A stretch of 61,607 nt of DNA, filler included, from Choristocarpus tenellus KU-1152 (Eukaryota > Protista > Phaeophyceae): assembly GCA_964200185.2 (NCBI GenBank). It is 8 parts of 8 records of this genome, joined end to end, with 100 filler letters (N's around TTAATTAATTAA, not from the genome) between each part and the next. Parts side by side here need not be neighbours in the genome. Positions count along the whole stretch, not along the records: positions 35,576 to 48,651 come from CAXNAD020001595.1; 7 more parts are not named here. One strand, 5' to 3'. Each line of letters starts with the position of its first letter. The stretch's first letter is position 1. Both the position numbers and the translations under genes were made by a program. This document shows, one piece after another, positions 1 to 61,607 of this stretch. The notes beneath the pieces were generated by a model, which worked only from the letters and a program-made list of their open reading frames with translations, was not told the DNA's origin and did no database searches.

Positions 1-30
1 CCCCCCCCCCCCCCCCAGATACTTTGAGTC
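1..30. mobile_element. MITE family A, right end
   Basis: C-run followed by AGATACTTTGAGTC terminus. Confidence 0.7.
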
Positions 31-1475
31 TTGTTACCTCAAGTATGACTTACCTTCGGATGTACACCCATGTCATTGAACTCAAGGGATGGGCGAGGTT
101 GAGAGAGACTATTTGGTATTCTATGGTGCCAGGTGATTGAATACTGTTCGGGTGCTGTGTCAAGAGAATGAATGTAGGAGGTTTAGCTATCTGCTGCTCA
201 ACTTGCAATCTCAACTTATTTGTGTTTTAACACTTGTCTGAGAGCAGCAAAGAGTGCAACAGAACAGCTAGGTGACTTGCAGCTACGCATGTTTGCACTA
301 AATAGAAGTCTGTACTCTTTAGAAATGTAGGACAATGTAGTTGTAGTGGTCGTCTACCCACTGAGGGACTTCAGATTCCACACATTATTGCCTCATACTT
401 GTCATCACAACGTAAATGTATACTCATCGAGGGCGATACTTTATTAAAAAAGTTATTGTATGTGCCAATATTTTTGAGGAAGTGGTGCTCAAGCATGATC
501 CTACGCACGATAAGCAAGGCATGAACTGGAGCAGAATAAAATTTGTAGTCATAGCAACAGTAGTCCTGGGTTGTTACAGTATTATTATTAAAGTACCTCG
601 AAATACTAGTTTACACCAGGTATTGATACCTTTGTAGTCTTTACAACGATTAATTATGTCCAAACATCCTGTAAAGTATTATATAGAGATGTAGTACATT
701 TATACCAGTTGCTTCTACAGAGATACATAAACATTTCGACACTGTACATCCGCATATTATGCTAGTAATTCTGTGTGCTCAAGGGAATATTGAGGGAAAT
801 GTGCAAAACAACAAGACACGATTAGTTCGCGAGCCAGGTCTTTGAGTAGGAGAATGCTTGACGGGAAGGATTTGTGGTGCGGACATGTTTTCCTACCATG
901 TGAATTACATACTGTGAAGTACAACATGGATAAAGTATGCACTTATTCTAAATCCCAAGGGTGTTAATCGAGAATTTTGTGCAACCTAAATTACAGAGTT
1001 GGAATGATTGGAGACACACGAAGTCATTCAATTTCCCAGTCCACACACGTTGCTTAACAACAACAAGCCTCTCCCCCATGAAGGCAAAGTTCATCATCCT
1101 AAAGTATCATCATTATGCGCTCATCATGCATCAAGCGATAGACAAACACACCTCTCTCCGTACACATGGATTCTTCTTCCATCGTCTTTGTCTGGCAGTG
1201 ACGCTACGTGAAGAATAATATCTGGTATATAGTGAATAGTGAGTTTGAGTTCGAGTAGGTGTGAAACGGGCATTGTCCAACAATTTCACACGATATTTTT
1301 CTAGTGTGGTGTGTGTAGCATAATAATAAACGTAGAAATAATTTTGTATGGGCGCCTTCTACGTGTTACGAACGCCTCCTTTCGCATCTTGGCAATTCCA
1401 ACTCTGACCTACCTTACCATCTAACTTGCGCTGCAGCCTGTACCCCAAACTAGGGCCAGGGTTGCAGGCAGGACG

Positions 1476-2377
1476 ATGGATGGAGCATATGCTCAAGAAT
1501 CGAAACCTGATGGAGGACAGAGGGAGAGTGGAAGGAGTGCGGCGTCTCCTTCTAAAGTAAGTGTCAAGCCAGTGAGAGTGAACAAAGCAGGCCCTTCAAG
1601 TCCGGAGGCGTGTTGCTCTCTTAGAAGTGTTAATGGTGCGCGCTATTCAGACTACTTTCTTAGCTTTCATTGCCTTATCAGTCTTTTAACTGGTCGCATA
1701 TCGAGGGCCCTTTCCATGGGTTCATATGCTCAGGAAGGAAATTATCATGCTCTATTCATAGTTGACCGTCAACTTCCGACGCAGGATATGGACCTACCTA
1801 ACTGTAGGCCTCGTTCTCTATCTTCTATAAACGTCTTCGTTCGTCAACAGGAGCAGTGCCCGTCCCCCCTTCACCGAAACTATCCTTCCTCTGCCACTGT
1901 CCTATAGTTCAATTCCTTCCTTACCCATGCGAACAACTGGTCCCACGTTACACTGAACTCCCCGCACTGAATTCGTCCCTTGCCAAGGCTCCCGCTCTTC
2001 CACCTCGAACCAATGATAATGGCCTCAACTCTGGAAGTCGACCTGGCAGTAGGATGAGCAGCCCACCTCCACGGATCAACACGGCGTCGCCACCTCCTAG
2101 ACATGAGTCCTGCACTCCGTCGGAATACCTATCACCTTCTTCAACCGCAGGCTCTCTTTCCTCCACTGCTGCCGACTTCGGGAGGGAAGAATTCATTGCT
2201 AGTCCAGTGAGCCCTGCATTTTCTGTTGGAATGGGAGGAGGAATGGATGGTGGTCACTTCCATGACGTGGATGACGTCGTTGCACCAACCTTGAGCGTGT
2301 ACGATCCCGAACAGCTGTGGATGTACGTCGAGCGACCGCTCATGGTGTACATGCCCCTGCGCCAGCTTGAGGCCAAG
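1476..2377 (+). CDS. Partial spliced gene, unknown Ser/Pro-rich protein (5' exons only)
   Basis: Exon1 1476-1556 (MDGAY...SPSK|gtaagt). Exon2 1988-2377 (ccttgccaag|APALPPR...LRQLEAK|gtaagc). Both junctions phase 0, GC-richer than flanks. No family motif recognised; downstream exons not found before the linker at 3350. Confidence 0.55.
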
Positions 2378-3349
2378 GTAAGCCATCCAGTACTTGGAGT
2401 TCTCCCGCAGTGCCCAGGTGCATCTGGATGCCCTTTGTGTTTTGTTACCCTTGCAGATGTTTTTACACCATTAATTATTAACACCACGTTACCGAAGAGG
2501 GTTCCACGATGTTTGAGAGCCGCTGCTCCTTGCTACTCAAAGAGTGTATGCAATAACGTACCGCAAAATGCTCAACGGATGCGAATCTCCCTAAGTACAC
2601 GAGAAGTAAGTCGCAATCGATTTTTTTTTTTTCTCTCTTTTCCTACCATAAAACTTCGCTTGAAGTTGCTGCTCTCTCTAGAAGTTTGCACAAACTGGCA
2701 GGGTCAATCCAACCTGTGTGTCTCGAAAACCTTTTGGAGATTCATCTACTTGCACTATCAGTAGAATTCAATAGCGTAAGACTAGTTTTTATCTAATCCA
2801 TTGTGCGAGATGGCAATTTGTTCAACCTGTAACCCCAAAGCCTAATGTAGTCGGACGATACTGTTGTTCTCAGTGAACTTCGGGTGTAGAGTTTTGTCAG
2901 AATTAAAGGAAAAAATTATACCGACTCTCTGCTCTGTTGCTGGCCTTGTGTAATACTACTAAGTAGTAGTATAGAGTTCTTTTTTCGCCCCTCTTTCAAT
3001 TCAGTATTTTACTAATGAAATGGAGTTGCTCTGGTGTAGTGAGTATCGGTTTGAATGCACCTGGGTGGAAGTATTGTAAGTCAAAGGGTGAAGCGACATA
3101 TCTTTGTACTATTTTTTTTCACCTTCCTCATATTTTGCTTTCTTTCTCAAGTACCCATTCTGGTCCCCATAATCAAAGCATTTTTTTTTTTTCTATTACA
3201 ATTTAGTTCAAAACATACAAAAATAGTAGTTACACCTTTGTACACAAGGTCTTTACTGTTTATACTCTTGAGTATGTAAAGCCTATCTCCGCCATCTCTC
3301 CCAACCCAATCCCACCTCATCCCAGGAGGTGCGCTTCACTTAGCCCCCC

Positions 3350-3449
3350 NNNNNNNNNNNNNNNNNNNNNNNNNNNNNNNNNNNNNNNNNNNNTTAATTA
3401 ATTAANNNNNNNNNNNNNNNNNNNNNNNNNNNNNNNNNNNNNNNNNNNN
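3350..3449. other. Artificial contig linker (also 7582-7681, 11665-11764, 14302-14401, 18773-18872, 35476-35575, 48652-48751)
   Basis: Identical N44-TTAATTAATTAA-N44 at all seven sites; the 12-mer places stop codons in all six frames. Confidence 0.97.
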
Positions 3450-3863
3450 TAGGTAAAATGTATATGTTATGAAAAGGTGTGTCCGAAACATAGATATTGG
3501 CATTTCCTAACAAACATGATAGCCAAAATTATATTAAAATGGCAACATTAGATTTTGACCCCCAAATGGACACGGCTCTACCCTCTAAGATACTTTTCCC
3601 CTTTAAGTGAAAGTATATTACGGGGTAGGAGTTTTGCCCTGGTTGTCCATTTGGGGCTTGGATTCACATGTTATTTTTATGACATTTTACCTACTCCGAA
3701 ATTTTTTAGAGTAAGTAAGAAATGTGTATGTTATGAAAATGTGTCTGGAACAAGGATATTTTCACTTCCTAACAAACATGATGGACAAAATTCCATCAAA
3801 CTTTCATCATTAGATTTTTGCCGCCAAAAGGACGCGGCTCTACCCTCTAAGATGCTTCGACTC
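3450..3863. mobile_element. Two head-to-tail MITE family B copies (first truncated by the gap)
   Basis: CTACCCTCTAAGATRCTT termini end near 3600 and 3863; the second copy starts AAGTGAAAGTATATTACGGGG at 3605. Confidence 0.8.
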
Positions 3864-4499
3864 TCAACTCAGAAGATTCCTGTGTGTCCTAAGAGAGTCA
3901 GACAAGAGTTGTTCAAGGAGCTCGATGTGGAAAGGGGTCATCAGGCTACCGATATATATCAAGCGCCTTGTAGGTGCATCACTGCCATCCACAAGCTTGT
4001 GGATTGGAGCTACACATCCCGTGGAGGTAAGCTATAGAGTAACATACGTGCGGTCCACAATTCACTCTCATCTGTGATACAGTTCAAGAGTTGAAGCTGA
4101 TCTTTTCGTGGTCTGTATTTTTTTGAGGTTACACTTTAGTGGGTATCCTCACTCACTCTGATCAAAATGCGCAACCTGCCTTTTTTGTCATTTTGCAACG
4201 ATGGCATAGTGACTTGGTCACAACTTGTCTCAGAAACAGGTGTAGCAGTAACACTGTTACAGGACGATCGTCGCATGTTTCGTACTACTCAATATAATGT
4301 GTTGTGAATCGAAATAATTTTGTAACATGTTTTAAATCGGCGAAATTTTTCGATGTACTCGATTATAATCGAACCATGCGCGAAGCGCACGGGGTGAGAG
4401 GCCCTCGCGTGGTGAGGTGCCATGCCAAATGCGGGAATTTTTGGAGGCACTGTTAATTTCTGAATGACTTTTACCTGTATTATATGTATGTCTAGGAGA

Positions 4500-5440
4500 A
4501 GAAGGGACTGAACAGATATTCCTTAAAGTGGACAGGAAAACAATATCAAGGAAGGCTAAAACACGATTTGTGGCTAAGACATTGCCCTTCTTGTGCACCT
4601 ACTACACAATTTGGCCATACCATGTATTTGTGGACGATATGTATGACTGCATGCATATGGACGAGAAATGGTTTGAGGTGATGTCAGTGAGAAACTGAGA
4701 CTGACAGTAAAGAGTTAGGGTCAATTCAACTGTACTATTAATAGACCTGTTGCTAGATTCAATGGGGAAAAAAATCATCCCATGTTTGAGGATGAGTAGA
4801 CAGAATTAGTCAAGCACAAAACAAGGAAGAAGGACTGTCACATTTCTTCCACCACATCAGGATCACCACACTTCACTGGGTATAGATATTGATGTCGACA
4901 CTACTTCCATGGAATATGTATCACCGCGAATTCAGATGGGGGTGATGAGGTGAAAAGCTCCCCTTTAATAGTCACATTCCTGAGTAGGAGAGAAGTGGAA
5001 AGGGCATCGGTGATGATGATGCTATTATTGTGTCGAGGGCTCCTTCTCTTCCAACTGCAAACAGCCTTGTTGCCATCAAGAAAGAGTACTTTAGTCTAGG
5101 TCGACTTTGAGAAAAAGGAAAGCCTAATTAGCTGGTAGTACCTTGTCCAGCACAGTGAAATACAAGGGGGAGGACAAGGAAGCACCAGATAGTGCCAACA
5201 AACGGAAATATGTATCTTTGTCCTAGAATAGGTGAAGGGCTGAACTTCCTATTCACACATAAGGTGAATGAGGTGAGTGTAGCTGAGCAATATGATGTGT
5301 ATACGAGGACACTCGTACAAAGTAGAATCAGAATTCCAACGCGCCCAGTAGCTTACCATGATGGGATTTTTCAATTCTAATCCTCAAAGTCTGTAGACAG
5401 ATGGTGAAACTTGATGGCGGTGCATCACAATTGTGTCAGT
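4500..5440 (+). mobile_element. Decayed mariner (plant/oomycete DD39D-like) transposase remnant
   Basis: 4621-4698 reads HVFVDDMYDCMHMDEKWFEVMSVRN*, the MY.VVHIDEKWF first catalytic-Asp motif. KVDRKTISR HTH-like piece upstream; weak C-terminal-like ILKVCRQMVKLDGG near 5380-5420. Stops and frameshifts throughout. Confidence 0.65.
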
Positions 5441-6499
5441 GCCCGACAACCAAACGGAAATGGATGGTAATATCAGGTAGCAGTTAGACTAACGTACAGT
5501 TCTTTCAGGTTTAGTATACAACTTATTCACATAATTGCAATGTAAGTATGAGAACCACGACTGTAATACAAAAAATCATGAGTTTTTAGAACCTGCAATA
5601 CAACTGAAGGCTAGATATTTATTCTGCAGGCAAAGCACGATTTTTGCCAAGAAGTCACCTGAAGCACATGCAGGGCTTTGATAGTTGGTAAATATGCGTG
5701 AGAATCTATCTTCATTGCAAAAGGATGACAAGCGTTTTGCTGCATGGATAGATTGGCAGTGTCAATGAGGAGGCGGTAAGGGGTGGCGTGCACTCGTGAT
5801 AAATATTGCTTAAGTAGTTTCTGCAACGTTGACAAAACTACGTTGTCCTCCAAGATCTTTCCCCACGCAAAGTGTATCTTACTCCTAGAGAAAACAGGAA
5901 AACAACAGTGAGGGTTATCAAGGGCGTGATGACAAAGGAGGACCATGTCTCACCTCACAAATGCATGCATGCCAGAATTCACAAAAGGCTGATGTTTAGA
6001 GAGCTCATTCACTGAAGGGTATTGTAAATATGTTGTTCCTGTTCTCTGCACCAACAATTTTGACTGCACACACATGGCAATTCGCATGGACATAATTCCT
6101 TTTATAGTACAAGTCAAGCACATGTGTACCACTCTTGTTAACAAATATATATATATATATATATATATTTGAGTAGTTGCAGTCCTTTTTTGAAGAATGA
6201 AAAGGTTAAGAATATTGTACGAACATATTCCTCATAAAAATATAAAAAGTGAACTTCCCCTAATACAACCTGTCGATCAATAAGAAGGCATGTTTATTTG
6301 TGTTTTGACCGTGGGCTTTTGATGCAAGTATACCTTAAGATGGTTCACCCACTGTAAAACCATATTTTATACCACCATTGTCACTGCGAGGCGAGACTTG
6401 AACTCACCATTCCTCTCCCCTATAGGGGGATTTTTTTACGAGTAAACTTCCTAACCAAGCAAGGATTGTAATACGTCTGACAAGAAAAAGAAAACTCTA

Positions 6500-7115
6500 T
6501 GATTGCCCGACAAGGAAGTATGTACGTATCTCTTATCGTACAAAACCAGTCAATAATGAAGTGACGTGAAAGGGCTGAAGGGGGAAGTTGAAGTATCGAT
6601 GTTATACTCCTGAATTTTGAACCAGAAAAGAATCGAGTTATACACAGGATAAGGAACATACCTTCATTATTTACTATCTACACTTCAATGCACTTCTAGC
6701 GATCAAGTGGGTGCACAGGGTCGGATGTTTGTGAAATCAGGTTGAGTTGTAGTTAGGTGGTTTGATCAAGTGAAGGTACATTGGCACAATCATTGTTAGT
6801 GTTGTGTTGTCTTTATCCTCGCCTGCCCATGTTTTTGATGTAGAGTTGTTGAACTCGATGGTCTTCCATGCTCGTAAAACATACAGATTGATTACAGTAA
6901 ACGGGAAACGACACTCCAGAAGTTTGATGTTCAAAAAGTTACTTGGAAGAAATAATTTGTTCACCTGACGTGTATGCAGCCCGAGACTTCCGCCTTTCGT
7001 TTATGTTGTTATCAACTGATGGGGAGGATGCAAGCGTGAAGCAAAAATACTCTTGTAACCACCAAAACCACTATCAACACTGCAGAACCACAGTTTCATC
7101 AGTGCCAGAAAGAAA
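6500..7115 (-). repeat. Old dispersed repeat, inverted homolog of 46730-47320
   Basis: Colinear shared blocks on opposite strands: GTGTTGAT..GGTTTTGG.GG.TACAAGAGT, ACTTCTGGAGTGT, GAAGGTA.GTT.CTTA and CTTCAACTTCCCCCTTCA. Confidence 0.7.
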
Positions 7116-7116
7116 C

Positions 7117-7339
7117 GTGCCAAACTAATTGAGAGGTAGGCAGGTTTGGACCCTTTTGCATTCTGAGCCATCTTTCTTTCCCTTGTACAATCCACTCTAT
7201 TTCGTTTCCCTCTTTCCACACCCAAAGTGACATCACAATTCAGCCAAGGCTGTTTCTGCAATTGTAGAAAATTGCATATTTTGTCCTTTCTCGGGATCCT
7301 TAAGGTGCAACCTTGCCGACGTCTCAACTGGTTTGGGTC
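7117..7339. mobile_element. MITE family C
   Basis: GTGCCAAACTAATTGAGAGG ... CTCAACTGGTTTGGGTC TIRs; internal homology to copies at 24030, 24554, 44122 and 48183. Confidence 0.8.
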
Positions 7340-7441
7340 AATGAGATCCTCTCAAGGTGGATACAAGAGTGAATGAGCTTCCGTCACATCCTAAATCCCC
7401 TTTCCCCGAGTTATTGAACAGGTTTCCTTTTGTGATGCATG

Positions 7442-7581
7442 GGCTGAAAGTATCTGGGGGGGGGGTGGCGGCTGTCCATTTGGGGTCAATTTCTTCATGT
7501 CACAATTTTTGGGTGATTTGGTTGCATATGTCTGATGGATAATGTAAACACACTTTTCCTGATTTTGACCCAAATGGACAC
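7442..7581. mobile_element. MITE family A (truncated by gap)
   Basis: GGCTGAAAGTATCT(G)n...GTCCATTTGGGG...GGTGATTTGGTTGCAT core. Confidence 0.8.
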
Positions 7582-9358
7582 NNNNNNNNNNNNNNNNNNN
7601 NNNNNNNNNNNNNNNNNNNNNNNNNTTAATTAATTAANNNNNNNNNNNNNNNNNNNNNNNNNNNNNNNNNNNNNNNNNNNNGGTGTGGGATGTGTGGGGG
7701 GGTGTGGGGGGGTGGAAGGGAGCTATCGACCAAATTCTGGAAATTTCCTGATATCCATACCCATGGATTTGAGAAATTGGAGTTCGACGAGGAGGGTTTT
7801 AGTGTGATATGCGATGGCGGTGGTTGTTAGTGCTGATGGCACGACTAGTTTTGATATTTACCGTTTAAGTGGTATGTTGGTATAATGTCTGTGTTGTCAG
7901 ATCATATACCAACATTTTGTTTTTGTTCAATGCAACAAACCACTGACTCACTAACAAACAACACGATGTTGTGTTCACATTTATTTATTTTTTGTAGTGA
8001 GTGTGTGCGTGTGTGTGTGTCTAAAAAACTCATATTTTATTTTATTTTTGAAGCTAGACACTCTTATTAACCTCACTCAATAAGGGGTAAGGGTTAGGGT
8101 TAGGGGAGGGGCAATACTCTTTCCAATAGTCCCTACCCTTTCCCACCATAATGAAACATGAAACTGTAGAGACATGCGTGTGCAATGACTTTGTACTCCC
8201 TTCAACAGGTACCCTTGCAATAATCAGCTGTAGGTAGGTAGGTAGGTAGGTAGGTAGGTAGGTGTCCATACACATGACTACTATTAAATATCACATATCG
8301 GATCATTACATAAACCCCTCTGCCGTGCCCCTACATTAAAAAAAAAACTATCATATCCCACTACATCATTCAGCATTGCACAAAATCTTCACCAATTAAA
8401 ATATGGCCAAATTTTGGCATAGAGGCGAGCACAGCCATGAATGAGAAGCCTGAGTATATGTATAATTTAATAGACACACATATCATATATTCACCCTGTA
8501 TACACCACTACAACCAACCCTTTCAGAACAGAATTAGAGCCACTCTCCTCCAACTCTAACCTTCGAAAGGTATACCCTCATCATACAAATATGCAATATT
8601 TACTTTTATTACATAAAAACTCAACCCCGACCACTTCACACATCTCTCCTCAATAAAAATAAAATAAAATAAAAACAAGAAATGAAACCCACTTATTACT
8701 GCCCCTTTTTTCATCTTTTGTTTATTACTCATTGCATTCAAACCTAGTACTAGAGAAGTATGAAGTATTATTATTATTATTATTATTAATATTAATATAG
8801 TGAAAAAAAAAAGCTCCAATAGCTGTTAGAAACAAAACAAACCTAGTCCAAGTGGTCAACGAGTCGTCTCTACAATACTTCACAACAAACGTATCACACA
8901 TCCTAACCCTAACCCTATCAATGCCAATACATTCACGCCAAAATCCTGTAGCCACCACAAAATTATGCAACACCTCAACCCTAACACCTCCGAGTACATT
9001 CAAAAACATTCTAGTAAATAAAAGCAGCGCCCAGCGCTCAACATATTTGAATCTACGATTCCGTTCTCCTTCTCATTCGAACTGCATCCAAAACAACAGA
9101 GACATCCAACGCATCACAAAATCGAATCTATGATTCCACTCTCCTTCGCCCTCAAAAAAAAAAAAAAAAAGATCAAAAAAAAAAAAGCAAAGCCTCTCCC
9201 AACAACAAAAAAAACAAAAAACAAACCCACCACCCCAAAAAAAAAAAACCACCACTACAAAAACAAGAAAACAAGAAACGGAGCCCCCAACATAAAAAAA
9301 AAAGCCCAGCAGAGAAAAAAACAACTTCCTCTCACCCTCCTTCCTCAACCTTCCTCAC

Positions 9359-11557
9359 CTTTCTGTACGAGACCAGCGACATGTCCCTGCCTGGCCTTGG
9401 AAGCACTCTGCCAATGGACCCCAAGAGCGATGTCCCAAGGAGGTCAGTTCCCGCGGCATGTAAGAGCTGCTCCAAATACTTATTCCCTGGGATGACGTCA
9501 TCATCTATGATCCACACAAAGTCAGTTGGTGCCGTAAGCGCCAACTGAAAAAATAAAAATAATTGTTGAAAAAATTCGAGCAGGTCGAGGGAGGAAAAGG
9601 AGCCGGTGTGTGAAAAGAAATGGAAAAGAGCTGGTGTGTGAGAAGCGATAAAAGGAGCCGGTGTGTGAAAAGAAATGAAAAAGAGCTGGTGTGAGAGAAG
9701 CAATGAAAAGGAGCCAGTGTGTGAGAAGAAATGAAGAAGAGCCGGTGTGTGAGAAGCGATGAAATGGGACTTGACAAGGACATTTGACACAAAAGGAGGC
9801 ATGCCAAACATTGAGAACAGGTATGGTTTCATTGCCGTTCGTGTCAAGGTGCACAATACCAGGGCAAAGGGCACTGAATGGATAATGATGCCATACAAAG
9901 AGGGTCATTTTAACACCAACAAAACCACCTGCATATATTTCTTGACCAATAGGATCAATGGATTGAACAGTCTTATCCAATAGCATGGATGCACTCAATC
10001 ATCTTAGCCAGTAGGACCAATGGATTCAACAGTCTTATCCAAAAGCATGATTGTGCATTCCATCATCTTAGCCAATAGGACCAATGGATTCAACAGCCTT
10101 ATCCAATAGCATGAGTGTGCATTCCATAATCTTAGCCAATGGGACCAACGCATTCGATCACCGTAGCTGAGAGGACCAATGCATTCAAACATCCAAGCCA
10201 ATAGAATCAATGCAGTTCAACATCTTAGCCAATAGCATCAACGCATCCAATCACCCTGCCATCCCGTGAAGCTTGGGCAACAAAGTCGATCCCATCAAAA
10301 CTTTAAAAAAAAACAATATAATAAACAAGAACAATATTCATTCCACGATTACAACCATGCTGTACTGAATAAATGTCAATCTCATCTTCAAGTGCACAAA
10401 ATGTCTCCCTAACCCTAACTGAAGAGCATATCATATCATATATACTTAATATGGGTTTTGACACATGGCACGTCATGCTACAATGTTGACACTCAAAACC
10501 ATTTCCTACGCCGTTTCTATTTCCCAGACCACATACAACTCTTAGCCAATAGGACCAATGTATTTAATCATCTCAGCCAATAGGACTGATGCATCCAATC
10601 ATCTCAGCCAATAGGACCGATGCATTCAACCATCTCAGCCAATAGGATCAACACCTTACACTATCTTTGTCGTACTTTTTATGTTTACACTGAAACCAGT
10701 CTATTTCATTCCTATTTCAATCCCATTTCACAACACACACACGCAAACAGAGTATTTATTGTTATTTTTATTCTTAATCTAGTAAACAAAGTGTTATTTT
10801 TATTCTTAATCTAGTAAACAGAGTATTTATTTTTATTCGTATTCTAGTAAACAAAGTGTTTATTGTTATTCTTAATCTTAATCTAGTAAACAGAGTATTT
10901 ATTTTTATTCTTAATCTAGTAGCCAAGTGGTAACAATGATAAAAAATACAATTTGGCAGACAAGCAGACAAACAACAAACACCCCTTCGCAGAATCCTAA
11001 CAATATATATACAATATATATACAATATATATATTGTTTTTTTCATCTAACTTGACTGTGGGAAGAGTTTAACACTGTGCTGTGATGAGAGGTGTCAAGT
11101 CCAAGGTGCAAACCTCTATTAAGTACAAGGTACAACCATAAGGGTACAACCCAGACAAATATTATTCATACAAAAAAAAGGAAATCCCCAATGCCGCAAA
11201 AGATACATGACAAAGAAGGGTACAGCTACCTCAATCACAACAGGCACAGTCTCAATCAATGCAATCACAAGCCCTTTTCTAGTGCTACACAGCTGAAAAA
11301 AAATTACAAAAAATGCTGCCATAACGATATAAATATATATACATAATCCTTTTTTTTTAACTGTTCCCAGACATTTGGTTCTTAAAAGGTATACCCTAAG
11401 AACAGACTGACAAGAAGAGACACTTGCACACCTGGAACCGACCATAGAACTTGAAGTTGAAGTCGCTGACAACAACCCTTATGTTCTTGTAGGACGAACC
11501 ACGTACCACCTGTAAGGCGTAATTCTGAGCCGGAGCATTGAACACGCACACCCACAC
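9359..11557 (-). CDS. Two internal exons of a GT2-family (GT-A fold) glycosyltransferase, At5g60700-like
   Basis: Exon 11557-11432 VWVCVFNAP...SDFNFKFYGRFQ and exon 9544-9359 LALTAPTDFVWIIDDDVIPGNKYLEQLLHAAGTDLLGTSLLGSIGRVLP...SYRK. Both phase 0 with AG/GT ends. DDD metal-binding motif; the KYYGRFQ..DDD.IPG..LGSIGR.LP pattern matches plant At5g60700-type proteins as recalled. Confidence 0.85.
9595..9765. repeat. Minisatellite, about 27-28-bp unit x6 (alternating variants)
   Basis: GAGCYRGTGTG.GA.AAG.RAT units. Confidence 0.85.
9940..10652. repeat. CCAAT-containing minisatellite, about 30-32-bp unit, two blocks (9940-10250, 10538-10652)
   Basis: TCTTAGCCAATAGGACCAATGCATTCAA-like units. Confidence 0.8.
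10745..10920. repeat. AT-rich minisatellite, about 30-42-bp unit x5
   Basis: TTCTTAATCTAGTAAACARAGTRTT units. Confidence 0.85.
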
Positions 11558-11564
11558 CTTAAAA

Positions 11565-11617
<53 letters not shown>

Positions 11618-12002
11618 CAGAGAGAGAACAAGGGGAGGGGGAGAGGGGGGTGGGGGGAGGCTGTNNNNNNNNNNNNNNNNNNNNNNNNNNNNNNNNNNNN
11701 NNNNNNNNTTAATTAATTAANNNNNNNNNNNNNNNNNNNNNNNNNNNNNNNNNNNNNNNNNNNNGATGCGCTGTGCTCCCCTGCCCTCCTACGCCTCAGC
11801 CTAGGGTTAGGGCGAGAGGAGCGTAAGAGCTAATCAACGAGGAGGAAAACCCACAGACATGTACGTACATCAGCCATTCGAGTTTCTGTGCTCTACATTG
11901 CAAAACAAATTCCATTACCCCTCTTTTTAGCTCCAATTAAACAATGCGCAAGCAAGCAGAGTACTATTTGCCAACTAACGACGGACATCATCGTTCGCGC
12001 AG

Positions 12003-14301
12003 GTTGTAACCTTGTCTGCACAGCCACCTTGCCCTCACAAGGCTTATCGATAAGTACCACAACAGCCTCGATCACATGGGGAGTTCCATCATCCAGCATG
12101 CGCATTGGCAGGTAAGAAAGTTTCATCTTGGCACGACCTACTCAACACATACTCGCTGAATACCAGTCACCAAGTAACTAACTGCACGGTCTTTAGTTTT
12201 GGTTTGTGTGTTGCAACCCGCATGTATGATGGCGGTGATGTAGAGCTTGCAATCTAGCCGTGGAGGAACATACCCTCTTCCTCCACGAAACGCGGCGAAA
12301 TGGGATGACATATCGGCCTCACGCCTATCCCTCCCTCGCTCCCAACCCCCCAAACTGGCCAGGTCGACAACTGCATCTCAGAGAACAAGAACAATTTCTT
12401 TCTCGGACATGCGGGGCTATTGGTCGCGGCGAGTGTCATTCGTGTGGTCGAGATACATTTTATGATGGTGGGGCACACGCACATCAAAATCGATCAGATC
12501 TTCTCCAGGTAATTAGGCAAGATTTACAAGTGCGATAGCCATATAGTGTTTTGATACGTTCAGATACTGCCTTGAGGCTTGCAGCTCACGCTTGTTGCAT
12601 CCATGGAAGGTTTATGGTCATACACTGTAATTGATCGATTAGCTTTTGATTTCCCCACAACAAAATTGAACGATAAGAGCAGCTGCCAAAACTGTTTCAT
12701 AACCTACTCTCGAAACAAAACAATAAAAAAATGTACGCATCACCCCTTTTCATATCTATACTTCCATATACATGCATCGGAGCATGTGCCTGCATATATA
12801 CATTGCTTGTCCACTTCGTTTCTTTCGCCCCCGCCTCGAAATCAACTTCCTTGCATTTCACCTTCAGGTTCTCACGTGATATAAAAGGGAAGAACATATT
12901 CACAAGAACACAGCTGGGTGAAGAGCTGCAGGCCTCTTACACCAAGGTTCCAGTCTACTGCAAGACCCTACGGGACGAGGGAAACTTCAAGGGACTCCTT
13001 CGCGGTCGCGTCAACCGTGTCCCCAATATCACGAACTACAGGACTTTTCGCGTGGAGAAAGGCAGTGATGGGCAGGTTAAGGTTAGTGTAAAGCAATACA
13101 TGCACAGCACCGAATGGAGTGGGATAGGCGGAGACCTTGCTATCGACCCAACACCCCTCTGCACGACCTCTTCATCGGCCACCCGCCTCGTATCCTAGAT
13201 GCACCACCCTACCAGCTCAAGAGCGTTCCCGAAGACGTCATCCTGAAGGTGGAGCGGCGGTACCAGGTGTCACACGAGTGCACTGCTGCTGCGTACCCAA
13301 TGGGTAAGTCGATTTTTTCGTGAGGGGTGTTGATGGCTAATTCTGGTATTCGGTGGCAGCCAAAAAATCTGGAGCAACTTCTGTACGAGGCAATATTTAC
13401 AGCCTTTACAAAAACAATCTTGAAAAATATTCCATTCTCATGTGTAGTGATCGTCGCATGTTACAACAAAAAGTACTATAGATTACCCCCGATAAATGTT
13501 TTGAGGGTACCGGTCTTGTACTCAACAGACACGATTCCGACGAAATATACATCCTCCCTCTCACTGCATGCTCCCCGAGCGCATTCGTGAAACCTCGCGC
13601 CTGAATACAAAGTAACGTTCATGCTTCCATACCGTTGATGTTCTCGTGCTCATGGATTCCACTTTCGCAGACGATGAAGCCGTTCAGAGAGTGAAACACG
13701 AGCAAAGTGAGTCTGTGCGGCTTCTCCAAAAGACAGGGGAACGAGAGTTCGACCTCCCAGTCCATTGGCTTCCCACCGATGACGATGGCGCTGGAACTGG
13801 TATCAGCGACGTCGAAGACACCGACTAGGGCGAACGTTCGGGTGGAGGAGATAATCTCGTCAGCGGTGACAATGATCTCGGCGGGCTCGAGGAAACACAC
13901 TCTTCCTCATCGGACAGTGACAAGGAAGAAGCTGGCTCCCGTCGATGGGGTTGTCCTCGTGCTACCTTGAGATCGGTCAACCATGGAAACCTCGTCTCCG
14001 TGTAGGAAGGCAGGTTTGCCTTTTTTGTGGCAACGTAGGCGCCGCTCTTGGTCGGCAAGATCCTAGCGGAGCGCGTTGGCAAGGACGGGGAGCGTGGGGT
14101 GGATATTCACTGGCTTCGGCCGACCAGTGACCACACACGTGATAACGCCGCGTTTATGACCCTTGAGAAGTACGGGAAAAGTAGTTTTGTAGAAGGCTGG
14201 GTGCACGCTGGTGATAGATCCGGGCCAACTGGGAAACAGAAGCGGGTTAAAGACGTAAGCTGGGAGACCGTGGCTGGCATTGTTTGGACTTGCGAGAAAC
14301 T
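12003..14301 (+). mobile_element. Intron-containing Sola1-like / DUF7869-type transposase pseudogene
   Basis: Exons about 12003-12111, 12363-12508, 12868-13303 and 13671-gap. They splice to ...HAHWQ|VDNCISENKNNFFLG...IHFMMVGHTHIKIDQIFSR|FSRDIKG... (DNC..ENKN and GHTH..IDQ.F motifs). Frameshifts near 12025 and 13148; in-frame TAG at 13826, 14003 and 14036. Confidence 0.8.
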
Positions 14302-14401
14302 NNNNNNNNNNNNNNNNNNNNNNNNNNNNNNNNNNNNNNNNNNNNTTAATTAATTAANNNNNNNNNNNNNNNNNNNNNNNNNNNNNNNNNNNNNNNNNNN
14401 N

Positions 14402-14610
14402 GCACGACGGTGCGGGTGGGGGGGAGGGGGGGGGGGGGGGGGGGGCGACTGTCCATTCGGGGCCCAATTTTCCATGTCACGATTTTAGGGTGATTTGGTT
14501 GCATGCTTCGGATGGATAATGTAAGTGCACTTTTCCTGGTCAGGGCCTAAGTGCACACCCTGATGTACGCCCCCTCCCTCCCCCCCCCCCCCCCCCAAAT
14601 ACTTTGAACC
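14402..14610. mobile_element. MITE family A (left end in gap)
   Basis: Family A core; ends (C)nAAATACTTTGAACC. Confidence 0.75.
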
Positions 14611-14824
14611 AATAAGACATCGTGACGTCATGAGATGATTAGAAGGCTGGATGTTGATAATAGGATGTCTACTTCGGGGTCTAATCCTTCTCCTTCAAAC
14701 AGAAGTTTTATATCTACCTGCAACAAACGTTTCGGAATCGGCATTGGGTGAACACGAAAGCATGTCAGAGACGTTCAGTAGCCTTTGACTCTGTTCAAAT
14801 GGTTTTCAAATGGAATAAATATGT

Positions 14825-15003
14825 GACTTAAAGTATCTGGGGGGGCGGGGGGGCGGTTGTCCATTCGGGGTCAATTTTTTCATGCCTCGATTCTTTGGTG
14901 ATTTGGTTGCATACGTCTGGTGGATAATGAAGATGCATTTGTCGTGATTTTGACCCAAATGGACACCCTGGTGTAGACCCCCCCCCCCAAGATACTTTGG
15001 GTT
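14825..15003. mobile_element. MITE family A
   Basis: GACTTAAAGTATCTGGG ... CCCAAGATACTTTGGGTT. Confidence 0.85.
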
Positions 15004-15324
15004 ACGTATCTCTGGAGGGTAGGAGGGATGGGTATCTTCTTTTCCGAATGGTGTTAAGCTACTACTCGTCCAGTTTTGAAATCTGTACACACACAGCCAC
15101 ACCCATACACATGGCAGCAAATCTTCCATCACTACATTTTTCACGCAACACCTCTCTCAGGATGTACAATACAGAGACCCCATCATTTTGGGGCGGATGG
15201 AGCACACCCTTCTCAGACTGGGGTTATTTGGATCGGACTTTATTGAAGGCGTTCCTGGTATGATGCGAAGGATTCACTGTGTATTGTCAGAAATACTGTT
15301 GTCTATGACTCACTCTCGGGGAGT

Positions 15325-17048
15325 TCTGTGCAATATAGGCTAGGTGGTGTTATGTCCTCAGTGACCAGTACCATACAATAGGAGTATTGACTGAGTGAAG
15401 GAAGTGTCAAGGACTTGTGTCTGTGTGATTAGAGTAAGAGGTTCGAGTCTCGATGGACATATTTTATTTCTGCTTGATGTAAGAAAGTAACTGACGTAAG
15501 ATGGCTGGCGTATTGGAATGTGTGACGTAGTGCGACTGACACAGACATTTCTTGACATGTTTGCTTACGTGCGCAATAGGCAATAATATAAGGGAGAACA
15601 CCCCCCACCGAGGGCCTTGCTCACTCCGCTAATAAATACATCCATACAACATAATGAAAAGACTATTGGAATAGCTCTCTTTTGCGTAAGTTCTCACCCA
15701 AATATATACAAGGAATAGTGGATGTGCCGCACGATGCAGTGACCTGATCCATACCAACAGAATACATCCATCCAAAAATAAAACGCTAGACTTTGAAAGT
15801 TCCTCGTCCTTACCTGTTTCATCAAATTGATGCGTAGGAAACGCGAACACTCTGCTTCAACATCCACCCCCAGAAAAATATAAAAAACTACGGACAAGGC
15901 TTTGTTACTCCACTGGCATGACTGTAAACAAGTTCAACCGAAATGACGGTAAATTCTTGTTGAGAAAAAGGCATGTCGGTTTATTAAACTTTACACATTT
16001 TTTCCCAAACTGCGATGTAGCTGTTGGTACCTTACCGATATGGACTTATCCCATGGGCAGGTGAAACGTTCAAACAAGAGTTTTTGGATCCATCCAAACC
16101 ATGAGTGAAAATTACGAAAAATATAAAAAATAATGCTGCTCATCATGTCACCCTGGGTACCTTGCGGAAATTGCACCGGTGAAATGGTAAAACAACTTTT
16201 TCGGGCCATCTCTAGCGCCATTGGGATATGGGGAAGGTGAAACGGTCCAACAGCAGTTCAGCATCCATCCCAGCGATGACCAAGTGATGCTTGTACAAAA
16301 TACTTGAGAAAGTTGACTTTCAATTCACTTTTTGTATCTCATCATTAAGGAGAAGTTGAAAAGGTCAAAATCGGTTTTGGATCCACCAAAGCAACGTGGA
16401 ACCGATACTTCGAAATCCTGCCACTCAAGTTATCGTTAGTAACTTATGGATCTGTGAAGGTAAAACGTTGAAACAACATTCTTGAGTTAGTCCAAGCGAT
16501 ATGCAACTGATATTTACGAAAAGTACTTCAAAATGTTGCTGCTCAAGTAACCAGAAAATATTATCCAACATTTTGGGTGTAGATGAAGTAGAGTTCAACA
16601 CATCACAACAAAACACTAATAATACCATACAAACTCACCATTCTAGTGTGTGGAGGGTATGTTAGGTATGTATCTTACAAACAACAACACCAAAGAAAAT
16701 CGTTTCGCCTCCTGACAAGGATTAGAAAACACCACATTTCACGTAACAAGTGTTAACATCCTACGTTAAGGCTTGCCAAGAAAGGCCAGAAGAAAAGGGA
16801 CCCAACACCACTTAAGACCTCGTGCAATGATGAGTATTAGTAGGTATTGCTACACACAGACCATTGGATACTGTGCAATATAGGCTAGGTAGTCTATAGG
16901 GTCCTATGTGTTTAGTGACCAGTACTATACAAAAGAAGTATTGACTGAGTGAAGTACCCCCCACCTTGAGGGTAGTGCTCACTCCGCCACTAAATACATC
17001 CATACCACACAATGCAAAGACTCCATTAGAATAGCTCTCTTTTGCATA
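15325..17048 (+). repeat. Diverged direct repeat pair (15325-15690 and 16870-17048)
   Basis: Shared CTGTGCAATATAGGCTAGGT, AGTATTGACTGAGTGAAG, TGCTCACTCCGC, TAAATACATCCATAC and GAATAGCTCTCTTTTGC; the first copy has about 200 bp extra. Confidence 0.75.
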
Positions 17049-17443
17049 GAGACTCGCAACAGTGATCACACACACCCTCGTTCCAATTGTACCTCTCATC
17101 AACCCTGTGCCGAACAAAGCATGAGGGTATCATTGGTGCAAAAAGTAATATTCTAACCCTAACCCTGCCCGACGGTGCCTCCATTAAAAAAAATTACAAA
17201 ATTACAAAATTAGAAAATTAGAATTGCCTGCTGGCCTCTTTCAAGGTCAAACTTTGACGCAGACCCCGCAGTCACGAAAACACGTCATGCATTGTCTGCT
17301 CGAAAGCAACCATACCCAGCAGGTCCGTCAATCTTGCCTGGGGTTGCTATTACTTGCCTGTCTAAAACAAAAAAGGAACGTTCTCTCAACAGACTGACAA
17401 TTCCATTGTTGCTCCACTCTGCAGAATCAGTGCTAAGATAAAA

Positions 17444-17535
17444 GAGTGAAAGTATCTTAAAGGGTATGAGTTTTGCCTTGTTTGTTCATTTGGGACTTGG
17501 CTTCCCATGGGGTTCTTTTGTGATATTTTCCTACA
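17444..17535. mobile_element. MITE family B, partial
   Basis: GAGTGAAAGTATCTTAAAGGGTA... one end only. Confidence 0.7.
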
Positions 17536-19096
17536 AAAACAAACAAACAATCAAACCCAATCACACCACAGAACATTCCGTTGCCAACCTGTCGTCTGTC
17601 CATGGATAACAGTGAAGAAACTTAGTAAGGATTGAGGGAAGGGGGGCTCTGTGGCGTAGACCAGCGGACACCCACAAGGTACTCTGGGGAGTGTGCCTTG
17701 TGAGGTATTTTGACACAAAGGTACCCATTGAGAATTGTTGACAGAATCAGGGTATACCCCTACATTCCAGACAAAAAAAATGGGGGTACGGATGCTCTGC
17801 ACATTGCTCAATATCACATTAAAACTCCTGAGGTCCTTCCATACAAATATTGCTCAATGTCCTTCAATATCAATCAATCCCCCTTCGACTCGTCCTTACC
17901 CCCCTTGGACCAGAAAACGGGGGGAGCTGGGTGGGTGGGGTATAAAAGGGTATACTCCCTTTTGTGTGCTAGTCAAGATACTTTGAAGTAATTAAAGTGG
18001 ATTGAAAAAATCATAACATACAATTGCGTTGTCGCAAAAACTGTTCTACAATAAAAAACAAAAATATACCGAAACACCCACCCCCCCCCCCACCACCCAC
18101 ACATCCCAATCAACCACCAACCCCCCACACTACAACCTGATAATANNNNNNNNAAAAAAAAAAAAAAAAACACCCCAACCCCCCCCCCCCCCCCCCACAA
18201 TTGTGATCTCACTAACACGCCCCCACACATACACGTATCTATATATGTATATATACCAACTAGTAAGTGTATTCATGTTACTCTGTGGACAGTTCTTCAG
18301 TGAACTCCACAAACAAAACAGCACACCCTTCACGTAACCCTAGATTAAAGGCACACTATGCTCACTCATAGACTTCACACTCGACACAAACACAACAAGA
18401 ACAATTCTCAGCAAAAAGATTCCTCCCCCCCCCCACCCCCCCCCTCCCCTCTCCCACTCCCAACCCTCCCCCAAGAACTTTCTAAGAATCCTCTCATCCC
18501 TCTCCATTCCTCAACCAAACCATGCCCCAAATTCGTACCATATGGTAAAGCAAATGCAAGCGGCTATTACTGATGCCAAAACGCAATTATCCCTCAACTT
18601 CCTCTTTTGTATTGATTCTACAACACGATTAATCGATGGAAATCGACTCTGTGAATATTTCGCAGCAGTTTACAAAAAACAAACAGCGGGGGGGGGGGGG
18701 GGGGGGGGGGAAAAAAAAAAAAAAAATCCCAAGGCAGGAAACACCAAATACCTAAAAAAAAAACCTGGAAGGNNNNNNNNNNNNNNNNNNNNNNNNNNNN
18801 NNNNNNNNNNNNNNNNTTAATTAATTAANNNNNNNNNNNNNNNNNNNNNNNNNNNNNNNNNNNNNNNNNNNNGTAGGCACACTCCACATGATGACCCCCC
18901 CCACACTCACAAAGTTCGGCCTCTGTTTGCCACTGGCGACAACCCCAACACGTACACCCCTTGCCCACATATGCAACAAACACTCAATACGTACAGTTCG
19001 AACTTATATCAAATCCGTCACTCCCTTCACACGGACATGACGCGCAGCCTCAAGATAACACAGACGCTCTTATGAAATGACTGCACAGATAGTCTA

Positions 19097-19970
19097 TACA
19101 CACTTACAACTATCGCCGCCTATTTTGTACAAGTCCTCCAATCGGTAAACTCGCGCAAAACTCCAAGTTCTTGTTTTCTTTCCAGTGTCAACGTCGACCA
19201 TATACCCATCGCTTGTTGCAGGAATATATACCACATACACTACATGCATGATTCTCACTGACCTTTGGACCTGGTCCCTGCTTGCCACTCACATCAGTCT
19301 GCACCCTCCCGCCCCTTAATAACCCATACACTAAACACACAATAGATATCGTTGACCCATTATGTCACATCCATACCTTCCCTCACGTCGACACCATGAA
19401 TCACATGATAATCGCACATACGCATTCATTAATCGACCGCACACCGTCTGTGCACACTTGCAACCATCGCCCTCGATTTAGAATTAGTCTGCCAATCGGT
19501 AAACTAACCCAAACTCCAAGCTATTGTTTTCTTTCACGTAACAACATCGGCCATGTACCCATCGCTTGCTGCAGGAATAGATACCACATGTACCACGTGT
19601 ATGATTTTTCCCACTCACAATAATTAATCCCTGTTTGCAACTCGCGACAGTCTACACGCTCCAGCCCCTTGCTAACCCATGTATTCCACCAAGGCAATAG
19701 ATTCCGTCGACCCATCATATCACATCCGTTCCTTCCCTTCATGCCGACACCACGAATCATATGATGATCGCACATATGCCCTTCTTAATCGACCACACAA
19801 AGTCCGTGCACACTTGCAACCATCGCCCTCTATTTTTCAGAAGTCTACCAATCGGGCAAACTAACACAAAAGTCAGTCCAAGTTTTGGGTTTCATCACAC
19901 ATTGCCATCCGTCATTACCAAACACTCGTTACAGCAATAGGTAGCACATATCACTCCAAACAAAATGCCA
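19097..19970. repeat. About 356-bp tandem repeat x2.5
   Basis: CACACTTRCAACYATCGCC...CCAATCGG.AAACT recurs near 19097, 19453 and 19810. Confidence 0.85.
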
Positions 19971-20109
19971 TCACTTCGAATCGGTCACAGCACACTGCCT
20001 CAGTGCCGACACTGACTCCCACACGCGCCACCTCTCCCCTTATACGCATAGTCACCACAGCCCTTAGCATTGGACGGACAGGGACGGCAGACAGCACAGT
20101 AACACGTAT

Positions 20110-22070
20110 ACGAAGCTTCTATACATCGACACGTTCTGCACAAAGGAGATAGTCCACCTTCCGTCTTACAAGATCGACCGTGTGGGATGACACGACCCAC
20201 GTGTCCCAACCCTCAGTGGAATAATGTCTTTGCACCGGTTCTTCACTGGTCGGCTCACCAAAGGAGACTCCCGTACATTGATATACACCGAACTGTCGTG
20301 CTACTGCACAAACTGTTCCATCGACAACCTGGCCCAATGCAGGTAGCAACTAACCCACATGCCCCCGCTTAAGGAGACAGACCTCAGATTTTCCACGGAA
20401 GCAGGAACCGGTGATATGTATCTGAGAAGTCAGCTGTCGAGGAAGAAGAGACAGCTCGCCGAGGGGAACAGATGCATTGTGCGGACGCAGCCATCGAAGT
20501 ACAATGGTATAGAGTTCTTGCCGTTCACTGTCCACTGCAAGGACATGATGCAATAGAACGCCAGACACCACTCCAGCTACAGAGGGATGTTCTGTGCTAG
20601 AGATGAGGTCGTCTTTGTCACTGAAGACTTCGAGGTGCTGAGTGCTAGCTTCGTTAATGGAGTGCCAACTATTCACATGTCACGGACAGACAAGGTGAGT
20701 AATGCTTCTTATTGCTTCTAAGAGAACAATGCCCCACACGAATGAATCCACGCTTTAAATATATACAGATGTCACATATCCCCTTTTATCCCCTCTAACC
20801 AAAATAGATACCTCACATAACGTTCAATCCAGACATCCAAATCAGCGTCATTTTGTTCTCCCAATCTGCAATCGCCACTGACACCTTCACATAATATTTT
20901 ACAACTTACGTAGGGCAAATAAGTGCATCACATTTGTTCATTCCGCTGTCTAAGTGTATCCTCTAGAAACACAAAACTATCTGTTTCTGAAAAAAATCAA
21001 CAAACAACAACCCTATACAGTCAAACAAGGCCATCAAGTGCAAAGACTTTCAATGTCCTACACACCAACACAGCCCCTGCAACGAACATGTTTGTGGCGA
21101 TGCAGGACGCAAAACCGGGTCCCCGCGTCGTGCCCGTTCAGGCTATCATCATCCCAGACTTCACAGACATCGATCACAACCACCTGGACAACACATTCAC
21201 GATCCTGCCTGGTCAATACCAGAGGTTCACCTTAGAATCCAACCGGTAATCCCTTGGTGGGATACCTGCTCCCTTCTCTAGGCAACTCAGACTTGGGGAC
21301 ACATCCGACGTCAGGTTCGGTCGAGGAACCAGCTTCATCCTACGCGCGAGTGGGGGGGCCATCGTACAGGGGAAGGTCAGCCATGTTCACGTAGATGGTT
21401 CAGGGGCGTACATGTACTCAGTGTCCTACCTCCCGGACGATGGCGAAAATTATTTACCCGCTCAACTGGGGTCGTACATGACAGAGGACGAGATCGAGGA
21501 TGGTGTCAACCAACTTCGAGAGAAGAACAAGAGGGACAGTGATGAGGCTGCAGTCCTGTGTGTCAGACAACGCAGTCGGTCGATTGTTGACTGCCAGCGG
21601 AAGCGTAGGGACATGGACAAGGATATATAGAAATATATACTCCTTGAACCGACACTGAGTTATGTGTCGGATCTATATGACAGAGAAACACTCAATGCCA
21701 GAGCCAAGAGCAGGGGACTATACTTCAGATGAGACGATCAGCGGATGCGAGGGGCTGTGACCAAGTACCAGCCCCACTATACAGTGAAAGTTAGAGAGGA
21801 GCGAGTCAGCTACCCCTACGAGGTCAATGGGAGAATGGCGACTTGCGAAATTTCCAGCTTCTTGTCCAACACTACAGTATTGACCAAGACGCTCCTACAC
21901 AGGCCTGGTTCTCGACAAGTCCAACTCTGCCACCATACTGACGACAGACACGGCTTTGAGGAGCAACATAGGCCAATTTCTGTTCGTAAGTCACCCTCTA
22001 CTTCGCCAGTCCGACACATGCCTCGGCAGACATATTATGATGGAGAGATCGAACGTTCCCTAAGTCAACG
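20110..22070 (+). mobile_element. Sola2-like transposase 3' pseudogene with C-terminal extension
   Basis: The frame reads VPTLSGIMSLHRFF...TELSCYCTNCSIDNLAQC, the G...H...LSC.C..C...C pattern of Sola2-type C-termini. Donor after 20694, acceptor before 21106, phase 0. One reading frame is kept through stops at 20188, 20344, 20554, 21247, 21628 and 21730. Confidence 0.55.
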
Positions 22071-22535
22071 GACGTATGCATTATTTGGTACATTGAATTT
22101 ATTATCTTCCCAAAGAGTTTGTGTTTATGTGTCCTCATACGTATGTTTTTATTGGCCCGGTGGTAACCTAGATTTCATCTCCATTAATACGTTCTGCCAC
22201 CATCCTCTAATACTTTTACTGCCATGCCCCAATCCTTTTCCTCCCCTGGTTGCGTTGATCGGACCACGGAGCAATTGGCAGAAACCTTACCAGAAATACA
22301 TTGACGCACAAGCATCTCGTACTCCACACCACCATCTTCAGCACAAGCCGAGATTTCCACAACAGATGACCTCTCTTCCACCCCCAAACCAAGCGGTGGC
22401 AACCACTCAGGCTCCAAGCTTTGAACCCAACGGCAACTTCCCTGAGCAATAATAACATAGTCTACACCCACTCAAGCGCCAAGCGTAGATCCTAAATGTA
22501 TTTTAGCCAAAATACATCATACGAGGACCGTAGCT

Positions 22536-22636
22536 GGGTCAAAGTATCTTGGGGGGTGGTAGGTTGTGATGGGGAGTCCGAACCAAAACGGACACCCCCT
22601 CACAAACTATCCCCCCCCCCCCAGATACTTTGATCC
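22536..22636. mobile_element. MITE family D, minimal fold-back (two TIRs, 8-nt spacer)
   Basis: GGGTCAAAGTATCT...GTCCG-aaccaaaa-CGGAC...AGATACTTTGATCC. Confidence 0.8.
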
Positions 22637-22722
22637 TGATAGGAGCGAAACGTCACAGAGTGGACCTGGTGAAGTGTCCATGTCATACAACAACCATATT
22701 TGCAGAACCCCATCCATGTACT

Positions 22723-22899
22723 GACCCAAAGTATCTGGGGGGGAGGGGGGTCTACACCAGAGTGTCCATTTGTACCAAAACCAGGAAAAGTGCACTTTCA
22801 TTATCCATCCAAGGTATGGAACCAAATTACCCAAGAATCGCGACATGAAAAAATTGGTTCCAAAAGGACCGCCGCCACCCCCCTCAGATACTTTGAGCC
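22723..22899. mobile_element. MITE family A with ACT target duplication
   Basis: act|GACCCAAAGTATCT ... AGATACTTTGAGCC|act. Confidence 0.9.
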
Positions 22900-24029
22900 A
22901 CTCCATCCTTGAGCATTAGAATATATAGCTCAAGTGATACACCTGTGATATCCAAGCTTTATTATCCCTTCAGCTGATCTTGTCGGTGGTATCATGATAG
23001 TGCCTCCAAGGTAAAACAGACCTATCAGCTTTGCTTGTAGTGCTGGCTAAACGTCCTATGTCTGCAGCCTTGTTGGGAGGTGTCGAAGGCACACAGCACT
23101 TGACAATGTACTCCTAGAGTAGTATGTGTTCTACTGAAGTAGTACGTTTGTGTTTGAGGCAGTGTTGTTACAAGGTGGCAATATCCCTCAAACTATAAAA
23201 GGAGTAAGATGAGAGTAATGCGTAGGTCCCTCCAGCAGCGGCGAGTCTGCTTTTGGCATACCCACGTGTACAATGGAAATATGAGAGGTGTGAGAATTAT
23301 GTGGTGCCATCATTGTAGCCTTCGCTTGTGAGGAAGAAAGTCAATGACAATGGTGTCGAAGTTGTAAGGTGCATACTCTTTTGTTCCATGACACACACGT
23401 GTGAAGTTGGAAATCTTGCAGCTGACAATATTGAGATGCTGCAGCCCTTTCTCCGCTCTGTACGTTTCTGTGTGGCGGCTCTATGTTGCACGTGGTGGGC
23501 TTGCAACTTGGACGTACCCAGCATACAACTACAGCGCAAAAAACGTGACACGTATAACGTTGTATAAACCAAGTACAACAACAAAGTTGCGGGAAAAAAT
23601 CTGACGACTCCATACTTAGAATACCCTAAACAAGAGATAGTAATCCAGATAAACCAGACCGAAGATGACGTACAGGGAATGTTAGGCTGAAAAAATAGTG
23701 TGGAGAGGAGGGTAGAGAGCGCAGATGGGTTGAGTGGAAGGGGGTGCGGTGGCGCGTAATCACAACAGTTAGTATCCATATTGTAACACATGAAGTATGA
23801 GGTACATGACAGGAAAACGCGAGATACAGACAGATAAGAGCAGATAACGGTAATGAGCTAGAGTCAGATAGAATCGAACAAATTTGTGAGACTTGGTTTA
23901 TGTTGGAAGTACACGATACGACTATTATGCTACCACATCGTACGTAGTATATTTATATTATTCTATGAATTGATAATGTTAAATACCTAGAATAGTATGT
24001 ATTACACGTATGTAGCAACTTTATTTACC

Positions 24030-24278
24030 TTGATTGAGAGGTAGGGAGGTTTGGACCCTTTCTCATTGAAGTCATCTTTCTTACCATGTGCCATACACCC
24101 TATTTCCTTGCTTTATAAAACCATAGTGTATGCAAAATTGATATTCCTCCACTCCATACATACACAAAGTGACACCACAATTCAGCACTCTTTCTAGAAT
24201 TGTACAAAATGACGCTTTATTTCCGTTTCTCAGGATCCTTAAAATGCAACCTTGCCTACCCCTCAGTTGCTTCAGCTC
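24030..24278. mobile_element. MITE family C
   Basis: TTGAGAGGTAGGGAGGTTTGGACC ... CCCCTCAGTTGCTTCAGCTC. Confidence 0.75.
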
Positions 24279-24553
24279 TTTATTTCTTCGGGGAAATTAT
24301 AGCTCCATCCCTCTCCTTTCCTGTCAGTTTGATTATTAAATTGGTACATCACTCTTGCATGCTGATATAGAATGAGAGTGTCCAAACTCTCTCCCACTTT
24401 GCAAAGGAATTATTTGTTATCTCACAGTAGGAAGATGATGCAAACGGTACTGGCACATCCTCTTCTGTCTTGGGTAGATGGAAAAAACTGACAAGCGAGT
24501 CCCAACAAAAAGATGTATAATGATAATAATTACCACTAGGAGCCTTAAACAAA

Positions 24554-24804
24554 GAGCCAAACCAATTGAGCGGTGGGCAGGATTGGACTCTTTCACATTC
24601 TAAGCCATCTTTCTTACTCTCTCCAATGCGCCCTATTTCATTGCTATATGTACACAATATTTGTGTAAGCAAAATTGAGATTCCCCTTTCCGCACACAAA
24701 GTGACACCCCAATTCATCAAAACCTCTTTCTGCAATCACACAAAAAGGCTTCTTTTCCATTTCTTGGGATGCTTAGAATGCTACCTTACTTATTGGTTTA
24801 ACTC
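24554..24804. mobile_element. MITE family C
   Basis: GAGCCAAACCAATTGAG ... ATTGGTTTAACTC. Confidence 0.75.
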
Positions 24805-27144
24805 GAATAGACTTCCTCAACTCACACTCTCTATCCACAGAGATCAGTCAGATAACAGAAAGAGGCAACTGTCTAGTGTGGTTGTGAATCGAACTGAAGT
24901 CTTTCGATAAGAACCGCAGTTAAATGGAACGGAAAATAGAAGAACTATAATTCTTTTTCACACCTGAATATGTGCTCTTCTTGCAGAGCTTCATGGGTCT
25001 CAATTCACACAAGAAATGATCATAGACGAGTACAGCAAATATCAAATGCAAAAAAAGATGTAAGAGACAACGCCAGTCTTACGTGCTTCCGATTCATAAA
25101 CCTAAACTGACTTCTGTGGTAAGTACTTGAAGGTCCACTAATGGCGCAGCTGCTGAACTTGAAGGCATCAATGTACTCTTTAGCTCTGCAAGAGGGATTG
25201 CCGCACATCTTGATGAATAGACGTAAGTTTGTTGTGGTTCTAGCTGGAGGGGGAAGGAATGGGAACAGGATAGATGATGTAAGCAATACAGTAGTAATGA
25301 TTGCATAATACCAACAGCACTCCAATTATCGCTCATGGACACAGGGCTATGAGGGAATAAATAGCACTTCCAAACGTTTTTAGATTCAATATATGAACAA
25401 GGAAGCGTCAACTTGAAGAACATTGAACTCTACACTGCTTTTGTGAGAATGAGCAATATCTACACTTCATAATCAACAATGTCTTGTGGAGACATCTCAG
25501 CAACGCGGACCAACTAGGAGCAAGAGATCAGAAACAGGTTCTAAAATTCAACTTATACAGGACTCTGCTAGACTAACAGCTCATATAATATCGTCAACAA
25601 GACCATACCAAAAAAATTTACACATCACCTACAATCACAATATTCAAACGTTGGGTCCCTGACATCAACACAGAAAATAGATGTGCATGATCAACCCACA
25701 GCCCACATACAACTTGTTCACCTAAACAAGCTGTGTAACAAAACACACAAATGTCCCGAGCATTGTGTTACCATAGCTGATAACCAAAATGCACAAGCAA
25801 CAACCAACAAGTAGTTGGAGGACCCACGTATTCATTGAAGAGGCAGTGGGAAAAAGTCGGGTGGGACAATACACCCGGAAACACCTACACAAGAAATTAC
25901 ACAAATTGAAAAATAGGTGAGTACCAAGCCCTTCCACTGTACAGCATTAGCAAGTAGCAGTAGCAGAGGTGTTTCAAACCTTGAACACTCCAAAATCCAT
26001 TTGACAGGTGGAGTGTGTGACTCTGTGCTACAAGTACAATCACAAAGGGCTTGACAAAAAAACAGCACCACAGTTAATTTCCCCACTAAACCAAAATGCA
26101 TTTTTTTCCTCAGGCAATGGTACCGGGAAAGAATATGTTCAGAAGTGGCCACCCCCAGACAACGTTCTCACATTGCCGTATAATAGTATGACACTGGAGT
26201 GCAGTAGTTCATACAATGAAGACATCAAAACCGTACATAAGCTACACCAAGGAAGGAGCACACATGCGTATACCTGAGACGCATGTGTTTAATTTGCATC
26301 AGTGATCATTTAAAAAGACATAGGTAACAACTGTAAGGCTAACTAATATCTAAATAAAAGGAAAAATAAAAATATCCCATATTCTACTCTCTCCCAACCC
26401 TATGTAGGAAGTATACCTCCTGGATAAAACAACTCTTTCAATTCCAAATGAAGAAATCAAACTAAATGTTTTCATCAGTAGGCATTGAGGTGTTGAACAT
26501 TGTGCATGCAACAAAAAACTAGTGTAATGCAGTGCGACAAATTCATGCCTCCCTTGAGCCTTGGACATCAACAAAAGTAGCACTTGTACAACAGCCAATT
26601 AGCCGTCATGTTCCCTTTCCCTCCTCCTGCACTACACATATGTTGTATGTTTCCACCCTATCTCTTTCTATCTTTGGCACACCGTTCCAGGATAGTCGAG
26701 GTCAACATATACAGAGTGCCTAGGAAGTGATTAATTCTTATCACACCTTTCCAACAAGCACATTGTTTTCTGTGCTGCATCTATGGAAAAGAGAAAGGGC
26801 GATATAGTATACACCAGCTTCTGTCTAAATTCGTCAAGAAGATCCCGTCACTCTCTTGCTCCTCCACCATGCTGTTTCAGTAACTAAGCAGCAGTCTCTA
26901 TGAAGGTCTTTCCTCACTTCTGTAGCAATAGTAAACAGAATGGATAGACAGTCCAAGGAGTGACCAGTTGGTGATGGTAAGGCAAGCCATTATTTACTTC
27001 CTCAACTTGATCTCCCAACACTTGCTTGCTCAATATGGCCTTATGACATCATATCCAGCTTTGAGTGTAGGTTCCAACTTGGTCCAACATGTCCCAATGC
27101 ACAAACAATGTTAAGTCTAGAGCTGCAGTCACATCAATACATAC

Positions 27145-29486
27145 AAAACCAGCTGGCCTCACGACCCCACATGCCGTGGAACACGACCAGCAGAACTGCT
27201 TGCCCATCCAGGACCAGCCCTTGATCGTTCTATTGAGGATAGAGCAGGGAGGAACCGACTTGGGTGAGGGACTTGCGTTACTGATAGGCTGACCTCAGGC
27301 TCACGAAATGACATCCGATTTTTGTTCACCTTGTCGAACCACGTCCTCTCAGGATCCCCCTTCAATTGACCTTTCCCTAACCTTGCCAAGACCGCAGCAC
27401 CTAAAAATGTTTCTCCTTCATTGTCTCCCCCGGTCTCCCTACATTGTCGGTTGGTACTAGGGCTACAAGGAGACGAGACATCACTCTGCCTTGGAAGGCG
27501 GGGTGAGAGGGGAGCAAGGGGCAAAGGCGGAGAGGGAGGTAGCCGCCGAAATGATGGGGACTGCATTGAAGAGGACAACGGGGGAGATAAAGTTGGCCTT
27601 GGAAGACGAGGTGGTGGAGAAGGGGATGGTGTTGGAGGAGGAAGGCGACGTAGCTTGCGCCATTCCTCTGCCCCAGTGCAAGCAGCTTCCGATGCATGGT
27701 TGTTCCCAACCTCGTCATTCCTCAATTGGCTGCATCCCTCACTGTTACCTGTCTTGTCACAGCAATTGCAAATACTCCCATTTTGTCGTGGTTGGTGATG
27801 GTGGTCATCCCATCCCTTCTGGTGATACTCATTTTCAGCAGGCTCCCGGATAGCACGGTTCAGTATGTCACGTGGCAGTCTTGGTGGTGGTAGACCATTC
27901 ATCGTGCACTCTACTGGTACTACAGCCCTTGCTGCTTTACCCCAATCGCCCTTCTTCACACCCAGGCTACCGTGACTATTGTGGCTCCCCCCTTCATTTT
28001 GCCAAGCCCACCGTTGGAAAGCAGATGGAAGGTAGGATCCTGGACCAGCATTAGAGGTGGGGACCTTGAGCACTTGGTCTTGGCTAGTGTGACAAGATGG
28101 TGCTGATCTCTCCTGCCTCTGAAACGCATCATGGTGACTGAGATCTATGACATTGGAGTGTCGGGGCCAGTGTGCCTCACAACGAGGATGCAGTGCAGGT
28201 TGCTGTTCACCTTCCACTTTCCCCTCTTTAGGTATTGACAAAGCAGTCCGACTGCAATTGGAGCTTTCCGTCCCATGCACCCTACCATCCTTGTTCGGGC
28301 AGGGCAGGCACAAGAGTTGGTGCACAGGAGGATGACAAATGGTGAAGACATGAACACACAAGAGGGAACTACACCAACCGACAGTCTTCAGTCAGCCTCG
28401 AGCAATGCCAATGCGTTGAACACAGTTTGTTGCATTCACATTCCAACGCCACACACCCTTTGTCTCTACAACAACTCCTGAGATGCAACAGTAGCAGTAC
28501 CTCTTCCATTGCATGCAATACAGTTTCGGAACTATCGAGATGTAACAAATGTACAAGAAGAAACCTAGGTGCAATATTGTGGGCGCACAAACTGACATTA
28601 CCCACACGCCACCTATTTACTAACAACAGATCTGTACTCATCAAACGCATAATTCAGTTCAAAACAATCTTTTCATCATAATCATAGATTGGACCTGAGA
28701 GCAATTTCAAGATCAAATAGGTCCCGGCTGAGGATATGAACGGCATTCGAGGCACCAATAAGAGGCAAACAAGGGTACCTGGAGGTCAGTCGTTTCCGGA
28801 TGATTGGTATCGCCAACCCATGAACGGGCCCTTGTCGACACCGAAGAAGTCATCGCTGGCCCTCCTCGACGTTTCCTGCACATCGGTATCTCCCTCCCAG
28901 GCAAAGAATGGGAGGGCACCGCAAACTCATTCTCCGCTGTTGAAATGGAGTCCATCCTTGTGCCACCTCTGCTGTACCAGGACGACCAGGTATGCCTAGT
29001 ATTCGACCCTGATCTCCTGTCACGACAATGTTGCCCTGTTGACGCCGTATGAACGAACTGATCCTGATTATCCCTACGCATGACGTACAATCGGGCGGAG
29101 TCTCGCTCCTCCATCTCCACCACCATTTTTGCTTCCTCCAACCTACGTCGTTGTGTCACATATCTCGTTCCCTTTGCAGGGCCACTCTTCTTTCTCACAC
29201 TCCGTGTGCACTCTTGTTTTCTCTTCACACAAAGGTTACAGGGAGTCTGGCCATCACAGGCACGCTTAAGTCTTGCGCATAGATCACAACTCTTCCTCAG
29301 GAAGGCCCTAGTCTGCGATGAACAGATAAACAGAACGGATCATTGGCGGTGAGGGCATTCATCTAATGCTGTGCGTTGCCATATTAGCACGGATACTGAA
29401 GGTCATACCTTGACCTAGCGCAGGGCACACACCTGTTCAACTCTTTCCTTCTCGCCCTGTTCCAACACACTATCGCCCATTACCAT
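27145..29486 (-). CDS. Zn(II)2Cys6 binuclear-cluster transcription factor (3' end uncertain)
   Basis: Exon1 29486-29433 (MVMGDSVLEQGEKERVEQ|gt). Exon2 29312-28779 begins TRAFLRKSCDLCARLKRACDGQTPCNLCVKRKQECTRSVRKKSGPAKG (C-x2-C-x6-C-x5-C-x2-C-x6-C). Exon3 28289-27294 is Pro/Ser-rich. Possible exon4 27229-27145. The first three junctions are phase 0. Confidence 0.85.
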
Positions 29487-32400
29487 GACAACCACGCTTG
29501 TTCGAGGCAGCGTGATCTTCGGATACGAAGGGGTAACAACAGAACGTTCTCAGCTCCTATAGTTGCTCTTCCCGTCGCAATCGGATTCTCTTTTCAAGGC
29601 TGGAGACCCCCTGGTTGTGTGCGAATGGCACGGTTATTTCGCTAGATAGCTGAGTGCTGAAGTGTGAAAGGTCGTTCACCACTTTCGAGTTATGAAGAAG
29701 TAACATAGAGCTGCTATCCTGTGGTGGGGTAGTGTTCAGGTCAGAAACCTCTACTGTTCCTTTATTAATCATATATAGTAGTATATATTATTATTTTATG
29801 TTCAGTGACATACTCATTGTTAGAATCAATCGGATCAACAATATTAATCGATTCTTGCAAAGGATCTTAAAATTGAACTACCGATTAACTTCCACTATGG
29901 AAGGAGTTCTCAAGAAATAAAGAAGCATATTGATGTGATTACATATTTTGATGTTTGATACAATTCCAATAGACTTAACAATAGTTGTACTAGTTTGAAA
30001 ATACACTAAATTAAAATGATGTTGTTATGTGATGGTATTGGTTCTCTTTCAAGGAACCTCATTGGACTTGTGATCAACATCAAGTCAGTCTTGTTACAGC
30101 ACAATATTATATATCAGTCGCATCCTCAATGTCGGGCCAACAATTCTTGACAGATGTGATATGATACAATTGTTATACATCAATAGGAAGTTCCTCACTC
30201 GCATTTCGGACCAACACCATCCAATGACGGGATAACAATTATGCTTTTGTGATCCCATCATCCCATAGAATCTTGTTTTAGCCTTCCATATGTCTTGAGG
30301 TATATTCCTCATTCTATGTTAGAGGTCCGCACCAACAGTAATATCTGTAACCTATTATCGACTTTTGTAAATATGCTGATGCATGAATTATTGCTTACTC
30401 TATTTACAGGTGATACTAGAACCATAATATATGAGGAGATTCATTCACTACTGATACAAACAACTCTCTCTCACTAGCTCTATGAGCGATAATCACCCAT
30501 TTCTGCACATTTCTACTACAAAACAACAAAATGGTTCCCCTCATTTTCACGCAAATGATGTTTATCACATAACACGTTCAAAAAACCCGTCACAATAATG
30601 ATAGTAATATGATATATCCACTTATACATCTGCAAAATGTCAAGGGCATAATAATAAAAATATATCCCACTTCAAATAGTATGTATACTAGGGATATTAT
30701 GGTTAGTTTTGGTTTTGATTTTTCCCTGATTCACATTTACAAAAAATGTTGAAGGGATAACAAATGATATATATATATATATATTATATATATATATCTG
30801 TCTTCTGCCCTCTCACATTTTACAGATGTGTGAAGGAAACAGCCAAACCAATAGCCCAACTCATAAAAGTAACACACTGACAACACCTTATAATATTTTT
30901 TTTATTATACATCTTATAATATAGTTTTGATTTGGTAGAAAAAGGTGAGGCGATTAATACCTACGCATTCAAAATCTTCTTCTCAAGAGTTACACTTCAT
31001 TCTAAAAAAATGGAAGCGAACAAAAAAATTAGGTTCCCTAAGACTGTTCCCAATGAACCCATATTGTTCATACTATTTAAGAAGACTATTGCCACGCTCC
31101 AGGCTAACCATAAAGGTAGGCGAGGAGGGAGGGAGGAATCATGGAAGAGTTTATAAGACTCGTGATTGCCCATCCGAAAGGTGCATCAAGCCATGCAACA
31201 ATCGCAAAAAATATATCGACTTCAACAGATGAACAATGCTATATATTATTATGCCCCCTGACAGATACGTAAGAGAAGAACCAAAGTGTATCACACATAA
31301 TTTCTTATGAGAAGATCAGTTGTCATCAATGCAAAATAAACCTCTCTAGAAAATATTTACTATTTGAAAACTAACAATTCTGCAATATCTCCTTAAAGAT
31401 TGGTCACCGCAAGGTGATGATTGCACTGGCTACTATGCTTCTATCCCAGCTTCGCTCTACAGAGGTGGGTAGGGGGAGCAAGGGAAACAACCCAAACACC
31501 TGGCAGGTCCCTTCCTGGGCACCTGTTCGGTGTCTCTATCGTGAAACACGTGACGCATCACGACAGCCACACATATATTATCAACTTTCCCCTCGAAATC
31601 GGGGAGTCGTTCGTTGGACTTTGACTTAAATCCACATATTAAGATATATATAATTGTAATACCCTTCGTGCGGGACATCACATAAATTTTATGAGGTTTT
31701 ACGTGTCTTTCTTCCTACTTCCCTTCTATTGATAATTTCTCCGCTCTCCAACAACCATTTCACCTTCTTCACCTCTTCGGTTTAACATATGTATACATAT
31801 GGTCGATCTCCCCTTCCTCCAACAACGGTTCCACTTCTCTTATAGGGAAGTCAACCAACAACCCTGTTTTATGTTTAGTCTGAAAGGGAACCAGTTCTAG
31901 GATTACTATAGAAGACTAAGAAATATACCTGAAAGGAAATGCCGAAGGGGTAATTCTCTTACTTCATGGAGCCATTCACCCATGGATGGGATAGATGGGA
32001 GAAGCTGATGGTTCCTTAGCCCACTAGATCCACTACCACCACCACCACTAGTTCATACTATCTGAAATATTTTTTGTAAACTTTAGTATTGATACGCGAG
32101 AAGAGCACAGAGGACTCGATGTATATTTTTTCCCATCGTCAGACACATACCCTTTTGCTACAGCACGCTCCATAGCTTATCTCCACGGGATGTGTAGCTA
32201 CAGTCCATAATCCTACAGATGGCGCTAATGCACTTGCACGTACAGGACTCCTGATGCACAAGTCAAGTATGCTGGATCTTTCACTCAGATAATTCCCTTC
32301 AAAAGTATCAATATCATCGTGTAAAAAAGAACTGGCAACAATGTACCACCTAAGAACATGATAATGACTAAATAATAAAGGGTCAAGGAGTAGAAATATA

Positions 32401-32782
32401 TAAAATCTAGGATTCCAAGGTCATAATCGCATTTATGAAATCGTCATCAAGACGTATCGCCTGTAAAATGCCCCCCTAGCATGAAGCATAACTGCTTCCA
32501 TGCGAAGAACAGGCAATTGGACAAGGAAATATAATGTCACTCTTTATCCTATCTATCATGAACGTAGCAGAAATTAAATAAATGTCACTCCCAAGTCCTA
32601 ATATATCAGTAGGCAGCGTTAGGGATCCAATGGAGGAAGAAACCTGGAGGGAAAAACCCCTTCCAACTTTTGCCTTGAAGACAGATATGCTAGCGTGACA
32701 CTTGAACCTCACAGCAATCACTCTACATTTGACTCAACGTTCAAAAGAAAAACTCCTGCACCAGAGTCTCACACGCATGTCA

Positions 32783-33440
32783 AAAATAGGTACTGTCTGA
32801 AGAGACTCCACCCCTTCAAAATTTATAAACACAAATACAGACACAAAATCTTAGCAGCACTGAAATTGGGTATTGCCATAGACCCTCCCCCTTCAGAACT
32901 ATAAACACAAACAACTACAGGACACCAGGATATCTCATGGTCACAGCGAGATCGGGTGCTGCCATGGAAAAGCTTACCCCCTCTCTAAAAACTATGAATA
33001 TATTAAAAAATAAAGATAAATGTCTTACACAATAAAATTAAAATAGGGGGTGTCCCAGCAAGTCTCTTCCTCTTCTCAAAACTATCAACACAAATGAATA
33101 CCGGCACAAAATCACAATAGCACTGAAATAGGGTACTGTTATAGACTCTTCCCCTTCGGAACCATACACACAAACAACTACAGGACACCAGGACAATGCC
33201 TCGCAGTCACATAGATAGGGTGCTGCCATGGAAAGGCTTACCCTCCCTAGGAACTATAAACATACAAATAAACAAAGACAAATGTCTTACAATATAATCA
33301 AAATAGGGAACGTCATAACAAGACTCTCTCCTTCAAAACTATCAACACATACAAATATAAGACACAAGAATAATGCTTCAACAAATACAGATAAAAACGT
33401 CTAACAATAACAAAAAAATAGGGAATGTCATATTAAGACT
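32783..33440. repeat. About 260-bp tandem repeat built from 80-90-bp subunits
   Basis: ACACAAACAACTACAGGACACCAGGA and GGGTGCTGCCATGGAAA recur about 260 bp apart; AAATAGGG...CCTTC..AACTAT.AACAC subunits. Confidence 0.8.
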
Positions 33441-33689
33441 GCTCACACTGGTTAGAGCACGAAGGCAGACATGCTATCTCCAGATACAAATTTGCCAGTT
33501 GTTTCCAACACAGAAATTCCAATTACAAATTTACCAGTTGTTTCCAACATTGATCGACACATCTCCTTCTTTCTCTTAAGGATGAATCTACGGAAGTCAT
33601 AAGACACGGTCAGAGTCAATGCACGTTAGACCAAATCAGATCATACACTTTGATAAAAATGATATATAACTCCGACTAGGCCCAAAGTA

Positions 33690-34280
33690 GATTAACACAT
33701 AACCTCGTTTTCCTTGGGAGAATCTGTCCCAAAGGTTACAGAATACTATCAGAGCCAGTTAGCATCTGACCTAATCCGAGTACACACTTGTTCCTTTCAG
33801 AGGTATGGTTCAAAAATTACAAAGCATACATCTCTGACATGGCCTAGAACAAATGGATTCCCAGTTCCAACCTCCCTAATCACAAGTGTGATTAATGTCT
33901 ATACTTGTTTCCTTTGGAAGTTTCCGTCCTTAGAGTCACCGGATACATCCACAGTCAGTTTGGGTCTGGCCTAATCCGAGTATATTTTATTCATTTTCAA
34001 AGTGTGGTTCAAAAGTTACAAAGCACACATCTCTGACATGGCCTACAGCTAATGGGTCCCTAGTTCCGATCTTCCCAATGACAAAGTGTGATCAATGCGT
34101 ATCTTTGCTTCCCTAGGAAATATTCCTCCCAAACGCCACAGGATGCAATCGCATTCAATTTGCATCTAGCCTAATCGGAGCACACACTTGTTCCTTCTGA
34201 GGGTCCGGTTCAAACGTTACAAGCATACATCTGTAATTTGACTTACAATAAAAGGGTCCCCATTTCCGATCTCTTCTCAT
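33690..34280. repeat. 200-bp tandem repeat x3
   Basis: CCTAATC.GAG near 33770, 33970 and 34170, each followed by GGTTCAAA..TTACAA. Confidence 0.85.
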
Positions 34281-34710
34281 GTCATACCTTGACCCTACTT
34301 GGGATAAGCAAATAATTTATGTTCTATTGAGTTCCTCCCAATCTCCCTCTTTATAAGGTACCGTCCAATACAGTGACTTGAAATCAAAACCCCTTCCTGA
34401 GCACCAAGTGTAGCTTCCTCTTTTGTCTTTCCACGACTTCTCGACGCAGGTACCTGCGGGTAACAGACAAAGCACACCTTGTGCTCCCTTAGTCACTTGC
34501 GATTTAATCGCAACTGTTCGAACTGCTGGTTACCTGAAAGTGATGATTGCAACGAAGGAGAACACAAACAAGCAGCGAGGACACCAACTGATGACAAGAG
34601 TGAGTATGTGAATCAGGCAGAACCTACTCTACAGAGAATCGAGACATAGGTAACACACAACATTAATGCTGACAACACCCCCATGCATAATCTCGAGACC
34701 TCAAAATTAT

Positions 34711-34996
34711 GAGTCAAAGTACCTTAGAGGGTAGAGTCGCGTCCATTTGGAGTCCAAAATCCAATATTGCGATTTTGATGCAATTTTGGCTATCGTGTTT
34801 GTTAGGGGAAGTGTCAATATCCTTGTTCTGGACACACCTTTTCATAGTTTTATACATTATACCTACTCCAAGACGCATATATTTTACCTACTCCGAAACG
34901 TTTCGGAGTAGGAAAACGTATTATACAACTGGTGGGAAGCCAAGCCCCGAACGGACAAACAGGGCAAAACTCCTACCCTCTTAGATGCTTTGGATC
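34711..34996. mobile_element. MITE family B with TAT target duplication
   Basis: tat|GAGTCAAAGTACCTTAGAGGG ... CCCTCTTAGATGCTTTGGATC|tat. Confidence 0.85.
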
Positions 34997-35281
34997 TATG
35001 GTCTAGGGCAAAGGTCATTGGTGCGACACAGAGGACACAGTAAGGCTGTCCGCACCTTTGCCTAGCCTTAAGTTTTTAAAGAGAAACACTGAAGCCATGC
35101 TCTCCAGCCAAGCCCACTGATGAGCAAGCTTCGTTCCTTCCTATGGGTGAACCACATATGTGACGACGCAGATCCTTTCCCCCCAATTGAAGTGAAGTGG
35201 AGAGGGAGATGAGTCCATAACATTCCAGGGAGCTGACAACAGTCAAATGCGGTAAGCTAAGGTTTCTCTCCAGTTTGAAGA

Positions 35282-35475
35282 GACCCAAAATATCTGGGGC
35301 TTAAAGTATCTGAGGGGGGGTGGCGGCTGTCCGTTTGGGTCTATTTTTTCATGTTGCAATTTTTTAGGTGATTTGGTTGCATACGTCCGATGGATAATGA
35401 AAATACTCTTTTCCTTATTTCGAGACAAATGGACACCTTGGTGTAGAACCCCCCCACCCTCCACAGATACTCAGG
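35282..35475. mobile_element. MITE family A preceded by a second A-type terminus (nested)
   Basis: GACCCAAAATATCTGG is immediately followed by GGCTTAAAGTATCTGAGGG and a full family A core. Confidence 0.8.
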
Positions 35476-35860
35476 NNNNNNNNNNNNNNNNNNNNNNNNN
35501 NNNNNNNNNNNNNNNNNNNTTAATTAATTAANNNNNNNNNNNNNNNNNNNNNNNNNNNNNNNNNNNNNNNNNNNNTGTTAAGACCGTTTTCGCAAAAAAC
35601 CGTCCTCATAGTCCCGCGCCTTCCTCAATTTTGAGATTCCCCTGTTTTATGTGCATGAACTTTCGTAATATAGATTCGCTGAAGGAACAAGAAACATTTT
35701 TTGCAGACTGAATTAACTTGACAATTTTGGATCACCCTACCACTAACCCTAATCCTGAATTTCTTCATCTATCTGTGGATTTTTTCTTTTGCTGAAGTGT
35801 ATCCGTAAATTGGAGCATTGTATTCAGGAAGAATGTTGTGCCTTACGAAGCCTGCGTGTA

Positions 35861-35895
<35 letters not shown>

Positions 35896-36110
35896 ATGTA
35901 TTATGTATGTATGTAGTTTAGTAAATTGGGTTGGGCATCAATGGGTTGTATGGTATGAACGCACAGGAAAACGTTGAGGTACAAGTGGCATTTGTTAGTC
36001 CAATAGTGGTAAAAGCCATGTTGGCAGACTGCTTCACCAACCGATAGTTTCTTAGTTGGGAGAAATTGGCAAATTTCCGGTTCAGGTCTGTTTCCGCCTC
36101 AATGGCAACC

Positions 36111-36368
36111 GAGTGAAAGTATCTTAGAGGGTACAAGTTTTTTCCACTTTGTCCATTCGGGGCTTGGCCTCCCACGGGATTTCAATGGCTTTTTACGTAC
36201 TCCAAAATATTTCGGAGTACGTAAATGTGTACGTTATGAAAAGGTGTGTTTGGAACAAGGATATTGACATCTCCTAACAAACATGATAGTCAAAATTACA
36301 CCAAAATTGCAACATTGGATTTTGGCCTCCAAATGGATGCAGATCTACCCTCTAAGATACTTTGACTC
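36111..36368. mobile_element. MITE family B with AACC flanking duplication
   Basis: aacc|GAGTGAAAGTATCTTAGAGGG ... CCCTCTAAGATACTTTGACTC|aacc. Confidence 0.9.
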
Positions 36369-39300
36369 AACCCTATCTAAACACCTGTATAGCACAGCAG
36401 TCCTGCATGAAACTGTGATGGCGGAGCAGTGGTATTTATATATCAAAACCTTGACACTTATTTTGATGTGATTATTATTTTATTTACTATTATGGAGCAA
36501 ACAACTATTGTATATTAAGGTTACGTATATACCCTTAAGTTGCTGAATGTAATGATTTCCCCCTCATGTCCTAACCCTACGTTGAATCTTGAGTCAATCA
36601 CTCTTTTTTGTACCATGTCCTGCCAAAGTCCCCCCAGTGTTAACGGATACATATTTACACCCCTCCTTGTTGGCAGGATGAAATATGAGTTCAAAATATT
36701 TTCATTATTCCGTATTATAGATCGCAATTCTAACAAGTAGTCCCATCTCTGATGCTCAGACAAAAACTGTATCATGGTACAAAAAATGTATACTCTCTAA
36801 TATTGGAGTTCTATTGCCATTACAAAGCTGAGGATGCTTGTATGGCAGCCACATCACCTCTCTCGACATCGTAGAAGGTTCATGCATTCACCCCATACAA
36901 TCTGGCTTTCATCCTCCTTTGGATGATGGAACACAGTGATTCGGGAAACTCCGAAGTCCTCCCAGATGCCACCGTTCCCCGAGGCATCCAAGCCTCGCTC
37001 CCTCTTGCCTCCAGGAATTGCACCACCACGCTGTTCTTTGTCGGGGTGTTTGAGTCTCAACCCCAGACAGACATCTTGGACGAAGAATTGGTACCTACAG
37101 GCAACAATGGGATGAGCCAGCTGCTCAAACGACGAGGGACCGTTGTCCTAGGCATCTCAATAAACATCCACTTTGACAGTTTCACAGGGTTTTTGAACCC
37201 TATCAAAGGCGACTTGGTCAACTTTGCACTGGTGATCCTCCACACTTACGAGAGCCCGTCATCTCAAACTTTGCACGCGTCCCAATCTATATGAGAACTA
37301 AGCGTTGTCCAGCGGGTTTATCATGTGGGTCATTCCCAGGTGATAACAGACCTTGCAAAAGTTATGATACACTTAATTCCAAACAGGGGAAGTTAAAAAA
37401 AGCTAGACTTAGAAAATTAGAGTGCACCCAGACTGTTGCGCCTACTTGATAATAGTTCCGTGTTCTGAAATTGTCCAGAATACCAGTGCATGACACAAAA
37501 TATAGATATCTAATTCGATATGATAGCGGAAATACTATACATCACACGGTAGATCAAGCATGACAAGGAAAACCTTAAGCAAGGTAGGGAGAATCTTTCA
37601 AGGTAACATTGCATCTCCATGCAAGAATAGGTGGGGTGCCCCAAAGAAAGATACAATGAACTTGCTGCATCTTGGAACACAATGGAGGCAGAATGGGAAG
37701 CACCTGAGGGCTAGATGTTTGAGGGATGGTCAAAAAGACTTGACAGAGAACTGCACGGACCTGTAGCACCTTGATGTTGGGGGAACACCGACAGCAGTAT
37801 GGCGCTCAACTTTAGTCTGTGCTGAAGGTCCAGACTAGCCTCCTTTGAAGTAGAGTAAGGAGCAAGGATTCCACACAATGCATATTTCTGTCTCTTTCTA
37901 GATGACCTCCCCCATCCATCGAGAAGGTATGCAATCAACTCTTTGTCAATGAAATGTCAGAGACGTCCCCATGGCAGATGGCTACATGAAACAAAGACGA
38001 GGACTTGGTTTCAAGCACATCAGATATTTCTTTGGTATGAAGAGGTCACCGCAAATAGTCTCACAAAATGGAGCAAACATCACAAATGACCACCATCTCA
38101 TTCCAACACTCCATCAAGTGTACACTTCAGAGTTAAAAAATGATTTTTCAACAGTGTACTCATAAAATTATAATTGCTACTTAAAAACTCCAAAGAATAT
38201 CATGCTTTGAAAAAGCATACACCTTCTTGACTCACCAACAATTCTCATACAATATACAATCGCATCATCCAACGATCTCATTCTTAGTAGACCATAACCA
38301 ACACTGGTTGCAACTACACGGAATTCTGCCGCCAAATTCCCACCCCCTTATATCCTCTATACCCAGTATCTTCCATTGACCTCAAAGCACCAACATGCAC
38401 ATCAAAAAAGGTGGTTGGCAGGAAAGGGCAGTGACAACATGTGTTCACGGTCCAACTAGAGCCACCGTTCCTTTATTCAAATGAAACTCAAGTACAACTT
38501 GTGGTCATACTCTACTTCAATAAACTTCTCAGTATTGGTTGGGGAAGCATGTTTGGTCAAGATGGAGTTACTCGGCAAGAATGGTTCAGTTGGAAGTTGG
38601 GTGCTCCAAGGCATGTTGGGGATGATAGTACTGACTGGGTGGGACATCTTTTGGAGGAAAGATCAGATACACACTTGGAAAATTTCAAACGAGATTTATC
38701 ATACTCCAAGTACATGAAATAAATTGTGGCATAACCAAATAAAGCAATAGACTGTCAACAACCAAACATATCTATTGCCACCAGTTGAAAGAATTTCAAA
38801 AACAAACAGCACAAATAAAAAACGTAATTGTGTTGATTCTTGACTAAAAAGTCAATTATATGCAAATTTTCTACTGTACATCACATATCCTTAGCTATGA
38901 GCATGGGCCCACCTAACTTCACCTGTGCATCAAGAAAGACACAAATGACTTGACTTCTGATTGTGCAAAAGGTCTGTTCAGTGGTCTTGGTGAGTATCAC
39001 ACACATGGGTCACTGATCCACTCTGGACGTAGAGTCCGTCACAACAATAATAATTCCTTCCCCAAACTTTAGCCAGTTGTGTACAAGAAAAAAAAGGCAC
39101 CACAACAGCTTGCTGCTAGTTGTGTGTGTCAGGCAAGCAGACTGTATGTAAGTCAGGCCCAAAGTCGGGGTAGAACTCTAGTGTATGGTCCCTGGACACA
39201 AAAAGCAAGATGACCTGACTACACAAGTCACATTAGGTGACACAGCAAAACGTCAAGGCAGTCACAACTACAGCAAACGTATGCTACACCTCTCCCTCAT

Positions 39301-40899
39301 TCACACCTTTCCTCTACAGGTCATCCAGAACTCAACGCAGTTCCCTTCCGTAGGTAAACATCTCAATCATGGTTCGGACCACTACTTCACATGCACCTGC
39401 TCCATCACAGAAGGCTGGGGTTCAAGGGGAGAGAAGAGTGGGTGAGTGTGAGGGGATTCTTGGAACAATAATAAAGGACAGAAAAACGTATTGAACCAAG
39501 TGCAGTGTAGGAAGTGGTGACAGAGATAGTATGGGGAACATAAAAATTGTGGGGGAGAGTAGGGGCAATTCCTAGGACTCTCTCTTACAGTGTATCAGAA
39601 TTTGATCCCAAAACATCACAAATATGGGCATTTAGTATAATATTTCTCAAGCCAAATGTGGCCAACTCGTGCTATGATTAATGATTTGGCATCAGAACAA
39701 ATTACCTCCACATGGAAATAATGGTTCCCATATCCAACTTGCCACTAAAACATTGAAATTTCATATTTTTGTGGACATATACTACAGATCTGTATTCAGC
39801 AAACTTTTTACATACACACCACATGTAGCCCGAGAAAAAGCACCATGCATTCCTAAATTTGTCATTTTCGGGGACCAAATTTTCACTGCAAGAGATGGCC
39901 TGAAAACATGAAATTTGTGTTGCACCTAGAGCATATTCCTATCTACAAAAATTGCAAAAAATGTAACGTTTCACCCCTAACATAACTAGGGGTCATAATA
40001 TATGTGTGCAATAAACTTGCCAAACAGTGGTTGGCAAGCTGTACAATCGGCATTGAATTTTTGGTGAACTATGTACAGGTGGTGATAAGGGGATAAACAG
40101 GATAACAGTTAGATACAGAAAACGAACGAAACAAGGACTTTCTGGTAGGATATCATGTTCAACTTGTTGAAAAAATGTAGCTAAGGATGCTAAACTTTAT
40201 GGGCCAGGCTAGCCCACTTCCTTCTGAGCCATAGCTACTCAATATACACAAACTAATCTTCTGATAGCGATGGAAATCATCACAGTTACTAGAACACAAC
40301 CTCTCCAAACATGCCGAGTGTTTCCTCTGAGTAGGAACTGAAGTATCAAAAATTATTGAAGACAATATATTCTGCTGGTGCCTACCTCATCAAATGGTTA
40401 CTTGATTCACTCACTTACAACATAAATGTGACGAAAAAAATGTTGGGGGATGACTGTTCCATGTAATTCACTAGAGAATCTACAGCACATACAGAAATAA
40501 ATACAAGATGAGAATCATTAATACTAAAAATATTCATTCTATTTTCCCCTACCACATAAAAGACTGCCTACTGATACCAACAAAATCAGTGCATCTGTGG
40601 AATCCAACATACTCAATAATACAAAGGCACTCCGGTACTTACTTGCACAGCATACAAAATGTGACATCAGCGACACTGTCCAACCTCAGTAATTTAATTT
40701 CATCGATCAATGGATATTTCATCTGCACTTGGAGAAATACACCGAAACATTGCCTATCACTTTCTAATCCCCACCCTATCCTTCTCAAATAGCAATCTTT
40801 CGTAACTCTGTGATCACTTCTAGGATTTACCCTCAGTGATGACACCTACCATTCCAACACATGACTACCCCTCCTCCACCACTCCACAGGTACAACTCT

Positions 40900-41139
40900 G
40901 CCTCAAAGAATGGATTTAGTTGGTCATCAACAATTGGCAGACATAGTTTGTCATCCAGCAGCCACCTCCGGCACCAGCAAGGCACAGCAAAACCGCGAAA
41001 ACCACAGTCACCCATGCCCTGGGGGCTGCCCTTACCACACTCTTCACACCACTACCAAACACCTCACATGAAGTTGATGGATAAGAAGGGTGATGTGCAG
41101 GAGCAAGGGTGGAGCTAACTACCAGAGTCCATCATAGGC
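40900..41139 (-). ncRNA. Long box C/D snoRNA-like gene, copy 1 (240 nt; D box mutated to TTGA)
   Basis: Minus strand GCC-t-ATGATGG ... TGGATGAC ... TGATGA-CCAACTAAATCCATTCT-TTGA-GGC; terminal stem tgcc/ggca; internal hairpin with G:U pairs. Confidence 0.7.
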
Positions 41140-42176
41140 AAGGTATTGTATCCCTGGGACTTACTATGTCGAGGCACGTACAAAAACGCATACTTGAACA
41201 TTCTTATCCATCTCTCACTCAAATACATACATATATTAAGACCACACAACACTTAGTTTTACTTTCAAGGGTGGGGCACGAAGAACCTGGACAAGAGTTA
41301 CACATTCTACTCCCCCGGTTCATCCCCAAGTTTTAGATATGGTACAAAATATGTCTGATATGTGCCAGGTGATGGGATAACAGGAACATACAGTTCATCC
41401 AAGTGAATACAACCATTATCTTGGTGTACTGCTAACTCAAGATATCCCTTGCTTCCACTGATCAAGACATCAGGAGTTGCCAGGTTAGCACGCCGGTAAA
41501 AATACCTGTTGGTGAGGACGTAAGTCAAAAACCAAAATATTTTCATGGATCCCTTCCACATACTGTTCTGAACTGCTATCCAACTGGGTTCCTACTAATT
41601 CTCTTCTTTATGGCGAAAGGTAAACCCTATAGCAAGCAACAAATACAAGTGATTTAAGACAAATACAATGCCCTATCTCCAAAAAAAACAATACATTGTA
41701 AGCAGTGTAAAATATGACAATTTACTCCTTGCAAACCAAAACCCTTCCCAACTTCCAAGTATTGATGCACAACAGCAACATAAGCACTTCACTTGCCATT
41801 TTCTTTCCTGTCTTGAATTGGCATCACAAAATATACCACAAAATTCCAGCACAAGAAATGATGAGATTTTCAGCACTTCAAAAGAGGTTTCTAAGGGATG
41901 ACTCTTGCAAAAAGGCAGACCCGCCAACAACGAGTGGAGTATAACAATTGTGTGCGCTCACTGTGCTACTGCTGGTATTTTAGTGCCCATCACAAAGACA
42001 GCACTGAACCTCTCAAGGGATACAACAATAGCACACAATGGACACACCTCATTCAGAGTTGTCAACACCAATATAACTTTATACTTCCAACATATCAACA
42101 TTTTCAGGTGCAATATACTATGTATAAATTGCAAATCAAAATCCTTCATCCTCCCCCCCAACCATGGAAAGTTCTA

Positions 42177-42472
42177 GCCTCAGAGAATGGATTTAGTTGG
42201 TCATCAATCTTTGCAGATATAGTTTGTCATCCACTCATCAATCCCAGCATCAACGGACATGACAAAACAACCACGAAAACCGTGGTTGGTCACATCTCAA
42301 TGACTAGCCATCAATATCCCCCTCCCCTCCCCATCACATCCCATTCTCCCCTACAGGCTAACCCCCAATGCCTCGCAAAAAATGAGGAACAGTGGGGTTG
42401 AGGGCAGGGAAGGAGAGGGATGGAGAAAAGGGATAGGACAGGAGGGATCAATAAGAAGAGTCCATCATCGGC
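42177..42472 (-). ncRNA. Long box C/D snoRNA-like gene, copy 2 (296 nt)
   Basis: GCC-g-ATGATGG, then a long pyrimidine/purine hairpin, then the AACCACG-gtttt-CGTGGTT hairpin, TGGATGAC, and TGATGA-CCAACTAAATCCATTCT-CTGA-GGC. Confidence 0.8.
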
Positions 42473-43007
42473 CAACTCTCTCTCTACTGCAATTAATCCC
42501 CTTTGGTCATAATGTCCACATAATTGCAAAATACAAATTTCCTTCTGTTTTACAGTGTTGAATGAGGTCACTTCACATTCTACTTCCACTCATGCAATTA
42601 AGAGTGCTGTCATTGATATCCATTTCCCAAAATCGGCTGTGAAACCAACCCTTGATGCTGTACAAAAAATATACAGCTCTTAAGTGAGAGTAATTTTTTG
42701 TGTTACCAAAATATTTGAGCATTGGAGCCAAGAGGATTCAAGCCACTGGATGCAAGGGGGTGAAAAATAAGAAAAACTGGGCAGCAACATCACCTCATTA
42801 CTAATGCAAAGTCACTTCATAGAGGAGAACAAAATATTCAATTGTAACCAGTACCTTGAAACACATTCCAACATTTGGCAAGCGGTGATACCTCTGCTGC
42901 TTTGAAGAGGTGCTATGTATCTCCATGATGGAGCTCAATATTAAAATGTGAGGTCTTTCCTCCAATAACCTCAAGCCTTCCCTACCCACTGAGCTGAAAA
43001 AGCGCTT

Positions 43008-43259
43008 GCCTCAGAGAATGGATTTAGTTGGTCATCACATAGCGGCAGACGTTTTTTGTCATCTACTGAAACGACCCGGCGCTTGCAAGTCATGGCAAAA
43101 CTGCGAAAACCGCAGTTGGCCATGCCCTGCAGACTGCCCACTAAAAACTCTCCCTTTTTGCATGCTCTCACTTCCGTCCTCCAATAAAGGAGAGGAAAAG
43201 GAGCCTACGGTAGGGTGGAGCGAAGTGAGTGGAGCAAAACAGCAAACTCCATCATTGGC
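43008..43259 (-). ncRNA. Long box C/D snoRNA-like gene, copy 3 (252 nt)
   Basis: GCC-a-ATGATGG ... CATGGCCAACTGCG-gtttt-CGCAGTTTTGCCATG hairpin ... TAGATGAC ... TGATGA-CCAACTAAATCCATTCT-CTGA-GGC. Confidence 0.8.
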
Positions 43260-44121
43260 GGGCATTTTCATTCCGTGTGTGGGATATATTAGAAGATTCA
43301 CATGTACACGTTAACATGTACCCAATTTTCATATCTTCACAGGGGCATTGAAGTACAATTTCCTGAAGATATTCAACAAAGTTTTTCATCTTGAAAACAA
43401 AGTCTGTACTGCCATATTTGATAATATCTTCTACAACTCATGCTGAAACTTGCCACAGAAAAGCCATGCAGAGTCCAAGACTCGGCGCTTCTTCTACGCC
43501 AAAAAATGAAGAGCCAAAAAGTAACACGCAATGAAGCTGTATCACAGTATCAATCTTCCAGGCGTAACTGAATGCCGCACAATAAAACATGTCTTTCCAC
43601 AAGCCAGCACAAGCCAGAAAGGAGTGCACATTTCTTGCTTTGTGTCAGAGGTCCACTCAGCGATACGTAACCTCTTACGCCAAGAGAGTTGCATCCCTTC
43701 AAAATTCACAGTCACAATTCTGCAGCTTCTTGCTTAGCTTAGCTATTGACTCAATTAATTTGAGGTAGAGGCCTATGCACTCCATCCCATAAGATAACAC
43801 CCTTGACAAAAATATGGGATATGGGTCAGACACATGATATTCACAGAGGTTACTGTCAGCATGTACGGGATGGCACAGTAGCCCTGCTTAATGCATCACA
43901 TAATGAGACACCAAATCACTTTATTTCGCACAAAAACGGCATGAACAAAACTTGGGGGATTTTACATTCCCTCTAAGTAAGACCCCCCCCCCCTCCATGC
44001 AATATCTCTCGTACCAACTGTATATTAATTGTCTTTATGTGATATTCCTAGAGTAAGGAAACATTTGGCATTAAACATTATGCACGCACCGTCCATTGAG
44101 TAAGCGAATCATGGAAATAAA

Positions 44122-44378
44122 TATCCAAAGTAATTGAGAGATAGGCAGGTTTGGGCCCATTTGCATTCTAATGCCACCTTTTAACCCTGTGTAACAAACC
44201 CCGTTTCATTGCTTTTTATGGACAGTAGCATATACAAAATTGACATTACCGTTTCCACATACAAAGTGACACCACAATAGAGCAAAGGCTCATTCTGAAA
44301 TTCAACAAAATTACCTCTTTTTTCCATTCTCGGGATCCTTAAAATGCAACCTTGCCCACCTCTCAATTTCTTTGGGTC
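44122..44378. mobile_element. MITE family C
   Basis: TATCCAAAGTAATTGAGAG ... CTCTCAATTTCTTTGGGTC. Confidence 0.8.
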
Positions 44379-45028
44379 AGATAATTAAGGACACTCTTCA
44401 GGAGAGCGGGTACTTCTGGCTGAACACCAGATATGGGAACGCTAACAATCCAATCCCTTTAACAGTTGAAAGACTTGGGCTTTGGCCCTATCTTAAACGA
44501 TTAGAAACTTGATAACACAACTATTTACTAAGATCAATGCATGCTGGATTTTGGATTATTTGGATTAAATCAGAAAGTATTTGCGCTAGGTCTCACCCTC
44601 AGGCACACTCGATATATTGAAAAAAGAGCATGAAATGACATACAAGGTGCCAAGATAAACAAGGGTGCACCCATTCACCATTCACAACTTTCTAATTCTA
44701 AGCCGATGTATATCTGAAGATCTCTCGTGTTCACATGAACCAGGAACAGAACTGCTTCGAAGAGAAGAAAGGGATCTCGATAGGTGCATGGATCTATAGA
44801 TGTTGCACAACAACCCGCAGGCACGAACATCCCTCCCTCACCTTGCTGAGTTGCACTTGCACTTAGGCAACATTGGAGGCATGGAGCTTATCAGCCATCC
44901 ACCAGCCCAAAATACGTCGAAATTCTGTAACGTATACGTTTTGAAGGAACGAAAGACTATATCCGCCCGAATGTTCAGTGCGATGGAGATGAGGGGTGAA
45001 TATCATGCAATTGCGAGGCACATCTTAC

Positions 45029-45725
45029 CTGGTGTGGATAAAGGCGGCTGATAATCGCTTGTCGCCGCAAAATCTGCAGCTGCTCTTCCCCCTTAGCAAA
45101 AATTTTCTCACTTTCGTTCGGCGAGCATTCACGCGCCTTGACAAATCCCAGTCTTGCGCGCCTGATAGCGTAGTCTCTATAGTTGTAGTCCTTTCCCGTG
45201 AAGAGTAGAGTCAAAAGGTGCGGGGCATTGATGCATCGGTAGGCGATCGAGACACGGACGCGGTGTGGGGAGGGACATAGAGTTGGAGTAATGCTTCCAC
45301 TTATATGACTCAGGGGTAGGGGTTCAAGCCAACGTTTCCAGCAGCGAAGCGAAGTCAAGGAATGAAAAAACGTGGAAATCAATGTAAGTTAAAAAGAAGT
45401 GTGTCCGATTAAGCACACTCCTTTGACATATGTTGTAAAAGGAAACTAGGATAGCAAAGGGCATCGTTATGCCAACGATGAGCGAAAATATATTCTTGGC
45501 ATCCAGAAGATAGACATCAAAGAGAGGTAGATGTTCTCGAATTCCAATTTTGTTAGGAATAGGTTGGTAGGTCCGCCATGATTCCCTCTTTCGCTTCAAA
45601 ACACAAACAGAAGCGTAATTTCGATCATATAACAGAAAATAAGTGTCACTAACCATGAGCTGGCGTCCCTCTCGAAGTAATTGTCTATACAGGCCAAGAG
45701 CGGCCGTTCTAGACGGCGGAACCAT
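45029..45725 (-). CDS. LYRM4: LYR-motif protein 4 / ISD11 (mitochondrial Fe-S cluster assembly, NFS1 partner); last exon not located
   Basis: Exon1 45725-45654 MVPPSRTAALGLYRQLLREGRQLM|gttagt. Exon2 45190-45029 DYNYRDYAIRRARLGF...GEEQLQILRRQAIISRLYPHQ|gtaaga. LYR, DYN.R.YA.RR...F and L..LRRQ..IS.LY motifs are typical of ISD11. Confidence 0.9.
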
Positions 45726-46729
45726 GTTGATACAAAGTGTGGTGGTGGGAGTGTCAGGAACCTTCGAGCAATCCTGTATGTAGTAAAAAGGTGTATGTAT
45801 GTTTTTTTAAGAAACCCTCCCATCTCTTTATAAACAGTAGTAGTATTAATAGGATGTAATGGTTCCTCCTTGAACTTGACAGATAACAAAATACAAGTAT
45901 AATGTCCACTCTCCACTCCTTCCGCGACTTGATCCTTGCTGGGGCTATGACTCTCCCAGGCTTAACCCATGACACTTAGCGGCTGTCGGGGTGAGATGGA
46001 TGGACCACCACCCTCGCAGTTTGGTTTCCTGTGGTCGTTTGAAGAGGAGAAAAGGCAACAAGACGTATTGAAAGATACCTTTTCAGATCGTGTGACTTTC
46101 CTCTTATTATAATTGAAAAAGGTGACTATCATTTAAGATTTGATCCCCACTGTGGCTATGACTCTCCAAGGGTTGCCAAATGACGCGTGACCGCTTTTGG
46201 GGGTCGGAATGATGATAGACGCCCTCCATCGCCGTTGAGTTTGAAGAGGAGTAGAGGAAAAAGATCCGATGACGGATGTCATTTCGGGGACATGGTATCT
46301 TCCTCAGCATCTTATCATTGTGTTACTTCCTCCTATTCGAAAGAGAAGAGGTGACTATCATGCTTGCCATGTAAGGCCCTCTACCTTCACCTGAGTGGAG
46401 TTGCTAAAGTTAGGTGTGTTTGGTTTGTTTTTTCCTGTCTACTATGATTTCCTATCATATGACTTTTGTGTCTATCTGCTAGAGTCCTCTCACCCCAGTT
46501 TTCCTGAGGAATCCATGAAACACGTGGATGCAGGATGACAGTTGAGCAACTTGCACGTGGGAGATGATATGTACGTGTTGGTAAGCTGAGGGAGGAGGGC
46601 GCAGTGATGTGTATACAATAACTTACTTGTAGCAACACATGTTGAGGATTTAGGATGTGGCTAATGATCATTTCACTCTCGTGTCCCACCTTCAGATAAT
46701 CTAGTTTGTCCTGGGTCTAGTCAACCCAA

Positions 46730-47320
46730 GGTTCCGTAAGTGTTGATGGAGGTTTTGGCGGGTACAAGAGTGCCCTTGCTTTACGCTTGCACTCTCCCTT
46801 TTTCATGGTAACATGGCTAAAGGATGAGGTCTCCCTTGCTTATATCAGGCGAACAAATCATTCGTGCGTCAAATGTCAGACTTCTGGAGTGTTGTTTCCC
46901 GCTTTCTGCAATCAACCCGTAAATTGCACAACTGCTGAAGATAATCAAGTTCAACAAACCTGCATCAACAACTCATGCAAGGATGATGAAGACCCCACAG
47001 CAAGTTCAGCAATTGCAATAGAGAAGTAAACCTTCACTCGATCACAAATCATCTAACCACGACTTAACCTGAACTCCAAACATCCAACCCCATATACCCA
47101 ATTAATTTCATAACAATACAAATAGTGCATGAAGGTACGTTTCTTAGCTTGTGTAGAACTCAACATCTATCTATATCTTATTCAAAACCTCAGCACCAAC
47201 GATCCTTCAACTTCCCCCTTCAACTCCACCCTTACTTCATTGACTGGTTTCGTGTTGATGTCAAATTCTATGTCTCCTCTAGAGATTACTCACCCATTTT
47301 CATGTGAGCCAACATCTCTA
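46730..47320 (+). repeat. Old dispersed repeat, homolog of 6500-7115
   Basis: Same colinear blocks as 6500-7115. Confidence 0.7.
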
Positions 47321-47663
47321 TTCATTTGTTTTTCAATTCCAAAACATTATACTATGTAGTGTAACAGTAGTAGTGTAACATGTCTGTTACACATATACAC
47401 GTGTTAGACACCAATTGTATTTGCACGTAACTGGAGAGGTACTTGTTTCAAGGGGAGTTGTGCATTTCAAGCTGGAGATACTTGGCCGGTGGGTACGAAG
47501 GGACATTTACAGATTCTTCCCTCACCCCTCGCCCATGTTCATAAGGGTAGGCTGGAGCATAGTAGTAGTTTGAACATTGGTTCGCCGGAGACAATATCTC
47601 AGGGGACCTTTTTGTATATATATATATATATATATTTATTTATTTTTGTAAGTCTTTCAGAAA

Positions 47664-48004
47664 GAGTCAAAGCATTTAAGATGGTAGGGCCGGGTCGGTT
47701 CGGGGCCATAAATCCAATGTTCCGATTTTGATTCATTTTGGTTGTCGTGTTTGTTAGCAAGTGTCAATATCCTTGCTCCGGACACACCTTTCATAGTCGT
47801 ATACATTTTAGGTAACTGTGTTCGCACAGAAAAGGTTCAAAGTATCTGGGGGGGGGGAGGGTCTTCACCAGGGTGTCCATTCGGGCCCTGACCAGGAGAA
47901 GTGCATTTACATTCAATCCGGAAAAGGGCATAAAAAAAAGTGGGAAGCCAAGCCCCGAACGGACAAATAGGGAAAAACTCCTACCCTCTTAAATGCTTTG
48001 TTTC
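47664..48004. mobile_element. MITE family B containing a family A fragment (about 47835-47915)
   Basis: Family B TIRs at both ends; internal GGTTCAAAGTATCT(G)n...GTCCATTCGGG. Confidence 0.75.
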
Positions 48005-48182
48005 AGAAGTGACTACTCTTGCACTTACAAAAAATGTTAAGCCTTGATCTTGATTTTTTCCCTCCCTTGACAAATCTACAAAATGTCTTTGGGCATATAA
48101 TAATATGTATGTCATGTACTAATAGTAGGTATGGGTAGACACGAAATAGTACAGATTTGTAACTGCTATCAGAATCCACTGT

Positions 48183-48385
48183 GAGCTGAACCAGTTGAGA
48201 GGTGGGCAGGTTTGGACCTTTTTTGCGTTCCAAGCCATCTTTATTACCCTGTGCAGTACACTATCTCATTGCTTTATGCGCACAATAGTGCATGCAAAAT
48301 GAGTATTCCCCCTTTCCACACACAAAGTGGCACCACAATTAAGCAATTGCTCTTTCTGCAATTGTACAAAATCGCCTCTTTTTGC
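48183..48385. mobile_element. MITE family C, truncated
   Basis: GAGCTGAACCAGTTGAGAGGTGGGCAGGTTTGGACC...; right TIR missing. Confidence 0.7.
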
Positions 48386-48596
48386 CCCCAAGCGCACCCC
48401 AAATTTACCAAGGGCTCACCCCTCTACTGTTCAATTTCATTCTCTCCTGGTACTATCTGGAGTCCAGGGGGTACTATCTGGCAGAGCTTCCCTACACGTT
48501 ACCTCCTCAGCGTAGGCCCCCCCTAATACTGATGCAAAGCTCTGTGCGTGTGAGTAGCCTACAGTACCCCGTCCGGGCCATATTAGATCAGCAGTA

Positions 48597-48830
48597 GGGT
48601 CAAAGTATCTGGGGGTGGGGGGTGTTTTGTGAGGGGGCGTCCGTTTCGGTCNNNNNNNNNNNNNNNNNNNNNNNNNNNNNNNNNNNNNNNNNNNNTTAAT
48701 TAATTAANNNNNNNNNNNNNNNNNNNNNNNNNNNNNNNNNNNNNNNNNNNNATTTGAAATGTCAGCAAAAAAAAGAGTTGTTTGACCGAAATGGACACCC
48801 CCTCACACACCACCCCAGATACTTTGACCC
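48597..48830. mobile_element. Family D TIRs on both sides of a linker gap
   Basis: GGGTCAAAGTATCT...GTCCGTTTCGGTC [gap] GACCGAAATGGAC...AGATACTTTGACCC. Confidence 0.7.
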
Positions 48831-50494
48831 TCTTCACTAACGTGCACAGGGGTGAGAGCCAAACCATTTCTTCACAATTCCATTTGCTCAATCCAAACAT
48901 TTGAGTCCAAAACGTTGTGTCAATCTGTGAATGTCTCACCACTTATTTAAACAAGCTACAGATCTGAGACAATCTTCAAAACCCAACTTTTCTAGATAGT
49001 CGCCGCATCACATATCATGAAGTTTTCCAGACCAAGGTACTTTTAATGTTCACCTCTGTTCTGATAGTATCTGTATTAAATCGTCAGTCTCGAAATCTCA
49101 ATGTACCTCACCCCCTCACTCCTCATACATTGTCTCCATATCTAGTTTGTTTTGAACTTGGAATTGTGATTGAAAGCTGGAGCACCAGTGGCACTAACCA
49201 CCAGCAAGAGGAGTGATACAAGTGCGTGACTGACGGCACCAAGAGCTTCATGACCAAATGACATTTCAAGGAAGTTGTTACAGCCAATGTATGTCACACC
49301 AAAGCAGCAGCTTAGGTCGTCCAAGTCACCAACACCACCACCACTAAATGGTGTTTCTTTCTGGGTAGATTTTCTTAAATCCTTTCTTTGTTTTCCTCCT
49401 TCTCTTCCCCTTCATGTTTTTTGGGCGATGGTGTTTTTTCTTATGAGGGTTTTATCCTTCGTATTCCTTTGTTTTTCGTCTCCGTTCTATTTTTTTTTCT
49501 CTATTGTTTTTTCTTTTGCACTCATTGTTCCATTTTCTCAATCAGTATATTTTGGCCTTTGGACTATGCCTTTTTTTTTAGTCTGGAATCTCTCAAACTG
49601 ATGTGGACAACAATAATAGTGATAAATTTGATTTTAAAAGTGACATAACAGTGGTGATAACGATAAAAATTATACATGCAATAACAACAACAACAATGAT
49701 AAACAATTCCCTACCTCCTCGCCCTGGGGTGCAGGACTAAGTTAGGTCGGAGGCACAGGAGCAGCGATGTAGCATAGTGGTAGTAAAATAGTAAATTGAT
49801 GAACGTCCTTCACATCTACGACAACTGTTACTTGCTTAGGGGTCATTCTGACATTTAAATGGTTTTCTTTGTTTTTCTCCTGACACATCTACAAATTGTC
49901 AGAGGGCATAATAATATAGTAACAATGATAACAACAAAAACTGATGATTTGTGATAATAACGACAAGATCGATAATAATGGAAATGATACTGATGATACT
50001 ATTGATACTAGTGATACTAATGATGATAGTGCAGAGCTGTGTCTGGCTCAGACAACGCTTTCCCGAATAAAATAGCAGTAGCTGCACAGGCAACACATAC
50101 ATCGGATCAGATATATTTCCTCCAATCTTTGCCACCACCAACAAAGAAAGGACATGCTATCACCACTAAAGGCCCAGCCCTCTGCCCTCTCCAATTTTCC
50201 CCTTTCTCCCCTTGCCACTTCGAACTCTGTGTCTATCAGTTGTGGCATCAAACAAAGTATTATGCCGAACTTGCAGAGTCAGTCGCTGGTGCCAATGGGC
50301 ATGGCAAATATGTCCGTTCCAATAGTTATGAATTTGATATGTGTGTGTTCTATTTTGTGCCAATTCTACATCATGCCGACTGAGATGGCCATAAGAGAAG
50401 AACCTGCAACATCACAAGCTTGGAGTCATAATTGCAGGCTCTAATGAAGTTACCTCATATTATCCCTTGAGCAGTTCCATAGTACACTTTATGT

Positions 50495-50926
50495 TGACCT
50501 TCTTCATGGACTCTGTACACCAAACCTTGCTCCGTTGGATACTGCAATTGGTAGTGAAATCGCCATATTTGATAAGAGTGTTTCAAACGGAGTGTTCCTA
50601 AGGTGATTTGTTCAATGAACCTTGGAAATGTATCACAATGTATCACCAGGACGTCACCAAAACGTATCACCCACTTGTAGGGTTTCTTGGTTGCACTCAT
50701 TCAGGGAGATTGACCTTCTTCTTGGACTCTGTACACCAAACCTTGCTCCATTGGATACTGCAATTGGTAGCGAAATCGACATATTTGATAAGAGTGTTAC
50801 AAATGGAGTGCTCCTAAGGTGTTTTGTTCAATGAACCTTGGAAATGTATCACAATATATCACCAGGACATCACCAAAGCGTATCACTCACTTGTAGGGTT
50901 TCTTGGTTGCACTCATTCAGGGAGAT
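50495..50926. repeat. 216-bp tandem duplication (12 substitutions)
   Basis: Units 50495-50710 and 50711-50926 aligned by eye. Confidence 0.95.
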
Positions 50927-51973
50927 ATAGAGACTGTGAAAGACCATCTGGTTGCCGGCCCTGATTGCCTTGGCGATATTGTATGAAGCATAACCAGCCA
51001 AGACCTTGGTATCCACCAGAGAGGCATTCCACTGAAACCACCTCAACTCTCGGTTTTCAGACACTGTGAGCGATAATTTCCGCCAGCACAGCCTTGCAAG
51101 GTGTCTTCCCATTGTCGCCAGAAATGTCTCAGAAAGTAAAACAAAATGGGGATTCGTCTACAACTCGTTGCCCTCGACAGACACAGGCTGGTCTGCCCTG
51201 CATCCCACATGCGCCTCATCTGCAAGTAGTACCTGTATTGGAAATTAATTCAAGCAGAGATGACAGGGGATTCCCTCACCAAACTACTGAACTCTTCATC
51301 ACCCCAATCTTGTGGAGAGACATCAGTCGACCAATCTTTTCCCACCTAAAGTCTCTGGTATGGAACTCCTGCTTGAGGCTTTCCTTGAGGTGCAAGAGTG
51401 CTAAACCAACGGATGATACTGTTCTCTGCTTGATTCGATTGATACGAAGTTTGTGAAAGGAGAGTATGGCAAGATGAGAGGAGGGAAAGGTCCATGAGGT
51501 CACATGACAGCTGCCTGATTACACCCGAGTGCCAGGAGGTAAAACTTGGTGCTCGTGCCTGAGGATATGGACACATGGTGTTGGTGTGGGTGTTTCACTG
51601 CGGTGGCACGGGCTTCATATCTTTGTAAAGGAGTCAAGATGTACATGCGGATTGCATTTCGCAGATTGATTACGACCTCACGTTACCATTGGCTCTGCAA
51701 TGGAAAACCCAATCATTTGTCAGGCATAATAACCTCCATATATGTACACCTTGTGGCCTTGATGCCATTGCTTGCCTTTTTTCTTCCCTTCGCACTACGC
51801 TCTCTGCAGGCAAATCAATTATACAAAAAAACTATTAGGACATAGTTCGAGTGGTCTCCATACACAGTTTGACACAATGGGTTCCAGCCATTGCTTTCCA
51901 ACTTTCACAGGAAGTCCAACGATCGAAGGCACAGTCATCGTACCTGCATCAGGAGTGATATGTGTTGGGCAAA

Positions 51974-52233
51974 GAGTCAGAGTATCTTAGAGGGTAGAGC
52001 CGTGTCCATTTGGGGGCAAAAATCCAATGTTGTGATATTGATGTAATCTTGACTATCATGTTTATTAGGAAGGTGTCAATGTCCTTGTTCCAGACACACC
52101 TTTCCATAAAATGTATATATTTTACCTACTCCAAAGCATTTCGGAGTGGGAAAATGTTAAAAAAAAACGTGGGAAGCCAAGCCCCAAACGGACGAACAGG
52201 GCAAACCTCGTACCCTCTAAGATACTTTCACTT
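51974..52233. mobile_element. MITE family B with AAA target duplication
   Basis: aaa|GAGTCAGAGTATCTTAGAGGG ... CCCTCTAAGATACTTTCACTT|aaa. Confidence 0.9.
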
Positions 52234-52498
52234 AAAGGGCGGTGATAGGTTAGAAACGAGTTCAATTCCAAAGGAGACAACGCTGTATACAATTTTGCTT
52301 GAGTTGAGATAAACCTCTCAATGCACCCTCATTCACCACTTTAAAACTCTAGCAGCGAGGGACATGACAGCGTCTTCACACTATGGTCTAGGATTTGATT
52401 CCTACTGTTGACACGTATCTTCGATATCAAGAAGATTAGCAAACCTATTTGTGTATGTGCTATGATCTGAATCCAATGTATTAGTATACTTTACTATA

Positions 52499-53971
52499 TG
52501 TCCTCTGACATTTTGCAAATGTGTTAGGGGGAAAACAAATGAAAACTGTACATATGTCAGTATAAGCCCTAAAGAAATAAAATATCATAAATATGAAAAA
52601 CACTATAAAACAGTGTAAGTGTGAAAAACACTACTTGTACTTCACCATTATCAATATTGTACTACTTGCCTTCCTGCGCTTCCCATACACCCACTCCTGC
52701 GCCCCAGGGGGGGGAGCTAGGGAGGCATCCCAAGATGATTTTCTTTTATTTCACCAATCTTCTACAAATGTGATTCGTTGCATTTCCATATTAGAGTTGT
52801 ACTGAACTTTAGTTATAGTTCCTACTACATATACCCATCTACCGATCATCATGTGGTGTCACGCATATATTAAAAAGAAGCCAAAGAAAAATATTCGCAT
52901 GTCAGAAAAATCCCTAAAAAATAACAGCTATATGTTCTGTAATAGAGTCTGTACCACCTAATGAACTGTAACTAATCAACATGCCTTCCAAAAACCCACT
53001 AAAAACCCTCCAATTCAGTCTAATATCAATAGTGAACGAGTTAAGAAGTCATGGTCACAATCACTTGGTATGACCAGAATCTCAGCTAAGACATATTCTA
53101 CTGGGGAGAACACCGTTGGGGGCTGCTGGACAGGAAATCCCTGGAGCACATCATATGCAGCAAGTACCGGAAGAAAGAGCAAGTCAGTTTCATCAAGAAG
53201 TGAAGTTTCACGAAGGCATGAAGGTGGGATGGAAGGGTTATCAGCAGAGGAAAGAAGAATGAGAGAGGTTGACAACACTGGAATCGTGCAAGTGGACGTC
53301 CCCCTTCAGTTTCTCTCCTTATCAGGAAGGAGATTGTCGGCAGTGGCTGAACGAAGAAGAAGTGAGTCAGAGATAAGGGAATAGGGGGACGAAACGGGAT
53401 TGTAGTAGGGAGTGAGGTAATGACAAGAGAAGATAACCTCGCCAAAGAAGGCATGTCATGTGTGTTGTTGTAGCACTCAGGATGTAGAGATCTCGATGAA
53501 TCATCCCACCTAGAGGAAGACACAGAAGTTGGTGAGGGTTCCACGATTATTTCGGACAGGTTTACAAAGGTCGAGAAAAGCAGAAGATCGGCAGCAAGGT
53601 AACACGTATATGGGACATAGGCAAGGAAGTGTCAGGAAGACACTAGGGTAAGTCGATGTGGCGGTTTAACCCGAATACCCTTTGTTTTACAGAGTTTCTG
53701 ATCCAGGGGATTGCATGCTATTCACTGTATTCTTGTGTGAATAGCAGGTGTGAGAAATATGGTGCACTGAAACTTCAAAAAATAAACTACCACAACAATG
53801 ACCAGCAACAAGAACGTTGTGTCATAAAGAGTCCATCTTCTATCTTGACTGCTATTATTTTTTTGGAAACTTCTCTACAATATATATGTATACATCTTTG
53901 AGGCTTATACTGACATGTGAATAGTTCTCATCCGTTTCCCCCGTGACACATCTCTAAAATGTCAGAGGACA
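52499..53971. mobile_element. About 1.5-kb non-autonomous TIR element (family E), TA-flanked, about 90-bp TIRs
   Basis: ta|TGTCCTCTGACATTTT...TGTCAGTATAAGCCCTAAAG versus CTTTGAGGCTTATACTGACA...AAAATGTCAGAGGACA|ta. Related single ends near 30620-30650, 30800-30840 and 49875-49910. Confidence 0.7.
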
Positions 53972-54510
53972 TAACAATAATATATATATGTAATAAGGGA
54001 GATCACGACATTTCTACCAAAAATGAAACAAAACCAACAAATCAGATTGGATCACTCTCAGAAGAAAATCGGAAATAAATTCCTTTCATTCTATCTACTG
54101 ACATATTCAACCGGTAAAACTAACACCTATAATGTACACATTTCACTATTCCACTGAGGAAAGAATTTGAAAATAGGAAGGTTATATGATTTTAAAATCT
54201 CCAACGAGCACCATTCTCCACAACAAGAAAAATTAAAAATCACCGAAAATGATAAATTACTAAAATATTCATCAACGTCTACAAAAAGTTAGAAGGTACA
54301 AAAACATATCATACTATTACCATCAACAACAAAGCACAGATTTTTTCCTTCTGGAAATTACACAATAATCCCTCCGCCTATCCATTCCTCCAACCCAAAC
54401 AATATCACTCCCTCACCCTCATTCACATCAATCAACATTCACACACTCCAACACCACAACCTCACACTCCTTATAATCAGACTCACACTGAAGCACGTCG
54501 CTGACACAAT

Positions 54511-57500
54511 ATGGCTGACAAGATAGACAATGTGGCGAAACAGCAGGTGGAGGCATATCGGATCATACCCACTTCAAAAATACAACTAACATCTCCATGA
54601 AGAGTGTATGATTTGGTTTGTTGACAACTTGACCCTACCTTGGGAATCACAACATGCATATATTCATATGCACCAGGTCTACCTCGAGTGCAAGGAACAT
54701 GCATCCTCCCAACAATCACCGTCTCCCCTGTAAAATCTTGGTGCACGATATATTACTCGCAGTACGAGCGGAAGTGGGAACTCGGCATAGATCTGAAGGA
54801 GGTACACCACGACGTCGCCAGGAGGGATCGTAAGGGAGTGCGGAGGGTCTTCTCCGGCAACATGATACGCGGAGTGTTTGCGGAATTCCTTGGCTCCCTC
54901 CTCTTCTTATTCTTTGGTAGGTCATCGACAACCCACGATTCTTTCCCCAGTTCGCCCAACCAACAAGGAATGATTCAATATCCGAAGTCGCAATCATGCA
55001 ATAAGGCATTCTGATTAGAGCACAAGAGCAATCTCGAGAAAATTGTAGTTGAGGGGTCATATAGGCAGTTCTTACCTTTTTGAAACGAGGTAGATTTGCT
55101 GACCGTCATATACCAAGTAGCATGATAGAGTCGAGCAGTCCTGATCCTCCGTTTCTTCTACTCATCCCTGGCATACCTGCTGCGTCACTTGACCATCCGA
55201 TCATGGAAAAATCAAGTCATTACAACGGTACGGACCGTGGATACTGATACACTGACTTCTGACGCTTCCGGGACCAGGCTGATGGTGTCTCTAAGCTTCG
55301 GGCTCACCATTTTCGTCCTAGTGTGAGTTCAACCATTCCTTTTTCTCCCCACTCTCTGGTACAGTAGTATTCGCATTTGTCACAAACATTGGGCAAATTC
55401 AAGTAGTCACTCACGCCCACGGCCTAGGAATTCACAGTAAATAGTGTCCGTGCAGAGGACTCTTTCCGACTCTATTTGTCACTAGTATTGATCTCACAGT
55501 GAAACACAACAACCCCCTCCCCTGTAGAACCTCTGAGTTGTTCACAATCTCAATCCACTACTCCTTGCTCAGGTATGTTCTTGCATCTGCTTCTGGGGCC
55601 AACATCAACCCCGCAGTGTCCATTGGTCTGATGGTGGGCAAGCGCATCACCCTCGAGCGCTTCGTGCTGTACGTAATTGCACAGGTGTGATGTGGGTTTG
55701 TGAAGGTAGCCCGTATTTTCTTTTCGCATGACGACCTTGCCTTGATACTGAGCTGATCTTTTTGTGAGCGCAATCTACGCGCAAGGCCGTTCATCAATAC
55801 TCCGACAAGTGGTGTTGTCACCTAGTCCGGATCCACTACATTGCATTCCACCCCTCACATTCATGTTGTGCTGACTCACCTATCAATGCCGATCCAAATC
55901 ACATCTAACCCTCTCCCTGCAACAGTGTGCCGGAGCAACTGCTGGTGCAGGGCTTGCAACCATTTTCCTTGATGGCACCGGCGGGGGGCAAAACATCATA
56001 TCTGATGGGAATGATGTGAGTACTGGCCATTCCAGTACTGCAACTGTCAATACCACCTCAATCGATGGTGGAGTTATCGGAAGCCAAGACCTTGTCATGA
56101 CCTGTACACATCCCTGTCTTGTTTGTGCATGGTGGACTTGACTTGAACGTGACAGGTTGGGGATGCCTTCATTGGAGAGGTAGTCTGCACATTCATGCTG
56201 GTCCTGACAGTCTTCGCTGCAACTGATGGCGAAATGGGCCGACGCCTCTACCACATCCAGCCTTTGCTACCCTTTGCCATAGGGATGACCGTCTGCATTG
56301 GTGAGAACCTTGCAGATGATATGGCTACCTCAGTGGGTCTTACACAAGTATTGCAGATCTGTATGCGGAACGAACCAGAACACACGTTTCTGACGAGGTT
56401 CGGGATCTGCTTGGGACAGAGACACTGTGTCTCACGGATTTCGACTCTTTCTTTATTGCCGTGGCGTACAACAAGGCACCACAGAAATCAATACTCAACC
56501 TTACGCACATGATGGTGTTTTGCTCGTCCGTTTGTACCTGTGTCTATTTCTCCCCGTGTGTTCTCTACCTGGTCCGCCAAACCACTATAACAGCACACCT
56601 GGTTCTCATTCCTGTGGATGGATGCTCCATCAACCCTGCCCGTACGTTTGCCACCAGTGTCACAAACAACGACTTCAGGGACCACTGGTGGGTGACCCTT
56701 GGTGTTTTTGGAATATGACTGAGGGGTTCTCAATCCCACGAATTGCTGGAAGCAGGTCTCCTTCCCGTGTACAATCCTGTGGCAAGGCTTGCATCTGTTG
56801 TGTTACGGTACACTGTGCTTTGTCCAATGCAGCTAGAATACAGCCATGTCATCTGCTATATTATCTGTTATCTTGTGACAGCATTTCATGCGCTATTATC
56901 TGTCCCTTTAGATTGTACACACATTAGTGTCACTAATGTAAGTAGAACAACAACCCCAAGAGATTGCAAGTATCAGATTGGGATACTTCTTGATCACTCA
57001 GAGTGAAACTATTATTTGCATCGATACACAAAACGCCACAGCACGAAGTATATGTAATACATATCGAAAATACTTCATCTTACTATTTTTGTGAGCCGTT
57101 CTTGTGTCAGTAGTTGTATGAGCAAGGACAAGCAAGTGCGTACATTGGTGTGGTCAATCGAAAGGTATAATTTTTCAGCTATTCATTGTATGTTGAGGAT
57201 TAGACGTTGCATGAATCTGTTTGTGGCTCAGTTTGCACCTTGTTGCATCTTCAGCACGACTACTTGTACATGACAACTTCACCTCACCCTGGCCACATTA
57301 CACAAGTGGCAGCAAACTGGCTTGGTGGAATATTGGTTCATCCTGTTGATACAATCCCGTTACAGCCATAAAGCCAAACTCAGCACCATACCCTACTACT
57401 TCATACCGAGATTATGATATATTACAATACTTTGAATTGAGGAAATGTTCTTGCTTTGGCTCTCAGGGTGTTCTGGGCTGGACCACTTTCTGGAGGGGTC

Positions 57501-57611
57501 GTTGCTGCGGTCGTGTGGGAAGCAATCCTTCGCCCCAAGCATCCTGTCTATATCACTGATTCTGCCCACACCATTGAAAATGCACCCGTCATTGGAGAGG
57601 AGGCTCTATGA
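54511..57611 (+). CDS. Aquaporin (MIP family), PIP-like, about 293 aa, 8 exons
   Basis: Exons 54511-54546, 54763-54916, 55217-55322, 55573-55684, 55926-56015, 56156-56300, 56594-56687 and 57467-57611 total 882 nt in one open frame. Motifs AEFLGSLLF, SGANINPAVS, EVVCTFMLVLTVFAATD, HLVLIPVDGCSINPAR and DHWVFWAGP. Exon1 is the least certain. Confidence 0.95.
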
Positions 57612-58023
57612 GATAATGTTTTGGAAGGAATTTGGGATTGGGGTAAACTGTGATGACTGGAAACTCTTTTGAAACTTCGTTTTGTAGAGATAACATGTCG
57701 GAACACAGTGATGAACCTAGTGTGCATTTGTGAAGTGTGGGATTAGGATTGAGCGATTGGTGTCCCTTTACATACATTGCTGGATTAAATATTTGTTCTA
57801 CAAGGCTTTGTATATTCATAATAATGATCGGGTAACAGAGCCTGTGATGATTTTCTCGTATATACTGATTTATGGCTTTTTATCCTCTATTGTTTTTTGT
57901 GCATGTATGCCGTTGTTATCTTTCTGAAGAAAGCGATATATGCTTTGCGATTATTTTGTACATTGGTTGATCATCTGTTCGTCATGGTTCTGGCAGGTTG
58001 GGCAAGGGTTTGTGGTTTGTAGA

Positions 58024-58200
58024 GGCTCAAAGTGTCTGGGGGGGGTAGCGACTGTCCAGGTATCATCAACGTTTTCATATCGCGATTTTTGGGTGATTTG
58101 GTTGCATATGTCGAATGGAAAATGTAAATGCACTTTTCCTGATTTGGGGCAAAATGGTCACCATGGTGTAGACACCCCCCCCCCCCAGATAATTTGGGTC
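58024..58200. mobile_element. MITE family A
   Basis: GGCTCAAAGTGTCTGGG ... CCCAGATAATTTGGGTC. Confidence 0.85.
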
Positions 58201-58486
58201 TTGAATATCAATGTTTTCAAAGTCAAGCAATACTTATCGTGGGACTACTCCAGAATGAGGTCCATTTCAGATGCACACACAATCTTGTGGTTTGTAGAAT
58301 ATTAAGTTTTCAAAGTCGCGCAATGCGAATTGCGCGACTATGCAGAATGAGGTCTATTTCAGATGCATACATGAGTAGCTCACGTGCGTCATCATATGAA
58401 AATATTTTCCCTTGGCAATATACAAGCATTAGCTTGAAATAGCTATGTGTGGTGGTTGGTAGCTGTTGTGGAGTGATTCGATATCT

Positions 58487-58736
58487 GAGCCAAAGTATAT
58501 TAGAGGGTAGAGCCGCGTCCATTTGGGGGTCGAAATCCAATGTTGCGATTTGGATGTATTTTTGGCTATCGTGTTTGTTAGGAAGTGTCAATAACNNNNN
58601 NNNNNTTCACAACTTAAACATTTTACCTACTTCTAAACATTTAGGAGTAGCAAAACGTCAAAAAAAAACCCTTGAGAAGCCGAGCCCCAAATGGACAAAA
58701 AGGGAAAAATTCGTACCCTCTAAGATACTTTCACTC
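58487..58736. mobile_element. MITE family B with TCT target duplication
   Basis: tct|GAGCCAAAGTATATTAGAGGG ... CCCTCTAAGATACTTTCACTC|tct. Confidence 0.9.
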
Positions 58737-60929
58737 TCTGGTTTTTCGTTTTCAAGGACAAAGTCTTGGGTAGGGTATGTGCGAGTTGTACATATTCGTA
58801 TCAAGATAGTATAGAGGTCTACTTTGAGTGCTTGTTGTTCATGCTGCACTGCACAGGCGGTACAATAATGCGTGAAGAGTGGACCAGACAATCATGATAC
58901 CTATATTGTTTTGATAATATATGGTGTAATATATATCAAGGGCAAGACATGGTGACATGATGCATCTAGATCCTCCAAACATAGAAATGGTAAGGCTTCA
59001 CGCCTGACTGTTTAATGAACCTGTGAAAAAACATCGGTGTTCTCTATCTCGGTTCTACTTATCAAGCAACATTTTTCCAAAGGATCATGATGAAGGTAGA
59101 AACATGATCCTTTGGAATATATACCTCAGCTGTGTAAGCACAGTTACAAGACTTGAACTTGAGGAGCATCATATACACTATGAAATATTTTTATTTTATA
59201 TTGCTTCGTACAGAAGAAGGAATAGCAACAAAGACCCTCTTCTCCACCAGTTGAGTGGGAGGTGGGCTCCCTGGTAGTTTCCTCGCCATACTATGAACTG
59301 GTTGAAGTAACCGATCGATCTATCATACTAGTAGCAACTACCTAAATTCCTTAGTAGGCGGTTGAGCATGAAGCATTTCCTTCCGAAATCTGCATCCAGA
59401 TATCACTGTGAACTCCATGTTTAATTCAGTCAGATCTCAAGTCAACTCATTCACCGGAAGAGATCATCGCGTTGCAGGTCTCAACACCATAATTAGCATA
59501 GGTTCAACTTTAAATGTTGTAAGTATTTTGACTTGTGAAGGTGCAAGGCTCAGTATCAGTTGTGCAACGTACTGCATACCTTCTTGTTTATTTCGATACA
59601 CATACAGTGCATACATCTTCAACCCTACGACTAATTTGGACCCGGGGGGAACTGGGAAAATCGATAATGTGGACAAAACCTTTTGCAGCAATTGAGTATG
59701 TTAAAGAAATTGATGTTCCCAAGACTTGTGTGTGTAAATGACTCAATAAATTACTTATTGTGTAGAACGGGTTGTACATGAAGTAAGGAAGGTGAAAGGA
59801 GTGAGTATGCAAGCCTAAAGGGGGGGGGGGAGTTTCCATCAAAACAATCCTATTCCTGAACTCTTCCATATTCTAGTTCTTGAACCCAAACATATCTTAT
59901 ATTTTTCAGAATACAAACATTGTCTCTTTGTCCTTAGATTATTTCTTCTACCGAATCTTCTTTTACATGTTAATAAAAAGCATATTCTTGAGTTTTACAT
60001 GATACTGCTTCCTTGAGTAGAAACGATATAATAGTTACTGAAATCTTCTCTATGGATGTCTGCTAACAGTAAGGTTCTTGGCTTGTTAAACATTCAGGTG
60101 CGAACCTTTAATGTCTGCATATTCTACAGAGTACTCGCTTTGTGTACCCTTTGAGAAGTATATGTATCATGAAAGTAAAGGTTGCCCTTGATACCTATCA
60201 CACCAATTATCAAAAACATAAGTTGTGGAATTGCTTATCATGCATGCCTGCTCCACTCTTGGCACAGGATAATACCGCCTGTGCAATGCAGCATGAACTG
60301 CAAATACTTCAGGTAGTCCTTTGCCACCTTCATACAAAGATGTGAGCCTTGCGAAATACCACACCCAACACTTTGTGCGCAAAGCAGCCCCAAACCAGAT
60401 ATCCATTCACTTCACAACAGGTACCAACCACACATAGCCACTTCAAGCTAGAGTTTGAAATTTGCTAAGGAACATTTTCACATGGTGACCCACATGAACT
60501 ACTTGGATGTGCTCATGTAATGGACATTACTCTGCTGTAGTCCCATCACAAGTATTGCTTGACTCAATGACACTGATATTCAACAAATTACAAAATCTCA
60601 TCACCTCTCCACCACTACCACAATAAAAAGATGCTCGACCAATGCATTAAAAAACCCTTAGTATATGGAACTCTTCCTCCACGAACATGACAATGACAGT
60701 CAGTTATACTGAACTAACAAATACATAGAACCCACACCTCAGCATATATGCGAACATCTGCAACAAGCTCTGTAAAGGGGAACCAATCGACCATTCCAAA
60801 ACCCACCCTTCTCACACAAATATGCACACTAGGTCCACCATAGTGTTCCCATATCTACAAATCACAGTCCCCAATGCGTTTCCAATCATCTCAATCTACC
60901 TCCACCTCAATTCTCTTCCTGAAATTATC

Positions 60930-61074
60930 TCAAAGGGCCTCCTCTCCAATGACAGGTGCATCTTCAATGGTGTGGACAGGGTGACTGATACAGACAGGGT
61001 GCTTGGGGCGAAGGATTGCTTCCCACACGAATGCAGCAACGACCCCTCCAGAAAGTGGTCCAGCCCAGAACACC
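60930..61074 (-). CDS. Terminal exon of a second, convergent aquaporin paralog (remainder presumably beyond the window)
   Basis: 145-nt exon with intact acceptor: VFWAGPLSGGVVAAFVWEAILRPKHPVCISHPVHTIEDAPVIGEEAL*. Same length and stop position as 57467-57611. Confidence 0.8.
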
Positions 61075-61567
61075 CTGAGAGCCGAAGCAGGAACATTTCC
61101 TCAATTCAAAGTACTGTGATATATCATAATCTCGGTATAAAGTATTAGGGTAGGGATTCGTCTTCTGCCTTATGTCTGTAACGGGATTGTATCAACAAAG
61201 ACGAGCCAATATTCCACCAAGCCAGTTTGCCACCACTTGGTATTGTGGCAAGAGTGAGATTAAGTTTTCGTGTACAAGTAGTTGCAGTTTCTATACAGGT
61301 ACCACTTGCGCCTTGTTGCATCTCCAGCGCATCTAACTGAGCCACAAACAGATTCATGCAACGTCTAGTCCTTGTTGCTGTGATGTGTTGTGTATCGATG
61401 CAAAGTGCCCCTACCCATATACAAGAGAATAAAGAACATAAAATACAGGAAGTGCAGTACTTTGATCTACCCTAGAACTCTGGATTTTAATTAACTGAAT
61501 GTGTATCAATGACACCCAGCAACTTCTGCCACAACAACAATCTCGCTCTGAGTGATCAAGAAGTATC

Positions 61568-61607
61568 AACCCAAAGTATCTGGGGGAGGGGGGGGGTTCT
61601 ACACCAG
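61568..61607. mobile_element. MITE family A, left end
   Basis: AACCCAAAGTATCT(G)n...CTACACCAG. Confidence 0.75.

Follow-up and report, generated by a model that had tools for sequence, protein, structure and literature searches.

Three long box C/D-like copies in one intron

The window analyzed here is a stretch of 61,607 nucleotides, in eight parts joined end to end, from the brown alga Choristocarpus tenellus (assembly GCA_964200185.2). Three long snoRNA-like copies (A, B, and C) lie on the minus strand of one of its contigs, where the original prediction had placed them, and are 252, 296, and 240 nt long. The sole gene called on this contig encodes a LYR-family protein, which we take to be ISD11/LYRM4-like and mitochondrial. 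Its NCBI model is marked partial; the gene model was searched exon by exon, and an unannotated third exon emerged when the gene was compared with its Ascophyllum orthologue. The features, in order along the minus strand, are as follows.

45654-45725, minus strand: host exon 1, ISD11/LYRM4-like LYR protein
45029-45190, minus strand: host exon 2, Complex1_LYR domain (PF05347)
39415-45028, minus strand: host intron 2, 5,614 nt, GT..AG, containing all three copies; joint seen in run X2
43259-43008, minus strand: copy A, snoRNA-like, 252 nt; box C 43255-43249, D' (CUGC) 43048-43045, C' 43037-43032, D 43014-43011; stem P1 43246-43231/43077-43062, GUUUU loop 43110-43106, UGACAAA 43061-43055
42472-42177, minus strand: copy B, snoRNA-like, 296 nt; box C 42468-42462, P1 42459-42444/42245-42230, D' 42216-42213, C' 42206-42201, D 42183-42180
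41139-40900, minus strand: copy C, snoRNA-like, 240 nt; box C 41135-41129, P1 41126-41111/40969-40954, D' 40940-40937, C' 40929-40924, D (UUGA) 40906-40903
39382-39414, minus strand: host exon 3, 10 codons and a stop codon, not in the NCBI model

The copies share one order of elements, every member of which was found as first described: GCC, ATGATGG, a variable hairpin, a hairpin with a GTTTT loop, RGATGAC, TCTGC, TGATGA, a 17-nt block, box D, and GGC. Box C (AUGAUGG) is non-canonical and identical in all three copies, and the variant still permits a G:U pair in stem II; the GCC/GGC terminal stem, likewise present in three of three, joins the C and D boxes. Box D is CUGA in copies A and B and UUGA in copy C. 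The C' box, UGAUGA, is canonical, and the candidate D' box (CUGC, or CUGU in a fourth paralog) is a non-canonical one placed by geometry, 6 to 7 nt upstream of C'. The C'-guide-D pattern occurs three times in the window, versus no occurrence in 100 shuffles. External stems continuing past GCC/GGC were marginal and not copy-specific, being equalled by 2%, 7%, and 33% of random flanks.

A scan against 4,227 Rfam models at E ≤ 10, which had been proposed as a check on the prediction, matched no snoRNA family to the copies; we presume that a SNORD17 model is among those in Rfam. Features of U3 or U14 were likewise missing, both as conserved sequence 5' of GCC and as an Rfam match. The shared boxes and their order support the assignment of the copies to a putative box C/D snoRNA family, earlier undescribed and without an Rfam model.

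One public run, X2, which is presumably an RNA run, contains a contig that joins 45029 to 39414 at a depth of 573, versus 4 to 22 over the intron; the joint of exons 2 and 3 was absent from two other public runs covering the stretch. The joint in X2 places all three copies in sense inside a single intron, where the cluster begins 1,769 nt from the donor and ends 1,485 nt from the acceptor, with 535 to 1,037 nt between copies. An X2 contig also extends, at a depth of 401, about 2 kb past exon 3 (39382-39414), which suggests a long 3' UTR in the host mRNA. The X2 contig carrying the exon 2-3 splice runs unspliced for at least 60 nt into annotated intron 1 (45191-45250), reflecting either intron retention or a choice of assembly path.

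At the ISD11 orthologue loci of Ascophyllum, Discosporangium, Chrysoparadoxa, and others the element was absent, several of these contigs ending within intron 2, and it was also absent from intron 2 in two brown-algal-type orthologues, that of Ascophyllum and one other, for which this intron was read completely. The empty orthologue introns make the cluster position look lineage-specific. Pattern scans returned 72 matches in metagenomes and 19, 1, and 32 in viral collections, all of them chance-like in collections nearly devoid of algal DNA; subsequent searches excluded matches from human gut metagenomes. None of 102 loci matched when a covariance model built on the 3' half was run on them, and no homologs in other species were found in the searched collections, which hold almost no algal DNA.

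Three DNA or RNA runs cover the stretch and provide depth and variant tables. At about 20 to 46, depth over the copies is close to that of single-copy sequence; a MITE located in the host intron exceeds 6,000. By depth and variants the family has about four members, versus hundreds for the neighboring MITE, so that the hundreds of dispersed copies that would mark a SINE or MITE are not found here. The differences listed over the copies in the three runs all trace to one fourth paralog, seen in runs X1 and X3 at single-copy depth as a variant aligned over 42177-42265. It differs from copy B at 12 positions and by small indels, with C', the 17-nt block, D, and GATGACAAA retained. No second haplotype is visible in the flanks, and we therefore read it as a paralog located elsewhere in the genome, not as an allele.

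These counts bear on the idea that the copies are a nonfunctional repeat, be it a MITE, a SINE, or a decayed duplicate. Brown-algal introns are repeat rich, one repeat sits in this very intron (44125-44379), and the flanks of the copies lack homology, as separate insertions would predict. Against this stand the near single-copy depth and the single additional paralog, a conservation confined to boxes and antisense elements, stems that covary, and a strand-specific fold. Copy number already largely refutes a repeat origin, to which we give only a very slight chance. Tandem duplication of a larger unit was also considered and rejected, as the copy flanks have no sequence in common.

The repeats around the gene are themselves of two kinds. 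The MITE-like element at 44125-44379 has terminal inverted repeats of about 29 nt and a depth of up to 6,866, versus about 20, and a related copy lies 4 kb away at 48182-48386. A second MITE-like family, with terminal inverted repeats of 21 to 23 nt, occurs at 36111-36368 and 47664-48000 in opposite orientations.

A Y-shaped insert and a short core

Both hairpins of each copy are enclosed by a stem of 16 bp, P1, which runs from 2 nt past box C to the GA of RGAUGAC. This stem, the host intron, and a complement to SSU rRNA are newly recognized here, beyond what the original prediction contained. In copy A the resulting Y-shaped insert is laid out as follows.

43062-43246, minus strand: insert of copy A, 185 nt, with P1 enclosing P2 (the variable hairpin) and P3 (the GUUUU-loop hairpin)

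The insert measures 230 nt in copy B and 173 nt in copy C and in each case sits between C and D'. Over the three copies 42 of 48 possible P1 pairs form (12, 15, and 15 of 16), and seven columns of the stem have changed on both sides. Slid registers give only 17 to 27 of 48 pairs, none of 100,000 shuffles of the strands attains 42, and every 5' strand of P1 pairs most stably with the 3' strand of its own copy. The covariation of P1 is strong, as read from three related sequences in a register found by eye rather than by a formal covariation test. Within the insert, the two double compensatory changes reported earlier for the GTTTT hairpin were confirmed, copy C retaining the stem through G:U pairs. 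The claim of structure specific to the minus strand was borne out as well: the copies fold 15 to 25 kcal/mol better on the minus strand than on the plus strand, with folding z-scores of -3.8 (copy A), -3.8 (copy B), and -2.4 (copy C).

Removal of the insert leaves a core of 66 to 67 nt that is ordinary in size, comprising box C, UGACAAA and six further nt, D' (CUGC), 6 to 7 nt, C', 17 nt, and D. The inserts are 50 to 62% identical among copies, compared with 83 to 89% for the 3' cores, in agreement with the earlier observation that the boxes and the 17-nt block are nearly invariant while the spacers have diverged. A composite C/D-H/ACA scaRNA of the U85 type was considered and rejected; an ACA is present downstream of P1, and no copy has an ANANNA H box at the hinge. 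Since the H box is missing, the insert is not an H/ACA domain, and it appears to be a structural add-on held in place by P1.

Complementarity to LSU and SSU rRNA

The rRNA used for comparison was a proxy, namely eukaryotic rDNA on contaminant contigs (with LSU, SSU, and 5.8S confirmed) rather than the rDNA of C. tenellus; the context of the LSU target is nearly identical across the proxy loci. Bacterial and archaeal genome records hold at least 82 such stretches of eukaryotic rDNA, evidently contamination. Two adjoining antisense elements were located in each copy.

43016-43024 (copy A), 42193-42185 (copy B), and 40916-40908 (copy C), minus strand: LSU guide AAUCCAUUC; D+5 is 43019 in copy A
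43024-43032 (copy A), 42201-42193 (copy B), and 40924-40916 (copy C), minus strand: SSU antisense element ACCAACUAA, complement of 18S 1285-1293 (yeast numbering)

Positions 2 to 10 of the D guide form 9 bp with LSU GAAUGGAUU. The D-adjacent duplex with D+5 paired was the best or joint-best match at six of six rDNA loci, and shuffles place the chance of such a duplex at about 0.9%. The length of 9 bp is at the lower limit for C/D antisense elements (about 9 to 10 nt). By landmarks, which fit at 14 of 14, the base at D+5 is yeast U2314; an alternative placement at yeast U2347, the snR65 target, was rejected with only three of nine landmarks fitting. Yeast U2314 equals human U3797 and Arabidopsis U2304 (PMC8351944, supplementary table 2), so that the prediction that D+5 falls on the U of GAAU corresponding to human U3797 is upheld. 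In humans this base is Psi-m, listed under a newer numbering as 3818 (PMC9941101, supplement), an offset of 21 that agrees with Am3804/Am3825. In yeast it carries Psi only, guided by snR86 (PMC5699541), and in Arabidopsis Psi is listed and Nm is not (PMC8351944, supplementary table 2). The copies probably mark the LSU U2314/U3797 equivalent for 2'-O-methylation, as judged from the guide and its register.

The other candidate guides fared less well. The D' guide looks inactive, as the copies have no rRNA target in common there. RGAUGAC could serve as an accessory guide by pairing with LSU 2288-2294 (7 to 8 bp), a possibility that was downgraded because its R-G-A already forms the end of stem P1 and because such pairing does not account for the AAA that comes next.

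The 17-nt block had been described as a single LSU guide. Its complementarity to the LSU holds, but only nine of the 17 invariant nucleotides pair there, and the rest match SSU helix 34. The SSU element ACCAACUAA, a perfect 9-nt complement, begins at the final A of C' and ends at the initial A of the LSU guide; together the two elements tile the invariant block, with one A in common. The SSU site, 1285-1293, lies in helix 34 and starts 5 nt to the 3' side of ac4C1280. ACCAACUAA is under selection, and we put the odds of a real pairing between it and helix 34 of the SSU, within one and the same pre-rRNA, at about even. It may be a chaperone contact, an acetylation contact, or a chance match.

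The reading that we find best, with a probability of roughly 0.68, is that the copies are paralogous intron-encoded C/D methylation guides doing the job of SNORD17 with a different layout. In its favor are a target that is a known modified base, an intronic location in sense with the host, and the low copy number of the family. Against it are the 9-bp guide, the non-canonical C and D' boxes, the UUGA of copy C, a site with no 2'-O-methyl listing in yeast or Arabidopsis, and the eight other invariant nucleotides, the invariant UGACAAA, and the invariant GUUUU loop, none of which the LSU guide explains. Short guides (PMC3116282), non-canonical C'/D' motifs (PMC5464676), and intronic snoRNA clusters in algae and plants (PMC7671301) all have precedents.

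Two adjacent invariant antisense elements directed at different subunits, a large structured domain, weak boxes, and a guide of the minimal 9 bp would also suit a chaperone snoRNA comparable to snR190 or U14, which would bind the pre-rRNA at helix 34 of the SSU and at domain IV of the LSU and order its folding, with little or no methylation. We consider this unlikely, given an LSU duplex that lies exactly in the methylation register, on a base methylated in humans, and an intronic, multi-copy arrangement that is typical of modification-guide snoRNAs.

A further reading gives the strand two chemistries: LSU methylation and, through ACCAACUAA, the presentation of SSU C1280 to NAT10/Kre33 for acetylation, the task that snR4 performs in yeast. 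The perfect pairing with 18S 1285-1293 includes the snR4 GS1 site, 1286-1290. In shuffles the SSU match alone has a chance of 1.2 to 1.4%, and both 9-mers together about 1e-4; the SSU match emerged only after several conserved elements had been examined, which brings its real chance nearer to 3 to 4%. The SSU register places C1280 unpaired opposite D+5, and a second shared match, of GACAAA to 18S 1301-1306, is collinear with the first, though both may be coincidence. Like the copies, snR4 and snR45 are long, with variable helical bulk and a non-canonical D', and Drosophila SNORD13 acetylates with a single element (PMC9226516). That fly RNA, however, keeps the internal element and not a GS1-type one. 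No Watson-Crick complement of 5 nt or more to 18S 1264-1284 is shared by the copies, leaving GS2 missing; GS1 of snR4 is at its 5' end, before box C, whereas ACCAACUAA comes after C'; and where the copies carry their insert between C and D', snR4 has its helical bulk between D' and C'. We give the proposed double role a small chance. No snR4 homolog is known in humans, and whether helix-34 acetylation there is RNA guided is an open question (PMC9670809); the missing homolog and the single-element Drosophila guide together leave acetylation a possible, if improbable, function.

Finally, both rRNA matches might be coincidental, the true target being some other algal RNA (an snRNA, a pre-rRNA spacer, or an mRNA) that matches all 17 nt. 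Such a target would account for 17 of 17 invariant nucleotides at once, and the snRNAs and spacers of this alga lie outside the searched sequence. It would also require two independent perfect rRNA 9-mers, one in the exact D+5 register, to have arisen as they do in about 1e-4 of shuffles, and we regard the chance as slim.

Relation to known snoRNAs and significance

We take SNORD17 to be the guide of 28S U3797 and to act from its D' box. The original prediction of a SNORD17-like family stands with respect to the U3797-equivalent target, the guide at box D, and the large insert; the evidence does not support descent from SNORD17, with no Rfam match and an insert between C and D'. SNORD17 (HBI-43) is, like the copies, an unusually long C/D RNA (10.1101/037259), and both are intron hosted, SNORD17 by SNX5 (PMC3025573) and the copies by a different gene. 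The long part of SNORD17 falls between D' and C', as do its positions 58-71 (10.1101/037259), whereas the corresponding spacer in the copies is only 6 to 7 nt. The copies differ further in their 9-bp guide at D, in their several members per intron, and in the extra SSU element.

With snR4 and with snR45/SNORD13 the copies have in common a long C/D RNA, a non-canonical D', and variable helical bulk, and with snR4 also an antisense element over 18S 1286-1290. Two regions of yeast snR4 pair with 18S: its 5' end with 1286-1290 and an internal loop with 1264-1271 (PMC5464676). The copies have only GCC-N before box C, no GS2, an insert located elsewhere, and an added canonical methylation guide. As the second pairing of snR4 is absent and the positions differ, the copies do not belong to the snR4 family. 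They resemble snR47, snR70, snR75, and snR87/U16 in combining a short guide with further conserved rRNA-complementary elements, and snR47 carries elements antisense to 18S as well as to 25S (PMC3116282). In the copies, by contrast, the extra element adjoins the guide in the C'-D interval, and its complement lies in the other subunit rather than beside the methylation site. The clusters of Chlamydomonas, Ostreococcus, and plants (PMC7671301) likewise place several snoRNAs in one intron of a protein gene; here the organism is a stramenopile and the host a mitochondrial LYR protein.

If the copies are methylation guides, they would be transcribed as part of the ISD11/LYRM4-like pre-mRNA, freed from the intron after splicing, and then trimmed to the C/D K-turn. 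Because three RNAs share one intron, endonucleolytic cuts between them would be needed, as in the green-algal and plant clusters. The RNAs would be loaded with Snu13/15.5K (at the K-turn), Nop56, Nop58, and fibrillarin. The 9-nt D guide would pair with LSU domain IV and fibrillarin would methylate the U at D+5, the product at the U2314/U3797 equivalent probably being Psi-m, as in humans.

Stramenopile snoRNAs are barely catalogued, and the family described here has no Rfam model. It predicts brown-algal 2'-O-methylation of an LSU base that carries Psi-m in humans and for which Psi alone is listed in yeast and Arabidopsis, a modification that would be either ancient and lost more than once or of two separate origins, each apparently accompanied by an oddly long guide. 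The layout is also unusual: the insert separates C from D', and the two antisense elements, one for each subunit, abut. Were the doubtful case of a chimeric 17-nt strand true, guiding both fibrillarin methylation (LSU U2314/U3797) and NAT10 acetylation (SSU C1280), it would extend helix-34 acetylation guides beyond budding yeast and point toward the missing human guide. If the SSU match is due to chance, the family would be an ordinary but undescribed long methylation guide.

A diverged tandem pair with units of about 211 to 229 nt lies just upstream of the LYR gene, at 45926-46361. Neither unit has a D box after its rRNA match or a match in Rfam. On the minus strand, both contain 11 nt perfectly complementary to the conserved helix-69 region of the LSU (GAGAGUCAUAG), for which chance is plausible (roughly 10%), together with a C-like AUGAUAG start and an internal CUGA; they could be another snoRNA-like pair.
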